Shown here: positions 1 through 52,688 of the stretch, piece after piece | Layout of the letters: each line of letters begins with the position of its first letter | Numbering within the stretch: the first letter of the stretch is position 1 | Origin: a virus | Lineage: Duplodnaviria; Caudoviricetes | Direction: 5' to 3' (one strand) | IMG/VR virus record: IMGVR_UViG_3300034123_000003 | Coordinates: 1 to 52,688 of that record | Length of the DNA stretch: 52,688 nt | Program-made: the position numbers and the translations under genes | Notes under the pieces: generated by a model | Seen by the model: the letters and a program-made list of their open reading frames with translations, nothing else | What the model was told of the DNA's origin: nothing | Database searches by the model: none

Positions 1-116
1 TTGGCATGGAGAAAATCCTTACCCTTATCGGTTCCGTAGACAAATCGGACACGTACACAGTAAAAGGAAGGCCGCTTGCCAATGGCATCTGTGAATGGGA
101 TTTGGTTTGGCTTGGC
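1..116. repeat. Terminal overlap, identical to 52548-52663 (circularisation point)
   Basis: ttggcatggagaaaatcc...ggtttggcttggc occurs at both ends; identity stops after base 116 / 52663. Confidence 0.95.
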
Positions 117-857
117 GGCGGTGGCGGCGGATCGAGCGCGTCTCCGGTAACCGCTCGGCTTGGCGTGGCCGCAAGCTACTCTCTTCTTGCTTACTCGGGG
201 ATTACGAACACCGGGAACACGGTTATCTCCGGTGGCAACATCGGCTCGTCCCCGACAGCATCCATTACCGGCTTCCCTCCGGGGACTCTCACGGCTCCAG
301 CGATCATCAACAACGCAGGAGCAGCGGCGGCGCAGACTGCTTTGGCGTCGGCGATCCTTTACTATCAGGGGTTGACTCCAACCCTTTCCGGGTTGAGCAA
401 TCTCAGCACCGGAGGAAACGGCTCTACGGCGGCTACGTTCACCTCCGGCGTCTACGTTGGCGCGGCTGGGTTGACGATGCCGACAGGGATCATTCTCGAC
501 GCGCAGAACAACCCAAACGCCACATTCGTGTTTGTGGCAGGATCGACAATCAACCTTGCCAGCGGCCAGACGGTATCGCTTGTGAATGGAGCGAAGGCTT
601 CTAACGTGGTGTTCGTGGCAGGTAGTTCCTTTACATCAGTGGCTACCTCGACGATTAACGGAAACATCCTTGCTGTGGCCAGTGTCACGCTTGGGGGCGG
701 TACACTGAATGGACGCGCACTCGCCAACACCGGGGCGGTCACTATCGCGGCGGCTACGGCTGCTACCGTTCCGGCATCTGGCAGCACTGGAGGCGAAGTG
801 GCTGCGGGAACAAACTTGTCTGGCTTCACTGTGAGGCTTACGGCTATCGGGATTTAG
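1..857 (+). CDS. 3' part of a small head-associated protein carrying an inserted DUF3494 ice-binding (IBP-1 fold) domain; true start is ATG 52412 across the junction (330 aa total)
   Basis: DUF3494 hallmarks LGVAASYSLLAYSGITNTG..GNIGSSP, TFTSGVY, LDAQNNPNATFVF, LVNGAKASNVVF, GNILA..SVTL..LNGRALA..GAVTI; flanks are homologous to ORF 52076-52402. Confidence 0.9.
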   Translation, partial: GMEKILTLIGSVDKSDTYTVKGRPLANGICEWDLVWLGGGGGGSSASPVTARLGVAASYSLLAYSGITNTGNTVISGGNIGSSPTASITGFPPGTLTAPAIINNAGAAAAQTALASAILYYQGLTPTLSGLSNLSTGGNGSTAATFTSGVYVGAAGLTMPTGIILDAQNNPNATFVFVAGSTINLASGQTVSLVNGAKASNVVFVAGSSFTSVATSTINGNILAVASVTLGGGTLNGRALANTGAVTIAAATAATVPASGSTGGEVAAGTNLSGFTVRLTAIGI

Positions 858-881
858 GGATAGGTTTTCATTAACCTTTGG

Positions 882-915
882 GCTGGGGGCTTCACGGCCC
901 TCAGCTTTTTCTTTT
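882..915 (+). terminator. Intrinsic terminator after the head module
   Basis: gctgggggc-ttcacg-gccctcagc stem followed by tttttctttt. Confidence 0.75.
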
Positions 916-926
916 AAGGAGAGAAC

Positions 927-1928
927 GTGGCGCTCATCGACATGACCTCTGAGCTTACCGACTTGGTTCCAGCGTTGAGCCGTGTCCGTGCTAAGAGGCT
1001 CGTCAATCGCGCATTCAAGATCGCTCAAGACTCATCGTTGTGGAGCTTTCAACTTCAGCAGGGAAGTTTCTCCACGCCGAGCGTATCGACGGCTGGTTCG
1101 GTCACGTTCTCGTTGGGAAGCAATCAGGTCATCGGCGATGCGGCGGCTTCTGCTCAGTGGCAGGCGTTGCCGTTCTACTGGAGCCCGACGACTCAGCAGA
1201 TCAGGGCGCAAGGTTACTCGGTCTACTCCATCATCGCAATGGATACGACCGACCCTAACGCGGTGGTTTTGACTCTCGACAGGAACTTCACCGATCCTCT
1301 CAAGTTCTACACCGGGGTTCCCTACCAGATGTACGGGGCATACATTCCGGCTCCAAAGGGCTTCAAACGGTGGCTGAGTGTGGCAGACATGTTCGATATG
1401 TGGTCGATGGACATTTGGACTGGAGTTCGCACAGAGAACCTTGTCGATCCTGCCCGTCAAATATCGTCGAACCCTTACCGGATGCTGCCCATTGGAACAG
1501 ACCGGCGCGGCGCTGGAACAGCAACTCCTTCGGCCACTCTGAATCAGCAACTCTACGAGCTTTACCCATACCCGACTACAGAGATTTCCTACCAATGGTA
1601 CGCCGTAGTCGAGTGGCCGGAACTGGTGAACAACAGCGACACCCTTCCGTACCCTCTCGACGAAGAGGTAATCACTCAGAAGGCTTTGACGTGGGCCTAC
1701 AGGGACGCAGAGAGCCGGAAGGATATTATGGCGGCGAAGGGGGCAGGTGGGAACTATCTCGGCCTCAAGAAAGACTCGGAGACTGACTTCTTGACCCGCC
1801 TGAAGACTTTGCGCCTGTTGGACCGGGAGGCGTGTGATGCGTACATGGTTGACATGCGGGCCGCGATGAGATGTCTTACGTTCTGTCCTTGGTTCAACAG
1901 TTCAACGATGAGATCGAGTCCATTCTAG
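927..1928 (+). CDS. Putative head-tail adaptor / tail tubular protein
   Basis: 333-aa ORF, RBS aaggag, first gene after the head module; helical termini with beta-rich middle as in podovirus adaptors; positional call. Confidence 0.5.
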   Translation: MALIDMTSELTDLVPALSRVRAKRLVNRAFKIAQDSSLWSFQLQQGSFSTPSVSTAGSVTFSLGSNQVIGDAAASAQWQALPFYWSPTTQQIRAQGYSVYSIIAMDTTDPNAVVLTLDRNFTDPLKFYTGVPYQMYGAYIPAPKGFKRWLSVADMFDMWSMDIWTGVRTENLVDPARQISSNPYRMLPIGTDRRGAGTATPSATLNQQLYELYPYPTTEISYQWYAVVEWPELVNNSDTLPYPLDEEVITQKALTWAYRDAESRKDIMAAKGAGGNYLGLKKDSETDFLTRLKTLRLLDREACDAYMVDMRAAMRCLTFCPWFNSSTMRSSPF

Positions 1929-1938
1929 GAGGCGGGTA

Positions 1939-2190
1939 ATGGCAAACGAAGCAGACGATCTAGTCAACACGATCAAAAGCTCTTGGAAAAAGGCTTACGA
2001 TCTAGCCAATAAGGTTCCTTGGAAAAAGCAGGAATACACGGACATGCACGCCAAGAGAGTCGATGAGGCGAATGAGTCTTTTCGCAAAGAGGGCGGGAGA
2101 AAGAAACTGACTCCCGAAGGTCCGAAATTGGGCAGCAAGAAGAAGACGGCTAAAAAGACGCGGAAGGAAACGGCGAGAAAGAGGAACTGA
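1939..2190 (+). CDS. Small basic hypothetical protein
   Basis: RBS ggagg, K/R-rich C-terminus. Confidence 0.7.
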   Translation: MANEADDLVNTIKSSWKKAYDLANKVPWKKQEYTDMHAKRVDEANESFRKEGGRKKLTPEGPKLGSKKKTAKKTRKETARKRN

Positions 2191-3537
2191 TTGGCTGGTT
2201 ACTCGTATGTAAATCTCGGCCAACTCCGCGCTGCTCTGATGCATAGGCTTCAAGACGCGGGGAACGTAAATGTCCCCGTCGCCGAGGCAAATCTCTACAT
2301 CACGGAAGCTCTTCGTGTTCTCTGTGCCCAAACACAGGCCCCCGGAATTGTCGATTTCATTCTCGACTTCAACCCCGGAGATACGTGGAAGAGTCTCAAC
2401 TTCGCAGGATCGCCACGCGAACGCACCGTTACCGACACGGACATCTACAGACAGATCGAAGCCATGCTGTACGAGCCGATGAGCGGCGGCGTGTGGACCG
2501 GAACCAATCAGTTCAACATCACGCAACTGGCGAACTCGCTTCAATATCGCCGCGACGAACTCTTGCTGGCTTCTGGGTGCAACACGGTCAACCTTCTCAC
2601 GCCGTCGCCGCTTCTCTCTACGACGACCATTCTTCCCGATTCGACGCTTGACCTTCAGAGGGTGAGGTTGGTTCCAGACTCTACTCTTTCGTCAGAGTCA
2701 CCCTACGCTCTGGGGCGAGAGGATGTGACGACGCGCGATTCGTTTGGAGTACTGCTTCCGATACAGCCCGGTTATCCTGAATCGTGGATGATTACGGCAA
2801 ACTCCCCACTTGAGTTCGATTGCTCCTGCCCACCAAACCAGCCGGGTATGTGGGACATGCTTGTTCCCTTCGCTGGAGTGGCGTTTATTCCGCCAGCAAG
2901 CACCCTTGTAGGCATTCCTGACGACTGGACCCCTGCACTGGTCTATGGAGTGCTGGCTGACGTGCTGGCGAACTCTCCAGAGGGAAGAGACGAGAAACGG
3001 TCCAAGTATTGCCTTCAGAGGTACGAGCAGTTCAAGAAGGCTATGGTGAAGATGCCGTGGCTGCTCGACGCCAGCGTGGGGTCTATCCCGGTTGACATGC
3101 CATCGTTCAAGGAGATGGACGCCTACGCGCAGAACTGGGAGCAGACTTGGCCTGCCGACGATCCGAACATCGTAGTGGGTGGAATCGATCTAGTCTCACT
3201 CGCGCCGAATGTCCCCGTCTCCGGCGTAACCGTCTCTGCGGCTCTGACCGTCGTAGGCAATGCGCCGATACCGACAGGCGATGCAAGCCTGATACAACTC
3301 GACCGGGCTGGAGTTGATGCCATTCTGAACTACTCTCAGCACGTGGCATCATTCAAGCAGGGAGGGAAAGACTTCTTCAACACTCTTCCTCTATTCCAGC
3401 AGTTCGAGGACTATTGCCGCCTCAAGAACCGTCAGTATGCGGCGTTGGGAATCTTCCGTCCAGACGTGATTGGGCAAGGCGATAGGGGCCAAGAACGTGA
3501 CCCCCGGTTTGAGAAGGAGCAGCCGGAAAATGGCTAA
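2191..3537 (+). CDS. Putative virion structural protein (adaptor-like)
   Basis: 448-aa ORF, TTG start with gagga RBS, in tail module. Confidence 0.5.
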   Translation: MAGYSYVNLGQLRAALMHRLQDAGNVNVPVAEANLYITEALRVLCAQTQAPGIVDFILDFNPGDTWKSLNFAGSPRERTVTDTDIYRQIEAMLYEPMSGGVWTGTNQFNITQLANSLQYRRDELLLASGCNTVNLLTPSPLLSTTTILPDSTLDLQRVRLVPDSTLSSESPYALGREDVTTRDSFGVLLPIQPGYPESWMITANSPLEFDCSCPPNQPGMWDMLVPFAGVAFIPPASTLVGIPDDWTPALVYGVLADVLANSPEGRDEKRSKYCLQRYEQFKKAMVKMPWLLDASVGSIPVDMPSFKEMDAYAQNWEQTWPADDPNIVVGGIDLVSLAPNVPVSGVTVSAALTVVGNAPIPTGDASLIQLDRAGVDAILNYSQHVASFKQGGKDFFNTLPLFQQFEDYCRLKNRQYAALGIFRPDVIGQGDRGQERDPRFEKEQPENG

Positions 3538-3554
3538 GCGTCAAGACAATCTCG

Positions 3555-3584
3555 TTGCATCTAATCCGATAAATGTTTTATACT
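3555..3584 (+). promoter_or_regulatory. Sigma70-like promoter, probably leaderless, for the HNH gene
   Basis: TTGCAT-N18-TATACT then 6 nt to ATG 3591. Confidence 0.55.
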
Positions 3585-3590
3585 TGTTAC

Positions 3591-4352
3591 ATGAAATGTC
3601 TCGTATGTGGAGCAGATGTTGAACGGAAAAAGAGAGGCCGATCTCCGATGTATTGTGGATCAAAATGTCGAGAAAGAGCCCGCCCCAAGACAGAAAAGCG
3701 TCTTGAACAGAAGCGTTCGGCGTATCGAGCCCACTACCAAAGAAACAAGGATGCTATTCTTGCAAAAAACCGAGAGTGGATCAAGGATCATCCTGAAAAG
3801 CCTAGAGAGTACACCGCATCATACAGAGATCGTAATCCAGAGGTGCGTGAAAAAGAGAGGATCAGAATACGCGAATACCACGCCCAAAACCGAGATATTG
3901 AATTAATCAAAAAAAAGGAATATCGACAGAAAAATAGTTTGAAAATGAGGAGGTACGCAGAAGAGAACCGGGAAAAGTTGAATGAGTATTCTCGTAATTG
4001 GCAAGCAAAAAAACGCGCTGAAAACCCAGAACTTAATCGGCAGAAACAGAAGGAATGGTATCGGCGTAATCCAGCTAAATATCTAGCGAAGACTCACCGA
4101 CGTGAAACACGTCTCACTGGCGCTGGAGGATCGTACACTGCTGAAGAGTGGAACTCTTTGTTGGACAAGTACGGGCATCGCTGTTTGCGATGCGGAAAGA
4201 CAGGAATAAAACTGACGGTAGATCACGTGATTCCTGTACTACTGGGAGGGACATCGAATATCGATAACCTTCAACCCTTATGCTTGTCTTGCAACTCTCA
4301 CAAGCACACCCGAATAGTCGATTATAGGCCGGAGGAAATTCATGGCGCGTAG
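3591..4352 (+). CDS. HNH endonuclease (free-standing, homing-like)
   Basis: N-terminal CxxC..YCxxxC, long basic helical region, C-terminal CLRCG..LTVDHVIP..GGTSNIDNLQPLCLSCN; visibly more A-rich than neighbours. Confidence 0.9.
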   Translation: MKCLVCGADVERKKRGRSPMYCGSKCRERARPKTEKRLEQKRSAYRAHYQRNKDAILAKNREWIKDHPEKPREYTASYRDRNPEVREKERIRIREYHAQNRDIELIKKKEYRQKNSLKMRRYAEENREKLNEYSRNWQAKKRAENPELNRQKQKEWYRRNPAKYLAKTHRRETRLTGAGGSYTAEEWNSLLDKYGHRCLRCGKTGIKLTVDHVIPVLLGGTSNIDNLQPLCLSCNSHKHTRIVDYRPEEIHGA

Positions 4353-7300
4353 AACCGACAACTTTGTGGGTGTTGACTTAAGCTCCCCATTGAATCGGGT
4401 TCCGGTGGGTCGCTCCCCTATGGCCGTAAACGTTCGCGGCTACGAGCAGGGTACGTTTGAGATGAGGACTTCGCTTTCCAGCCCGATTTTCATGGACTCC
4501 TCTGCGATCATCTTCGATTCATCGGTCCAGTCGATTGCGAGAATGAACGACACCACTCCAGCAGGACCCGCCGATGGGTTCGTGTTTATCGGCGTAGACG
4601 CTTCTGGGAAACTGTACTCGAACGACAGGGTGATCGCCGAAGGTCTTTCCGGTGATCCAGTCTCTATCATTCCGTTCCGTCCAAACGCTTCTGTTCAACC
4701 GTGGGCCTATGTGTTCGACAGTTCCATGGGTGTGACAATCCATACAAAGTTCGCTCTCAACAACATCCCAACAGACTTCAATTGCTTCGGCGCTCTCAAG
4801 GTTCGGTCTGATGGTTTGGTCTACAAGGCGGGAATAAAGGAACCACCTTTGGCTCCAGCGGTTGGAACGGAAAATACAATCGTCATTGACAGTGGTCCAC
4901 TACTCGCAACAGCTATTCCGTGGACCAACTACGCAGGACAGAATACCGACTTCAACTATGGAGAACTGAACGGTCTACCGAATCCCGGAACCCCTAACCC
5001 GGTAGACGGGACCGCTCCGTTCATCGTGAACGTGGCGAACGCCTCGACTATCACCATCACCTCGATTACCGGAACGGCCACCATCAACGGAGGGGCTAAG
5101 ACCCCGACGAGCGCGGGTCCTGCTGTGGGTAGCACGAATCCGGGTGGGTATGTGCAGGTCGGAGGAACATCTACCCCTCCCAGCACTGTTTCTGTAGTGG
5201 TGGGAGCATTCACGGACGGGGCTGGAAACGTCGTTGACAAAGGTGTTGCTCCCTACTACGTTCCCGCTGTTGTCGATCTTGGCGGGAACATCGGAGTTTC
5301 GATCAAAGTTCCATCGGGGGCTCGCGCACTTCAAATCGGCATCAACTCGACCGGCGACACGTTCAATGCGAACTCCGGACAATTCAATATCGAACTAGAA
5401 GTCGAAACAGATGCATTGCCTCCCACCATGGGAATTCTCAACAGCCTGTCTCTGTATTACTGGGGAGATTCCCCTAAGTCGGGAGCCGTAGATCAGTATA
5501 TCTGGAAGAATCCCGGTGACACTGGAGGTGGAACTCCTCGATCTACTTCCAACGCAGACGGAAGCATAACAGGTAACTCGTTTATTTTCGATGCAACATT
5601 TAACGCAGGAATTCCAGGTTTGCCAGGAGTTGGAGACCCTGACACTCCGATGGAATGGTCAGCACTGAGCGCAGAGAGCGCAGTAACCGGAAGCGTTCCT
5701 ATTTTCGCTTCACCAATAACAACCACCTATTCTTCGCAGACGCATTACTCAGATTTCAACTTCTGCCTCTATGGACAGATTTACATTCCTGCTGCCGGAC
5801 AGTACACATATGTTTTGACAAGCAAGGACGACTGCATATGGGGAATAGAGGGAGCAACGCTTATTTCTGCAACTCCTTCCGGGGTAGGTGAAAGCTCATC
5901 TGTTGGACTGTCCGGTTCAGGACAGACGATCACTGTAGTCAAAGGCTACTCTCTACTTCCACGCCAGAACTATACGCATGGAGATGGTGGTAAATATGCG
6001 CAGACAACAGTGGTCGTGTCATTCGCTGCGGCTGGTACTTACGGTATCGAGATCGACTACGACTACTGGTATCACTCAGGACGTATTCTGCTTCTAGAGG
6101 CATCCCCTACTCCCGGAGCATCTCCAACAATCATTCCGCCAATCACGGCTAACATTAGAACCAATACGTCTTACGCCTATAAGTACAGGTCATCCCTGAC
6201 AGGTGCGCAATCGAATCCGAGTCCAACCTCTACGCCAGAAACGACTCCCGTTTTGGCAAATACTGTCGAGGTGGTTTATTCTCCCGATCCTCAAGTAGAC
6301 AAGATCGATTACTACCGGCAGGATGGAGGACTTTCAAATTACACCTACGTGGCAACAGGTCCAAACACTAATCCTCCCACTGCGATCACAGATTCTCTTA
6401 CAGATGCAGAGGCGGCAAACAATCAAGAGATGACGTACACGGACTATGAGCCAGTCCCATCGATTGATATTCCAAACTCCGGAAGATGCAATGTTTCAGG
6501 AGGGGTAATAACTGCAACTTCCGGTTCGTTCAATAAGCGATGGTTGCCGGGAACAAAGATTCTTATTGGCTACCCTACACAACTTCCCTACACGTTTATC
6601 GCTCGTCCAACGAGCACAACACAGGTAGAGATTTCTGGAGTTCCTGACGGTACTAATTTGGAGTGGAATATCGCCGAGCCCGTGCTAGCAAACCAGCCGA
6701 TTCCCTACATGTTCGGACCTAGCGACAACATCAACTACATCTTCGGAGTAGGTGACAAACTTCGTCCAGGAACTCTCTACTGGTGCAATGGTTCCAATCT
6801 CGATTCATGGGCAGACACAAACCAGTTCGACGTGACCGACCCATCTGAGGCTCTTGTAAACGGAGCGATGAGCGGAGGAAGAGCGGTTTTGTTTTCCATA
6901 AAGCGCGGATGGGTTCTTAATGCGAACTTCTACAACGCTCTTGCCAATGTGACTGGTACTTCAGGATCGACATGGACGGCTCAGGACGCTTCTATACCTC
7001 GCGGCTTGTATATCCCTCGTTGCCTTATTGTGCAGGGAGGAGGAAAAATATTCTTCCGCGTGGATGATGGAATTCACTACTCGAATAAAGGAGTTGGTTC
7101 ACAGTCGATCACTGACGATGATCTTTACCCTCTCTTTGTTCATGAAGGGTCTACCCCTGTTCCCGTGGTGCGCAACGGGAAAACGATCTACCCTCCCGAC
7201 GACTCTCAGCCGAATCGTCAGAAGTTCTCGCATCAGGGTTCGTTTATGTACTGGGACTATATCGGTCTCGGAGATGGACATCCTCACACGATGGTCTATG

Positions 7301-7809
7301 ACACCGAGCGCATGGGGTGGGTGTGGGACTTGTATGAACCGGCAGCTACCATCCACGCCTCAAACCAAGGCGAGAGTATTCAGGGAAACATCGTGGGATG
7401 CGTAGACGGGTCTATCAGGCTTCTAGTCAGCGATGGAGTCGAGTCTCCTTCATCCACGGTGGCAACTCCTGCCATCGGAGGACAAGGCTACATGCTGGCC
7501 TATGAGGCAACCTTTGAGTACAAGGCCGATTCCGGGGCCACAGTGTCCTTTGTAGCGGTCGATGCGAATAATGGGAGCTACGCACCCAACTCAATCGTTC
7601 TGGACTCTACAGGAGGCCAAATCACGAAATTCACGACCAAGGTTAGCCCGTCGAAGTGGAAGCTACTTCATACGGTTTTCGACTGGTCAGATCCTTCGCT
7701 TGAGGTCTATTTGCAAGGATGCTCTCTAGCGGTGAAGCCTTGGGATGGAGAAACGTTTAAGAACGTGCCTCTGTTCCACGGGTCTGGTGGCGAGGGAGGA
7801 CAAACCTAA
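4342..7809 (+). CDS. Large tail protein (podovirus nozzle / tail tubular B-like) with internal PA14/GLEYA-like domain
   Basis: 1155 aa, beta-rich; C-half TLYWC..W, LVNG..GRAVLF, IFFRVDDGI resembles propeller nozzle proteins; GQIYIPAAGQYTYVLTSKDD is PA14-like. Confidence 0.6.
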   Translation: MARRTDNFVGVDLSSPLNRVPVGRSPMAVNVRGYEQGTFEMRTSLSSPIFMDSSAIIFDSSVQSIARMNDTTPAGPADGFVFIGVDASGKLYSNDRVIAEGLSGDPVSIIPFRPNASVQPWAYVFDSSMGVTIHTKFALNNIPTDFNCFGALKVRSDGLVYKAGIKEPPLAPAVGTENTIVIDSGPLLATAIPWTNYAGQNTDFNYGELNGLPNPGTPNPVDGTAPFIVNVANASTITITSITGTATINGGAKTPTSAGPAVGSTNPGGYVQVGGTSTPPSTVSVVVGAFTDGAGNVVDKGVAPYYVPAVVDLGGNIGVSIKVPSGARALQIGINSTGDTFNANSGQFNIELEVETDALPPTMGILNSLSLYYWGDSPKSGAVDQYIWKNPGDTGGGTPRSTSNADGSITGNSFIFDATFNAGIPGLPGVGDPDTPMEWSALSAESAVTGSVPIFASPITTTYSSQTHYSDFNFCLYGQIYIPAAGQYTYVLTSKDDCIWGIEGATLISATPSGVGESSSVGLSGSGQTITVVKGYSLLPRQNYTHGDGGKYAQTTVVVSFAAAGTYGIEIDYDYWYHSGRILLLEASPTPGASPTIIPPITANIRTNTSYAYKYRSSLTGAQSNPSPTSTPETTPVLANTVEVVYSPDPQVDKIDYYRQDGGLSNYTYVATGPNTNPPTAITDSLTDAEAANNQEMTYTDYEPVPSIDIPNSGRCNVSGGVITATSGSFNKRWLPGTKILIGYPTQLPYTFIARPTSTTQVEISGVPDGTNLEWNIAEPVLANQPIPYMFGPSDNINYIFGVGDKLRPGTLYWCNGSNLDSWADTNQFDVTDPSEALVNGAMSGGRAVLFSIKRGWVLNANFYNALANVTGTSGSTWTAQDASIPRGLYIPRCLIVQGGGKIFFRVDDGIHYSNKGVGSQSITDDDLYPLFVHEGSTPVPVVRNGKTIYPPDDSQPNRQKFSHQGSFMYWDYIGLGDGHPHTMVYDTERMGWVWDLYEPAATIHASNQGESIQGNIVGCVDGSIRLLVSDGVESPSSTVATPAIGGQGYMLAYEATFEYKADSGATVSFVAVDANNGSYAPNSIVLDSTGGQITKFTTKVSPSKWKLLHTVFDWSDPSLEVYLQGCSLAVKPWDGETFKNVPLFHGSGGEGGQT

Positions 7810-8618
7810 TGCCATGGCCAGGAGCATCTAAAAATCCGTCTACTGCCCCGTCAAACAAGTCATCGACATGGCCCGGTACTCCTACGAGTCAACAGACCCC
7901 TACGCTAAATTCTCCGTCTACGAGAAATAGTCCTACTCTCAATGAGAATTCGTCCATGTCGGAAGTTGCTGACGCCGTGAACACGGCTTTCAATGGACTG
8001 ACGAATCACGAACAGGCGTTTGCCAACATCCCAGATCAAATATCCACTCAGGCGACGGCGGTAGCTACAACAGCAGTGCAGAACATCCAGAGCCAGTCAA
8101 CATCTGGAGTAACGTCGTTCAACACCTCGACCGGATCGATCATTTATTTCCCGAATCTTGGGTACGTGAATAACCAACTTGGCAACGAAACCTACGCCAC
8201 GCAGAAGTCCGACAACGGATCGAAAATCATCGTTGGAGACTCGTCACCGGTCATCGTGAGTCTCAGTTCGTCGATGAATTCCCCATGGTTCACGATCATT
8301 GGAAACGATTCAAGTTCAACTGTCTCATTATCAACGGATTCAAGCGCGACGATTGCTGGAATACAGTCCGTGTATCCTGGCGGCACGGCCACCGTGTTCT
8401 TCGATGGAACGACGTTTTGGTGTGAAGGGGTCGTGATTGCCACAGATTCAAGCCTTGGAGTGGTAAAAGTGGACGCATCGACCATCGGCGTGGATTCTGG
8501 GATGATTCACACCATCGGTGCGACGGGGACAATACCGCTGGGTCCATTCCTAGATTCCAGCATGACCTCTATCTTTGTGCAAGATGGTTTGATAACAGGA
8601 TGGTTGCACACTCCATAA
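7809..8618 (+). CDS. Tail-associated / short fibre-like protein
   Basis: Coupled start, S/T/P-rich N-terminus, GVTSFN..TG fibre-type motif. Confidence 0.45.
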   Translation: MPWPGASKNPSTAPSNKSSTWPGTPTSQQTPTLNSPSTRNSPTLNENSSMSEVADAVNTAFNGLTNHEQAFANIPDQISTQATAVATTAVQNIQSQSTSGVTSFNTSTGSIIYFPNLGYVNNQLGNETYATQKSDNGSKIIVGDSSPVIVSLSSSMNSPWFTIIGNDSSSTVSLSTDSSATIAGIQSVYPGGTATVFFDGTTFWCEGVVIATDSSLGVVKVDASTIGVDSGMIHTIGATGTIPLGPFLDSSMTSIFVQDGLITGWLHTP

Positions 8619-8646
8619 AAGGCGTAAACTGAACGGGAGGTGTGAT

Positions 8647-9252
8647 GTGGGGGGACTTGTAGGCGGAATATTTGATTTAGTGAGCGGTGACCCAACCGAG
8701 AAAGAGCAGAAACGGTTTGGAAGACTTGCCGATGAACAACTTGCCGCTGGGCAAGGGGCGCAGACTGCTGCTCAAACCTACGACATGAATCTTCTCACAG
8801 ACCCAACCAAGGCACTCGCCCCGGAGATCAGTGCAGGGCAGGGTCAGGTGGAGCAGCAGATGCTCCAGAACTCCGAATTCGGCAATCGAGGCGGAGGAAC
8901 AAACGCCTCCACGCAAAACGCGCAGAATGCCAATCGAGGGAATATCATCAACCTCATGGGCGAGGAGCAAGGGAAGGCGGCAAGCTCTCTCGCCTCGCTT
9001 GGGACATCAGAGGTAAGCTCTGGGCAGAGCGCCCTCGGAAGCGAAGCGGGGCTGGCAAATCAGCGCCGCCAGCAACAGGTGGGAGACGTAAACGGGATTG
9101 CTCAGGGGGCGGCGAGTATCGCCACAGGGTTCGCGGGCGGCGCTGCCGCAGATGCGGGTGGGATGGGTTCGTTTTCTCCTGAGACTCAAAACTACGACCT
9201 GTCCAGCGTTTCGATCCCAGAAGAGTCGATGCAGCAGTTTCAATGGCAGTAG
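8647..9252 (+). CDS. Putative DNA-ejection (internal virion) protein
   Basis: G/A/Q-rich helical protein starting MGGLVGGIF, typical of podovirus pilot/ejection proteins. Confidence 0.5.
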   Translation: MGGLVGGIFDLVSGDPTEKEQKRFGRLADEQLAAGQGAQTAAQTYDMNLLTDPTKALAPEISAGQGQVEQQMLQNSEFGNRGGGTNASTQNAQNANRGNIINLMGEEQGKAASSLASLGTSEVSSGQSALGSEAGLANQRRQQQVGDVNGIAQGAASIATGFAGGAAADAGGMGSFSPETQNYDLSSVSIPEESMQQFQWQ

Positions 9253-9264
9253 AAAGGGTTCGCG

Positions 9265-9603
9265 ATGAATATCTCTTTTCAGGTGACGATTCCCGCAGGC
9301 GGAGTAATCAATCTGCAAACGGCGTTGTTCGGTTCTAACCCAACGAACATTGAAAGCAACGCATACGTCCAGTGGCTATCTTTCCAAAACAACTCGGCTC
9401 ACCCATGCCGCTACGGAACTTCACCAAAGGTGAGCGTTACGACTCCGGCTGCTGTGAGTGGGGGAACTGCTGGGTTAGGGACTCTATTGCAGCCGGGGGG
9501 TGCTGGTTCGCAAAGCACTCCGGTAACCTACTCCACGATGCTTTCGGAGTGGTATCTCGCGGGAACCCCCGGCGACGTAATCGACGGCCAATGTCTTCAG
9601 TAA
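9265..9603 (+). CDS. Hypothetical small beta-rich virion-like protein
   Basis: 112-aa ORF in the structural operon. Confidence 0.55.
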   Translation: MNISFQVTIPAGGVINLQTALFGSNPTNIESNAYVQWLSFQNNSAHPCRYGTSPKVSVTTPAAVSGGTAGLGTLLQPGGAGSQSTPVTYSTMLSEWYLAGTPGDVIDGQCLQ

Positions 9604-9613
9604 GAGGTGACCT

Positions 9614-10012
9614 ATGAAGTTTTTATGCGTTATGGCTATGTTTTGTTCGGTGGCATGGGGACAGGTAGTTAACCCACCCAAGGGGAACGCGGCCAACTTC
9701 TCTTGCACCCCCGGCGTTGCGTCTGGAACTGGCGCTACGTGTGTTTGCGCTACGAATCACTCTTGCACCACAAACAGCGGAGTCTTGACGGTGGTAACCG
9801 GGAGCGGGACCACTTCTGGACTTGCTCTGACGGTAGTTCTTTATGGTGCGGCACAGCCAAAGTGGCCGAATTGTGTCATCGCTTCGGAAACTGCATCTGC
9901 TTTTTCTACGGCAGTTTATACGGCAGAAACGAGCACAGGGTTTAATCGTGTGGCTTGGTCAGCACCGGCATATCCAGCGACGTACACGGTCCATTATCAG
10001 TGCGGATACTAG
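9614..10012 (+). CDS. Secreted Cys-containing hypothetical protein
   Basis: RBS gaggtg; MKFLCVMAMFCSVAWG|Q looks like a Sec signal peptide. Confidence 0.65.
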   Translation: MKFLCVMAMFCSVAWGQVVNPPKGNAANFSCTPGVASGTGATCVCATNHSCTTNSGVLTVVTGSGTTSGLALTVVLYGAAQPKWPNCVIASETASAFSTAVYTAETSTGFNRVAWSAPAYPATYTVHYQCGY

Positions 10013-10022
10013 GCGAAAAACA

Positions 10023-11456
10023 ATGAGCATTGGTGACATTCTAAGCGGAGTTGGCAGTGGACTAGTGAAAGGCGCGAAGGTTGCTGGTGCTGTGCTTGAA
10101 CCTCTCGGCAAGCGTACCGCAGAAGTTCTGTCCGGGGAGGCTCCGCAGATCGACGAGGAGAAGCGCCAGCAGGCACAGAAGGGCGTCGATGCTCAGGTAC
10201 AGAACCTCGAACAGCAGTTGGAGATGGGACGCAAGTACGGCACTCTTAACGCTGACCAGCAGAAGCAGTATGTGGACTCCATTACGAAGCTCTACTCTCA
10301 CCCCTCTCAGATGGGTGATCTGGTAAGCAAACTGCATAAGATCGTTCACCCTGACGGAACAAAGTATCAGTCGTACTCGGCGCCGTTGAAGAATCCCGTT
10401 CCAGAAGGTGGAACGAACGCGCAAGACGAGGCGGAAAAACTAAAGAACCACGCAGCCCAAAACGAGCAAGATCGACAAGACAAGGAAAAGCAGACTCAGG
10501 ATTCATGGTCATTCTTCTCGAAGTACATCCCTCAAGAGGAGTTGCCGAAGGCTCAGTCTGAGTGGGCGATGAAGAACCTGGGTATCGCTCAGACGCTCAA
10601 GAACATCCCCGGCGCAGCAGGACAGCCAATCAAAGGGCAGGATGGACGTTACTATCGTCCGATGCAGCAGGGCGATGGAAGTATTGTGCAGGAGCCGATG
10701 CCTCCAGATTGGACGCCCGGTCCAGCGAAGGCTCCAGTCACCAAAACAGAACTGATTAACGGAAAATCGTACATCATGGGATGGAATCCTGAGACGCAGA
10801 AGTTTGATAGGAATATGGGAGAGGCTCCTCCGAACTACGCACAGGTAGCTATTCCATTGGCAGATGAGAGAGCGAAGGCGGCGGCAAAGTACGGTGTCCA
10901 GGAAGTAACGGATGAAAAAGGTAATCTCGTCAACGCGACTCGACTCGATGTTGTGAATAGGGCTAGGTCGGGAAATCCATACAGCGGAAAAGAAATCAGC
11001 ACTCCGGTTGGGGCAGAAAAAACGAAGCAGGACTTCGCTCTTTCTGGGATAATGCAAGTCCAAACTCTACGCGACATTATCAAGAGAAACAAAGATTTAT
11101 TTGGTCCTGCTGGTGGCAGGGCTCAGGACTTGGCGGCGTGGATTGGAAGCAGTAGTCCAGATGCTCAGAGGTTCCGCACCGCAGCACTGATTCTCGCCGA
11201 TCACTCCGCTGGGGTATTCGGCGGAAGGGCTGTTCAGACCGTTAACGAACTAAAAGACACGATTACGTCGATGCATCTGAATCCAGACGCTCTTTTGGCT
11301 GGTCTAGATCAGGACGAGAAGACGTTCCAAGGATTAGCGAAAGCTAATGGAAGATTGCCGCAAACTGGTGCCTCTCCCGTTAGGCCGGGTTCCTTTATTC
11401 CTAAGACCGGAGCGCAGCCAAACGTAATCGTGGTTACTCCAGAGGATATGAAGTAA
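10023..11456 (+). CDS. Putative ejection / internal virion protein
   Basis: Likely start MSIGDILSG at 10023 after the upstream stop; Q/K-rich helical protein. Confidence 0.55.
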   Translation: MSIGDILSGVGSGLVKGAKVAGAVLEPLGKRTAEVLSGEAPQIDEEKRQQAQKGVDAQVQNLEQQLEMGRKYGTLNADQQKQYVDSITKLYSHPSQMGDLVSKLHKIVHPDGTKYQSYSAPLKNPVPEGGTNAQDEAEKLKNHAAQNEQDRQDKEKQTQDSWSFFSKYIPQEELPKAQSEWAMKNLGIAQTLKNIPGAAGQPIKGQDGRYYRPMQQGDGSIVQEPMPPDWTPGPAKAPVTKTELINGKSYIMGWNPETQKFDRNMGEAPPNYAQVAIPLADERAKAAAKYGVQEVTDEKGNLVNATRLDVVNRARSGNPYSGKEISTPVGAEKTKQDFALSGIMQVQTLRDIIKRNKDLFGPAGGRAQDLAAWIGSSSPDAQRFRTAALILADHSAGVFGGRAVQTVNELKDTITSMHLNPDALLAGLDQDEKTFQGLAKANGRLPQTGASPVRPGSFIPKTGAQPNVIVVTPEDMK

Positions 11457-13435
11457 TGCCCGTTCAAGTTCAAGGACCAGACGGAAGCACCTATCAATTC
11501 CCTGATGGGACGGACAAGAACGCCGCTATCGCCTACTTCAAAAAGAAGGGGATTGGCGCTGCTCCGTCATCCACCTCGACCGCCCCAGAGAAGAAGCCGG
11601 GATTCTGGGATTCTTACGACAAGAAGGTTGCGCCGCTCGTCACTCCAACGCAGCACGACGCAGAGGCTTCCGGTAAGGCTTTCCTCGCCAATCCAACTGC
11701 TGGTACGTTCCTGAAGGAAACCGGTAAGCAGGTAGGAACCTCGTTGTCGAACATGGGCGCTGGCGCTCTCAGTGCGATATTGCACCCCGTCAACACCGTG
11801 GGAGGGGTGCTGAAGACGGCCTACGATGCCAGTCCTGCCGGTGGGCTCATCAACAGCGTTCAAGGCAAAGACCCCATCGGCGATATGGCCAAGGATGCGA
11901 TTCAGCACCCGCTTGAGACAGCGGAGACGATGGCTGGTCAGACAGCCGCTTTCGGTGTTGGTGGAAAGGTGATACCGAAGGTTGCAGGTGCCGCCAAAAA
12001 CGCTCCGAAGAAATTTGCCCGATTCCTCACAAACACGGGAGAGGACACTGCTAAAGGCGTGGTAGACAAGACGCAGGCTGTAAACGATGCCGAAGCTAAA
12101 GCTCACCAAGAGAAGACGCAGGAAGGGGTACAGAAACTTCAAGATCAGAGAAAAGCTGATATTGGTAAGCACCTTGAGACGCGGGATAAGGCTATCTCTG
12201 ACCGAAAAGCAGCGGAAGATAAAGTGACCGCCGAAAAAGCCAAGCAGGGGAAGATAGAGCCGACTCAAAACAAACTACAATCCGCGTGGAGCAACCTACG
12301 CGCTGGAGTAGAGACGGCCCGCGAAAAGGCGTTGAAGATCGGAAACGAAAAGTACAACACCGTCAACGATAAGTTGAGTTCGGAGCCATCAGACCGAGAG
12401 TTCATCCAGAACGCTTTCGTGAACGCTACAGAACAGCTTCGCGGGTCGCACTCGGACCCAACGCTCCTCAAGGACGTTGAGAGGACACTGAAGACCGAAG
12501 GCGATATTTCCTACAGCGACTTGCAGGGAGATTACAGCCGACTCGGAAAAGAGTTGACGAAGGGTACTCTCGACGGAGACGTGTTCCACGCCTACGATCA
12601 ACTCCACGAAGCTCTCGGCACAGAGATGCAGAGGATCGCCGATTCGAGGGGGTTGGGTTCTCAGCTAACCGAAGCTCGAAATTACTGGCGTCGGATGAAG
12701 CAGACTTTCGGAAAGCCTTTCAACCCGACAGACGCGGCAACGTCTACAGCCGAAAAGTCCGCTCCGAACGTAGCTTCAGCGGCAGAGCAGGCAAACCGCA
12801 TTCGTCTCCTTGGATCGTTCGATCCCGACTTGCCGGGGCAGTTTGAGAACGTAGGGAATATCCGAAAAGGGGTTGATTCTCTCCCTAAGCCGAAGCCTGA
12901 GAGGGATATTGTTCAAGGTGCCAAAGCTCCATCTATTCCACCTCGCAAGCCATTCTTGCCGAAGGTACAAGATCAGGTGGGGGGATTTCCCGACCGCCCT
13001 GAAGCCAAGACTGTCGGAGTTGGAGATATTACCCAAGCCAACAAAGAGTCTATCGCGGCAAAAGAAAAGAAGGCTCGTACGGGGTACTCCCCGTTACTCA
13101 CGTCCATCTCCGTCTTTGACGCTATCCGAAACGCGATGGAGGGAAACTGGGCTGCGGTTGGACGGGACGTTGCTGCTAGAGGAGCCTATGAGGTAGGAAA
13201 GCAGGGATACGCGGCTCTGCTGAGAAATCCGAAAGTGATCGACTTCCTCAGTAAGCCAACCGCAGAGCAAATCGCTCAGGTTCCTCCGGGTATGCGTGGA
13301 GCCAACCTGCAACTGATTTTAGATGAGGCCAAAAGGAAGGGAATCCAGATTGATCCCCGCATTGCAGTACTCGCCTCCGGTCCCGTATCTGGAGCCGGTC
13401 CTAAGCAACGTATCGGCGATATACTGAAGCCGTGA
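11456..13435 (+). CDS. Putative large ejection / internal virion protein
   Basis: N-terminal VQGPDGSTYQFPDGT motif common in podovirus injected proteins; A/K/G-rich helical body. Confidence 0.55.
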   Translation: MPVQVQGPDGSTYQFPDGTDKNAAIAYFKKKGIGAAPSSTSTAPEKKPGFWDSYDKKVAPLVTPTQHDAEASGKAFLANPTAGTFLKETGKQVGTSLSNMGAGALSAILHPVNTVGGVLKTAYDASPAGGLINSVQGKDPIGDMAKDAIQHPLETAETMAGQTAAFGVGGKVIPKVAGAAKNAPKKFARFLTNTGEDTAKGVVDKTQAVNDAEAKAHQEKTQEGVQKLQDQRKADIGKHLETRDKAISDRKAAEDKVTAEKAKQGKIEPTQNKLQSAWSNLRAGVETAREKALKIGNEKYNTVNDKLSSEPSDREFIQNAFVNATEQLRGSHSDPTLLKDVERTLKTEGDISYSDLQGDYSRLGKELTKGTLDGDVFHAYDQLHEALGTEMQRIADSRGLGSQLTEARNYWRRMKQTFGKPFNPTDAATSTAEKSAPNVASAAEQANRIRLLGSFDPDLPGQFENVGNIRKGVDSLPKPKPERDIVQGAKAPSIPPRKPFLPKVQDQVGGFPDRPEAKTVGVGDITQANKESIAAKEKKARTGYSPLLTSISVFDAIRNAMEGNWAAVGRDVAARGAYEVGKQGYAALLRNPKVIDFLSKPTAEQIAQVPPGMRGANLQLILDEAKRKGIQIDPRIAVLASGPVSGAGPKQRIGDILKP

Positions 13436-14358
13436 TCCTCTCCGCTCAAGCCTTCGACACGATGGACCGCTGCCCTCGTCGGCTCGGCCTAGAAAAGACT
13501 CACGAGCCACGCAGCATGTCCCCACTCGGATTGCTCTACGCCGGAATCGAAGGTGGACTACTTACCGGCAACCCCTTTGATTCGATCCGTTCCATCACCG
13601 CCGTCAAAGATGTGACATGCAACTCGCTGGCGGCAATGCCTACTGTGCGACATGTTGCTTGGACTGCTGAAGTAATATCGCTTGCCTTGAGCCGCAAACT
13701 AGGGAAAATGTCCAGATTACAGGATGTGGAATTTGGACCTCACCAATGGCGCTCAAACCTGTTCGAGACAGCCAAAGGCGATCTACACCGCATAGTTCTG
13801 GTTTCCTACCTCGACGATGACGCTCTGAGGTCGTTTGCGCACGGCTGGGGGACCGTAGGTGAGCTTACTGCCCTTCGGAGGGACGTTACCCTCACCGCAG
13901 TCGTAATCGGGGCGTCACGGGGCGGTAGACGCCATTCTCACTGGTCTAAATGCTTCCAGCATCCCGTCCAGAAGTCGTGTCTCCGGTTTGGCAGACGCAA
14001 AGGTGGCAAGGCTGAGGGGTTTACTGACTCGTGGCGTGAGGTGTGGCGAGAGCAAACCGACATTCCCGCTAACGTGTGGCTGGACAAGATGCAGGCCGAT
14101 GACGTGCTAGGGGACTTGATTCAGTCGAAGCGTATTCCGTACCGGGCGGACGATCAGCGCATCGAGACGGCCAAGCGGGACATGTTCACGATTATTCCGG
14201 CAATGGAAAAGGCGTCCCCGGATGACCCGATGAGACGCCATTCCTGCGATGATCCGATTAAAGGTCAGTGCCCTTGGGCCTTCCTTTGCTGGGCACCTAC
14301 TGGGGCATCGGTGGAGGACTTGGGACACCTTTACGCGCCCCGACTTTCTTCTTCATAA
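13432..14358 (+). CDS. Cas4/AddB-like PD-(D/E)xK-fold protein, possibly inactive
   Basis: N-terminal LSAQAF..MDRCPRR and C-terminal C-x7-CP-x4-C give the 1+3 Cys Fe-S staple pattern. Confidence 0.5.
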   Translation: MILSAQAFDTMDRCPRRLGLEKTHEPRSMSPLGLLYAGIEGGLLTGNPFDSIRSITAVKDVTCNSLAAMPTVRHVAWTAEVISLALSRKLGKMSRLQDVEFGPHQWRSNLFETAKGDLHRIVLVSYLDDDALRSFAHGWGTVGELTALRRDVTLTAVVIGASRGGRRHSHWSKCFQHPVQKSCLRFGRRKGGKAEGFTDSWREVWREQTDIPANVWLDKMQADDVLGDLIQSKRIPYRADDQRIETAKRDMFTIIPAMEKASPDDPMRRHSCDDPIKGQCPWAFLCWAPTGASVEDLGHLYAPRLSSS

Positions 14359-14752
14359 CCGTTGAAGCGATGGCGTCAAGAGAGGCAATCTGCGCCTCGG
14401 CTTGCTTCTGGGCTTGATCCATCGAAAGCGATACTGGTTTGGCTGGGGGTGGTTCCACGGGAGTATCCCACTTCGTCTCCCCTGAAAGTAACTTGTTCGC
14501 GGCATCGTTCGCCAAAACCATCTCCGGGTTAGTGCGATCTCGCACCTTCCGTGCCGCCTCTTCCGCCAGAGCGTTGACCTCATCCTCCTCGATCTGTCCT
14601 TTGAATGCTTCCTGAAGGCTGACAAGGATGAAAACTCCCAAATCATACCGTGCTTCGTAGGCTCTCTTTTCGAGGAAAGAGAAGAGACGAATGTCTTCCG
14701 GTCGTTGGAAACTGAGTTGCGCCCGTTTCTCGTTAGGCTTGAGCTTTGCCAT
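14297..14752 (-). CDS. Hypothetical protein
   Basis: 151-aa ORF ending the inverted operon. Confidence 0.6.
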   Translation of the reverse strand: MAKLKPNEKRAQLSFQRPEDIRLFSFLEKRAYEARYDLGVFILVSLQEAFKGQIEEDEVNALAEEAARKVRDRTNPEMVLANDAANKLLSGETKWDTPVEPPPAKPVSLSMDQAQKQAEAQIASLDAIASTVMKKKVGARKGVPSPPPMPQ

Positions 14753-14909
14753 TGACCACCTTCAGGGTATCCACCGCGTACTCCACCAGACGCTCCACTT
14801 CGTCGAGATGTTGCTGAAGTAGCTCTGGAGCTTTCGTTTCCTTGGAATCACGGATGAACGCAAGGGCGTGAGTCAGCTTCTCTGTGACGTGCTCGATCTG
14901 GTTTTTCAT
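14733..14909 (-). CDS. Small hypothetical protein, 58 aa (MKNQIEHV...GKAQA), absent from the ORF track
   Basis: ATGA overlap with the upstream GT2 stop; fills the gap exactly. Confidence 0.6.
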   Translation of the reverse strand: MKNQIEHVTEKLTHALAFIRDSKETKAPELLQQHLDEVERLVEYAVDTLKVVNGKAQA

Positions 14910-15586
14910 TTGAACAACTCTCCGTATGCCGGTTCCCCAGGTATGCAGCCGTATATCGACTTGAATACTTCCCGGTCCTTGTTGGCTTGCGCTTGGATTA
15001 TAGCCCTCTCTTTATTCGATGCCCGGTTCAACGTGCTGCTTCGCTCGTGATTGTACGGAACGTTGGCCTTCCAGAGCGGGATACCTTTGCGGTGCGATTC
15101 TACGTGATACGCGCAATCACTCGCATAGATGACCATTCTCTCGTCGAAAGGTCCGACTTTATCCCAACAGTCTCGGCGAATCAGAAAGCAACTGAAATCA
15201 GGGTGAGGGACGAGAGGAGAAAATTCTGGAGGTGTTTCTGGAAGATGACTCATGCCCACATCCATACCCGTCACGAACGGAACGCCGCAGGAGATCAACT
15301 TGCGGTAGAAGTAGGGCGGAAGTTGAGTATCGTTGTTCAGACAGAGAACATGCTCGTGAGACGTAAAGGCTAGATTTAGACCAACGTTCCAACCGACGCT
15401 AACTCCAAGGTTCTCAGTGAAAAGAACGGTCTGGATATTCTCGTCTGATACCCACTCGCGCGTCCCATCTGTCGATCCGTTGTCGATAATTGCAATCAGA
15501 GTCGGTACATCTTGCGCCCGCACGCTCTCGACACATTTCTTAGTCAACTCAAGGCAGTTGTGGGTGAGGATAAGAACCGGGTTCAT
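14906..15586 (-). CDS. Glycosyltransferase family 2
   Basis: ILTHN..IIDNGSTDGT..NLGVSVGWNVG..CLNND..VGPFDE. Confidence 0.92.
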   Translation of the reverse strand: MNPVLILTHNCLELTKKCVESVRAQDVPTLIAIIDNGSTDGTREWVSDENIQTVLFTENLGVSVGWNVGLNLAFTSHEHVLCLNNDTQLPPYFYRKLISCGVPFVTGMDVGMSHLPETPPEFSPLVPHPDFSCFLIRRDCWDKVGPFDERMVIYASDCAYHVESHRKGIPLWKANVPYNHERSSTLNRASNKERAIIQAQANKDREVFKSIYGCIPGEPAYGELFK

Positions 15587-16086
15587 TTTCCCTCCGAAGA
15601 CTTTTCCATGACGACGATTGGCGAGACGTTAGGAAAAGCGGCATAGGGATACTTAGTCCTCAATTGTTCACAGAGTATTCCGTCTGCCGTGTAGTCTGGA
15701 ATATTTGGCCACCGAGCAATTTCACGCCGAATCACCATGTTCGCAGTGTCGGTCATGCACAGCCCCGGAGGATCGTTGAAGAATCGGCTACCGTGACGCA
15801 TGATCGGGAAGATTGCCCACTGCTCCTGAATACCCTCCAGAGCCTCAGCAACGTCCCGCAGCGCGTTCGGGTGAGCGAGATAGTTATCGTCGTCCAGATA
15901 GAAAACCCAATCGCCTGTTGCCTCTCTCCACCCATTGTGACGAGGAGTGTTCCCGAAGTTGTTGCTGCGCGGGCTGTCCACTACGACTATATGCTCCCAG
16001 TCGGTGAAGGTTTGGCTCTGGACAGACTCTCGGCATCGTGCCAGAGATGGCCTTGCAATCGTTGGGGTGATGATAGATAATTTCAT
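15583..16086 (-). CDS. Glycosyltransferase family 2 (compact)
   Basis: MKLSIITPT..SVQSQTFTDWEHIVVVD..ATGDWVFYLDDD; ATGA-coupled start at 16086. Confidence 0.9.
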   Translation of the reverse strand: MKLSIITPTIARPSLARCRESVQSQTFTDWEHIVVVDSPRSNNFGNTPRHNGWREATGDWVFYLDDDNYLAHPNALRDVAEALEGIQEQWAIFPIMRHGSRFFNDPPGLCMTDTANMVIRREIARWPNIPDYTADGILCEQLRTKYPYAAFPNVSPIVVMEKSSEGK

Positions 16087-16592
16087 GCTTCCTCTACCCA
16101 GATCGTGTCGATCACGCGATGGTTCGGAACCAACTCGTCTACAACCCTCTTCACGTCTGGATGGTCCTTGAAGTTGTAGTCGTGTCCGGCAAAGATTCCA
16201 CCCGGAGCAAGCAATGGACGCCACGCTTCAATGTCGCGCCGGACGTTGTACTCGTCATGCGCAGCGTCGATGAAGATGAAGTCGAAGGTCTTACCCTGTG
16301 CCGAAAATTCCCGTGCCGCCCAGATGGATGCTCGGTTGACGGCGGTTATGTTCGTGTACCGGGCCACGTTCCCCCGGAAAACATCGTAGTACCATCCGTC
16401 AGGTCCACACTCAGACCATATATCCACACTCCAAACATGGCCCTTGGTGTTGGCTGCAAGAGAGCAGGTTGAGCGTCCTTTATAGACGCCGATCTCCACG
16501 GAAGATTGAGACTTCGATGCAGACTCCGCTAAAAACTCAAGCTCTGCGGGTGACATCCATCCTTGAACCGTAAGTGCGTGTTCGATGTTCAT
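16083..16592 (-). CDS. Class I SAM-dependent methyltransferase (Methyltransf_24-like)
   Basis: VEIGVYKGRST, FDFIFIDAAH.E..VRRD..LLAPGG..GHDY. Confidence 0.9.
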   Translation of the reverse strand: MNIEHALTVQGWMSPAELEFLAESASKSQSSVEIGVYKGRSTCSLAANTKGHVWSVDIWSECGPDGWYYDVFRGNVARYTNITAVNRASIWAAREFSAQGKTFDFIFIDAAHDEYNVRRDIEAWRPLLAPGGIFAGHDYNFKDHPDVKRVVDELVPNHRVIDTIWVEEA

Positions 16593-17764
16593 TTGAGTCC
16601 CTTTCTAAACCAAGATTGCCACGCTGGCCAAAGCTCCGGTCCGTTCCAATCTACCGTGGACGGCAAGATACTACGCTCCTCAAGGTGATATGCGGCTTTG
16701 TGCCACGACTCCATTTTCTCCACCTTGTCAGCCCACATCCCCGGCGCGTGAACCGGGCGCTTTGAGCAGAAGGCACCCTCGTAAAAATATGCGATGGGGT
16801 CAACCTGCATCAACTTGGGTACGAACTCGGCCTGCGCCCCGTAGCTTCCGCACATGCACGGCACTCCACAGGCCAGCGATTCCGCAATGGGATAACCGAA
16901 ACCTTCGGGACCGATGCCGAGTGTAATATCGCACGCCGAGTACATCTTCGCCATCTGCTCATCTGTGAACCTTTGCTGAGTGACCGCCACGCGACCTTGT
17001 AGGCCGTAATCGACGATCAGGTTGCCGATAGACCAGTAGCGGTCCAGAACGTCCGTGTGAGCCCATACGCGCACATCATGGCCCCGGTCGAGAAGTATCT
17101 TAGCCGTCTCCATTCCAAGCTGCCAATTCTTCCGTGCTTGATTCGTGGCGACTATGCCGATGAGAAGAGAGTCCGGAGTGAGCCCCGGAAATCCTTGCTT
17201 GATGAGTTCTTCGCGGGCTTCCCTGTGCGGGTACGGCTTGAAAACGTTTGTGTCGATTCCGTGTGGAAGGTGATCTGGATTTCCGGTGATCTTCGATGAG
17301 AATGCGGAGTAGTCCAGAACCCGGTCGAAACCCTTCATCGTCTCAGCAATGCGGGTCGATAGCTTCCCGTTAGGACCCTCTGCGTCGATTGCGTGATAGG
17401 CCCACTTCTTCATCTTGGCCGTCTCAACCCAGCGGCGCAGATTCGGATCAGGGCATAGTTGAGGAATTCCAAGCCAGTAGAGTCGGCTCATATCCCAAAC
17501 GCACATCAGGATTCCTTCACCGTCTCCTACGAAGTCATTCCAGACGGCGGGAAGTTCCGGGACAAGCCAATTAGTTACAGAGTGGACATGGTACTCCGTC
17601 CATTGGTTCTTGATATAACCGTTTCCCCCATACCCAACTGAGGCCACCTCGTAAACGTCTCCAAGGTGTTCGTGTACCCGTCTGACCAGATCGCGGGTGA
17701 TGCGTCCAAGTCCTGAAGTTGCCGAAACGGAATCAGATAGAAAAAGTAGCTTCTTGCGTTCCAT
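16589..17764 (-). CDS. Glycosyltransferase family 4 (GT-B)
   Basis: LPHGIDTNVFKP, VATNQARKN, EGFGYPIAESLACGVP. Confidence 0.92.
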   Translation of the reverse strand: MERKKLLFLSDSVSATSGLGRITRDLVRRVHEHLGDVYEVASVGYGGNGYIKNQWTEYHVHSVTNWLVPELPAVWNDFVGDGEGILMCVWDMSRLYWLGIPQLCPDPNLRRWVETAKMKKWAYHAIDAEGPNGKLSTRIAETMKGFDRVLDYSAFSSKITGNPDHLPHGIDTNVFKPYPHREAREELIKQGFPGLTPDSLLIGIVATNQARKNWQLGMETAKILLDRGHDVRVWAHTDVLDRYWSIGNLIVDYGLQGRVAVTQQRFTDEQMAKMYSACDITLGIGPEGFGYPIAESLACGVPCMCGSYGAQAEFVPKLMQVDPIAYFYEGAFCSKRPVHAPGMWADKVEKMESWHKAAYHLEERSILPSTVDWNGPELWPAWQSWFRKGLK

Positions 17765-17834
17765 TCCCAAACTATACCACTCAAATCTCCACTACGCGAA
17801 CTTTTATTTTTTCGATTGTCGCATAATAGAAAGC
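17765..17834. promoter_or_regulatory. Back-to-back leaderless promoters for the GT operon (-) and fibre gene (+)
   Basis: Minus strand TGG-TATAGT-6nt-ATG(17764); plus strand CATAAT(17822-17827)-7nt-ATG(17835); no SD in either. Confidence 0.55.
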
Positions 17835-20066
17835 ATGAAGAGAGCACTGTTTATCCTCGCATTGCTGTGTCCGGTTGCCTTTAGCCAGCAAGGTCCGTTG
17901 CAGGGAACTTCGACGCTGGGCGGAATCTCTGCCACCACTCAAGGGGCTCAGTCGAGCAACAAGCTCATGGGCGTGATTCCGGCTGCGAAGATCAGCATCT
18001 ATCTAACCGGCACGACCACGCTGGCGACTCTGACCACCGACGGTACTACCTCTCTATCCAATCCCTTCTACTCCAATTCTTTGAGTGCGTCTAACCCCGG
18101 TGGGTGGATCGCTTATGCGGCTACTGGTTACGGGTACGACGTTGTGGCCAGCAGTGGACAAGGTGCGCAAAACTGCACGACTTCCCCGCTGTGTTATACG
18201 GCTCCAGTGACTCTTTGCAAAGATTGCTTCCCGTCTCAGGCAGGGGGCGGAAGCGGTGGCGGCGTCTCGCAGATCGTTGCAGGGTCCAACATTAGCATTT
18301 CTCCGAGCGAGGGAACAGGTGTGGTAACGATTAATTCCACGGGAGGTCGATGCGCCCCAAGCGGATCATTTGGCCCAATCCTCGTAGACAACGGAGACGG
18401 AACCTGCATTTCTTCGGATGCTGTGTGGGACCGAGATGGAGCGACTTACAACTTTGGACAATCATCCTATTACGACGATAATACGTTCAGTTGCGATGGA
18501 GACACGTGCACCATTACTACCATTTATCCATTGAATGACTCAATCGGCGGAGGAATCTTAATAGCGTCAGGATGGAGGAACTCACCTGAAGAAGGTTGTT
18601 TCACCAACTCGGGATACGTCTCAGTTTTATCTCACACGACCAATCAAATAGTAATCAATGAGGGGTGGACATCGTGCACCGGATCACTATCAGGAACCGG
18701 AGGAATATTACTTATAGATATTGAACAAATAACAGCTTCAGGAATTAGTATCGGAGGTTCTTTCGACTCACAGGAGAACACTGCATACGCGGGATATTTC
18801 AGTCTACATGGAACTAGTTTTTATTCCGATATAAAAGAAGATCCACAAGGAAGTGAAACTGTTATCGAACAAAATTCAGACGGGATTGATATACTGTCAC
18901 ATAATCAAAGTCTTGCCGACACGGGAATTACGATTGGTGCGTCACCTAGCGGAGGAGTTCAAGGTCATGTAGATATAAAGACCCCTCTCGGAATAGACAT
19001 ATCTGCGGGTGATGCCGGTTTGTATCTGTATCCTGATGCACAATCTACACTGAATGTTCCAGGAGGACTCAATATAACCGGTGCTAACGGTACGCAAATA
19101 GCCAACATGCCATCCACGGGCGGATTGACCTTACCGGACTGGGATGTGCCAGCACGTTATTTTCAATATCAAGGATCGGAGCTAAAGGTCTTCGGAGGCC
19201 CCACCCCGGAAACGGTTTTTCATGTTATCGCTAACGGGGCGCGTACTGCTGTTTTGGTGCCTATCATCAAAGCACCCACCTATAAGCATTACGGATTGCA
19301 AATTGACGATCAGGGAGAAATAACCAACACGTCCAATATCGTCACCAATCGATATAACGAGACGAATTTTTCTGACGCTCCTAACGGTACTACGTTCGAC
19401 TCTGGTCAGATTCTCCTTCCACCATCTTATTGGGTAGGTTCCAACGGAAAGAGATACGCAATCTACCCTGTTTATCAATCTGGAACCACCGGAATTTTGG
19501 ACGGCGGAGCAGATATGTGTACCGGGGTTGCTGGACAGAATTGGATCACCTGCCCTCATCCCATTGGACTCAATGAGAGAGGAGGGCAATATGTCCAGAT
19601 AGGATCAGAAGTTAAGCTGGTGTCCTATATTAATGTAGGATCTGAACCGGGTTCTACAGTGTTAGTGTCTTTTGTGTATTTAACCACTGATTTGTCTTCA
19701 AGTTATTCAACCCCTACACTGCTTTCTTTCTCCGCTCCCGTGCTAGGACCAGAGATTCAGATGCCAACCAAGAGCGCATCAGCACCCACCACGCTGGCAT
19801 GGTCACAAGGAGATATGGAGCAGAACTCTGGGGCGACCGCTAACGGTGTTGCCGCGTGGGTGAACACGGGGTCGGGCACGCCGGGAACATGGGCAGGTAT
19901 CCCTCTGGGTGATACTAACGGTAAGATTGCTGACACTCAACTGCTAACATCTCATCCTTTGATTAGCGGTACGCCAACCGTAGGAGCAGGCGTGTGCTGG
20001 AAGACTACAACAACGCTCGGAACATGCACGGCGGGAACATGGCCAAATTGTACTACATGCAATTAA
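17835..20066 (+). CDS. Tail fibre/spike-like protein with N-terminal signal peptide
   Basis: MKRALFILALLCPVAFS|QQ; GVSQIVAGSNISISP..GTGVVTINS fibre motif; G/T/S-rich and Cys-rich. Confidence 0.55.
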   Translation: MKRALFILALLCPVAFSQQGPLQGTSTLGGISATTQGAQSSNKLMGVIPAAKISIYLTGTTTLATLTTDGTTSLSNPFYSNSLSASNPGGWIAYAATGYGYDVVASSGQGAQNCTTSPLCYTAPVTLCKDCFPSQAGGGSGGGVSQIVAGSNISISPSEGTGVVTINSTGGRCAPSGSFGPILVDNGDGTCISSDAVWDRDGATYNFGQSSYYDDNTFSCDGDTCTITTIYPLNDSIGGGILIASGWRNSPEEGCFTNSGYVSVLSHTTNQIVINEGWTSCTGSLSGTGGILLIDIEQITASGISIGGSFDSQENTAYAGYFSLHGTSFYSDIKEDPQGSETVIEQNSDGIDILSHNQSLADTGITIGASPSGGVQGHVDIKTPLGIDISAGDAGLYLYPDAQSTLNVPGGLNITGANGTQIANMPSTGGLTLPDWDVPARYFQYQGSELKVFGGPTPETVFHVIANGARTAVLVPIIKAPTYKHYGLQIDDQGEITNTSNIVTNRYNETNFSDAPNGTTFDSGQILLPPSYWVGSNGKRYAIYPVYQSGTTGILDGGADMCTGVAGQNWITCPHPIGLNERGGQYVQIGSEVKLVSYINVGSEPGSTVLVSFVYLTTDLSSSYSTPTLLSFSAPVLGPEIQMPTKSASAPTTLAWSQGDMEQNSGATANGVAAWVNTGSGTPGTWAGIPLGDTNGKIADTQLLTSHPLISGTPTVGAGVCWKTTTTLGTCTAGTWPNCTTCN

Positions 20067-20084
20067 GAGAGTGCGGGAGAGGCG

Positions 20085-20424
20085 AATGGGCGCACAACAA
20101 TTTGTAGCACCAGTTGAGTGTGAACTGCGTATGAAGGCCGTCATGAAGATACTCGAAGGAAACGGCGAGCCTGGACTCGTGGCAGACGTGCGGACGATTC
20201 GTGAGGATATGGCCGCTGCGCGTGGGGCTGCTGATGCCCGCCACAAGTACACAATGATTCTTTTAGCCTGCTTGACCATAGCTGTCGCTCTTATGGCGAT
20301 CCCCGGCATAGCGTATTCGTTTCATGTGGGAGACTTGAAAGTTCCTTCAATCTTCCAATCCAAACAATCGGACAAGGTCTATACTGTTCGTATGGAGAAA
20401 TCACCGCAACTCGCAAAGGAGTGA
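20085..20424 (+). CDS. Single-TM membrane protein (holin/antiholin-like)
   Basis: RBS gagg; hydrophobic ILLACLTIAVALMAIPGIAY; start of lysis region. Confidence 0.5.
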
Positions 20425-20427
20425 TCC

Positions 20428-20604
20428 ATGGCTGTAAAAGACCCAAGACCAATCGGCCAGAAACCGGTTGAACCCCCCGTCAATTGCTACACCGCAAACC
20501 TCTTGCCGGAGCGCGAGAACCTGCTCAACTATTTCCAGACGGTCAAGTTGAGCGACGTGAAGAACATCAAAGTCACGTTCGAGAAGAACACCGAAGAGGC
20601 GTAA
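20428..20604 (+). CDS. Small hypothetical protein, 58 aa (MAVKDPRP...TEEA), absent from the ORF track
   Basis: RBS aaggag; fills the gap between neighbours. Confidence 0.6.
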   Translation: MAVKDPRPIGQKPVEPPVNCYTANLLPERENLLNYFQTVKLSDVKNIKVTFEKNTEEA

Positions 20605-20605
20605 C

Positions 20606-21412
20606 ATGGGACTCATCAAGTGGGCAAAGGAGAAGATCGCAATGAACATCATCGCATCGCTCATCGAGCGTGTTTTCAAGAACTACATTACCACCGCGCT
20701 GGGCATCCTGCTGGGCTTTGCGGGCGTGGTGGCTGCTGTGTACAACCTGATCCCCACAACGCTTGTGTGGCACGGCTACAACGTTGCCAATACGCTGCTC
20801 TCGGCGGCTGGCGTTGCGGTCGCACTGGCCGGAGCCATCGCCAAGGACAAGCACATCGGGATCAACTCGCCGACGCTTCCTACTAAGGTGGGCATGATCT
20901 TGTTCATGATCCTCGCTTGGATGGCCGCTCCGGGTGCCGTCCAGGCACAGACCACAAGCACATCAAACGGATTTACGGCCTCATCGGAAGCTGTCGCCGT
21001 GCGCTACGCGGGTGAGTGGTCTGTCGGCACGCATGTAACGGAGAGCTACGACTTCGCCGATTTTGGCAAGTCCAAGTTGAATCGGCTCTACCTGCAAGGC
21101 CATGAACTCTTGGCTCCTACTCCAGGGCTGTCAATCTACGCGGGTGGGCTTCAGTTCGAGCCGGACCTCACTGCGCTGCTCAAGAAGACCAATGTCCCGG
21201 CCGGCAACTTCGGCGTCTACTTTAACGGAGCGGTCGGCAACGGCGTCCCGTCGAGCGGCGGATCGCACATCTCATTCATGGCCGGTGGCGGTGTCAAGTA
21301 CGCGCTCACTTCGGCGCTTACATGGCAGAGTCTCAATGCGCAATACTTCCGCTATGGATCTAACAACGGCGCGGCAATCTCGACCGGCCTTAGTTTCATC
21401 TTTGGGAAGTAA
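20606..21412 (+). CDS. Holin-like membrane domain fused via a signal-peptide-like segment to a putative outer-membrane beta-barrel
   Basis: KNYITTALG..TM..TM..AKD; then MILFMILAWMAAPGAVQA|Q; amphipathic beta strands ending ISTGLSFIFGK. Confidence 0.6.
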   Translation: MGLIKWAKEKIAMNIIASLIERVFKNYITTALGILLGFAGVVAAVYNLIPTTLVWHGYNVANTLLSAAGVAVALAGAIAKDKHIGINSPTLPTKVGMILFMILAWMAAPGAVQAQTTSTSNGFTASSEAVAVRYAGEWSVGTHVTESYDFADFGKSKLNRLYLQGHELLAPTPGLSIYAGGLQFEPDLTALLKKTNVPAGNFGVYFNGAVGNGVPSSGGSHISFMAGGGVKYALTSALTWQSLNAQYFRYGSNNGAAISTGLSFIFGK

Positions 21413-21421
21413 ACGACTTTG

Positions 21422-21530
21422 TGCGGAAACTACGATTAACCCTGCCGAAAGGTAAGGCGAAAGCCAGATCGCAGGCCGTAACAAATGGGGAACCGCGCAA
21501 ACTAGCTTCCCGCCTCAAGAGCGGGATGAA
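21422..21530 (+). ncRNA. Candidate structured RNA of unknown family
   Basis: Two adjacent GAAA-tetraloop hairpins closed by cgat/atcg, plus a tcccgc/gcggga hairpin. Confidence 0.35.
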
Positions 21531-21543
21531 CCAAAGCAACTTG

Positions 21544-21575
21544 GGGCCGTCCTGGCAAAGAGCGGCCCATTTTTT
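21544..21575 (+). terminator. Intrinsic terminator upstream of the endolysin
   Basis: gggccg...cggccc stem followed by atttttt. Confidence 0.65.
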
Positions 21576-21586
21576 GCGAGGCAACT

Positions 21587-21664
21587 ATGACATGGTGGCA
21601 GCGAATACTCTCTCCCATTTGCGCAGTGGTAGCCAAGATTCTTGGGGTTGATAAGGCAACGTAG
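21587..21664 (+). CDS. 25-aa peptide MTWWQRILSPICAVVAKILGVDKAT
   Basis: RBS gagg; stop overlaps the endolysin RBS. Confidence 0.4.
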   Translation: MTWWQRILSPICAVVAKILGVDKAT

Positions 21665-21672
21665 AGGCGATC

Positions 21673-22107
21673 ATGAATCTCACAGAACACTTCACGCTCG
21701 AAGAACTTACATTCAGCAGCACGGCAGTGCGCCTAGGAATTGACAACACCTCTCCGGAAGAGATTATCCCCGCGCTTCAGCACCTGTCTCTTGGTCTTGA
21801 GCTTGTCCGTTCCATCCTCGGCCACCCAATTCACATTGACAGCGGGTACAGGTGCCAGGCGCTCAACAAATCGGTTGGCGGGGTGCCTACGTCCGCGCAT
21901 CGTACCGGATATGCCGCTGACTTCGTTTGTCCTGCGTTCGGCACCCCACTGGAGATCGTCAGGAAGATCGAGGCCAGTTCGATCCAGTTCGATCAGCTAA
22001 TCCAGGAAGGAAACTGGGTGCATATCAGCTTTGATCCACGAATGCGCCGACAGGTGATGACCGCGCATTTCAAGGACGGCAAGGCAAGCTACACGCAGGG
22101 AGCGTAG
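21673..22107 (+). CDS. Endolysin, peptidase M15A family
   Basis: LTEHFTLEE, IDSGYRCQALNKSVGG..SAH..GYAAD, FDQLIQE..WVHISF. Confidence 0.92.
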   Translation: MNLTEHFTLEELTFSSTAVRLGIDNTSPEEIIPALQHLSLGLELVRSILGHPIHIDSGYRCQALNKSVGGVPTSAHRTGYAADFVCPAFGTPLEIVRKIEASSIQFDQLIQEGNWVHISFDPRMRRQVMTAHFKDGKASYTQGA

Positions 22108-22119
22108 GAGGGGCCGGTC

Positions 22120-22320
22120 ATGTCAAAACGCACACGATGGACGCCTGAAAACCTTCGACTGCACCTGACCGCCTTGATCGATCGCGACAATCAGGCCCAC
22201 CGGGAAGCGGTTCGGATCGCTCTTGAGGCTGTCAAGGATCGCCAGAACCTGATGATTACGCTCTGCTTCCTTGGAGCCGCGCTGGTATCACTAGCCGTGA
22301 ACCTGTTCTCTCGGCACTAG
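22120..22320 (+). CDS. Small membrane protein (lysis accessory?)
   Basis: RBS ggagg; C-terminal TM segment. Confidence 0.55.
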   Translation: MSKRTRWTPENLRLHLTALIDRDNQAHREAVRIALEAVKDRQNLMITLCFLGAALVSLAVNLFSRH

Positions 22321-22337
22321 AAATCCCGCTCTATTTC

Positions 22338-22616
22338 TCACTGCTCTGAACTGCGATGATTCCCGCTCACTCGCCCCGCAACCCGACGCGCACCGATCAC
22401 GACGGAAACGTGCTTCGATTCGCGCTCCTCGCCGTGAATCTGGCATCCTGCTCCCATCGGTGACACGCACTCGTAGTCTATGCCGTCAATCCGCATTGTG
22501 CGCGGGCATGAACACACTGGCTTATGCTTGGACTCTTCCCGTACTCGCGCACGCTCACGAGCGGCATCGTTCGCCTCGATCCGGCGCTCGACTGTCTGAC
22601 GGTAGGTGTATCTCAT
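22338..22616 (-). CDS. Hypothetical protein
   Basis: ATGA-coupled to rusA. Confidence 0.55.
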   Translation of the reverse strand: MRYTYRQTVERRIEANDAARERARVREESKHKPVCSCPRTMRIDGIDYECVSPMGAGCQIHGEERESKHVSVVIGARRVAGRVSGNHRSSEQ

Positions 22617-23032
22617 AGAAGCACCTCGACTTCAATCTCTGCGCGTTCCAAAACGTTGTACCTTTTGTGACCGCGCCATGAAACCACCTGCGCGTCATCG
22701 ACGTACAGAACTCCTTTCAGGGCGTCTCCTACTGCCCGCAGTAGCTTGTCTGTATCCGGCTTAACGGTCGGATAGACTCGCAGCATCGGGGCGCTTTTGG
22801 GACGCGCAAGGAAGAACCGGCAAGTTATCGTCAAAGCCACTCCTTTCGCAAACGGTTCGTATAATCCAGCGTTAGTACGAGCAGATAGAGCCGTCCATCC
22901 GATTTGTTGACGCCAAGGCTTCATCTTCGGGTTGTCGCTGGTCATGTTCGCGTGACCTGCCTTGTCAATGAACGCTCTCATGCTTCCCTGCGGTCGCGGT
23001 GTCCCAAGTACGGTGAATACAATCTTGCTCAC
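22613..23032 (-). CDS. rusA: RusA-family Holliday junction resolvase
   Basis: GTPRPQGS, KPDTDKLLRAVGDAL.G..YVDDAQVV. Confidence 0.9.
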   Translation of the reverse strand: MSKIVFTVLGTPRPQGSMRAFIDKAGHANMTSDNPKMKPWRQQIGWTALSARTNAGLYEPFAKGVALTITCRFFLARPKSAPMLRVYPTVKPDTDKLLRAVGDALKGVLYVDDAQVVSWRGHKRYNVLERAEIEVEVLL

Positions 23033-23114
23033 TTACGTCTCCAATCGATGTACTGCGCCAGCGAGAAGCCCACCAGAGCGATTGCTATCAATCCAAGGGC
23101 GTAATGGTCCGGGG

Positions 23115-23300
23115 TCACTTGTCGCCCTCAAGGTGTTCTTCGCGCTGGAAAAGTATCGTTCCTGAATACGTGTCTTGCTTGCACACCCGGCAGTATGGAC
23201 GAACACACATATATGCACGTTCCAAGAACAGCGATGATCCAATATACTTCCACTTGTGCCATCCGATGCGACAAAGCAATTTACCTAAAATCTCTCTCAC
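23115..23300 (-). CDS. Small hypothetical protein (LLCRIGWHKW..CxxC)
   Basis: RBS aggag; common small phage Cys/His motif. Confidence 0.55.
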   Translation of the reverse strand: MREILGKLLCRIGWHKWKYIGSSLFLERAYMCVRPYCRVCKQDTYSGTILFQREEHLEGDK

Positions 23301-23315
23301 GTCTCCTCCTTGTGA

Positions 23316-23522
23316 TTACTGTTCTGACTGCTTGAGAGTGGCATCGATCTGTGCAATATCGGACACCAGATCGGCAGGAGAATGGGTAACCACATAACGG
23401 CTGGCTATCGCATTCATCAGTATCTGATTCCGAACAAGCAGTTCGCTGTACGATGGGCCAATTTCTCCGTCCACCGTTCCTAAACCGACAGGCTCCCCGC
23501 ACTCTTTACAGATGTGTGCCAT
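23316..23522 (-). CDS. Small hypothetical protein (MAHICKECG...)
   Basis: Likely start at internal ATG, following the upstream gene. Confidence 0.45.
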   Translation of the reverse strand: MAHICKECGEPVGLGTVDGEIGPSYSELLVRNQILMNAIASRYVVTHSPADLVSDIAQIDATLKQSEQ

Positions 23523-23871
23523 CAGTGGCCCCCAGCGCGGCGCGGAGTCCTGCCAACACTTCCTCGTCAGTAGCAATTCTTCCGTCGATCTTGTAGACAG
23601 AGAAGTATCCGCCCGCCCCCGCCTCCACCTTCACGCGCTCCTCCGGCGTCTTGCTCGGCGCAGCGAGACGATCAAGACGAGCACAAACTGAAATAGCTAC
23701 AGCATTCGAATCTTTATAACTTAGCAAGTATCCGTCCTCTTCGAGAATCGCCTTCTCCACAGCGTCTGTCGTGTGCATTCTTGCGGTTGCTACCTTGTAG
23801 ACGTTCTTCATGCGATCACGGCACGTATGGCATACGCATCCCTCACCAGCCACAAGCATCCTCTCAATCAC
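23506..23871 (-). CDS. Hypothetical protein
   Basis: ORF in the co-oriented small-gene array. Confidence 0.55.
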   Translation of the reverse strand: MIERMLVAGEGCVCHTCRDRMKNVYKVATARMHTTDAVEKAILEEDGYLLSYKDSNAVAISVCARLDRLAAPSKTPEERVKVEAGAGGYFSVYKIDGRIATDEEVLAGLRAALGATDGTHL

Positions 23872-23895
23872 ATCCCCGATCGGCGCAGGACTCGG

Positions 23896-24180
23896 CTATG
23901 CTGGCTGCGCGGTGCGGCGGGAGAGCACGGCCTCAAGAGCCTTGATTGCTTCATCCAGTGCGCTGGTAGGGCTGATATTTACCTTGTCTCTGTACTGCCT
24001 GAAAATATCTGCAACCTTGAACCTTTGCTCATCCGTTAGCGCGGCAGGATGGACGGGCTGCGGAAGAGAATGAAGAACAGCCTCCACAGCCACCAACATG
24101 CGCTGAGTTTTATTCAACGTTGGCTCAGCCATTTTGAATGCATCTATGGCAACGTCCACCAAATCATCTGTCAGTTCCAT
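23896..24180 (-). CDS. Hypothetical protein
   Basis: Start MELTDD with aggag RBS. Confidence 0.6.
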   Translation of the reverse strand: MELTDDLVDVAIDAFKMAEPTLNKTQRMLVAVEAVLHSLPQPVHPAALTDEQRFKVADIFRQYRDKVNISPTSALDEAIKALEAVLSRRTAQPA

Positions 24181-24188
24181 CGTTACTC

Positions 24189-24389
24189 CTAGCTCAACTT
24201 CCAATCCGGTCGAAACTCGGTGCAGCCACACTCAGGACACGTATGCGCCCCTGCAATGCGCGTTCCTTTAGGAACGGTAATGGTTCCTTTGTGACCGCAG
24301 TTGTCGCACGATGCTTTGACAGAGTACCGATCTGACATCCTGAGCGAATGCTCTGCCTTTGAGTAGCTTGGCGAATCTGTTATTTCCAT
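24189..24389 (-). CDS. Small Zn-ribbon protein
   Basis: CDNCG and CPECG; ggagg RBS before MEITD. Confidence 0.55.
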   Translation of the reverse strand: MEITDSPSYSKAEHSLRMSDRYSVKASCDNCGHKGTITVPKGTRIAGAHTCPECGCTEFRPDWKLS

Positions 24390-24519
24390 CGTTCCTCCTG
24401 TTGCTTCAGTTCCTGTTTCATCGCCCAACAAGCTCGCTGTTCATGCTGCTCTTGAGTTGCGTTAAAGTGGAAGAATCCCCACCAGAATGCTCTCCACTGC
24501 CAATAGCGCCTAGTCCAGG

Positions 24520-24933
24520 TCACGGCTTTACCTCGCTGTCCTGCGCTGGTGGGGAGGCGATGAACCAGCCAACTTGATACATGTGCTCCCAGTCGAAAAG
24601 AACAATAGCCACATCTCCATTTATTCCAAGAAAGATTTGACCTTTACTGGGAAGATTCTCAGGCGTGATCGGCGTCCACTGCGCCACTCTACGCGCCTCC
24701 ACAATTTCATCCTTGTACGGGCAATCATCGCCATGATCGTCGCGCCAAAGGTCGCGATCCTTAGTCATCTCCGCAAGCTTCTCGTTCGCATCCGCCAATT
24801 TAAATTCAATAGCAGAAATGCACCCCTCAGCCTTGGCCGCGTCAAACTCTCCCAGTCTTGCACACACAGTTCTCAGCCTCGCGAAGACTTCGGGAATGGT
24901 AAAGTTTCTGCGCGTAACTTCCATGCTACTCAC
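24520..24933 (-). CDS. Hypothetical protein
   Basis: Coupled ORF in array. Confidence 0.55.
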   Translation of the reverse strand: MSSMEVTRRNFTIPEVFARLRTVCARLGEFDAAKAEGCISAIEFKLADANEKLAEMTKDRDLWRDDHGDDCPYKDEIVEARRVAQWTPITPENLPSKGQIFLGINGDVAIVLFDWEHMYQVGWFIASPPAQDSEVKP

Positions 24934-25519
24934 CCCCTGCGCGTGCTGCGATGAAACGTTCTACTGTCAAACCAAAGTCCCCCTCGCAAGTTGATTCGTC
25001 TGCGAAATTGTCGTTGTCAAGATAATAGTCGTGCATACGTTTTCCATCTTCATAGCTCACCGGCGCACTCAGCCGCTCCACCTGTGCCTTGAGAGATGCG
25101 TTCTCGTCCTTCAGCTCTTTTACAGCCTCTATAAAATCAACATTGACAGGCTGTCCGAGAGCACACCATAGACGCCCTTGGTAGTCGTCTTGCTGTTCTT
25201 TCAGGGCGTCTCGCTCAGCCTTGAGCTCATCCCGTTGCAGTAATAGGTTGCGCCCATTATCGCGCTCGATCTCAAGCGTGTTGGCAAGCTGGGAGTTCTC
25301 GGCCATAAGTTCCCGCGCTTGTTGAGCGTAGTCTCTGCGGTCTTCCGCGCCGAACACTTCCCAAAGTTCATCTGTGAGTGAAACGTAGGATTCACTCGCC
25401 TTATCTCGCTCGGACTCCACGCGTCCTATGCGCTCGATGAGTGCACGCACGGTAGAGTGAGAATAACGGGATAAGTATGTGCCGCCGTACATCGTCTTCA
25501 GGTCTTCCGGTAAGCTCAT
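24926..25519 (-). CDS. Coiled-coil hypothetical protein
   Basis: Start MSLPED with ggagg RBS; heptad-like E/K/L pattern. Confidence 0.6.
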   Translation of the reverse strand: MSLPEDLKTMYGGTYLSRYSHSTVRALIERIGRVESERDKASESYVSLTDELWEVFGAEDRRDYAQQARELMAENSQLANTLEIERDNGRNLLLQRDELKAERDALKEQQDDYQGRLWCALGQPVNVDFIEAVKELKDENASLKAQVERLSAPVSYEDGKRMHDYYLDNDNFADESTCEGDFGLTVERFIAARAGGE

Positions 25520-25752
25520 TTTCCCTCCAGAAAGGTGCGTGCCGCATCGCACTCAGGGCATCTGGTAGGAATAGCAGGATCATCGCCCGTGGTTACATGG
25601 TCAAGCAGTGCCTTCACTACTTTCCGCGCCCGATGCATCTCCACAAAATGATCCGCGAATGCAACATAAGCGCCTCGTTTATCACAGATCATACCGTTAT
25701 GAGTTGCTTCATTCCTCTCAGCTAGAGCCAATCGCCATCTCTGAATCTCCAT
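25516..25752 (-). CDS. Hypothetical protein
   Basis: Start MEIQRW with ggagg RBS. Confidence 0.55.
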   Translation of the reverse strand: MEIQRWRLALAERNEATHNGMICDKRGAYVAFADHFVEMHRARKVVKALLDHVTTGDDPAIPTRCPECDAARTFLEGK

Positions 25753-25760
25753 ATCGCCTC

Positions 25761-25880
25761 CTACTTCCCTTTTGCCTTCTTGCGCTTGTTCCTCTGGCGG
25801 CACGCATTGGAGCAGAACTTCTGCCAAGTCGTGTTCGAGTCGAATGTCTTACCACAGGGCTTACACTTCTTCTTCGCCAT
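25761..25880 (-). CDS. 39-aa basic Zn-finger protein MAKKKCKPCGKTF..KFCSNACR, absent from the ORF track
   Basis: CxxC..FCSxxC motif; preceded by a promoter. Confidence 0.7.
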   Translation of the reverse strand: MAKKKCKPCGKTFDSNTTWQKFCSNACRQRNKRKKAKGK

Positions 25881-25887
25881 ACTCACC

Positions 25888-25916
25888 ACCATAACGCATT
25901 TCGTGTCTCAATGCAA
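25888..25916 (-). promoter_or_regulatory. Sigma70-like leaderless promoter
   Basis: TTGCAT-N17-TATGGT-7nt-ATG(25880). Confidence 0.6.
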
Positions 25917-25923
25917 GTATTTG

Positions 25924-26253
25924 TTAGGAACAGTTTCTAATTCTAACATCGAGAGGAATCTTCAAATACTGATCCAGGCTCATTGATCCCTTCGCCACGT
26001 TTCCGTTTCGATGAGAGATTCCAAGGTTCTCTTGACGGTCGTCGTGCTTTCCTCCTCCAGAACCCTTTGCTGTCTTGTGCTCCAATGTGGCGTCGTAGCG
26101 TCTTACGGTCTGTTCACATAGGCAACATACGCCTTTAGACTCTCGCCATGCCACCTCCCAACGAATCTCTAGGATCACACGTCCGGCGGGAGTTTTCTGG
26201 ATAACCTCTCTTCCATCGGAATATATCCAGACTCCTGGTTGCTTGTCGATCAT
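25924..26253 (-). CDS. HNH endonuclease (small)
   Basis: CCLCE..ATLEH..GSGGGKHDD..NL..H..GN. Confidence 0.75.
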   Translation of the reverse strand: MIDKQPGVWIYSDGREVIQKTPAGRVILEIRWEVAWRESKGVCCLCEQTVRRYDATLEHKTAKGSGGGKHDDRQENLGISHRNGNVAKGSMSLDQYLKIPLDVRIRNCS

Positions 26254-26903
26254 GCGGCACCTTCCCGCTTGTGCTCGTATAGAGAAGCGTGGTCCTGAAT
26301 GTAACTGACATAGATCGCTTTTTCAGCCTCAGACTCGGTTGAGCACTCTTCGCAAACCATCGCCATCTCGATTGCAGCTTTGCGTTCTTCGAGGTCTGGA
26401 ATTGTTGCCATTGCAATCGGCTGCTTCACTTCTAGGTGCTGGCCGCGCCGGTTCATCTCTTCGACGAACGCCTTCTCCGGCATCGATTTTGCAGCTTGAA
26501 CTACTTCGGGAAGGATGCGGACTGAGGATGAGACTTTCTTCAACTGCTCAAGGTTGCAGCGTTTCATGTGGACTAGATCGGAATAAGGAACGTCTTTCAG
26601 TTCCTTGCGTACCCGGAGAGCGTCGCGGCAGTATCCCCATGAGCGCGGCAGCGTGTCTTTGAGCCACTTGTCGAATGACATATAGAAGTCGCCCACCTCT
26701 TCGTCGAGAACGAACCGGAACAGGTTGCGCTCCTCGACCAACAGCATCGCCTCACCGCGTACTGCGAAGGCTTGCTCCTCAATGCTGTCCAGAGCCTTCA
26801 GGATTTGCCCTAGACGGGCCGATGCGGGTTCGGGTGCCATTAAGCGTAACGCCAGCCAATCGGGCGTATGGATGGTTTGATGCGATATTGCACTAGAGTT
26901 CAT
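26250..26903 (-). CDS. Hypothetical protein
   Basis: ATGA-coupled to both neighbours. Confidence 0.6.
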   Translation of the reverse strand: MNSSAISHQTIHTPDWLALRLMAPEPASARLGQILKALDSIEEQAFAVRGEAMLLVEERNLFRFVLDEEVGDFYMSFDKWLKDTLPRSWGYCRDALRVRKELKDVPYSDLVHMKRCNLEQLKKVSSSVRILPEVVQAAKSMPEKAFVEEMNRRGQHLEVKQPIAMATIPDLEERKAAIEMAMVCEECSTESEAEKAIYVSYIQDHASLYEHKREGAA

Positions 26904-27394
26904 GGAATACACTCCCAAAGATCGTCACCGTACTCGGCGATCAGATGTTGTGCTGTTTCGTTGCGGAGGATGTTTGCGGATTCATCTGGAAATAGCCTAC
27001 TCCTCAGTTGCTGGATTTCAACAGCGATATTTTCCTCAACCTTGGCCCAGTATCGCCGCTCTTTCGGTAGCACCGCCTGAGCCATGATTGCCAGCCCGTG
27101 ACGGTGTTCCTGCCGCTCCAACTTATCCGTATCCCGCTTTCTCTTCTCCCAATCCGGGTTACGATTGAATCCGTTCAGGGCAAGGTCACGTACCCGCAAC
27201 CCCATCGCCGAAAGTATCTCGTCTCGACTGCACCCTGCAAAACATTTCATCACCACCCAGCCGTCTTCCGATTCGCCGATACTCAGGCTTCGGTTACGGT
27301 CTGCGTGCGAGTGAAGTCCGGTAGGGCAACGACACTGCCAGTGTCTACCGGACTTCTTTCCGTGCAGTTGATGAGCGATCTCCGATGCTGTCAC
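26900..27394 (-). CDS. Primase-type zinc-binding domain protein
   Basis: WQCRCP..H.D.NRSLSI......VMKCFAGC. Confidence 0.75.
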   Translation of the reverse strand: MTASEIAHQLHGKKSGRHWQCRCPTGLHSHADRNRSLSIGESEDGWVVMKCFAGCSRDEILSAMGLRVRDLALNGFNRNPDWEKRKRDTDKLERQEHRHGLAIMAQAVLPKERRYWAKVEENIAVEIQQLRSRLFPDESANILRNETAQHLIAEYGDDLWECIP

Positions 27395-27675
27395 AGGCTA
27401 AACGACCCTACATCTGGCAGGTTTTGATTCTCCTCGCACCCCTTGACTGGAGGGTGTGCGTAGCTGAGGCCCTTGCTGTTTCCGTTGTAGCAGCCACAGA
27501 GGCAACCCGGAGACTTGCACCCCCCCCTCTTATGGCTACCATCCCAACACTCCCGGCAAAACGGCAACCCGGTTACAGGGTCTTTCTGTGTCGGTAGATC
27601 GCAGCCGTTTACGTCTTGCGGCCACACCTGACACTTCGCTTTGGTGTAATCGAACTTCCTCGTTTCATTTTTCAT
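27391..27675 (-). CDS. Cys-rich hypothetical protein
   Basis: Coupled to helicase stop. Confidence 0.6.
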   Translation of the reverse strand: MKNETRKFDYTKAKCQVWPQDVNGCDLPTQKDPVTGLPFCRECWDGSHKRGGCKSPGCLCGCYNGNSKGLSYAHPPVKGCEENQNLPDVGSFSL

Positions 27676-29315
27676 GCCTGCATCCTCCGTTTCATCATTG
27701 CTTGGTCGATTGCGTTAGACACTTGGCCCTTAGTGCAGCCCTGTGGCACTGTGATTTTCAGGTGGCGGCACATTCCCAACTGGGCAGGCGTAGGTGAGTC
27801 CTGCTTCCATCTGGCATCCCGCACCAGATAGCCCTTCACTCCCCCTGAGTCGAGGATGAACTTATCGGCGGCATTGAACGCTCCCGGTAGGTTTTGTGCG
27901 CTGATCTCGGCTTGCTTATCGCCAATTCGTCCCCTCACTATCCAATCACCTCTCAAGTCCTGTGCCACGGTTACTAGGTCACGGTTCACAGCCAGGATGT
28001 ATCCTTCCGTGCTCTTGCGCCACGCCAACTCGGATAGCTTGCTGATCTCTGGCGGGTAACTGACGGTGAAGAGTTTGAAGTTCTCGGCGATGGACTTCAG
28101 ATCGTCGAGCCGCTTTATGTCCTGAATGTTTGCCGTGGGGTACTCGGAGGCGATTCGGTCCAGTTGCTTCTTCGCTACAGAATACTTCTCGCCCTTAAGG
28201 TCAAGGTCTTTCGGGAAACCGAGCAGGGTCGAGATGGTGGTCAACTTGTGCTTTGACGAGTTATCCACCACATCGAGAATGATGCAAGATTCCTTTCCTT
28301 CGGCGATCCTTGTTCCACGTCCTATCTGCTGGACATAGCGCAACTCAGACTTGGTGGGAGCCGCTGAGATGATGCAGCCGATTTTCGGGTCATCGTAGCC
28401 GATGGCGAGAACGTTGCAGTTGCAGAGAACGTTGAACTCGCCCGTCTTGTGTCTGCGAATCTTCTCGTGCCGGTCGGGGTCGTCTCCCCAGACTGCTTCT
28501 GCGGGCTCTCCGTGGGCCGTGAACGCTGCCGCAAGGTCGAGGGCGTGCTGCACGTCCACCGTGAATGCCAGCGTCCTCTTGCCGTATGCCACCTTGTACC
28601 ACTCCTTGACGATGATCCCGTTCCGCTCCGGGGTGTTCACTTCGTCGGAAAGTTCATCTTGTGCGAAGTCTCCAGCCCGCGTCTTGATCCCGTCCAGTTT
28701 CGCCTTTCCGTTGACCCGGTATCCGATCAGGTCACAGAGCCATCCATCGGCTATTCCCTTCTGGATGCCCATGTCGAATACGATCATGTCGAATAGTTCC
28801 CGAAGCCCTTTTCCGTCAGAACGGTTCGGCGTAGCGGTGATGCCGAGAAACAAAGGTCCGTCAGGGTTGGGGGTCAATAGGCCGAAGTGGTCATAGACTC
28901 GCTTGAAAGAGTCAGCCATGCCGATATGTGCTTCATCTTGGATGATGCAGTCGTAGTCGGCTGGGTCGAATCGCTTGATGCGGTCTGAACCCTTGCGGCC
29001 TAGAGTCGGCACGGAAGCCACGATGAACGTAGGCGGGTACAATCCGTCGAAGTCCACATAGCTCCCGGCCATCTCTACCCCGGTACGGAGAGTGGGGTTC
29101 CACTTCAGCATCGCATTCGCCGCCTGCACTGCCAGCGTTTCCATGTGAACGAGGAACAGACACTTTCTCCCCATCCCATGATGAGAGTGCAGGGACGATG
29201 CGATTGCCGTCTTTCCTAGCCCTGTGGCAAGCACGGCAAGTTGCCGGTTGATGCCGTTCCGATAGCTTTCTAGGCTTCGGTCGAGGCAGTCGATTTGATA
29301 TGGCCTGAGTTCCAC
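27672..29315 (-). CDS. Superfamily 2 DEAH helicase (ResIII/Irc3-like)
   Basis: LRPYQ, LATGLGKT, IQDEAH, ITATP, QQIGRGTR. Confidence 0.95.
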   Translation of the reverse strand: MELRPYQIDCLDRSLESYRNGINRQLAVLATGLGKTAIASSLHSHHGMGRKCLFLVHMETLAVQAANAMLKWNPTLRTGVEMAGSYVDFDGLYPPTFIVASVPTLGRKGSDRIKRFDPADYDCIIQDEAHIGMADSFKRVYDHFGLLTPNPDGPLFLGITATPNRSDGKGLRELFDMIVFDMGIQKGIADGWLCDLIGYRVNGKAKLDGIKTRAGDFAQDELSDEVNTPERNGIIVKEWYKVAYGKRTLAFTVDVQHALDLAAAFTAHGEPAEAVWGDDPDRHEKIRRHKTGEFNVLCNCNVLAIGYDDPKIGCIISAAPTKSELRYVQQIGRGTRIAEGKESCIILDVVDNSSKHKLTTISTLLGFPKDLDLKGEKYSVAKKQLDRIASEYPTANIQDIKRLDDLKSIAENFKLFTVSYPPEISKLSELAWRKSTEGYILAVNRDLVTVAQDLRGDWIVRGRIGDKQAEISAQNLPGAFNAADKFILDSGGVKGYLVRDARWKQDSPTPAQLGMCRHLKITVPQGCTKGQVSNAIDQAMMKRRMQA

Positions 29316-29318
29316 TGA

Positions 29319-30074
29319 CTACCTCTTGTCGATTGGAGTCTTATCTTCCCAGACCCGGATTGATCCTTCGCCGCAGATTGTCGCCGCCGCCATCTTGTTA
29401 CCGCGAACGGTGGCATTGATGCCGATCTCGTTGACCTTGATAAACTCATGCTTCAGTTTCGTCCAGTCCACCAATTCCCACTTCCAGACCGACCGGAAAG
29501 ATGTTCCCTGAATCGGCGGGACGAATGACGGAAGTACCACGGCGGGAGCCTCGACCACCAACGCCTCTTCGAGCACCTGGGCAGCGGCTTGCTTGTCGCC
29601 CTGCTCTTCGAGTTGGCGTGACTCTTCGAGGAGTCTTGCTTGTTCGGCGAGACGTGCCGTTTCCTGAGCCGCTAGGGTGGCTGCACGGCGTAGACGCTCC
29701 TGCTCCTGATACCACGCACTCCGCTCCCCGTTGAGGCGCTTGCGCTCGTTCTCTGCGTCTCCGGTGTACTGAGTCCTGAGTCCGGTAGCTGCCTTGTGCG
29801 CCTTATTGAATGCTTCTACCACGGGGTCGATGACGGCCTTGATCTCATCGACGGTATCCCGAAGAAGTTTGCAGGACTCGTCGGCGTTGCGGTAGGCAAC
29901 GTCTTCGGGGTCGTTGAACTTGACGGTGATTTCCTTGGCTTGAGCTACCAGAGCATCACAGATAGCACGTTGGCAGGTCAGTTCAGGGATAGCGGCGAAC
30001 AATTGCTCAAGACTCGCCTTTATGTCGGTCTGTAGAGCGGTAGCTTGTTCGATGACGGTCAGTGCGGTGGCCAT
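29319..30074 (-). CDS. Coiled-coil protein of the recombination module
   Basis: Long helical E/A/R stretch; conserved-looking C-terminal W.W...D..K...EF. Confidence 0.6.
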   Translation of the reverse strand: MATALTVIEQATALQTDIKASLEQLFAAIPELTCQRAICDALVAQAKEITVKFNDPEDVAYRNADESCKLLRDTVDEIKAVIDPVVEAFNKAHKAATGLRTQYTGDAENERKRLNGERSAWYQEQERLRRAATLAAQETARLAEQARLLEESRQLEEQGDKQAAAQVLEEALVVEAPAVVLPSFVPPIQGTSFRSVWKWELVDWTKLKHEFIKVNEIGINATVRGNKMAAATICGEGSIRVWEDKTPIDKR

Positions 30075-30076
30075 GA

Positions 30077-30763
30077 TTATCCTTTCAAGAGCTTGTTGTT
30101 GATTCGATATTGTGTGAGCATGAGAGCCGCGACAAACACCTTTTCGTCGAGTCTGTCGGTGTGCTCTTCACAGCGGTAGTAGCGGCCTGATGCGTTTGGC
30201 TTGTCGAGCAAGTAGACTCCGTAACGCTTCAGTGGAACCGAACCGTCTCCCCGGAAGACAACCGCTTGCCCTGCCGTCTGGATTTGGTGGCTTGGCATGT
30301 GATCGCAGCACGTCTTGATCTCTACGACTGCCGGGATTCCTTTACCGGCCACCACGTCCTCTTTGGTTCCCATCACGCCGAATCGGTCGATGGTCATGGC
30401 GTAAAGCATTCCGTTCAGCTTGACGGCGCACGGCACCTCGCACCAGTTCAAGTCCGGGGTAAAGTGAAAGTCTTCTAAAAATTGAAGCCACCCTGTGATC
30501 CGTGGACCGTACTTCGGATGCTTCTTCAACTGGTCCAAGTCTTCCGGGTCAAGTTCGTTCTGGTCGTGCCATTTGGTGTACTCGTGGACTTTGGTTCCGA
30601 AAACGCCCTTCGCCGCCAGAACGTCCGGTTGCACCATCGAGTAATCGACCAAACCGCTTGCGTCGAGTATCTGCGTCAGAGAGATGAGGCGCTGGCCGTT
30701 GAGTGTGTACCGATGGCCCTCTTCAACGAAGGTAAGGCCGTCTTCTTCCCTAAAGAACTCCAT
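30077..30763 (-). CDS. PD-(D/E)xK exonuclease (own ATG at 30763; also the C-terminal part of read-through ORF 30077-31168)
   Basis: FVEEGHRY, SLTQIL, GTKVH, YAMTIDR, VEIKT, QTAGQ. Confidence 0.8.
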   Translation of the reverse strand: MEFFREEDGLTFVEEGHRYTLNGQRLISLTQILDASGLVDYSMVQPDVLAAKGVFGTKVHEYTKWHDQNELDPEDLDQLKKHPKYGPRITGWLQFLEDFHFTPDLNWCEVPCAVKLNGMLYAMTIDRFGVMGTKEDVVAGKGIPAVVEIKTCCDHMPSHQIQTAGQAVVFRGDGSVPLKRYGVYLLDKPNASGRYYRCEEHTDRLDEKVFVAALMLTQYRINNKLLKG

Positions 30764-31168
30764 CACTGCCCCCTTGCTAGGAGCATCGCGTCGGCTACTT
30801 TGTAGCAATCCACACACATCTTCGCCACGCTGATAGATTTCACTTTTCTCGGCGGATATGGGACCGTTGACATGAAGGCGTTCATCGCCGCTATTGCTAT
30901 CTCGTCCCGCAACGTCTTGTATGTTGCTCCCTCGTGATCCATTTACTTCCTCCGGTGGGTCTTCAATGCGCGTGTAAGGGTACTTTCCCTTCACGACTTT
31001 TGTGTAATAACTGTAGGCGAATGGAACACGCTTCAGTGACTCGAAGACGTTCTCCGGTACGCCCCGGTGTTCGCCATTCCCCTTCCTGAAGCGAACGCCA
31101 AGAACCCCATCCTCATAACCCACGGCGAGTAGTTGATGATTCTTGTCGTTCACTCCGAAGAATTTCAT
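30077..31168 (-). CDS. KTSC domain whose frame stays open into the downstream nuclease
   Basis: LAVGYE..LGVRF..G....GVPENVFESL...FAYSYY..VKGKYPY is KTSC-like; no stop before the nuclease. Confidence 0.65.
   Translation of the reverse strand: MKFFGVNDKNHQLLAVGYEDGVLGVRFRKGNGEHRGVPENVFESLKRVPFAYSYYTKVVKGKYPYTRIEDPPEEVNGSRGSNIQDVAGRDSNSGDERLHVNGPISAEKSEIYQRGEDVCGLLQSSRRDAPSKGAVMEFFREEDGLTFVEEGHRYTLNGQRLISLTQILDASGLVDYSMVQPDVLAAKGVFGTKVHEYTKWHDQNELDPEDLDQLKKHPKYGPRITGWLQFLEDFHFTPDLNWCEVPCAVKLNGMLYAMTIDRFGVMGTKEDVVAGKGIPAVVEIKTCCDHMPSHQIQTAGQAVVFRGDGSVPLKRYGVYLLDKPNASGRYYRCEEHTDRLDEKVFVAALMLTQYRINNKLLKG
30763..30942 (-). CDS. 59-aa conserved small phage protein (TLRDEIAIAAM...CYKVADAMLLAR) nested in an alternative frame
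   Basis: ggagg RBS; TGATG coupling to the nuclease; matches the widespread LRD..A..AM / Y..ADAML.AR pattern. Confidence 0.75.
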   Translation of the reverse strand: MDHEGATYKTLRDEIAIAAMNAFMSTVPYPPRKVKSISVAKMCVDCYKVADAMLLARGQ

Positions 31169-31171
31169 AGC

Positions 31172-31429
31172 CTAGACCTCCGGTTCGATCTTGGTGTAGG
31201 GGTAGAGTTCGGGGTGCTTCTTGATATTCTCGCCGAAGAACTGTCCGTGACTGACTGCCGCAATCAGAGCGTTAAAAAGGTCATAGTCCACGTTGGCGTA
31301 GTGGTACTCGCTTCCCGGCTGACCGGCTTCCTTCTGCTTCTTGTTGGGGAGAAACTTAACTCCGAGAGTGTTGGGTGTCTCAAACCCAACTTCGGCGATC
31401 TGCGATGATTCGACTGCGGTCCATTCCAT
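31172..31429 (-). CDS. KTSC domain protein
   Basis: VESSQIAEVGF..LGVKF..YHYANV..LFNALIAAVSHGQFF..NIK. Confidence 0.9.
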   Translation of the reverse strand: MEWTAVESSQIAEVGFETPNTLGVKFLPNKKQKEAGQPGSEYHYANVDYDLFNALIAAVSHGQFFGENIKKHPELYPYTKIEPEV

Positions 31430-31434
31430 GATGG

Positions 31435-32361
31435 TCAGTCCTTCCGTGTGTGGAATTTGAAGTTGGGATCGACGGCATCCAGAACGTCTTGAAATCGGCC
31501 CTTCGGTATGTCGTCACGGTGGCAGGTCAAGCCGATTCCTGCCAAAGTGTCCTTCACGTCCTGATCGCTCAAATTCGCCGAGCGGCTGATAGCGAACAGC
31601 ATCTTGCGCTGCTTCTCGGTGATCGCTGGTTCGCCGCCCATGACCTGCCCCTGCGGTGCCGATTTCTGAGCCTGTGGGGAGAATGGTGAGGCTTCTGCGG
31701 TTCGGTCGATGGTCTGGGCCTGTTTCTGGCTGCGGGGCCGTATATCGGGTTCGCCCTGGTCGTGCGATATTGCACTAGGTTCGGCATCTCTCTGGACCGC
31801 CTGAGTGCTGTTCGCCACACCAGCAGCAGGAGTAGAAGGGTTTGGCGCTTGCCAGTTGTTCCCCTGTGGCTCTGATGCCACTCCTTGCTGCCGGAGAGTG
31901 TCCACTTCTGTCTCGTCGAGCATTCCAAGGCCGCAGAGCGAAAGCGTTACCCGGCGCTTGGCCTTCGTCTCAGCCTTCATCATGGCATTGGCAAGGTTCT
32001 CACCCTTGAGGCCGCTCAGGTTGACAGCGCCAGTCGATGAATCCACCCGTCCGTCGCGGTCTGAGGCCGAAGCAACCACCACAAGCAAATCCCCTATCTG
32101 CTTCGGGTCGACGCTCGTGATAGATACTCCGTGGATTTTGCGAAGTTGTTCTGTGCAGTCCTTCTTCGCGTAAAGCTGGAGATTGCTGTTCAAGACGATG
32201 TATTGGAAGGGTTGAGTGAGCGGGTTCAAGCCGAGAGACTGGCACAGGTGGTTGTAGTAGTTGAGCCTGTCGTCTGGGGTGAGTTTCGCCAAGTCGCCGC
32301 CGATCAACACTTGTTCGATGTTGGTAGACAGTGGACCGCGTGTTGCGAGTGCTTCTGACAT
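31435..32361 (-). CDS. Single-strand annealing protein (Rad52/RecT/Bet superfamily)
   Basis: GLNPL, NAMMKAETKAKRR..LSLCGLG..DETEV; disordered linker and C-terminal ITEKQ domain; next to exonuclease. Confidence 0.75.
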   Translation of the reverse strand: MSEALATRGPLSTNIEQVLIGGDLAKLTPDDRLNYYNHLCQSLGLNPLTQPFQYIVLNSNLQLYAKKDCTEQLRKIHGVSITSVDPKQIGDLLVVVASASDRDGRVDSSTGAVNLSGLKGENLANAMMKAETKAKRRVTLSLCGLGMLDETEVDTLRQQGVASEPQGNNWQAPNPSTPAAGVANSTQAVQRDAEPSAISHDQGEPDIRPRSQKQAQTIDRTAEASPFSPQAQKSAPQGQVMGGEPAITEKQRKMLFAISRSANLSDQDVKDTLAGIGLTCHRDDIPKGRFQDVLDAVDPNFKFHTRKD

Positions 32362-32521
32362 GGTTCCTCTTTTCCTTTGAAGTGTTGCGCGGCGGGGATA
32401 GTACGCCGTCCAAGGTGCCCATCCCCGCTCACATTCCATACCGTTGCCCGTTTATCGTGCTCATCGCATCCATGTACGGGCGCATCTTCGGTGGCGGTGT
32501 TCTGCACGGTAGGGAATCTTG

Positions 32522-32734
32522 TTAGAACTCGCCGAGTCTCTTGTCAGCTTCTGCCATCGTCTCCGTCTGGAGAAACTGACCTTCGATGATGCGGTGCTCG
32601 TTCTTTGGTTCCGAGTCCTGAGACTCTGCAATCTCCTTGGCGTTCTCGGCTATGCGCTTTTCGATGTAGACTCCATCTGCACGCCACGGATACTTCTCGC
32701 TGACCCGATGAATCAAAACGTAGATGTTTGCCAT
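32522..32734 (-). CDS. Hypothetical protein
   Basis: Start MANIY downstream of a promoter. Confidence 0.55.
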   Translation of the reverse strand: MANIYVLIHRVSEKYPWRADGVYIEKRIAENAKEIAESQDSEPKNEHRIIEGQFLQTETMAEADKRLGEF

Positions 32735-32758
32735 TTGCCTTATTTCCTCTCTTGACAA

Positions 32759-32787
32759 ATGCTACTATGATACGGATTGCGTGTCAA
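32759..32787 (-). promoter_or_regulatory. Sigma70-like promoter of the recombination/replication operon
   Basis: TTGACA-N17-TAGCAT on the minus strand; lies within inverted cttgaca...tgtcaag. Confidence 0.65.
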
Positions 32788-32790
32788 GGG

Positions 32791-33141
32791 TTATTTGCAT
32801 TTTGTTGTGGAAATCTTCGGTTCGCCTTTGAGTACAGCTTCTGGAACCAATCTCCACCACGTACCACGCTGGTATTGATCTTCGACGAATGCGGTCAATT
32901 CTTTTCCTCGGAGTCCGTTCTTCCGTCCAGCTTTGGCGACGAAGTAGCGAGGAAGAGAGCCTTCTTCTCGGAGTTCCGGGTGCATCTCGAAAACCGCATG
33001 AGCGGCTTCCATTGTCCAGGTCTCAAGGTGCCTCTTTTGATCCGAGTTCAAGAAACCTCGGCTAAGGTGAGAGTTCATTCTCTCGACGGCTCTTTCAATC
33101 CTCTCTTCAGGTGTGGTTAGTGTCCGATCTGAAAATCTCAT
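32791..33141 (-). CDS. Hypothetical protein
   Basis: 116-aa ORF with gagg RBS. Confidence 0.55.
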   Translation of the reverse strand: MRFSDRTLTTPEERIERAVERMNSHLSRGFLNSDQKRHLETWTMEAAHAVFEMHPELREEGSLPRYFVAKAGRKNGLRGKELTAFVEDQYQRGTWWRLVPEAVLKGEPKISTTKCK

Positions 33142-33890
33142 CTCATCCTCGACGTTCTTTGGTAATCCGTTTTTGGGTATAGTTCTCCCGTTTTAGTGGC
33201 GCTTTTCCTTTTTCCAGTACCCCATCCAGTTTTGCTTTTTGCGGCTGGACCTCGTATTGGGTCCACAACTCAGTTAGAGCCCTATAGACCGCATTACGCC
33301 AACACTTACCTCTGGAACCTTGATGGATTCCGTCCCGGTGGTTCCCGGAGTCCAAAGAGACGTTAGACGTTCTCCTGAGATTTTTCCGGTATCAATTTTG
33401 CGCCTGTTCACCTGGGTGCCGGTCGCCCGACAGGTATGCCCCCAAAACGACCCCGTTCCGATTCGAGCCGGTACAGCTCTCGCCGATGCGGGAAGGCAAA
33501 GCCTTTGAAAAAGAGATTTAGATGGGATGCTGCAAGAAAGAGCCAAGACGCGAAAGTGCGATCTAAGAATCGCCGGATTGTGAAGAGTGTGTTTCGTACT
33601 CGACCTCTTGGCATCTATAGGCTTGCACGGATTTGGGTTTTGTGTCAACATATCAATGTGGGGGTGCTCCTACCCTCGATGGTTTCGTGGCTCCTTCTTG
33701 GCAGTTGTAGCCTTGGGATCATCCCCCGATATTTCCTCTCGTGGTACTCTCGACCCTCGGTTTTGCCTCCGGGGGTCGAGGTGTTTTTGGCGGGAACATC
33801 AACTACGAGGATTATTGGCAGGCATCCGACGGTCTAGAACCTTTCATTCCTGAGAGGCCATTGCGGATGGGTTACGGTGGGATGTGAAAA

Positions 33891-34139
33891 TCAGTAACCG
33901 AGCAACCGAAGAGCGTACTCTGATTCGTCGATCTCTTTCTTGCAGCGCTCGATTTTATTCGTTAGTCTGGTTCTAAGTGCCAGTTTTGCTTCATAGAGCG
34001 ATGGAAACCACCGAGAGTATTCGGAAGACTTCTTTTCTCTCCTACCGCTCGGCTTGAAGAGAAAAGATTCGGTATCCCGAACAAACTCTTCTTGGTTGAT
34101 CTCGTTGGACCATTTTTGTACTTCGTACCAAATAGTCAT
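33891..34139 (-). CDS. Hypothetical protein
   Basis: ATGA-coupled to the ParB-like gene. Confidence 0.65.
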   Translation of the reverse strand: MTIWYEVQKWSNEINQEEFVRDTESFLFKPSGRREKKSSEYSRWFPSLYEAKLALRTRLTNKIERCKKEIDESEYALRLLGY

Positions 34140-34909
34140 AAACCCCTCGCTTTCAGGTACGATCTGGCTGCTGCAATCACCTTGTCAATCGACTGGTCTT
34201 CATCGACGACCATGCGGGCCAGCTTGTCAGCCAAGTCGAGAACGCTTGACGATGGCGCGGCGGGTTGCTTTGCAGTCTTGCCGGTTTCCTTCTGAATGTC
34301 GGCAGGGGTGATCTTGCCTTTCTCGGCTGCAACTTTGGCGAGGTTGGTCTGATGCTCTTTGGAGAGCTTCGCCACGGCCTTAGCTGCCGGTCCCTTGATC
34401 TTTCCGGCGCGGATCTGCGCTTCCACTTCAGGCGTGGCTTCGATGAGCGCAAGACGGCCTTTGACCCATGCGACGGATGCGCGGTAGGAGTCGGCTGCTT
34501 CTTCGACGGTCATCTGGTACACGTTGATGAGCCGCTGGAGGTTGTAGGCGTCATCCATCGGCGTTGTGGCATTCCTGACTCGGTTCTCTTCGATGTTGGC
34601 GAGAAACGCCTGCTTCTCTGTCAGTTGAGTGTAGGAGCAGCGCAACTCAAGCAACTTGGGAAGGAGCTTGTCTTTGTTGATCTTGCTCACGGCACGCCAG
34701 CGGGAGAACCCAGCCACTAGGACCGGCTGACCAGCGGTGCGGCGAATGGTGACGGGCTGAAGTTGCCCATGCTTGATGATCGAATCGACGATCCACTGAA
34801 TATCGGGTAGGTCGTGCCTTCCGTTCATCTCCGGCTGTACGTCAAGCTGTTCAGGCAGGAACCTGTATTCGCTTGTCCTGCTTCCCTTTACATCAAATTC
34901 AACGGCCAT
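34136..34909 (-). CDS. ParB/Spo0J-like protein
   Basis: SIIKHGQLQPVTIR..LVAGFSRWRA..NIEENRVR..TPMDDA..HTH. Confidence 0.88.
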   Translation of the reverse strand: MAVEFDVKGSRTSEYRFLPEQLDVQPEMNGRHDLPDIQWIVDSIIKHGQLQPVTIRRTAGQPVLVAGFSRWRAVSKINKDKLLPKLLELRCSYTQLTEKQAFLANIEENRVRNATTPMDDAYNLQRLINVYQMTVEEAADSYRASVAWVKGRLALIEATPEVEAQIRAGKIKGPAAKAVAKLSKEHQTNLAKVAAEKGKITPADIQKETGKTAKQPAAPSSSVLDLADKLARMVVDEDQSIDKVIAAARSYLKARGL

Positions 34910-34961
34910 TGGTGTCCTCTTTCGTAGTGTGATGTTGCACCAAAAACTTGCGTTTACCCCC

Positions 34962-35168
34962 TCATAATGCTTGTTCGGGAGAAACTTTCCAATCCGATTT
35001 CAGCCGATCAACTTCAGCCCACGGGACGCGGTAATCTCGACCGTTTTCTCCGCCGAGTCGATAGGCTTTAATTCGTCCTGTTTTTATCCAATTCTTGACC
35101 GTGCCAGGAGAGCAGGAGAACTCCTTTGCTACCTCTGGCACGGTGTAGTCGCTTCGCTTGTCGGTCAT
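34962..35168 (-). CDS. Excisionase-like HTH (HTH_17) DNA-binding protein
   Basis: YTVPEVA..FSCS..TVKNWIKTGRIKAYRLG..YRV. Confidence 0.85.
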   Translation of the reverse strand: MTDKRSDYTVPEVAKEFSCSPGTVKNWIKTGRIKAYRLGGENGRDYRVPWAEVDRLKSDWKVSPEQAL

Positions 35169-35178
35169 TGTTTCCTTT

Positions 35179-36147
35179 CTAAAGTTCGTAGTTTTCCGCT
35201 TCGATTTTGGTCAAGAAAAAGTGGATACCGTGGGAGCAAACGTTCCAGCGATCTTCGTCCCATGAGTCGGCTGTGACCGTCTCTCCCGTGCGGTAGGTAG
35301 CATTACCGTGAGAGCTTCGTCCCTCGTCTGCGCCGATGACTTCCAAAACAACAACATGAGAGGCGCGGCACTTGCGCCCTTCCCCGTGGCTGCGTTTGGC
35401 ATCTGCGGGTATCAGGAGATGTACCAAAACCCCTTCAAGGCAAATCTTCCACGCCTCAAATGGTCCAGTCTCAGGGATGAATTGAATAGCGGCGAGTGCT
35501 TTCTCGGAATTTTTGGCACCGCGCAGGTAGGCACTGCTCAGGTCGGCACTGCTCAGGTCGGCACCGCTCAGGTCGGCACTGCTCAGGTTGGCACTGCTCA
35601 GGTAGGCACTGCTCAGGTCGGCACCGCTCAGGTTGGCACTGCGCAGGTTGGCACTGCTCAGGTAGGCACTGCGCAGGTCGGCACCGCTCAGGTTGGCACC
35701 GCGCAGGTCGGCACCGCGCAGGTTGGCACTGCTCAGGTCGGCACTGCTCAGGTCGGCACCGCTCAGGTCGGCACTGCTCAGGTTGGCACTGCTCAGGTAG
35801 GCACCGCGCAGGTCGGCACCGCGCAGGTTGGCACTGCTCAGGTAGGCACTGCTCAGGTCGGCACTGCTCAGGTCGGCACCGCTCAGGTTGGCACCGCGCA
35901 GGTAGGCACTGCTCAGGTCGGCACCGCTCAGGTTGGCACTGCTCAGGTAGGCACTGCTCAGGTAGGCACTGCGCAGGTTGGCACCGCGCAGGTCGGCACC
36001 GCTCAGGTAGGCACTGCGCAGGTCGGCACTGCTCAGGTTGGCACCGCGCAGGTCGGACTTCTTAGCTATCGCCTCAAGTACAGCGTCTTTGATGGTGAGC
36101 GCGGCAGATGTAAAAATCACCGCGCCGTAAATGTTCTTGATTTCCAT
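35179..36147 (-). CDS. Pentapeptide-repeat protein with conserved C-terminal phage domain (DUF5758-like)
   Basis: A[NDY]L[SR][GS] repeats; C-terminal L.IPADAKRS....KCRAS..WDEDRWNVCSHGIHFF. Confidence 0.9.
   Translation of the reverse strand: MEIKNIYGAVIFTSAALTIKDAVLEAIAKKSDLRGANLSSADLRSAYLSGADLRGANLRSAYLSSAYLSSANLSGADLSSAYLRGANLSGADLSSADLSSAYLSSANLRGADLRGAYLSSANLSSADLSGADLSSADLSSANLRGADLRGANLSGADLRSAYLSSANLRSANLSGADLSSAYLSSANLSSADLSGADLSSADLSSAYLRGAKNSEKALAAIQFIPETGPFEAWKICLEGVLVHLLIPADAKRSHGEGRKCRASHVVVLEVIGADEGRSSHGNATYRTGETVTADSWDEDRWNVCSHGIHFFLTKIEAENYEL
35515..36054. repeat. 36 tandem 15-bp units encoding the pentapeptide repeats
   Basis: ggcacYgcKcaggtH units over 540 bp. Confidence 0.95.
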
Positions 36148-36261
36148 TTCTCTCGTTTCCTTTCGGTGTAATGTCGCACTTGTTGATGCTCGTAGAACGT
36201 TTCGGAGGTCCAACCCTACCAGCAAGGTATACGGAGAGCGTGGCTGGGCGCTGTAGGCCGG

Positions 36262-36537
36262 TTAATCGGGTTTTCGCTTCAAGTCTTGCTGGTCTTTTAT
36301 GGTCTGTCTCCAGTCGTAGTCGATTCCGTTGAAGTGGTGTGGAGTTTCCCGCAGGAACGTAGGAATCTCCAAGTTTTCCGGGTAAACGAACTCTTCGAGC
36401 GTTGGCTGCGCTTGTTTGGCGTCGAAGATCGCCCGTTCATGTTCGGCGCGTCTTTTAGACTGGCGAAACATGTAGATGACCCAAACCCAAAAGACGGTCA
36501 GGAATGAGCCGAGAGCGAAAGAGATAAGGTGTGTCAT
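36262..36537 (-). CDS. Membrane-anchored hypothetical protein
   Basis: Start MTHLISF, N-terminal TM, ATGA coupling. Confidence 0.55.
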   Translation of the reverse strand: MTHLISFALGSFLTVFWVWVIYMFRQSKRRAEHERAIFDAKQAQPTLEEFVYPENLEIPTFLRETPHHFNGIDYDWRQTIKDQQDLKRKPD

Positions 36538-36713
36538 TGGATCTCGCTTTCGTGTGTGGTTTCGTGAACGATACCTATCAGGGCAATGACTAGCGCAACT
36601 GAAAAACACTGCCCAACGCTGGAGTGAACTCCGTAGATGTGGGGGATAACGTTCAGCGCGACCGCGTATGTCGCTATCCGTAGGCAAGCGTAGAAGATGC
36701 GCCACTTTCTCAT
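36534..36713 (-). CDS. Small two-TM protein
   Basis: Hydrophobic segments; start MRKWR. Confidence 0.45.
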   Translation of the reverse strand: MRKWRIFYACLRIATYAVALNVIPHIYGVHSSVGQCFSVALVIALIGIVHETTHESEIQ

Positions 36714-36875
36714 TCCGGCACCACCAGCGACCATGCGCCAAGAAAGAAAACGGTGACAGCAAACAAGGGAATTATGATTTCCCAGTTATCGGCGATTGTT
36801 TGAGTGATTCGTTTCACGGTAAATCCTTTCTTACCGGGTATTTGATAGGCTACCCGGTATAGCCGTTAAGGTGGG

Positions 36876-37145
36876 TTAGAGGTCTTTCTGGCGTCCAACG
36901 TCGATAGTGCTGTAGGTTCCTCCCAGCGTCTCGCGCAAGTAGAGCGTGCCATACTTGGCGTCTTTCGGCGCGAATCCGTTAGCCTTGAGCCAATCGAGCG
37001 CGGTCTGAAGAAAGCAATCGCCGTACCCGTAGGTACGATCTGAAGTGTGGACACATTCGCCGTCGATGAAGATCCGAACGGTGTGGTAGGTGTTCCCAAA
37101 CGTGCGCTGGAACCATCTGCGGCCTTCGATGTGTAGGCTTTTCAT
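36876..37145 (-). CDS. Hypothetical early protein
   Basis: ggagg RBS, coupled. Confidence 0.65.
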   Translation of the reverse strand: MKSLHIEGRRWFQRTFGNTYHTVRIFIDGECVHTSDRTYGYGDCFLQTALDWLKANGFAPKDAKYGTLYLRETLGGTYSTIDVGRQKDL

Positions 37146-37477
37146 GCGAACACCTCCAGCGCCATAGCGAAGCGAGGATCGCGGTCGAAGATGGTTTCTT
37201 GGGAAAACTTCATATCTCCGCGCATGATGTTGATGTGTCCGTACATCGTAAACTCGGCAATGTAGGTGCGTCCGTCTGAGCCGTCTACGATCCGCGCCAG
37301 CCTGGCGTAGGTGAGTTTCTTTGGTTCGCCTGTCGTGGTCCTGACGGCTCTTTCTCCGCGTGGTCCCTGCTCGATCTCAAACCGTGCTGTTACGCGCTTG
37401 CTTCCGCTCGGCCAGTTCTCAATCGTTGCTGTCATTCTTGGATTGGAATACGTCAAAGAGTCCATAAAAGTCCTCAT
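37142..37477 (-). CDS. Hypothetical early protein
   Basis: 111-aa ORF in early array. Confidence 0.6.
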   Translation of the reverse strand: MRTFMDSLTYSNPRMTATIENWPSGSKRVTARFEIEQGPRGERAVRTTTGEPKKLTYARLARIVDGSDGRTYIAEFTMYGHINIMRGDMKFSQETIFDRDPRFAMALEVFA

Positions 37478-37520
37478 TCTGTGCTGGTTATGCTGCTAGT
37501 GAGTGGTTAGGCCGTCAATC

Positions 37521-37676
37521 TCAGGCGTTTGCGCTGTGCTTCTCTTTGCGCTTGCGCTCTTTCTCCATCTCGTTCCAGCGTGCAATCTTGATTGGATTCC
37601 TGCGGCGGTTGCTGCGTTTGCAGTCGTAACGGTTTCCCATTCTGCGACGTGCGGCCTTGCCTGTGCTGGTTGCCAT
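37521..37676 (-). CDS. 51-aa Arg/Lys-rich peptide, absent from the ORF track
   Basis: MATSTGKAARRRMGNRYDCKRSNRRRNPIK...; ggag RBS. Confidence 0.55.
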   Translation of the reverse strand: MATSTGKAARRRMGNRYDCKRSNRRRNPIKIARWNEMEKERKRKEKHSANA

Positions 37677-37901
37677 GGTGAAACTCTCCATCTGCGACTA
37701 TCTCCGTCGCCGGTTCGAGGTGCGATATTGCACTGATCAGTCCTGCCAGTAGCTATCGCCCATCTTCTGAACTTCTTCTGTGATAGCGTTTACCGGACAT
37801 CTAACGGCCTGCCATGCCTCTACCGGGTCAATGTGAGGTGTAATGCACCCTCTGAAGAGCAAGCGAAGAATGAAGAGGATGATGGTCATGGCGGTTTCCT
37901 T

Positions 37902-38126
37902 TCAGTCCCAAACGTTGGCGAATGTGCAGCCAGGGAATGCTGTGAAGCGGTCGAATGACAGTCCATCGGCGATGATCCAGCCGTGCTTATAGCCGTGCCG
38001 TGTGTCAATCTCAGCTTGCCGTGAATCCCTGTCCGCAACCGAAAGATTGAGCCATTCGCCGAAGATGAACGCGTGGGTTTCTTTGTCGTAAGCGTTGAAC
38101 CGTTCTGCCATTTCTGAGACTGTCAT
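37902..38126 (-). CDS. Hypothetical early protein
   Basis: gaggag RBS. Confidence 0.65.
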   Translation of the reverse strand: MTVSEMAERFNAYDKETHAFIFGEWLNLSVADRDSRQAEIDTRHGYKHGWIIADGLSFDRFTAFPGCTFANVWD

Positions 38127-38186
38127 TGGAATCTCCTCTGGTACTGCTCTGTGATGCCTGATTCCGGCTCAGGCTGGCCGTAGTCG

Positions 38187-38675
38187 TTACGCTTTGTCGG
38201 CAGTGTTGCGAACAGTGATCTCAACCGTTTGGCTCAGAGCATCATGGAACGTATCGCCGATGTATTCCTTTATATCGTTGCGATTACGGCCAGATACGCG
38301 CATATTGAATCCGCTGAAGGATGGTGTGACCGTGATGGTGTGGTCAGTCCATCCGTCATACATGCCGTTATCGTTCATGTGGTGGAAGGATGTGGTGAAG
38401 ACCAGTTTGTCGGCGTGTGACGCGTCAAGATCGATCTTTGTGCCGGAATCAAACCCTGAGCCGGACGGCATTTGCCCCATGAGAGTGTCGATGTGATCTG
38501 ACCATATATCGAACCATTCAGAGCGGACGTGTGAGCGATGCTCTTGGATCTGACCACAATCGGCACAGTGAGACTTAATCCCATCGGTCGTAGTGAAGAT
38601 GTGGTTGCGCTCACAATTGAGCCTTGCTGATACCGCTGTCGCCAATTCGCTGTAAAGGTAGCGTGCCTGTGTCAT
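38187..38675 (-). CDS. Hypothetical early phage protein
   Basis: ggagg RBS; MPSGSGFDSG..FHHMNDNGMYDGW. Confidence 0.75.
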   Translation of the reverse strand: MTQARYLYSELATAVSARLNCERNHIFTTTDGIKSHCADCGQIQEHRSHVRSEWFDIWSDHIDTLMGQMPSGSGFDSGTKIDLDASHADKLVFTTSFHHMNDNGMYDGWTDHTITVTPSFSGFNMRVSGRNRNDIKEYIGDTFHDALSQTVEITVRNTADKA

Positions 38676-38722
38676 TTGGTTGAGCCTCCTAAGCTCTGTG
38701 TTTCTCTGTGATGTACGGTTGA

Positions 38723-38890
38723 CTAGCGAACTGATACGGTTACCTTATGCCTACCTATGTGTGCATGCGGCGCATGATGGGCCTGAGTTTCAATCGCTGT
38801 TCTCATGTAGGCGTCGGCGCGGTTGGATTGAAGGCAGAAAGCCGCGAACAAGAGAACTGTAGCCAAGTAGATGGTATTGAATGTCTTCAT
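38723..38890 (-). CDS. Small protein with hydrophobic N-terminus, first gene of the leftward arm
   Basis: MKTFNTIYLATVLLFAAFCLQ, gagg RBS. Confidence 0.5.
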   Translation of the reverse strand: MKTFNTIYLATVLLFAAFCLQSNRADAYMRTAIETQAHHAPHAHIGRHKVTVSVR

Positions 38891-38917
38891 TGTGTTACCT
38901 CTCTCTCTGATGTACCT

Positions 38918-38947
38918 ACTATCGTCCAATCAATACCGTCATGTCAA
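38918..38947 (-). promoter_or_regulatory. Leftward early promoter
   Basis: TTGACA-N18-GATAGT. Confidence 0.5.
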
Positions 38948-39292
38948 GCTAATTCTGACATTAAACGATAATACCTGTGTAAATCTATTCGTGCTGTCTG
39001 TTACTGCTATGTACTATATGGGTGTGGGGCGGCGCCAGTCTTAGTCTTATTCCCCTTTGTCTTTATCTTTGTCTCTGTGTTGTGTTTTGCGGGGGCGTGT
39101 GGTTTTGTTGTGGGGTGCTTTGTTTTGTGTGGATTTGCTGGAGTTGGGGCAACTTGTACGGCACTGCATAGCGGAGGGGGATCGGCGCAACTTGTCCATG
39201 GGGAGGGGTATGTGATGTCTTAGACGCCATTCTCTCCTCACCCAGAAAAAATACAATCCAGTTTACTATTAGTGAACACTAAAAATGAACAC

Positions 39293-39320
39293 TTGACAGT
39301 GAACAGGAAAGGTGTACACT
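39293..39320 (+). promoter_or_regulatory. Rightward leaderless promoter overlapped by TGAACA repeats
   Basis: TTGACA-N16-TACACT-6nt-ATG(39327). Confidence 0.6.
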
Positions 39321-39326
39321 TGTTGT

Positions 39327-39746
39327 ATGGAGATCAAGACCTGTAAGCGATGTGGTGAACCTTGGTGCTTTCATGGTACCGGGAGGCCGATTCGCTGCGG
39401 GAAGTGCAAGACGCCGTACTGGGACCGAGAAGCTAAGGTAGCGGCTGAAGGGGTGAAGGAAAATGCGGGAGTCGAAAATCGTCGAAGTGAGGTTGGAAGC
39501 GATAAACTTCGCAGAGTTGGCGGGAACTCTACTTTGGTCAAACGAAGCGCAAAGCGAACCGTTCCGTTCAGAACTGGAAAAGAAGTTAATCCAGTCGAGC
39601 AAGGAGTTGAGCCTGTCTTTATCCAAGATGCGCCGACCGTGAAGACTTGCCGGGGGTGCGAGGGTGACTTGAGGCAGATGAAAGGCAAGTGGGTCTGCTG
39701 CAAGATTGGTTGTGGTCTTGAGGGTCAGGAGCAGGGGAGGGTGTGA
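39327..39746 (+). CDS. Zn-ribbon protein
   Basis: CKRCG..W..RP..CGKCKTPYW and a second CxxC/CxxxxC pair. Confidence 0.7.
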   Translation: MEIKTCKRCGEPWCFHGTGRPIRCGKCKTPYWDREAKVAAEGVKENAGVENRRSEVGSDKLRRVGGNSTLVKRSAKRTVPFRTGKEVNPVEQGVEPVFIQDAPTVKTCRGCEGDLRQMKGKWVCCKIGCGLEGQEQGRV

Positions 39747-39949
39747 TGCGGTTTGATGAGGTTAGGATTGGAGATTTCTTCGCCTATGTTTTTCCCGACA
39801 GTTGTATCAGGATCTTTCAGAAAAAGTCGGCAAGCACGGCACATTGTTTCCGTGGAACAGACAACGACCATATCGAACTCCGGTACATCAATAGAACTCC
39901 GGAGATCAGAAAGTTTTCTAGGAGTAACCGTGTTTTCTTGGTTGACTGA
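39746..39949 (+). CDS. Small hypothetical protein
   Basis: Coupled start. Confidence 0.55.
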   Translation: MRFDEVRIGDFFAYVFPDSCIRIFQKKSASTAHCFRGTDNDHIELRYINRTPEIRKFSRSNRVFLVD

Positions 39950-39961
39950 TTCGTGCAATAC

Positions 39962-40123
39962 CGCACCAAAGGGGTGAGTGATGGGATTTTGGAGTCTTGC
40001 TCACGATTACCCGTTTATGACGATGGCGGCAGTGGTAATCGTAACGTATCTTGTATGCCAGTCTGCGGTATATATCGTTCAACTGTTGACCGAGAAAAAG
40101 TGACGCACCAAAGGGGTGAGTGA
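39962..40123 (+). repeat. 20-bp direct repeat cgcaccaaaggggtgagtga (39962-39981, 40104-40123) flanking a 40-aa TM gene (39981-40103)
   Basis: Exact duplicate visible in sequence. Confidence 0.9.
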
Positions 40124-40285
40124 ATGCTAAAGTCGGACATTCAGAAAATCGTAGATAGGATGAGGCTGTTTTTTATGTATCACCCTGACAGTCATAATCA
40201 TCCAGACGGTACTCGTCAACACGCAAGCCGTGAGTTGGTCGAGAGTTGGGCTAACGAGATTGAATTATGTTTGAGAGGTGAGTGA
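40124..40285 (+). CDS. 53-aa hypothetical protein (MLKSDIQK...)
   Basis: Follows second repeat/RBS. Confidence 0.55.
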   Translation: MLKSDIQKIVDRMRLFFMYHPDSHNHPDGTRQHASRELVESWANEIELCLRGE

Positions 40286-40494
40286 TGCGCAAATTGGATG
40301 ATCTGAGAAGCCGGGTGTGGAAGCGCAGTGAAATAGCCAAAGCCCGCGAGTTCGACGCCAAAGAAGACCGCCTCGCCGAAGCTATCAGGGGTGGTGCTTT
40401 GGGTTTGATAGTCAAACCGTCGTTCGAGGAGCGTTTGACCGACGCCGATATGGAGATGCTGAGGGGGATGAACATCTCATGGAGGGAATTGTGA
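40285..40494 (+). CDS. Hypothetical protein
   Basis: TGATG coupling. Confidence 0.6.
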   Translation: MRKLDDLRSRVWKRSEIAKAREFDAKEDRLAEAIRGGALGLIVKPSFEERLTDADMEMLRGMNISWREL

Positions 40495-40835
40495 TCAAGA
40501 GGATCGTAGTACAGGATGGTATGTACCGCGCAGCAATGAAGTTTCAGGACAGCGGAATCCAATTCTCGGATGCACTTGAAGCCGCTCTACTCTGGCTGGC
40601 TGAGAACCCGATTGTGCCGAATTGCGAACAAGCTGAAGAATTGTTCTGCAATAAATCAATTATCTCGGTTTGTGTCGAATGGCAGCGCCGCATGTTCCTC
40701 GCCCCTGAACCGGAAGTACCGGAAGAGCTTAAAGATCTTCTGGACGGAATGAAGTACATGCCTACTCTAGAGCGCGAGTGGGCAACCAGGGTGGCGCTCG
40801 AATCCTATCGTCTCGGCCAGAGGTCCAAGGCGTGA
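40491..40835 (+). CDS. Hypothetical protein
   Basis: GTGA coupling, ggagg RBS. Confidence 0.55.
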   Translation: MIKRIVVQDGMYRAAMKFQDSGIQFSDALEAALLWLAENPIVPNCEQAEELFCNKSIISVCVEWQRRMFLAPEPEVPEELKDLLDGMKYMPTLEREWATRVALESYRLGQRSKA

Positions 40836-40972
40836 GTTTTAACGAGTTCCCCTTCAATGGGGATGGTGCGGCGGGATGAGTTTCTAGTCCAGCGGGGCTG
40901 TGTGGTTGCTCTTGTTCGGTATGGACATTCCGCCGCATTAAATTAGTGCAATATCACACGGAAGAGAGAACG

Positions 40973-41257
40973 ATGAGAATTTGCTCCCGCTGTAAAGACC
41001 AGATCAAGCGTGGCCACCGCTTCCACACTGTAGAGTCCCGTTTATTCGGCCTCCTGTGGACCGTCAAGCGCCCAGAGCACTACTCGTGCCCCAACCCAAC
41101 CCACGGCCCCGTGGCGACCCCGCGCAGGATCAAGGGTGAAGTTCCCTTGCCGTTCCCTGAGCCGGATGTGATGAACGCGGTCACTCCGCTCAATGCTCAC
41201 GACTTCGTTAACTCAAACGACGAGTCTCCCAGAGACGAACTGGCTCGTCTCAACTGA
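40973..41257 (+). CDS. Hypothetical Cys/His protein
   Basis: MRICSRC..H..C. Confidence 0.5.
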   Translation: MRICSRCKDQIKRGHRFHTVESRLFGLLWTVKRPEHYSCPNPTHGPVATPRRIKGEVPLPFPEPDVMNAVTPLNAHDFVNSNDESPRDELARLN

Positions 41258-41282
41258 CATTGCGGTAAAGTTGTGGTATGGT
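41254..41282 (+). promoter_or_regulatory. Leaderless promoter for the XRE regulator / late arm
   Basis: CTGACA-N17-TATGGT (with TGn extension)-6nt-ATG(41289). Confidence 0.6.
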
Positions 41283-41288
41283 TTGGGT

Positions 41289-41660
41289 ATGGCATCAGAT
41301 AATTTCGATGGGCCGAAACTCAAGTCTCTACGGAAACGCGCTCGACTGACTCAGATGCAGGTGGTCGAAATATCAGGAGTATCCGAAACGACCATCTGCT
41401 ACCTTGAGCGCGGCGACCGAAGACCTCAAAGCCGCACCCTCCAAAAACTTCTGAACCTGTACGCGCAGAGAATCGACTACTGGCGTCAGTTGGCTGCAAG
41501 ACTTGAAGGAGAAGTTCATGCCGAAGGAAAAGTCAATCCCGAAACGCCTGAGTGGAACCGAGGCGCTGGAGTCCCTGATGGACGGAATCTACAAACGTTT
41601 GTGCGCCCACGGCCATTTCCACAGCCACAAGGCATACCAGGGCTACAGCGCAACCGTTAA
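41289..41660 (+). CDS. XRE-family HTH transcriptional regulator
   Basis: LKSLRKRARLTQMQV...SGVSETTICYLERGDRRP..TLQKL. Confidence 0.88.
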   Translation: MASDNFDGPKLKSLRKRARLTQMQVVEISGVSETTICYLERGDRRPQSRTLQKLLNLYAQRIDYWRQLAARLEGEVHAEGKVNPETPEWNRGAGVPDGRNLQTFVRPRPFPQPQGIPGLQRNR

Positions 41661-42021
41661 GATCGACTTCCGGCCAGCACGGTCCTTCTCGCCACCTCTC
41701 ACGGACGATTTCACTGTGGGATACTTGCCTTGTCACAACGAAGGTGAGATAGATGTGGAATTCCTTCCTACAGTGACAGAAACCATCGAGATTCCCGTGC
41801 GCCCCCCGAATCAGGTACGCGAAGAAGCTGGACTCGATATGCCGGTCCAGACCGAAGAGAATGGCCAACTCGTCGAGCGGTTCATCTCCCCGGCGAAGTA
41901 CAAGGGTAGACTCAAGGGACAACCAAGGCTTTCGACGGCGAACATGAACACGCCGTCGGTGCCGGGGATCAACCCGGTAGACGCTGATTCGGTCGATCAG
42001 TTCGGGATACAGACCCGCTAA
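41518..42021 (+). CDS. Hypothetical protein
   Basis: aaggag RBS; overlaps the XRE tail by ~140 bp. Confidence 0.65.
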   Translation: MPKEKSIPKRLSGTEALESLMDGIYKRLCAHGHFHSHKAYQGYSATVKIDFRPARSFSPPLTDDFTVGYLPCHNEGEIDVEFLPTVTETIEIPVRPPNQVREEAGLDMPVQTEENGQLVERFISPAKYKGRLKGQPRLSTANMNTPSVPGINPVDADSVDQFGIQTR

Positions 42022-42707
42022 TGCCTCCAGCTAAGTTCAAACCCGCCCGTGATGAATCTAACGCCTCACTTCGGCGGGCGGCACTTGAACGCCTTCGTAA
42101 CCGATGGAATCTCGACAACGAAGATGGAGAGTGGGATGCAGAATCAGAACCAATCATCACCCCAATGCTCAAGTCAGTCGGAATCGAACGAGTCGTCGAA
42201 GCACTCAGAATTCACGACGAAGAAGATGCTCGATCCTTTCTCGAATGCTATGACCAATGTACGGTCACGGACCGTCGAAGTCTTCGACTTGAGGACATTG
42301 CGTTCGCGTCAAATGTTGGTTCACTTCGTCTTGCCGAAGTGATTCAGACAGCTCTATTTCTCTATGGGAATATGCAGGTACAGATGATTCTGGCAGCCGG
42401 AATGCCGGAAGTAGTGGCTAGGTCGATGAAGCAGGCGAAGACAGCCAAGGGGTTTGCGGATCGCGAGTGGATGCTCAAGGCGGGAAAGATTCTTCCGATT
42501 CCGAAGGGCGCTCAGATCGCCATCCAGAACAATACGGCCATTGTAGAGAAGGACACTTCTGAAGGTGGCCACACATGGAAGTATCCAGAGGACCGTCTGA
42601 AGGAGATCGTAGCCGTCACCAACCCCAAGCAACTCGAAGCGAGTCATGTCACGACCGGAGACCCGATCCATTTCGATCACAACAGGCCGATGGTTTTTGA
42701 GAGGTAG
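42021..42707 (+). CDS. Putative terminase small subunit
   Basis: Position upstream of terL only. Confidence 0.35.
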   Translation: MPPAKFKPARDESNASLRRAALERLRNRWNLDNEDGEWDAESEPIITPMLKSVGIERVVEALRIHDEEDARSFLECYDQCTVTDRRSLRLEDIAFASNVGSLRLAEVIQTALFLYGNMQVQMILAAGMPEVVARSMKQAKTAKGFADREWMLKAGKILPIPKGAQIAIQNNTAIVEKDTSEGGHTWKYPEDRLKEIVAVTNPKQLEASHVTTGDPIHFDHNRPMVFER

Positions 42708-42709
42708 AC

Positions 42710-42892
42710 GTGAGAATAGCAATATGGATCGCGCACCCTTACCTGCGTAACCCAACATTCATTCGTCGTGGTGAGCGTGGCGTGGTGTTTTCTGTACTTG
42801 GTTTTACAGTAAACATCATGCAGGGCGCATGGAAGTTCGATTGGCAAGGAAGAGACGGAAAGAGAAAAAAGATGAAAGGTAGCCTTGTTTAG
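42710..42892 (+). CDS. Small hypothetical protein between terS? and terL
   Basis: 60-aa ORF, gaggt RBS. Confidence 0.5.
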   Translation: MRIAIWIAHPYLRNPTFIRRGERGVVFSVLGFTVNIMQGAWKFDWQGRDGKRKKMKGSLV

Positions 42893-45053
42893 CAAACGCC
42901 TAGCTACCGATCAACTGTCCATGCTTTCGGAAGCGTCTGCCAAATCGGAGACTGGGCTATGGATTCCTGAGTACCATTCCCTATCACAGATCGACAGCTT
43001 CAACTCCCACTTCAAAGCGCTGGCAGAAAAAGCAGAGCGTCTTGGTAACGACGTGGAGGATGCACTCGGTACTGAGGAGCTTGCGTGGATCGACAACGAG
43101 TACAAGATTTGCAGTTGCGACGACCGTTACTGGATGGACGGGTACTCCTACATCAACGATGACTCTCGCGTAGTAAGGTTCGAGCCCCGATTCTCGCAGC
43201 GCATGATGATTGACACATGGGCCGAACGTGAGGAGGCTGGGCTTCCAATTGAGCAGCAAGTGCTCAAGGCCCGTCAGCAGGGAATCTCTACGCTGGTAGA
43301 GCTTGCCATCGCCAAGAAGGTGAACTTCGGCATCGGAATCAAGGCGGCGGTAGCCTCTTACGACCAGGACGCTTGCGAACGCATGGGAGGCATGATGGAA
43401 CTAGCCTTCAATGAGATGCCAAGCTGGATGAAGGCAAACCCCACCAGTGACCGCGCCGGATCGTTGAAGGCATTCGCAGCCACCAACACTCGACTGACGC
43501 TCTACTCTGGCAAGAAAGCATCCGGTATCGCTAGGGGAGATACCCCATCGGTCCTCCACATCTCGGAAGTATCTATTTTCCCTGATGCGTCCAACGTGAT
43601 CGAGAAGTCCCTTTTCCAAGCCGTCCACCCTTCGCCCAACACGTTTATGATCCTCGAATCGACGGGCAATGGCAACACGGACTGGTGGGCTCGGACGTGG
43701 TACTCAAGCCGAGACTACTGGGCAAGCGGAGGGGCAAGGCTCCAGCCGATCTTCTTCCCCTTCTTCATCGCCGTGGATCTATTCCCGACTCCAACATGGC
43801 GCAGGGAGCATCCGACGCCGAAGGACTGGACGCCGCTTACCGAAACGAAGCAGATGATGGCGAAGGCTGCGGAATATGTCCACCAGACGCCACTCATTCG
43901 GAAGTATGCCGGGGAAGACTGGCGGATGCAGGACTTCCAAGCCTACTACTGGGAGCAGGAGTTGAAGGAAGCCCGCAGAAAGGGTGAGGAGAACTCGTTC
44001 TATCAAGAGCGCCCGATGGACGATAACGAAGCTCTCAGGCCCAAGAAAGACCTTGTATTCAATCTGCAAGAGGTAAAGAAGCAGGAGGAGACGCGCAGTG
44101 ACTACACCGTTTGGTCAATCATCGGAGAGCAAGTACAGGAGCGTTACCAGCCCGATCCTGTGGACATCGACTATGAAGGAGACAGGTTCCGAGTCAACTT
44201 TGATGGAAATATCACTGATCTACGCGGACGGGTTGCCAAGACATTCTGGTGGGAGTTCGTTCCTATCAAGCAGCCCGTCGAAACCGGAATCGACTTGTTC
44301 GACATTGAGCGGCGGTGTCTTATCTTCCGCTGGCCGGAAGCAGGGTACATCTACGGAATCGGCGCTGACAACTCAGGCGGGACAGGAAAGGACGGAACCT
44401 ACCTGAGCGTGAACGGGAAGTCGATCTACGGGAACGAGCCCGACTTTCAGGCGGCGTGCTGGTGGTCAAACAAGACTGACCCATCGCTGGTACATCCGTA
44501 CATCATGGCTCTGGCTTCTCTCTACGGTTCCGAGATGCCGGAAGGGACGTATCCTCTGGTGGGGATCGAACAGGTCTATGGACTGGGAGACACGCCGCAG
44601 ATTCAGATGCTCTCGATGGGATGGAATAAGAGGAACCTCTACCACTTCTCCAGACTCGACGGAATGAATCCGGAGCACGACAAGAAGAAGTCCAAGCGCA
44701 TGGGTTGGTACACGACGGAGTGGAGCCGCAACTTCATGCTGTCGCTCTACAAGACGGCGGTAGAGAATCACTGGCGCAAGGTCAACGACCCTTTCCTGTT
44801 GAAGCACGAGATTCCGGCATTCCAGATCGACAAGACAGATGGAGGAAAGACACGATGGGATCATCAGGACGGAAAGCGGGATGATCGCATCTTCGGCGAC
44901 GGAATCGCCTACTGCATTATGAATGATACGGAAAGCATGACTCGGCGCGTTCTGAACAAGTTCGAAGGAGAAGAAGAAGAGATTGAGATTGATTACGGGT
45001 ATCCAGTGGGCATAAACTCAACACTTGAAGAGATGATGGGAGCGGAACTGTGA
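42885..45053 (+). CDS. terL: Terminase large subunit
   Basis: Walker A LKARQQGIST, LHISEV, ILESTGNG, nuclease IGADNSGG...DDRIFGDG. Confidence 0.92.
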   Translation: MFSKRLATDQLSMLSEASAKSETGLWIPEYHSLSQIDSFNSHFKALAEKAERLGNDVEDALGTEELAWIDNEYKICSCDDRYWMDGYSYINDDSRVVRFEPRFSQRMMIDTWAEREEAGLPIEQQVLKARQQGISTLVELAIAKKVNFGIGIKAAVASYDQDACERMGGMMELAFNEMPSWMKANPTSDRAGSLKAFAATNTRLTLYSGKKASGIARGDTPSVLHISEVSIFPDASNVIEKSLFQAVHPSPNTFMILESTGNGNTDWWARTWYSSRDYWASGGARLQPIFFPFFIAVDLFPTPTWRREHPTPKDWTPLTETKQMMAKAAEYVHQTPLIRKYAGEDWRMQDFQAYYWEQELKEARRKGEENSFYQERPMDDNEALRPKKDLVFNLQEVKKQEETRSDYTVWSIIGEQVQERYQPDPVDIDYEGDRFRVNFDGNITDLRGRVAKTFWWEFVPIKQPVETGIDLFDIERRCLIFRWPEAGYIYGIGADNSGGTGKDGTYLSVNGKSIYGNEPDFQAACWWSNKTDPSLVHPYIMALASLYGSEMPEGTYPLVGIEQVYGLGDTPQIQMLSMGWNKRNLYHFSRLDGMNPEHDKKKSKRMGWYTTEWSRNFMLSLYKTAVENHWRKVNDPFLLKHEIPAFQIDKTDGGKTRWDHQDGKRDDRIFGDGIAYCIMNDTESMTRRVLNKFEGEEEEIEIDYGYPVGINSTLEEMMGAEL

Positions 45054-45760
45054 ACTCTGGAAACGTGAAGCCACTTGGCTTCAAGAACTACGGGAGTATC
45101 GGACATCTTCCATGTAGCCGTATGGGGCCGGGAGATCACTCCGTACCGCAGGGTATGGCTGAGATTGCTACGCTCAAGACTCGTGACCTCCATGATCGCG
45201 TATGGGTAACGGAAAAGCTGGACGGTTCCAACGTCGGCGTAGCTCTTATTGATGGCAAACTTGTCGCTCTGGTCCGTGCTGGATATTTGGCTCAAACATC
45301 GAAGTACGAGCAACATCAACTGTTCGCTAACTGGGTTCGCCAGAACGAGTCTAGATTCTCGTTTTTGAGTGAGGGTGAGCGATGCGTGGGGGAATGGCTC
45401 GCTCAGGCGCACGGGACTCGATATTCCCTTCGCCACGAACCTTTCGTGATTTTCGATATGCTCGTCGGACAGCAGAGATTTGCGTGGGAAATTTCTTCTT
45501 TGCGCATTCAAGACGCCGGATTTATTACACCTCACTTGCTTAACGATGGGCGTTCGGTCATGTCCGTGGAGGACGCTATCGCCAAAGCTGAAATCGATAA
45601 CGCTCACGGTGCAGAATGCATCGAGGGAGCGGTGTGGCGCGTAGAGAGGAAAGGTGAGTTCGACTTCATGGCGAAGTATGTGAAGCCTTCAAAGGTAGAC
45701 GGAGCCTTGCTACCGGAGCGGACCGGAACGGAAGCGGTATGGAATTGGAGGGCAGCATGA
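45050..45760 (+). CDS. ATP-dependent RNA ligase (Rnl2-like nucleotidyltransferase domain)
   Basis: Motif I TEKLDGSN, GEW, FVIFD, EGAVWR, AKYV. Confidence 0.85.
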   Translation: MNSGNVKPLGFKNYGSIGHLPCSRMGPGDHSVPQGMAEIATLKTRDLHDRVWVTEKLDGSNVGVALIDGKLVALVRAGYLAQTSKYEQHQLFANWVRQNESRFSFLSEGERCVGEWLAQAHGTRYSLRHEPFVIFDMLVGQQRFAWEISSLRIQDAGFITPHLLNDGRSVMSVEDAIAKAEIDNAHGAECIEGAVWRVERKGEFDFMAKYVKPSKVDGALLPERTGTEAVWNWRAA

Positions 45761-46221
45761 GCTTGATAATTCTTCCCGGCGCAGACAAGCGCAACGCGGA
45801 TTGGTCTTTCGAGAACGGCAAGGAAGTTCTCTGGTATTTGGAGAACCCAGTTACCAGAATGGTGCAGATCACTGCTCCGATGGCACCTATCCCCCACGGG
45901 TTCGTTCGTCACAAGACGAATGTACCAAGGGAGATGGACCGCGTGTTCCGCAAGATGCACGAGCAGGAGCGGGAGCGAAATGCGGTGGTCATCGAGAAGA
46001 TGTGGAGCCGTGGCCGCGCTCACTACGAAGCTCTGCGTGGACGACTGAATCAACGCCTACTCGGTTCAGATACGAAGGAGTGGGAGAAGGCGTTCATCCG
46101 CGAATCGTTGCGGCTAATGGAAGAGCGCGACCACGACGCACAGAAGAACAACGTCTACGGAGTTTCAGCGATGGAACTTGGAGACGCGCCGCTACCGGGC
46201 GGAAGAACGAGGATCAATTGA
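45757..46221 (+). CDS. Hypothetical protein
   Basis: ATGA-coupled start MSLIILPG. Confidence 0.7.
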   Translation: MSLIILPGADKRNADWSFENGKEVLWYLENPVTRMVQITAPMAPIPHGFVRHKTNVPREMDRVFRKMHEQERERNAVVIEKMWSRGRAHYEALRGRLNQRLLGSDTKEWEKAFIRESLRLMEERDHDAQKNNVYGVSAMELGDAPLPGGRTRIN

Positions 46222-46415
46222 TGAAAACTCACGGTCTATGGGAACAACCTCCGAAAGGGTATCGAGCGTGGCCTCTAGGTGAGGATTGGGTGTTCTTGCC
46301 TTTTCCGGTTTATTGGATTGTGAAAGGATGGAACAGGGTTATGATTTTGTGGTACGCCAAAGTTGATGCGCCGATTTACCGCTGGAAAAATAGAACAAGA
46401 ACGAGGATAAATTAA
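46221..46415 (+). CDS. 64-aa Trp-rich hypothetical protein
   Basis: TGATG coupling; ends RTRIN like the upstream gene. Confidence 0.6.
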   Translation: MKTHGLWEQPPKGYRAWPLGEDWVFLPFPVYWIVKGWNRVMILWYAKVDAPIYRWKNRTRTRIN

Positions 46416-48545
46416 ATGTCTGACCGCGACGAAGTGAATTGGCAGTGCCCGAACTTTGAGGCTCCCGACGCAACGAAGCTCGGCTTCCTGAAGCGTTGTG
46501 TCTCTCAGGGAGTCGCGTGGCAGCAAGACAACTGCAACGCTTCCGACATGCAGCGGGCGATGGATATTCTCGCCGGGAAGACGGGCGGGAAAACTTCTTC
46601 GAAGTGGGCCAAGTTCACCACGGGTGATCTGAAGCGCGGCGTGCTTGAGATCGTCGAAACTCTTTCAGACATTCGGCCCTACTGGGGATACTCGACCGAC
46701 AACAAAGCCTTCCTTGGCGAAGCGAACATGATGAGCAAGGTGGCGAAGGCGATCTACCTTGAGTACTTCGTTGATCGCGCCATCAAAGACGCTCTCCAGT
46801 TCGCCGCCGTGTCTGGGGCCGGGTTCATCTACCCGTTCTACTCGCGTTCGATGTACGGCGCTGGCGACGGGGAGTTCGTGTTTATGGCTCTGGGACAGCC
46901 CGACGTGCTCCCGATTCAGCTTGGACGTAGTAAGGACTACCAGAACGCCTACATCGTCACCTTGGCCCCTCCTATGGGAATTGCTGAGGCTCACGCAAGG
47001 TTCCCAGAGTTCCAGCAGTTTATCCATCCATTCTCGAAACGAAAATACGGAAGAACGAAGGGTGGAGAAGGGCGGGCGGCGAATGATCGTGAGCGTTGGA
47101 GGATGCACGGAATCCAAGGCCAACTTGAATCATTCTGCGACATTTACTACACCTACGTTCTGGACTTGAGGGTGAACTACGGCGAATTGGATGAAGAAGG
47201 AAAACCGATTCTTGGCGATGATGGGAACCCGGTCGGCAAAGAGTTGGAGATGGGTCAGGTGGGGACAAGTTGGTACTACAAGGTTCCCTATGTTGGCCAG
47301 AAGATCACTCGCTTTGAGGGTGGTAAGTCGGTTGAGCGCGAGGCGACGGAGGATGATTGCCGCGTGTACCCGCAGAGGCGCTTGCTGATCCACTGCGACG
47401 GCGCTCTGATGTACGACGGACCCGCCTTCGACTGGCACGGCATGGTGCCTCTAGTTGCGTTCTATCTTGACGAGTGGGCATGGGAACCGACAGGGTACTC
47501 GCTGTTCAATGGCACGGCGGCAACACAGGACGCTATCGACGACTTGATGCGGTCGATCTACCGCGTGGCGATGGCAAGGGCGATCCCCGGCAAGGTCTAC
47601 AACATGGACATTACGACGGGGGAGAAGGGCGGCAAGTTGACTTCGAGGCAAGCGGAAGGGCTTGACCCGCTGAGTCCCGACATTACGTGGGGGATCGATG
47701 GCGACGTGAAAGAACCAGTCATGCGTCCCCCAATGCCGGAATGGTGCTACAACGTCCCTGAGTGGGTGATGAGGGTCGTGGAGTTCCTTCAGCAGACTAT
47801 TCTTCGTCAGTTGGGACACGACCAGATCAAGGCGCTTGAGAAGCTACGCGGCAATATCTCCGACCCAGAGAAGTTGCTTGATGCGCAAGGGCCTACGGTT
47901 ATGGGAACGTCTCGGTCGATGGAGCGCGGATTCCGTGACTTGGCAGAGATGCTGAAGTTCCTTGTGATTCAGTACATGCCGGTGCGGACGCTGATCGACT
48001 ATCTCGGCACCGATGGTATACCGGCCACAGTGTTCGACTACTCGCCGGACATGGTGATTCCTTCGCATATGCCGGGAGAGAACACGGTGGACTCGATGGG
48101 AAATGCGGTCGATTCCGGTGTGGAGACGTTGACTAGGGCCAAGACGTTCGCTAAGAATCTGCGCACGTTTATGACGCCTCACTCGATGCACTATATCGCA
48201 CAAGCGAAGCAGCGGCTTGATACTCTGGCTCTGTTGGGCAAGGGCGTTCCGATTGACCCTGAGACGATTGCCAATCAGTTTGACTTGCCAAACTGGGGCA
48301 GCATCGACGGATCGACGATCAAGGAGAAGGTGTTCAACTGGGCCAAGGAGCAACTGACAGAGAAGGCAGACATTGCCAAACTCGAAAAGTCGTTGGGACT
48401 GATGCCTCCAGAAGAGGGCGGCGGCAAGCCAGGACCGAAGCCGGGGCAGGCGGGCAGCGGTAGACCTCCTGAGCACAAGAAGCCCGGTAAGATTGCTCAG
48501 AAAGGTCCGTCAGGCGACGGGCGCGTTGTAGTGAAGACAAGCTAA
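46416..48545 (+). CDS. Portal protein
   Basis: 709 aa between terL and scaffold/capsid; size and helical/beta pattern fit P22-like portals. Confidence 0.75.
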   Translation: MSDRDEVNWQCPNFEAPDATKLGFLKRCVSQGVAWQQDNCNASDMQRAMDILAGKTGGKTSSKWAKFTTGDLKRGVLEIVETLSDIRPYWGYSTDNKAFLGEANMMSKVAKAIYLEYFVDRAIKDALQFAAVSGAGFIYPFYSRSMYGAGDGEFVFMALGQPDVLPIQLGRSKDYQNAYIVTLAPPMGIAEAHARFPEFQQFIHPFSKRKYGRTKGGEGRAANDRERWRMHGIQGQLESFCDIYYTYVLDLRVNYGELDEEGKPILGDDGNPVGKELEMGQVGTSWYYKVPYVGQKITRFEGGKSVEREATEDDCRVYPQRRLLIHCDGALMYDGPAFDWHGMVPLVAFYLDEWAWEPTGYSLFNGTAATQDAIDDLMRSIYRVAMARAIPGKVYNMDITTGEKGGKLTSRQAEGLDPLSPDITWGIDGDVKEPVMRPPMPEWCYNVPEWVMRVVEFLQQTILRQLGHDQIKALEKLRGNISDPEKLLDAQGPTVMGTSRSMERGFRDLAEMLKFLVIQYMPVRTLIDYLGTDGIPATVFDYSPDMVIPSHMPGENTVDSMGNAVDSGVETLTRAKTFAKNLRTFMTPHSMHYIAQAKQRLDTLALLGKGVPIDPETIANQFDLPNWGSIDGSTIKEKVFNWAKEQLTEKADIAKLEKSLGLMPPEEGGGKPGPKPGQAGSGRPPEHKKPGKIAQKGPSGDGRVVVKTS

Positions 48546-48555
48546 GGAGAACGAC

Positions 48556-48786
48556 ATGAAGACCAGCACGAAGACAACAGCTACGCACCGCACATCGCTG
48601 ATGGCCGACAAGCCATCCACAGACGGCGGGCGCTCACTTCTCATCGAAGCATTCGACTTCATCCACGAGGAAGGGCAGTCCGGTAAGCTCGTGGCGAACT
48701 TCCGTCCCGGTGGGGCGATCACGTCGATGGTGTTTGAGGAGACGACGACCATTCCACAGAAGGACGTTGTTGTTGACGAGCCGTGA
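48556..48786 (+). CDS. Small hypothetical protein
   Basis: aaggag RBS. Confidence 0.65.
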   Translation: MKTSTKTTATHRTSLMADKPSTDGGRSLLIEAFDFIHEEGQSGKLVANFRPGGAITSMVFEETTTIPQKDVVVDEP

Positions 48787-48928
48787 AAATAAATCTACCA
48801 CTATTCCCAAACAGTTGACGATTGCAGAAAAAATCGATGTTTGTGGATGTAGAGTGAAAATCAAGAACTCAGGATCACGGACCCAAACGGTCATCCGCTC
48901 CTCTGAATCCAAACTGAGGAGAAACATC

Positions 48929-49045
48929 ATGGCAAAGCGTAAGGGTGGACGGAAAAAGCTCACCGTAGTCGGCCCCCATCTGGGTGCCAAGCACATGGCG
49001 AAGCGCAAGGGTGGACGCAAGTCTAGCCGCCGGAAGCGCGCCTAA
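48929..49045 (+). CDS. 38-aa protamine-like basic peptide
   Basis: gaggag RBS; MAKRKGGRK occurs twice. Confidence 0.7.
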   Translation: MAKRKGGRKKLTVVGPHLGAKHMAKRKGGRKSSRRKRA

Positions 49046-49282
49046 GTGGGGACGTTTCCCCAAGGCGCACCACAAGGCTCACCGCAGGGGGCTCCGCCTC
49101 AACAGGGCGGGGCCTCTCCTGCGATCAAGCTGGCAATGCTTGGTCAAGCCATTCAGGGACTCGCAAAAGAGTTCCCCGGTGGCCAAGAGGGTATCCAGAT
49201 GATGATGCAGGGATTGCAGAAGGTGCAGGCTTCCGCGTCGGCACAATCGGCTCCCCAGCAACCCCCGGCTCCGCCCCGTTAA
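49046..49282 (+). CDS. P/Q-rich hypothetical protein
   Basis: 78-aa ORF in the head operon. Confidence 0.55.
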   Translation: MGTFPQGAPQGSPQGAPPQQGGASPAIKLAMLGQAIQGLAKEFPGGQEGIQMMMQGLQKVQASASAQSAPQQPPAPPR

Positions 49283-49309
49283 TCCTGAGACATTTTTGAG
49301 GAGAAGAAG

Positions 49310-50143
49310 ATGACTGAACTCGAATGGCTCAAGCAGGAATCGGGACTTACCGACGACGAACTGAAAACCTACGAGACTATTCTCGGAGACGGAAAGTTCA
49401 AGGCAATGCTGAAAAAGGTCATTGACGCCAATGTGTCGATTACCGCAGCGAAGACCAAAGCCGAAACCGAACTGAATCAATTCACCTCTCGCTACGAAAA
49501 TGAGATCGTTCCCGCGCTTCGGACGACCACGCAGGAATCGGTCGTAGCGGCAGGTAGGGTGGCCGCTCTCGAAGCGAAGCTGGCGAAGGCCAAGGAGTAC
49601 GGCATCTTGATCGACGACGAGCAGCCGGTCGTGAAGCAAGGCGAACAGCCCCGCGCTCCAGGTTCTCCCGATCCCAACGCATTGACCCGTGCCGATCTGG
49701 ATAAAATGTCAAGCACTCAAGTTAGCAATCTGATTGCCGTTAACGACTTGAACGCTGAACACTTCTCTCTCTTCGGTACTCCGCTCGGCAACGCTCAAGA
49801 ATTATTGGATGAGGTTAGCCGCCAGCGCACCCTCGGCAATAAGGGGTACACGCTGAAGCAGGCTTGGGAAGTGAAGCACAACGTCCAAGCCAAGCGCGAC
49901 GCCAAGCAGGCTGAAGTGCAGGCGAAGCGCGATACCGACCTCAAGGCACAGTGGACCAAGGAAGAGCGTGAGCGCACCGGCAGCAACCCGCATACGCGCC
50001 GTGGTCAGCCCAGCAGATTTTCAACGTACAAAGCATCCGACGCGAAGGCTGAGAAGCCGTGGCAGTCCTCGCGCAGCAAGAATGAACGCAACGCAGGTTG
50101 GCGCGAAACGGCGCTTGCCAAGGTACAGCAAGGCGCTGCGTAG
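49310..50143 (+). CDS. Putative capsid scaffolding protein
   Basis: Charged coiled-coil immediately upstream of the capsid gene. Confidence 0.65.
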   Translation: MTELEWLKQESGLTDDELKTYETILGDGKFKAMLKKVIDANVSITAAKTKAETELNQFTSRYENEIVPALRTTTQESVVAAGRVAALEAKLAKAKEYGILIDDEQPVVKQGEQPRAPGSPDPNALTRADLDKMSSTQVSNLIAVNDLNAEHFSLFGTPLGNAQELLDEVSRQRTLGNKGYTLKQAWEVKHNVQAKRDAKQAEVQAKRDTDLKAQWTKEERERTGSNPHTRRGQPSRFSTYKASDAKAEKPWQSSRSKNERNAGWRETALAKVQQGAA

Positions 50144-50162
50144 ATTTTAAGGAGAGAAACCA

Positions 50163-51392
50163 ATGCCTGGATTTGGGCCGCTTTTCCCGGAACTAAGTTC
50201 CACTACTCTCAACGAGCTCGTGGATGGGTATATCTACCAGAACAGCTACGTGGGGACTCCCCTACAACGCTATTTCCGCGCTTCGGGTGCATATGACCCA
50301 TTCGGCGGCGGCGCTGGTATGCAGGTTCCCGACCTCTACCAAGGGGTAGGCGGCGGCGCACTGTTCCCCGGCGAGGATGTGACCATCGTCGATGAGCAGG
50401 TCATCACTGCCAGCCTCTTCCAGCCCAAGGCGTACGCCAAGTACAAGCTGGTGAACGATTTTGTGATTGAGGCTCAGAACAAGGGTCCAGAGGCTCGTGT
50501 GGCGCTGCTCGAAGCGTACCTGAATCAGATGATGGAGGGTATCGACTTCCAGATCGAGGGCGATATGTTCCGCCACGGTCAGGCGTCGGGCAACGGCGTC
50601 AGCGACAATCGCCTCGCATCTATCAACGGGTTCTCGGAAGCGATGAACGACGGCATTGTTCCTTCATGGGACGGCAACGTGTTCCCGACCTACGGCGGTC
50701 AGTCTCGCAACGGCGCAATCGCCGCTTCGATGAACTCGACTCCGATCTGGCTGGGCGATCAGAACGGCAACCCAGCCCCCCCGAACTATCAGTCTCTTTT
50801 GAAGAGCTACCTGACTCCGATCTTGAACGGTGGAGACAAGCTGGGCGTCACCTCGTACCTAGGGTACTCTTCGATCACTTCGGCATTCCAGCGTCAGGAG
50901 CGGTACTTTACCCGCGACGACAAGCACATCAACTGGGAAGGCATCAAGCTCGAAAACGCGACCATCTTCTACGACGACATTGTTCCATCGAGCGCCCCGA
51001 AGCCGTCCATTGCGAACCTGTTTACCACAGTGAACGGAACCGCTCCTTCGCCGGGTGCGATTCAGACCGGCCAGTTCACTTTGACGGCAGCGATGATCGC
51101 CCAGAATCAGGGCATCTCGAATCTTCCGAACCTTGGATTCACGTCGAACTCGACGAAGAACGGCTTGGCCGGTGGCTTGAATCAGATTGTGGTCGGCGAG
51201 CCGCTGTTCTGGGTGACACCGGACAACTGGAAGTACCGTGAGGCTGACGGCGCTCCGGTGAACTACTACTTCATGGACCCCGCTCGGTGGCCTGAGAATC
51301 CGTTCCTGTACGTGCAGTGGTTGCGGCATGTGCTGAACTTCTACACACCGACGCCGCGTGAAGAGCAACAGACTTATGGAATTTTGGCTTAG
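50163..51392 (+). CDS. Major capsid protein
   Basis: 409 aa, strong RBS aaggag, position after scaffold; HK97-like layout inferred. Confidence 0.75.
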   Translation: MPGFGPLFPELSSTTLNELVDGYIYQNSYVGTPLQRYFRASGAYDPFGGGAGMQVPDLYQGVGGGALFPGEDVTIVDEQVITASLFQPKAYAKYKLVNDFVIEAQNKGPEARVALLEAYLNQMMEGIDFQIEGDMFRHGQASGNGVSDNRLASINGFSEAMNDGIVPSWDGNVFPTYGGQSRNGAIAASMNSTPIWLGDQNGNPAPPNYQSLLKSYLTPILNGGDKLGVTSYLGYSSITSAFQRQERYFTRDDKHINWEGIKLENATIFYDDIVPSSAPKPSIANLFTTVNGTAPSPGAIQTGQFTLTAAMIAQNQGISNLPNLGFTSNSTKNGLAGGLNQIVVGEPLFWVTPDNWKYREADGAPVNYYFMDPARWPENPFLYVQWLRHVLNFYTPTPREEQQTYGILA

Positions 51393-51409
51393 GCCAGAGG
51401 AGAGCAGTC

Positions 51410-52066
51410 ATGGCAAGGATTTCGACTCCGGGCATCTGGCTTCCAGGCCCACTCAATACGCTGAACAGCCCCAGCCCTACCGGGCAGGCTGACATCGCCG
51501 GGAACCCCTACTACATGGGGATGAACCCCGGCAAGATGATCGTGCTTGGCGCGGGTGAGGCGCAGAGCAATGCCGCCATCGGCACCACGCTCTATGATGG
51601 CGCGTATCAGGTCGTGCAGCTTGACTCTGGTGCGACGGCTGCGAACGCAACGCTGGGTATGCCCGCGTACATCTTGCTCGACTCTGGGGCCACGCAGGGC
51701 GCGTTGCCGGAGACGGCCTACAACATCCCAGCGGTAACCACAGCCGACAAGGCGACCACGATCACCACTCTTTTCGCTGGCGTGTTCATCAACCCGGCCA
51801 CGGTAGTAGGCATGGCGAACGGTCCTACCCCCGGAAACTATACGATGATCTTTGTCGGTGGTGGAAGAGCGCAGACGAACAACTCTGCGGCGGCGGTTGT
51901 TGGTCAGCCTGTTTGGCCCAGCGCCCCTTCGGCGGTGACGTTCCAGACTTCAGCTATTGCCCCAACGTCGGGAATCGCATGGGGTCAATCAGTGCAGACC
52001 ACTGGTGCAGCCGGTCTTGCTCTCACGTACTTCCCTGAAATCCTCTTCCGCTTCGGTGGGATGTAA
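51410..52066 (+). CDS. Putative capsid cement / decoration protein
   Basis: A/G/T-rich protein directly after the MCP. Confidence 0.5.
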   Translation: MARISTPGIWLPGPLNTLNSPSPTGQADIAGNPYYMGMNPGKMIVLGAGEAQSNAAIGTTLYDGAYQVVQLDSGATAANATLGMPAYILLDSGATQGALPETAYNIPAVTTADKATTITTLFAGVFINPATVVGMANGPTPGNYTMIFVGGGRAQTNNSAAAVVGQPVWPSAPSAVTFQTSAIAPTSGIAWGQSVQTTGAAGLALTYFPEILFRFGGM

Positions 52067-52075
52067 GGAGACGGA

Positions 52076-52402
52076 ATGGCGCAGGCATTAGGTAGCTCGA
52101 AAGTCCTACTGGGCGATGTTGACACCTTCGGCGGCAAGGGCTATGCCCCCGTCGATTACAGCGGACCCGCTAGTTATACGACTGGCGGCGACACTCTTGA
52201 TCCGAAGTCGTTCAATATGAATAAATTCCTGACCGTGATCGGCTCCGTGGATCAGACAGGTGCCTATTACGTGGAAGGTAGAACGCTTGCCAATGGAATC
52301 TGCAACTGGCAATTGGTCTGGTTTGCGGTAGGCGGCGGCGAAGTGGCCGCTGGAACAAACCTTTCAGGCTTTACAGTCAGACTTTCGGCAATCGGAATCT
52401 AG
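52076..52402 (+). CDS. Small head-associated protein (108 aa), paralog of the ice-binding carrier
   Basis: Aligns end-to-end with the flanks of the 52412-(857) product. Confidence 0.75.
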   Translation: MAQALGSSKVLLGDVDTFGGKGYAPVDYSGPASYTTGGDTLDPKSFNMNKFLTVIGSVDQTGAYYVEGRTLANGICNWQLVWFAVGGGEVAAGTNLSGFTVRLSAIGI

Positions 52403-52411
52403 GGAGAAGTA

Positions 52412-52688
52412 ATGGCGCAAGGATCAGGCATCTCGAAAGTCCTGCAAAGCTCCCTGGATACGTTTGGCGGGAAGTATTACGGTCCATTGGATTACGTTGG
52501 ATCTTCTAGCTACGTCACGGGTGGAGACAAGATTTCAGCCAAAGCCTTTGGCATGGAGAAAATCCTTACCCTTATCGGTTCCGTAGACAAATCGGACACG
52601 TACACAGTAAAAGGAAGGCCGCTTGCCAATGGCATCTGTGAATGGGATTTGGTTTGGCTTGGCAGCACTGGAGGCGAAGTGGCTGCGG
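52412..52688 (+). CDS. 5' part of the second paralog (MAQGSGISKVLQ...), here in the insert-less form, truncated by the contig end
   Basis: ggag RBS; 47 codons to ATG 52553 (= base 6); after 52663 it continues as bases 783-807. Confidence 0.85.
   Translation, partial: MAQGSGISKVLQSSLDTFGGKYYGPLDYVGSSSYVTGGDKISAKAFGMEKILTLIGSVDKSDTYTVKGRPLANGICEWDLVWLGSTGGEVAA

Follow-up and report, generated by a model that had tools for sequence, protein, structure and literature searches.

Ice-binding proteins are familiar as secreted or surface-anchored products of cells. The genome of a tailed peat-soil phage (IMG/VR record IMGVR_UViG_3300034123_000003, analyzed here over its whole 52,688 nucleotides and referred to as the window) raises the question of what a domain of this kind is doing inside a small protein encoded close behind the capsid gene. 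An initial annotation of the window had described the domain as grafted into a loop of a small head protein. The domain, referred to here as the passenger, is a complete PF11999/DUF3494 domain (E 6.7e-35, 121.1 bits; Pfam gathering score 28.7) that covers positions 2-206 of the 208 in the profile, and a six-frame search of the record recovered it as the sole copy (E 8.4e-37, 121.7 bits). The 222-aa insert, its GGGGGSS linker (LG-GGGGGSSASP on the N side, by eye), its full DUF3494 signature, and its limits are exactly as first annotated. All 24 of the PDB sequences matched by the passenger are DUF3494 ice-binding proteins (best 6EIO, 1.2e-21). An AF2 model of the fusion protein (pLDDT 86.7 overall and >90 in the passenger core) predicts a beta-solenoid with a long flanking alpha-helix, with helices at residues 94-104 and 153-168; each of the 31 PDB chains that the core matched at E<=1e-3 has this fold, the best being 7BWY (TM 0.88, rmsd 2.5 A, 35% identity). 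TM scores range from 0.73 to 0.88 against 7BWY, 6EIO, 9LHN, 4NU2, 3UYU, and 6BG8, and identity to assayed ice-binding proteins is 22-35%. Tyr substitution at S153 and T156 of AnpIBP is reported to lower ice binding, and these residues, as numbered in that account, align with the Ser and Thr of GSSFTS in the passenger, as does the IBS strand SAVTLD with T(G)AVTIA (PMC7277481). Judged from this sequence alignment, the flat Ser/Thr/Ala B-face of the family appears to be present in the passenger. Conserved small residues on a face of a solenoid are also needed by the fold itself.

The passenger interrupts the second of two adjacent genes for a small protein (the carrier), and the record happens to break within that gene (Table 1). 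Joining 52412-52547 to 1-857 gives a protein of 330 aa. This protein is real: full-length fusions (328-333 aa) were recovered independently five times, from JGI, ENA, and Logan. One of these (P0034, 330 aa, on another contig) has the same architecture as the end-joined protein, with two differences within the 46 N-terminal residues that are absent from the window's 5' copy. The 3' end of the record carries an insert-less allele, and a simple end-join ignores that junction. A GGGAG motif lies 5 nt upstream of the start codon (by eye), and a TGGC microhomology (113-116 and 779-782) flanks the passenger. The N-terminus of the fusion, MAQGSGISKVLQSSLDTFGG, is not hydrophobic and by eye holds no signal peptide, and the gene lies ahead of a terminator-like hairpin, both in agreement with the initial annotation. 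The GC content of the passenger is 60.5% versus 53.8% for the genome, and its GC3 of 64.9% exceeds the 54.8-58.7% of the carrier but stays below the 73.4% of the capsid gene, giving no clear foreign signal.

Table 1. Positions in the window of the passenger, its carrier, and neighboring features
Feature	Positions	Strand	Remarks
Carrier gene P2, copy leading into the insert	1..116	+	Identical to 52548-52663
Nested passenger (foreign block)	117..782	+	666 nt, 222 codons, in frame; Gly/Ser linker, DUF3494 beta-solenoid, linker ...TVPASG
PF11999 profile match	186..758	+	Profile positions 2-206 of 208
Carrier C-terminal strand STGGEVAAGTNLSGFTVRLTAIGI and stop codon	783..857	+	Closes the beta-sandwich after the passenger
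Terminator-like hairpin	880..907	+	12 pairs, 7 G-C, then T-run TTTCTTTT
333-aa protein downstream of carriers	927..1928	+	Same place as gp11 of Tunturi_1, annotated there as 'tail protein'
Major capsid protein	50163..51392	+	phrog_9953, E 3.7e-5
218-aa protein between capsid gene and carriers	51410..52066	+	Syntenic with Tunturi_1 gp9
Plain carrier paralog P1	52076..52402	+	108 aa
Carrier gene P2, 5' part	52412..52663	+	Start codon to 'LVWLG' strand, 84 codons; last 116 nt repeated as 1-116
Insert-less junction	52664..52688	+	Last 25 nt of the record, identical to 783-807; encodes ...LVWLG|STGGEVAA without the domain

The neighboring gene P1 is, as had been proposed, a paralog of the sequences that flank the passenger: it is 65.7% identical to the insert-less form of P2 and shares with it the C-terminal strand GGEVAAGTNLSGFTVRL(S/T)AIGI. 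In the models, Gly/Ser linkers attach the passenger to a beta-sandwich of about 108 aa, between its penultimate and final strands. The strands of the plain paralog (22-29, 39-41, 51-58, 64-70, 78-84, and 100-107) are mirrored by those predicted for the carrier in the fusion (22-29, 39-42, 51-55, 64-70, 77-84, and 322-329), strand 322-329 of the fusion corresponding to strand 100-107 of the plain model, which shows the passenger to be nested in a carrier loop. The same loop carries an extension of about 11 aa in 7 of 30 carrier family members and an unrelated module of about 70-80 aa in two others (P0250 and P0254); relatives of the 218-aa protein in two loci (L017 and L021) hold an extra module of about 70 aa that is also found as a carrier-loop passenger. 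Neither the carrier nor the 218-aa or 333-aa protein matched a family in PHROGs or Pfam. A carrier profile matched 314 clusters (50% identity), nearly all of the 150 listed being 100-125 aa long, and the clusters that resemble the carrier are 94-100% viral. Foldseek returned no match of the carrier fold in the PDB at E<=1e-3. The best VIA match was the fiber knob 4MTM (AP22 gp53, Z 6.2), with R-pyocin fibers at Z 4.5-4.6, scores within the range that the tool calls common arrangements, and no known decoration protein was among the best 50 VIA matches listed. In BFVD the best match was an unnamed 112-aa viral protein (TM 0.72), and entries named 'putative tail-fiber' were also found there. By its model, the carrier is a generic beta-sandwich whose weak neighbors are tail-fiber knobs.

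The placement of the gene in a head operon had also been claimed, and gene order supports its membership of a head/neck block. The order capsid gene, 218-aa protein, carrier(s), 333-aa protein is seen in the window, in six of seven close relatives, in eight loci of the distant clade B, and in Tunturi_1, and every related locus extending that far keeps the 333-aa protein. The carrier gene thus lies in the head module adjoining the capsid gene. The capsid protein is 29.7% identical to the annotated major head protein of the Tunturiibacter phages Tunturi_1 and Tunturi_2, its only cultured relatives, which infect an Arctic tundra Acidobacteriota host. The design of a DUF3494 domain within a carrier is not a one-off, as it recurs in at least four carrier subtypes, and the layout of capsid gene, plain carrier, and DUF3494 carrier is repeated in clade B, the capsid protein of which is 31% identical. 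In the locus of a subtype D carrier (L025), none of the seven neighboring ORFs had a PHROG match, a 409-aa neighbor had no significant similarity to the capsid protein of the window (E 0.076), and the adjacent 110-aa ORF is not a carrier. INPHARED contained no match to the fusion protein.

Two peat metagenome runs, searched as Logan contigs, indicate how the passenger is distributed in nature. In the first (X1), the assembly opens into a bubble, both branches of which have a depth of 7.6 against 17.6-20.1 for the flanks; the insert-less branch is 56 nt long, and a 722-nt contig spanning 87-808 bridges both insert junctions. In the second (X2), one 6003-nt contig at a depth of 10.9 joins 112 to 779, skipping exactly 666 nt, and pieces of the insert occur at depths of 2-3.6. 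The two alleles stand at about 1:1 in X1, and the insert-less form is dominant in X2; additionally, an insert-less protein of 108 aa (P0005) is encoded on a 39.9-kb contig. The passenger is therefore a true presence/absence polymorphism in wild populations. A third run, of riverine origin (X3, share 0.06), gave no aligned contigs and is given no weight. X1 may be the source sample of the record itself, and X2 stems from the same year and habitat, which may limit the independence of the two. Since the insert-less allele is equal or commoner in both runs, any benefit of the passenger would be conditional. The insert-less end of the record was also considered as a third tandem paralog and rejected: the X1 contig runs unbroken through position 1 and forks only at 116, and the two branches together account for about the depth of the flanks. 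The initial annotation had omitted the optional status of the domain in the wild population.

The word 'grafted' in that annotation overstates how recent the arrangement is, given a diversified lineage of five variants and the recurrence of the design in distant phages. In clade B, the insert is under strong purifying selection, with dN/dS of 0.046-0.081 in six of six gene pairs (0.065-0.157 for the carrier). These values cover clade B only: a metagenome scan gave four loci that were all insert-less carriers, which leaves the window as the one group-A fusion represented by DNA. The nearest DUF3494 relatives (55-81% identity) are nested or fused in phage-type scaffolds and lack signal peptides, rather than being secreted host proteins; those with signal peptides or PEP-CTERM anchors, such as P0150, reach only about 44-51% identity. 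A recent host capture was rejected on the basis of these nearest relatives and of the saturated dS of the insert relative to clade B. In a FastTree phylogeny of the domain, built from 110 of 120 sequences that were classed by matching regular expressions to their termini (the signal-peptide class being loose, as it took in proteins simply beginning with the domain), the inserts of subtypes C and D are polyphyletic (supports 0.84-0.97), which hints at cassette swapping. A genome scan for this DUF3494 clade found one locus, in a Pseudonocardia MAG at 37% identity, among 130 pattern matches; with patterns this narrow, the scan is weak evidence that the clade may be absent from representative genomes.

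The reading that best accommodates these observations, and one that we hold to be probable rather than secure, is that the passenger is an optional surface-binding (adhesion) module displayed on the virion from within a small beta-sandwich carrier of the structural module. The plain paralog next door and the existence of genomes with and without the passenger indicate that the module is accessory and is not needed to build the particle. We infer a virion location for the carrier and an adhesion function for the passenger. The carrier would fold around the passenger, held by two flexible Gly/Ser-rich linkers before the last strand, and would sit on the particle, most likely externally at the head or neck. 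From there, the solenoid would project outward with its flat Ser/Thr/Ala face exposed and could act as an optional adhesion module, with ice, an ice-like ordered surface, or a host or matrix polysaccharide as candidate ligands. The paper on the Tunturi phages reports morphology, and a term search of its text for mass spectrometry found none (PMC11924767).

If the passenger is displayed, there is about one chance in three that ice is its ligand. Taken as a whole, the proposal, already raised in the initial annotation, that it specifically binds ice, so that coated virions are protected during freeze-thaw or attached to ice or brine veins where peat freezes seasonally, is a tentative one that we consider unlikely, though it is the strongest of the alternatives. 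This proposal is a sub-case of the displayed adhesion module and a bolder claim. All of the matching solved structures, whether by sequence (24/24) or by fold (31/31 at E<=1e-3), are assayed or named ice-binding proteins, yet solved DUF3494 structures were chosen for ice binding, and the all-ice list is therefore biased. The alignment of AnpIBP S153 and T156 with Ser and Thr in the insert, the peat origin of both runs that hold the gene, and the tundra host of the cultured relatives are consistent with ice as the ligand. Against these stand the low identity to solved ice-binding structures given above, an insert-less allele that is not rare, and the description of the DUF3494 family as both ice-binding and substrate-binding in many environments (PMC12337378). 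A further extension, for which we see only a slim likelihood, is that the passenger is a swappable ice-binding cassette on the particles of Acidobacteriota soil phages, with loaded virions binding ice and surviving or placing themselves better in freezing peat, unloaded virions faring better in thawed soil, and wild populations retaining both states.

Less probable again is a carrier that forms a knob associated with the tail tip or fiber, the solenoid determining host range by binding a receptor or a host polysaccharide. Because the weak fold neighbors of the carrier are trimeric fiber knobs (AP22 gp53 and R-pyocin fibers, with the BFVD tail-fiber entries), a tail location fits as well as a head location, although the Z scores concerned are within the range of common arrangements. 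Proteins of the same DUF3494 clade (P0116-P0119) have fiber-like termini by eye, and the region is hypervariable: in one relative (L005) the capsid protein is 93% identical and the carrier merely about 50%. However, the gene directly follows the capsid gene, upstream of the first annotated tail gene, and one would not expect half of a population with identical flanks to do without a receptor-binding domain. It is more improbable still that the carrier is absent from the virion and is a soluble late protein, released at lysis or intracellular, acting as an auxiliary gene for host cryoprotection. Although PF11999 genes on three Arctic viral contigs have been interpreted in this way (PMC11515562), the domain here is not a free gene; it lies inside a conserved, virus-only protein of a structural operon, a nesting repeated across the carrier subtypes, and, lacking a signal peptide, the product would be cytoplasmic until lysis. 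An assembly chimera that joined the insert to the phage gene, as might be suspected from two record ends that disagree on the insert, is already contradicted by independent X1 contigs across both junctions and insert pieces in X2, by five further full-length fusions from other sources, by an intact frame and linkers, and by purifying selection on the insert in the sister clade.

The displayed adhesion module favored here would bring an ice-binding-fold solenoid into a structural-module protein and so join two fields, that of ice-binding proteins and that of accessory adhesion domains in phages. Were the seasonal cassette reading to be true, a virus would for the first time have a structural module that binds ice, kept as a seasonally balanced pair of alleles; were the ligand not ice, a large viral branch of DUF3494 would consist of adhesins, which is relevant to the ice-binding field. 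These ideas are unusually testable, as good expression can be expected of so compact a passenger and a carrier homolog exists in the cultured pair Tunturi_1 and Tunturiibacter psychrotolerans X5P2. Moreover, the coexistence of both alleles with identical flanks amounts to a natural knock-out, and existing peat metagenomes allow the frequencies of the two alleles to be followed by season and by depth. The carrier loop, in which passengers 11, about 75, and 222 residues long are accommodated, is also a natural scaffold of possible interest for display engineering. A search of titles and abstracts for DUF3494 or PF11999 together with phage or viral found no work on phage structural proteins, the relevant items being an Arctic auxiliary-gene study and its preprint.

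Among known systems, the closest in fold are AnpIBP (7BWX/7BWY), EfcIBP (6EIO), and the single-domain IBP-1 proteins, which share the Pfam family and fold of the passenger (34-35% identity, with TM scores of 0.88 for 7BWY and 0.80 for 6EIO), including, in the alignment, the B-face Ser and Thr that AnpIBP is described as requiring. AnpIBP and EfcIBP are free, secreted proteins, whereas the passenger lacks a signal peptide, is nested in a loop of a phage structural-operon protein, and is a putative ice binder. SfIBP_1 (6BG8) and IBPv (5UYT), both fold matches of the passenger, likewise pair a DUF3494 domain with an Ig-like or beta-sandwich partner on a biological surface, and SfIBP_1 has been proposed as an ice adhesin. 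Their domains follow one another along a cell-surface protein, whereas the solenoid of the phage protein lies within the sandwich and the predicted surface is that of a virus particle.

The nearest cultured counterpart of the carrier is gp10 of Tunturi_1 (XJP11499.1, 'hypothetical protein'; hhalign 98.1%, E 9e-14, 35% identity), a podovirus of the Arctic tundra acidobacterium Tunturiibacter psychrotolerans. Like the carrier, gp10 is 108 aa long, and its gene follows that of the major head protein, flanked by gp9 and the 'tail protein' gp11, but it has no passenger domain. The 'ice-binding-like' genes on Arctic viral contigs place the same Pfam family on viral DNA; they are interpreted as serving host cryoprotection, and nesting in a structural protein is not part of their description in that source (PMC11515562). 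With respect to display itself, the arrangement resembles systems that share no homology with it. T4 Hoc and Ig-like domains are accessory surface domains on phage particles, and engineered display uses lambda gpD or T7 10B, where bulky fusions take wild-type helper copies. In all of these, a dispensable binding module is carried on a small structural protein, and the plain paralog P1 resembles the helper copies of engineered display; the fusions in those systems are made at an end of the protein, whereas here a 222-aa beta-solenoid sits in an internal loop.

A complete DUF3494 solenoid is nested in a permissive loop of a small, virus-only protein (the carrier) encoded in the head/neck gene block of this phage, and a plain paralog of the carrier is encoded beside it. 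IMG/VR classes the record as 'linear', with an estimated completeness of 68% (CheckV); since the structural genes continue past its 3' end into position 1, the record ends meet inside one gene, and positions 1-116 are identical to 52548-52663. As the initial annotation had claimed, joining the ends (52412-52547 plus 1-857) gives an open reading frame of 330 amino acids, and this join is no artefact. The carrier profile, when used to look for longer relatives, recovered five full-length fusions of 328-333 amino acids from JGI, ENA, and Logan, all five with PF11999, the sixth match being the window's own 283-amino acid piece; the inserted domains (passengers) of the five variants are 75-92% identical pairwise. 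In the window, the passenger is an in-frame block of 666 nt (117-782) encoding 222 amino acids, in which the PF11999 domain is complete (121.1 bits against a cut-off of 28.7, E 6.7e-35, profile positions 2-206 of 208); the match, at 186-758, is the only copy in the record. The neighboring 108-amino acid paralog (52076-52402) has the C-terminal strand in common with the fusion, and the DUF3494 domain nested in a small protein, as first observed, is confirmed.

Features of the structural gene block and of the fusion gene
Feature	Position	Strand	Remark
Structural genes	~40.5 kb through 3' end, on from position 1 to ~14.3 kb	+	
Terminase	42885-45053	+	weak PHROG match
Portal	46416-48545	+	weak PHROG match
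Capsid protein	50163-51392	+	phrog_9953
N-side linker of passenger			GGGGGSSASP
C-side linker of passenger			...TVPASG
Carrier C-terminal strand and stop	783-857		encodes STGGEVAAGTNLSGFTVRLTAIGI
Terminator-like hairpin	880-907		after carrier stop
HNH endonuclease	3573-4352	+	PF01844, E 3.6e-14; inside structural operon, between 448-aa and 1155-aa proteins

The presence of the passenger is polymorphic in the wild. The window ends in 25 nt (52664-52688) identical to 783-807 rather than to 117-141, and the 3' end therefore reads ...LVWLG followed directly by STGGEVAA, as in a gene without the passenger. The predicted insert-less product has 108 amino acids, and a protein identical to it (P0005) has been recorded on a 39.9-kb contig. 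Window positions 1-1200 were compared with Logan contigs of two peat-metagenome runs, X1, possibly the source sample, and X2, which comes from a different study but shares year and habitat with X1; both may belong to one campaign. In X1, a 16,721-nt contig (depth 20.1) stops at 116 and a 34,764-nt contig (depth 17.6) begins at 779; the insert is spanned by a 722-nt contig (87-808, depth 7.6) and the insert-less junction by a 56-nt contig (depth 7.6). Together, these contigs form a bubble with two branches, whose summed depth roughly equals that of the flanks, ruling out that the insert-less end is a third paralog. In X2, position 112 is connected directly to 779 in a single contig of 6,003 nt (depth 10.9), which omits 666 nt, four letters (TGGC) being ambiguous; no further differences from the window are listed in its flanks, and insert pieces were found at 88-238 (depth 2) and 243-495 (depth 3.6). 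The domain is therefore carried by some genomes and missing from others in both runs: contig depths, a rough gauge, give about 1:1 in X1 and a predominance of the insert-less form in X2. The flanks of the two alleles are identical, whereas the fusion lineage itself has diverged; the simplest history would be either that the insert was recently and precisely deleted between the TGGC repeats or that recombination exchanged the alleles. By arithmetic, ~400 nt of the window (35543-35942) are left uncovered between the two long X1 contigs and may mark another place at which the population varies.

The plain paralog was matched by 33 proteins of 107-121 amino acids. A profile built from 30 of these matched 314 clusters (50% identity), and of the 150 listed, nearly all have lengths of 100-125 amino acids. 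In the closest clusters by language model and by structure, all unnamed, viral proteins make up 94-100%. AF2 predicts a seven-strand beta-sandwich for the plain carrier (pLDDT 79.5), with low confidence (pLDDT 37-66) in the first ~18-20 residues (52076-52135 and 52412-52471). D16, F18, G19, and G20 are invariant in all 30 sequences, and an N-terminal arm that is poorly modelled yet holds invariant residues would suit binding of a partner. Fold neighbors are generic only: Foldseek against the PDB returned nothing at E<=1e-3, the best VIA match (Z 6.2) is the knob of the AP22 tail fiber gp53, and the best BFVD match is an unnamed 112-amino acid viral protein (TM 0.72). The passenger is inserted in the loop that connects the WxLVW strand to the last strand. 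This loop has an extension of ~11 amino acids in 7 of 30 members, and in P0250 and P0254 it holds a module of ~70-80 amino acids, which resembles (45% identity, E 1e-10) an additional segment of the L017 homolog of the 218-amino acid protein. The ~70-amino acid module is Gly/Thr-rich (...GYGYTSVPSF...), matches no Pfam family, and recurs as the extra segment in such homologs of clade B, a distant phage clade (L017:5063-5929, L021:5087-5929).

The AF2 model of the fusion (92-row alignment; pLDDT 86.7, pTM 0.73) keeps the carrier strands and a solenoid core above 90, with confidence falling at both linkers. Of the PDB chains matched at E<=1e-3, all 31 are DUF3494 ice-binding proteins, among them 7BWY (TM 0.88, rmsd 2.5 A, 35% identity) and 6EIO (TM 0.80), the latter also the best (1.2e-21) of 24 matches in a PDB sequence search. 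In AnpIBP, S153 and T156 are described as B-face residues at which Tyr substitution lowers ice binding (PMC7277481); they align with the Ser and Thr of GSSFTS in the passenger, and the IBS strand SAVTLD falls opposite T(G)AVTIA. Such an alignment is compatible with an intact binding face and is no demonstration of ice binding. Selection was estimated in clade B by the Nei-Gojobori method (four genes, six pairs), giving dN/dS of 0.046-0.081 for the passenger (dS 0.57-0.95) and 0.065-0.157 for the carrier. When the window is compared with clade B, dS is saturated, and the passenger has a dN of 0.18-0.19 as against 0.66-0.75 in the carrier. The passenger, with its low dN/dS and dN, is thus a conserved, functional part, and in clade B it is under purifying selection.

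The design of a plain paralog beside a loaded carrier recurs in distant phages. The nearest passenger relatives (77-81% identity) again lack a signal peptide and hold the domain between an N-terminal part of ~100 amino acids and a carrier-like last strand. Full-length fusions occur in 8 of 17 IMG/VR loci of one such group (that of P0049), all eight with a portal, a capsid protein (31% identical to the window's), and a homolog of the 218-amino acid protein upstream, and seven with a homolog of the 333-amino acid protein downstream. The two loci examined in full, L017 and L021, show the order capsid, 280-288-amino acid protein, plain carrier (120-125 amino acids), DUF3494 carrier (335 amino acids), and 337-amino acid protein. 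Plain and loaded carriers are 65.7% identical within the window's clade and 67.5% within clade B, as against 34-40% between the clades; therefore, either the pair arose twice or gene conversion keeps its members alike. Among the 119 non-self DUF3494 matches listed, 35 fall in four carrier subtypes by pattern matching on termini (A 6, B 13, C 10, D 6), many others lie in further scaffolds without signal peptides, and clear signal-peptide/PEP-CTERM forms appear only at ~44-51% identity. A FastTree phylogeny of the domain places the 36 carrier-borne inserts in one clade, with subtype A monophyletic (support 0.85) and C and D polyphyletic. The carriers of P0035 and P0036 are identical and their passengers 91.9% identical; this mismatch and the polyphyly hint at cassette exchange. 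Where the two passengers differ, P0036 looks by eye like the DUF3494 lineage of other scaffolds (e.g., P0075 and P0081), which suggests that recombination took place within the passenger. Many other DUF3494 proteins that lack a signal peptide (P0075-P0130) have recurring scaffolds: a ...GGNISYWWDYLGVAHGS domain at the C-terminus, which the solenoid interrupts in some cases; fiber-like ...YRTGGNPD... ends; or a start with MSIIIRDG.... Large viral contigs found with P0049 (L026-L033, IMG/VR, 37-311 kb) carry DUF3494 matches at 34-58% identity.

A search of 50,697 phage records with the capsid protein gave no match other than Tunturiibacter phages Tunturi_1 and Tunturi_2 (29.7% identity), described as podoviruses of an Arctic tundra Acidobacteriota host (PMC11924767). 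In Tunturi_1, the major head protein gp8 is followed by gp9, gp10 (108 amino acids, hypothetical), and the 'tail protein' gp11; hhalign pairs gp10 with the carrier profile (98.1%, E 9e-14). An HNH gene is also present in its head block. One carrier homolog is labelled as from a Ca. Sulfotelmatobacter MAG and one DUF3494 relative as from a Terracidiphilus MAG; because of these labels and the Tunturi relatives, the host is probably an Acidobacteriota bacterium. The passenger is absent from all 12 IMG/VR loci found with the capsid protein. Seven of these are close (82-93% identity); six have one plain carrier between the 218- and 333-amino acid homologs, and the seventh ends too early for a count. 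Identity of L005 and L007-L011 to the region at 51410-52402 and its surroundings is 82-93% for the capsid protein, 55-77% for the 218-amino acid protein, 41-51% for the carrier (to the plain paralog), and 69-85% for the 333-amino acid protein. The drop from capsid to carrier therefore marks the block between the capsid gene and the 333-amino acid gene as hypervariable.

The initial annotation interpreted the domain as displayed on the virion. That reading is supported in part, as regards the complete DUF3494 domain in a head/neck-block protein beside a plain paralog. The carrier probably lies on the particle surface, so that the solenoid would be displayed; the plain paralog would permit mixed occupancy, and the module would bind an extended surface. 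Given display, ice is a possible but less likely than not identity of that surface: the solved ice-binding relatives are a biased sample, identity to them is 22-35%, and DUF3494 is treated in print as both ice-binding and substrate-binding (PMC12337378). No account of DUF3494 within a structural protein of a phage turned up in our literature search; the nearest published case appears to be three PF11999 genes on Arctic viral contigs, read as auxiliary genes for host cryoprotection (PMC11515562). Both the DUF3494 fold and the carriage of accessory domains by phage particles are of known kinds, to which the window adds a natural on/off polymorphism of the passenger, a plain-plus-loaded gene pair in two clades that is convergent or kept alike by gene conversion, and a link to a cultured phage in which the location of the carrier can be tested.

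Follow-up and report, generated by a model that had tools for sequence, protein, structure and literature searches.

Proteins of the DUF3494 family fold as a right-handed beta-helix with a long helix alongside, and their binding to ice is assayed by thermal hysteresis, ice recrystallisation inhibition or ice-affinity purification; many DUF3494 proteins have no ice-binding assay to their name. On tailed phages, capsids carry decoration proteins of the lambda gpD and T4 Hoc/Soc type, and T4 Hoc and many other structural proteins of these phages bear Ig-like domains as an accessory display. Natural loss of DNA between short direct repeats is familiar from the rII deletions of T4-type phages.

The locus described here lies in a stretch of 52,688 nt from an uncultured peat phage, which as a whole we call the window, and shares something with each of these systems. 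Its subject is a small carrier protein encoded near the major capsid gene and a cassette that one form of the carrier gene holds and another lacks. Like microbial DUF3494 (IBP-1) proteins, the cassette matches the Pfam model from end to end as well as solved chains of the family, but those proteins are free and secreted, whereas the cassette is a passenger in a loop of a small phage head-block protein and a putative ice binder by sequence. The carrier gene stands beside the major capsid gene in the head block, as expected of a capsid decoration protein; the solved structures closest to it in fold are generic beta-sandwiches. The arrangement recalls the Ig-like display of the T4 Hoc type in being a surface-type, non-essential add-on that is present or absent among relatives, with other inserts at the same loop; it differs in that the passenger is a putative beta-helix of the ice-binding family, in that it sits within a loop and not at an end, and in that both states occur together in one natural population. 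With the rII deletions it has in common that DNA between the copies of a short repeat is lost and one copy is kept, but the repeat is just 4 nt, a whole domain is removed precisely and in frame to leave a family-typical protein, and in each of two runs the deletion accounts for about half of the population or more.

One study (PMC11515562) presents three viral PF11999 'ice-binding-like' genes from the Arctic surface ocean and reads them as auxiliary metabolic genes that protect the host. Those genes and the present one have the Pfam family, uncultured phages and a cold-region habitat in common; that account is of host protection, whereas here the domain is found within structural-module proteins, being next to the capsid gene in the window and within homologues of the window's 1,155-aa gene in relatives. 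Since the domain is built into such proteins, a module displayed on the virion is a better reading than a host-protecting gene. A preprint on fibrillar adhesins lists PF11999 as an adhesive, ice-binding domain, and two further papers (PMC12923769 and PMC10405475) name ice binding in their reference lists only. Full-text literature searches turned up no account of a DUF3494 domain forming part of a phage particle protein, nor of such a domain being polymorphic for presence and absence, and the viral PF11999 genes that they returned figure solely as supposed helpers of the host. Ice-binding-fold cassettes in phage particle proteins thus appear to be undescribed in print. The deletion event itself is ordinary, and what is new is a plus/minus polymorphism of the cassette inside one population.

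Taken as a whole, the explanation that we regard as likely is that the window is a closed phage circle, that two genotypes co-exist in its population, that one of them arose from the other by a recent microhomology-mediated loss, and that the contig end is the trace that the assembler left of it.

RESULTS AND DISCUSSION

The contig end and the contig start hold two forms of one gene

Window positions 52548-52663 equal positions 1-116 letter for letter, and the last 25 nt, 52664-52688, are exactly 783-807, both by script comparison and by direct reading (all features named here lie on the + strand). Between the two branches, positions 117-782 are skipped, which amounts to 666 nt or 222 codons and keeps the frame. 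TGGC stands at 113-116 and again at 779-782, with a single copy left in the deletion product at 52660-52663, and the joint, 112 to 779, has four letters that fit either side. These identities, the in-frame skip and the microhomology had been claimed in an earlier sequence-only reading of the same DNA, and all of them proved exact. Exact repeats of at least 20 nt in the whole window comprise the two end matches, a 15-nt tandem array at 35515-36056 and one 20-mer pair (39962/40104), and as there are no others the end match is not due to chance.

According to the ORF list, the gene that runs off the contig end, carrier gene 2, starts at the ATG at 52412 and not at 52414. Its 5' part at the contig end (52412-52688) has 84 codons shared by both forms and then the junction, which reads VWLG followed by STGGEVAA, and it equals residues 1-92 of a sequence in the protein collection (P0231). 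Joined across the 116-nt overlap, the gene encodes 330 aa, of which the remainder at the window start (3-857) supplies codons 47-330, the stop and a PF11999 match; if the reading instead follows the contig end and resumes at 808, the product has 108 aa (..VWLGSTGGEVAA..). Carrier gene 1, the plain tandem paralog upstream (52076-52402; P0001), has 108 aa too (..VWFAVGGGEVAA..), and a gapless alignment of the deletion product with this paralog has 71/108 identities (66%). Translation and alignment thus confirm the claim of a 108-aa product of the paralog's length. The accompanying argument, that so exact a restoration is improbable, was only partly sustained: the lengths do match, but the improbability is weaker than claimed, because 2 of 11 possible in-frame linker deletions that have at least 4 nt of microhomology and remove the domain core give 108 aa, which makes the exact return less surprising. 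The remaining 9 of the 11 give 104-125 aa, and plain family members have ~100-126 aa. Of such deletion products, just those still able to fold would become frequent.

The window closes into a likely circle

The source record in IMG/VR is classed as linear with an estimated completeness of 68%, and a script check found no exact terminal repeat of 11-200 nt in the window, which is consistent with that class. The unique sequence is 52,547 nt long, and 52,547 + 141 = 52,688. The first and the last 141-mer begin at the same point of the circle and differ in the last 25 letters alone; after the overlap, one enters the cassette (G...) and the other passes beyond it (A...). The sequence-only reading had cautioned that a 141-nt branch of an assembly graph could explain the position of the segment, and the arithmetic fits that caveat. 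The circle-closing overlap (52548-52663) stops 25 nt short of the contig end, and closure is also indicated by continuity of the frame and by synteny. The frame across the join fits a full-length 330-aa homologue (P0005, 94% identical), and relatives have the capsid gene, a 218-aa gene, the carrier gene(s), a 333-aa gene and a 448-aa gene on one contiguous stretch. In the window the 333-aa gene that follows carrier gene 2 lies at 927-1928, so that this order, contiguous in relatives, runs from the window end to the window start. The window therefore likely represents an uncultured peat phage whose assembly is complete and circular, or circularly closed; its genome would measure 52,547 bp when the cassette is present and 51,881 bp when it is missing.

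An overlap of this kind is how assemblers whose final k is 141 can close a loop. We conjecture that the assembler closed the circle by a k = 141 overlap and would have drawn the final 25 bases from the deletion branch of a bubble, an ending that would leave the cassette-less allele visible at the contig end alone and the record classed as linear. The finding carries two practical lessons: a viral record labelled 'linear, 68% complete' can turn out to be a genome that is closed, and a genuine second allele can be encoded at an odd contig end.

Both genotypes occur in public peat metagenomes

The phage is present in two public peat-metagenome runs only, which come from different studies (X1 and X2). 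The evidence from these runs consists of Logan contigs, not raw reads, aligned to window positions 1-3000, and depth is a single mean per contig, so that allele shares are rough. X1 is possibly the window's own source sample, and firm independent support comes from one study (X2).

In X1, a 16,721-nt contig (depth 20.1) stops at 116 and a 34,764-nt contig (depth 17.6) begins at 779. The two are accompanied by a cassette path of 722 nt (87-808; word depth 7.6) and by a deletion path of 56 nt (depth 7.6), which departs from the reference beyond position 116 and closes with the sequence found after 783. Together they make a two-armed bubble whose arm depths sum roughly to the depth of the flanks, as expected of alleles. 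Judging from their lengths, with 1-3000 being the aligned part, the two long contigs together would cover the circle and leave out just the tandem array near 35.5-36.0 kb. In X2, a 6,003-nt contig (depth 10.9) joins 112 to 779 and is otherwise identical to the window, and insert-specific sequence is confined to two pieces, one of 151 nt at depth 2 and one of 253 nt at depth 3.6. Window bins 501-700 have no contig cover in this run, which fits a scarce insert given the bridging contig and is no proof alone. The 25 nt of the deletion branch (52664-52688) thus recur in the same join in both runs, and the position of the right-hand TGGC copy given by sequence comparison is also that of the joint in the run contigs. 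Roughly estimated, the allele share is ~1:1 in X1, and in X2 the deletion is in the majority by ~2:1 to 4:1.

The protein collection holds the predicted 108-aa deletion product letter for letter (P0231), from two sources and on one contig of 39,912 nt, a length unlike that of the window or of the Logan contigs. The exact 46-mer of the deletion junction had no match in viral_contigs or metagenome_contigs, collections from which near-identical records may be missing. Cassette-bearing and cassette-less genotypes co-exist in the sampled populations: both paths are found in two runs, a contig bridges the deletion in X2, and P0231 lies on a 39,912-nt contig. The sequence-only reading had proposed as much, and had pointed to depth over the insert relative to its flanks as informative; at the contig level that depth is not flat (7.6 against 17.6-20.1 in X1).

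An assembly or library chimera that arose by template switching at TGGC and reflected no genome lacking the cassette would suit a segment of exactly 141 nt at a contig end, the typical place of assembler graph debris, and PCR jumping too typically shows microhomology. However, an independent assembly method, that of the Logan contigs with their shorter words, gives the same join in two runs, and in X2 the join is the main contig, at depth 10.9 against 2-3.6 for the insert, whereas a chimera is expected to be rare and not preferred over the true path. With a full 108-aa gene called on the 39,912-nt contig as well, we give an artefact an exceedingly small chance. Still smaller is the chance of a further tandem copy, which the sequence-only reading had entertained. 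Each genome would then have two versions of gene 2, one plain and one with the cassette, whose identical ends the assembler collapsed, and it is true that the locus is already a tandem pair and that relatives have one to two family members. Contig topology and depth nevertheless speak against it and led us to reject it: the X1 flanks, 16.7 and 34.8 kb long, reach the bubble without a break or a branch from copy to copy, each path has about half the flank depth (7.6 + 7.6 against 17.6-20.1), and in X2 the insert is mostly missing, or present at 1/5 to 1/3 of the depth of the bridging contig. Two co-existing genotypes thus remain the preferred reading of these contigs.

The cassette encodes an ice-binding-type domain

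The cassette (117-782; 222 codons), present in one allele and absent from the other, comprises a Gly/Ser linker, a DUF3494 ice-binding-type domain and a C-terminal linker. It matches Pfam PF11999 (Ice_binding; DUF3494) with an E value of 6.7e-35 and 121.1 bits against a cut-off of 28.7, over residues 62-252 of P0002 and profile positions 2-206 of 208. At E <= 0.001 it also aligns with 24 distinct solved sequences, led by 6eio_A ('Antifreeze protein'; E 1.2e-21, query residues 48-252, ~200 residues), and another close solved chain is 7bwx_A ('Ice-binding protein isoform1a'). As this is the sole DUF3494-type domain in the window, the deletion leaves the phage without an ice-binding-type domain.

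In nearly all viral carriers, the cassette protein is 75-82% identical to that of the window, whereas the capsid proteins of those phages are 28-31% and the portal proteins 31-35% identical to the window's. Third codon positions of the cassette are 27-39% identical, and synonymous sites are saturated. Tight protein identity together with saturated synonymous sites points to old descent under strong purifying selection as the source of the likeness, and not to recent transfer, and the tight conservation of the cassette relative to capsid and portal argues for an important role. In genome_contigs, a search with P0014 returned 36 loci, all of them ordinary bacterial DUF3494 domains with 34-45% identity, and these 36 yielded neither a carrier-type relative nor a host assignment. 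Some unrelated records in the same search bear 'k141_' names.

The carrier is a small viral protein of the head block

A search with P0001 among 1.84 billion proteins placed the carrier in a family of ~100-125 aa with 107 representative clusters, and the Atlas look-alikes of the carrier are 94-100% viral. The family profile (A2) detects the paralog (7.6e-40) and the contig-end ORF (5.4e-25), and it matches the cassette-bearing ORF as two pieces, split at one loop. Sequence and profile searches with the carrier gave no Pfam, PHROG or PDB sequence match, and PHROGs searched against 102 family members gave two stray single-member matches and nothing more. An AlphaFold2 model of P0001 built with 102 relatives is a beta-sandwich with a pLDDT of 89.3, in which the cassette insertion site is the loop after strand 78-84; this alignment-based model was used because a single-sequence model of the paralog, with a pLDDT of 37, was unusable. 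Among solved structures the fold matches are generic beta-sandwiches with Z <= 6.6, including a fucosidase domain (Z 6.6), the fibre tip gp53 of phage AP22 (Z 6.1) and carbohydrate-binding modules, and the best viral fold matches are uncharacterised proteins (TM 0.78 and 0.62). Unrelated inserts of ~80 and ~265 aa sit at the same loop in other loci (L125, L133, L137 and L096), so we regard the loop as a permissive site; Pfam gave no match for the unrelated loop inserts of L096, L133, L137 and L048 (185 aa).

The gene block of the window holds terminase, portal and capsid genes in that order, and the carrier genes come two genes downstream of the major capsid protein gene (50163-51392; phrog_9953 major head protein, E 3.7e-05). 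The window and its relatives have in common an order in which the portal gene is followed, after others, by the capsid gene, the 218-aa gene, the carrier gene(s) and the 333-aa gene. From this position in the head block we read the carrier as a virion-surface protein, probably associated with the head. A complex prediction for the capsid protein and the carrier scored 0.00, which is evidence for neither side.

At this locus nature supplies a pair of genotypes that are almost isogenic, the cassette being the exact difference between them, and their shares are measurable and different in two samples. With both genotypes at high shares, the pair provides a useful natural experiment on a virion module of a kind that appears to be undescribed. 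One possible reading, which we put forward as doubtful, is that the cassette is a conditionally useful module of the virion and that fluctuating selection in peat would keep both particle kinds; freeze-thaw, or attachment to ice or slime, set against the cost of the domain, might provide such selection. If this were so, allele shares would track season, depth or temperature, and the near-isogenic pair would be a natural knockout giving a first view of the use of an ice-binding-fold domain to a virus particle. The three junctions, followed through peat time series or depth profiles, could show the value of the domain under freezing.

The cassette-less allele is most likely a recent loss

The capsid protein of the window is 69-93% identical to that of 13 viral loci and ~30% identical to that of many more. 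An unbiased scan seeded with the capsid protein yielded 80 loci, in 49 of which there is a single plain carrier gene of 100-130 aa and in 8 a plain-plus-cassette pair. A larger single gene accounts for 7/80 (4 with unrelated inserts at the same loop and 3 with over-called starts), a partial member for 1/80, and in 15/80, mostly truncated, a family member was undetectable. Among the closest phages, the 11 that offer enough sequence (capsid 69-93% identical) have one plain carrier gene each, with the cassette in 0/11, and this plain gene is only 41-55% identical to either paralog of the window; the locus is therefore a fast-evolving spot, and gene 2 a lineage-specific addition.

The five closest relatives of gene 2 itself (P0005-P0009, 78-94% identical) all bear the cassette. 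In a tree of carriers, gene 2 and the cassette-bearing P0005-P0008 form a supported clade (100/98), the deletion allele stands beside P0005 inside it (99/94), and this clade joins the plain paralog and P0232 in a larger one (100/100). The carrier part of the deletion allele is 98% identical to that of P0005, the cassettes of P0006-P0009 have diverged to 75-88%, and in X2 the 112 nt before the deletion and the 1,649 nt after it match the window with 0 differences. Nesting within a cassette-bearing clade and unchanged flanks make the short allele most simply a recent loss; we thus consider recent loss, and not recent insertion, the most likely origin of the cassette-less form. The sequence-only reading had named recent insertion, precise loss and switching side by side, and of these precise loss is the best supported by the same two observations.

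Were the cassette-less allele instead the older one, a plain duplicate would have persisted and the cassette would have been gained recently by recombination with a related phage. With gene 2 being lineage-specific, parsimony alone leaves room for a retained pre-insertion form: the phages most similar in capsid have one plain carrier gene each and lack the cassette, the cassette is found in many different carriers and so has been mobile over evolutionary time, and in two clades cassette-bearing carriers group with their own plain neighbour. The deletion allele, however, is nested among five cassette-bearing sequences with 98% identity to P0005 in the carrier part, and a form of such age does not sit well with flanks free of differences. 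Moreover, at synonymous sites the cassette is saturated relative to all other copies found, with no recent donor in view, and the divergence of the P0006-P0009 cassettes means that the insertion predates them. We therefore judge an older plain allele, and with it a recent insertion, unlikely.

For a recent loss, the mechanism we favour is an ordinary microhomology-mediated deletion, and the mark of such an event is seen here in TGGC, a short direct repeat that stands at each breakpoint and survives as one copy in the product. The starting point would be two small tandem genes two genes past the capsid gene, both of a virus-only beta-sandwich family of ~108 aa, the second holding a complete DUF3494 domain on Gly/Ser linkers in one loop. 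Replication slippage or illegitimate recombination would then remove the 666 nt between the TGGC copies and leave a plain 108-aa protein whose loop is as long as that of the paralog, in a phage that would be without the ice-binding-type domain. The cassette-less form would subsequently rise to high frequency, the trimmed protein still folding and assembling.

Programmed or high-rate switching, in which a dedicated excision, perhaps followed by regain, would let each lineage make both particle kinds, could account for an identical junction in two runs of different studies, for an excision that is domain-precise and in frame, and for the likeness of the sequences just inside the boundaries (15/23 matches). 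Shared descent, however, would explain the common junction equally, exact sharing at the boundaries is just 4 nt, and there is no evident route by which a lost cassette would be regained. The boundary likeness lies within the range of local-composition shuffles, 23/200 of which reach 15/23, a control that replaced a first one with random window pairs (3/20,000), which was too lenient. The specific boundary repeats expected of a phase-variation-like excision were also missing: no repeat of at least 20 nt flanks the cassette, and in six cassette-bearing relatives the likeness is not conserved, being comparable in 1/6 (L045, 12/200 shuffles) and in 0/5 of the others. A built-in excision repeat was accordingly rejected on the shuffles and on the relatives, 5/6 of which have nothing comparable. 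We found no support for the switching that the sequence-only reading had allowed for, and hold it to be very unlikely; an ordinary deletion remains the favoured mechanism.

In a distant clade of the carrier tree, the carriers that bear the cassette fall together with the plain genes next to them (99/95), which may reflect either independent duplications with a cassette placed in one and the same loop or tandem copies that evolved in concert. A quick tree of the cassette is star-like with weak support, and supports no inference of donor or transfer. No close relative of the plain paralog was found in viral_contigs, and none of the contig-end product in metagenome_contigs, two collections from which records near the window may be missing. 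A scan seeded with cassette-bearing proteins gave 29 viral loci, of which 15 have the carrier-plus-cassette design; in 8 of these the cassette-bearing gene comes after a plain family member, in 6 it precedes a 185-aa member and in 1 it stands alone, and as several of the 15 are near-identical they represent about seven distinct sequences. The other 14 loci have the cassette in other proteins, including homologues of 1,290 and 1,440 aa of the window's 1,155-aa gene.

Evolution of the carrier locus

The loop that houses the ice-binding-type cassette in the window also holds unrelated inserts in other members of the carrier family, found on four viral contig loci (L096:8205-9419, L125:7827-8441, L133:8141-8704 and L137:8214-8768). 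These inserts come in two sizes, roughly 265 aa and roughly 80 aa, and a Pfam scan of those from L096, L133 and L137 matched no family (0/3). The carrier-family loop looks like a general display site.

Comparison of the closest phages (L070-L081) with the window (50163-52402) gave identities of 69-93% for the capsid protein and 58-85% for the 333-aa protein, and just 41-55% for their single carrier gene against either window paralog. The carrier locus is either evolving much faster than its neighbor genes or being frequently replaced. In a tree of carriers from the window (52076-52688) and from the related loci L041, L045, L046 and L057, cassette-bearing carriers clustered with the adjacent plain carrier, and this grouping was seen in two distant phage clades, with support of 100/100 and 99/95. 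Either duplication has occurred repeatedly, each time with insertion into the same loop, or the tandem copies are in concerted evolution.

The cassette is also found outside the carrier family. The 1,155-aa gene of the window (4342-7809) has no ice-binding-type cassette in its own copy, and homologues on two viral contigs, L051:4911-8783 (44% identity) and L061:3473-7795, have one close to their C-terminal end. As L051 and L054 are parts of a single 50.5-kb contig, that phage carries the cassette in two different proteins.

Genome closure and other features

IMG/VR classes the window (1-52688) as 'linear', with a completeness estimate of 68%. Its ends join via a 116-nt overlap, and both the reading frame and the synteny run on across the join; the window is probably a complete 52.5-kb genome, a status that was probably missed because the final 25 nt take the path of the other allele.

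Within the structural block, an HNH endonuclease gene (3573-4352; Pfam HNH, E 3.6e-14) separates the 1,155-aa gene from a gene of 448 aa. Further along, at 35515-36056, a 15-nt unit with the consensus GGCACTGCTCAGGTC is repeated 36 times in tandem (88% matches); the array lies within a long ORF and therefore encodes a pentapeptide repeat. From the sizes of the contigs of X1, a public peat-metagenome run and possible source sample, we infer that this array was a break point of its short-word assembly.
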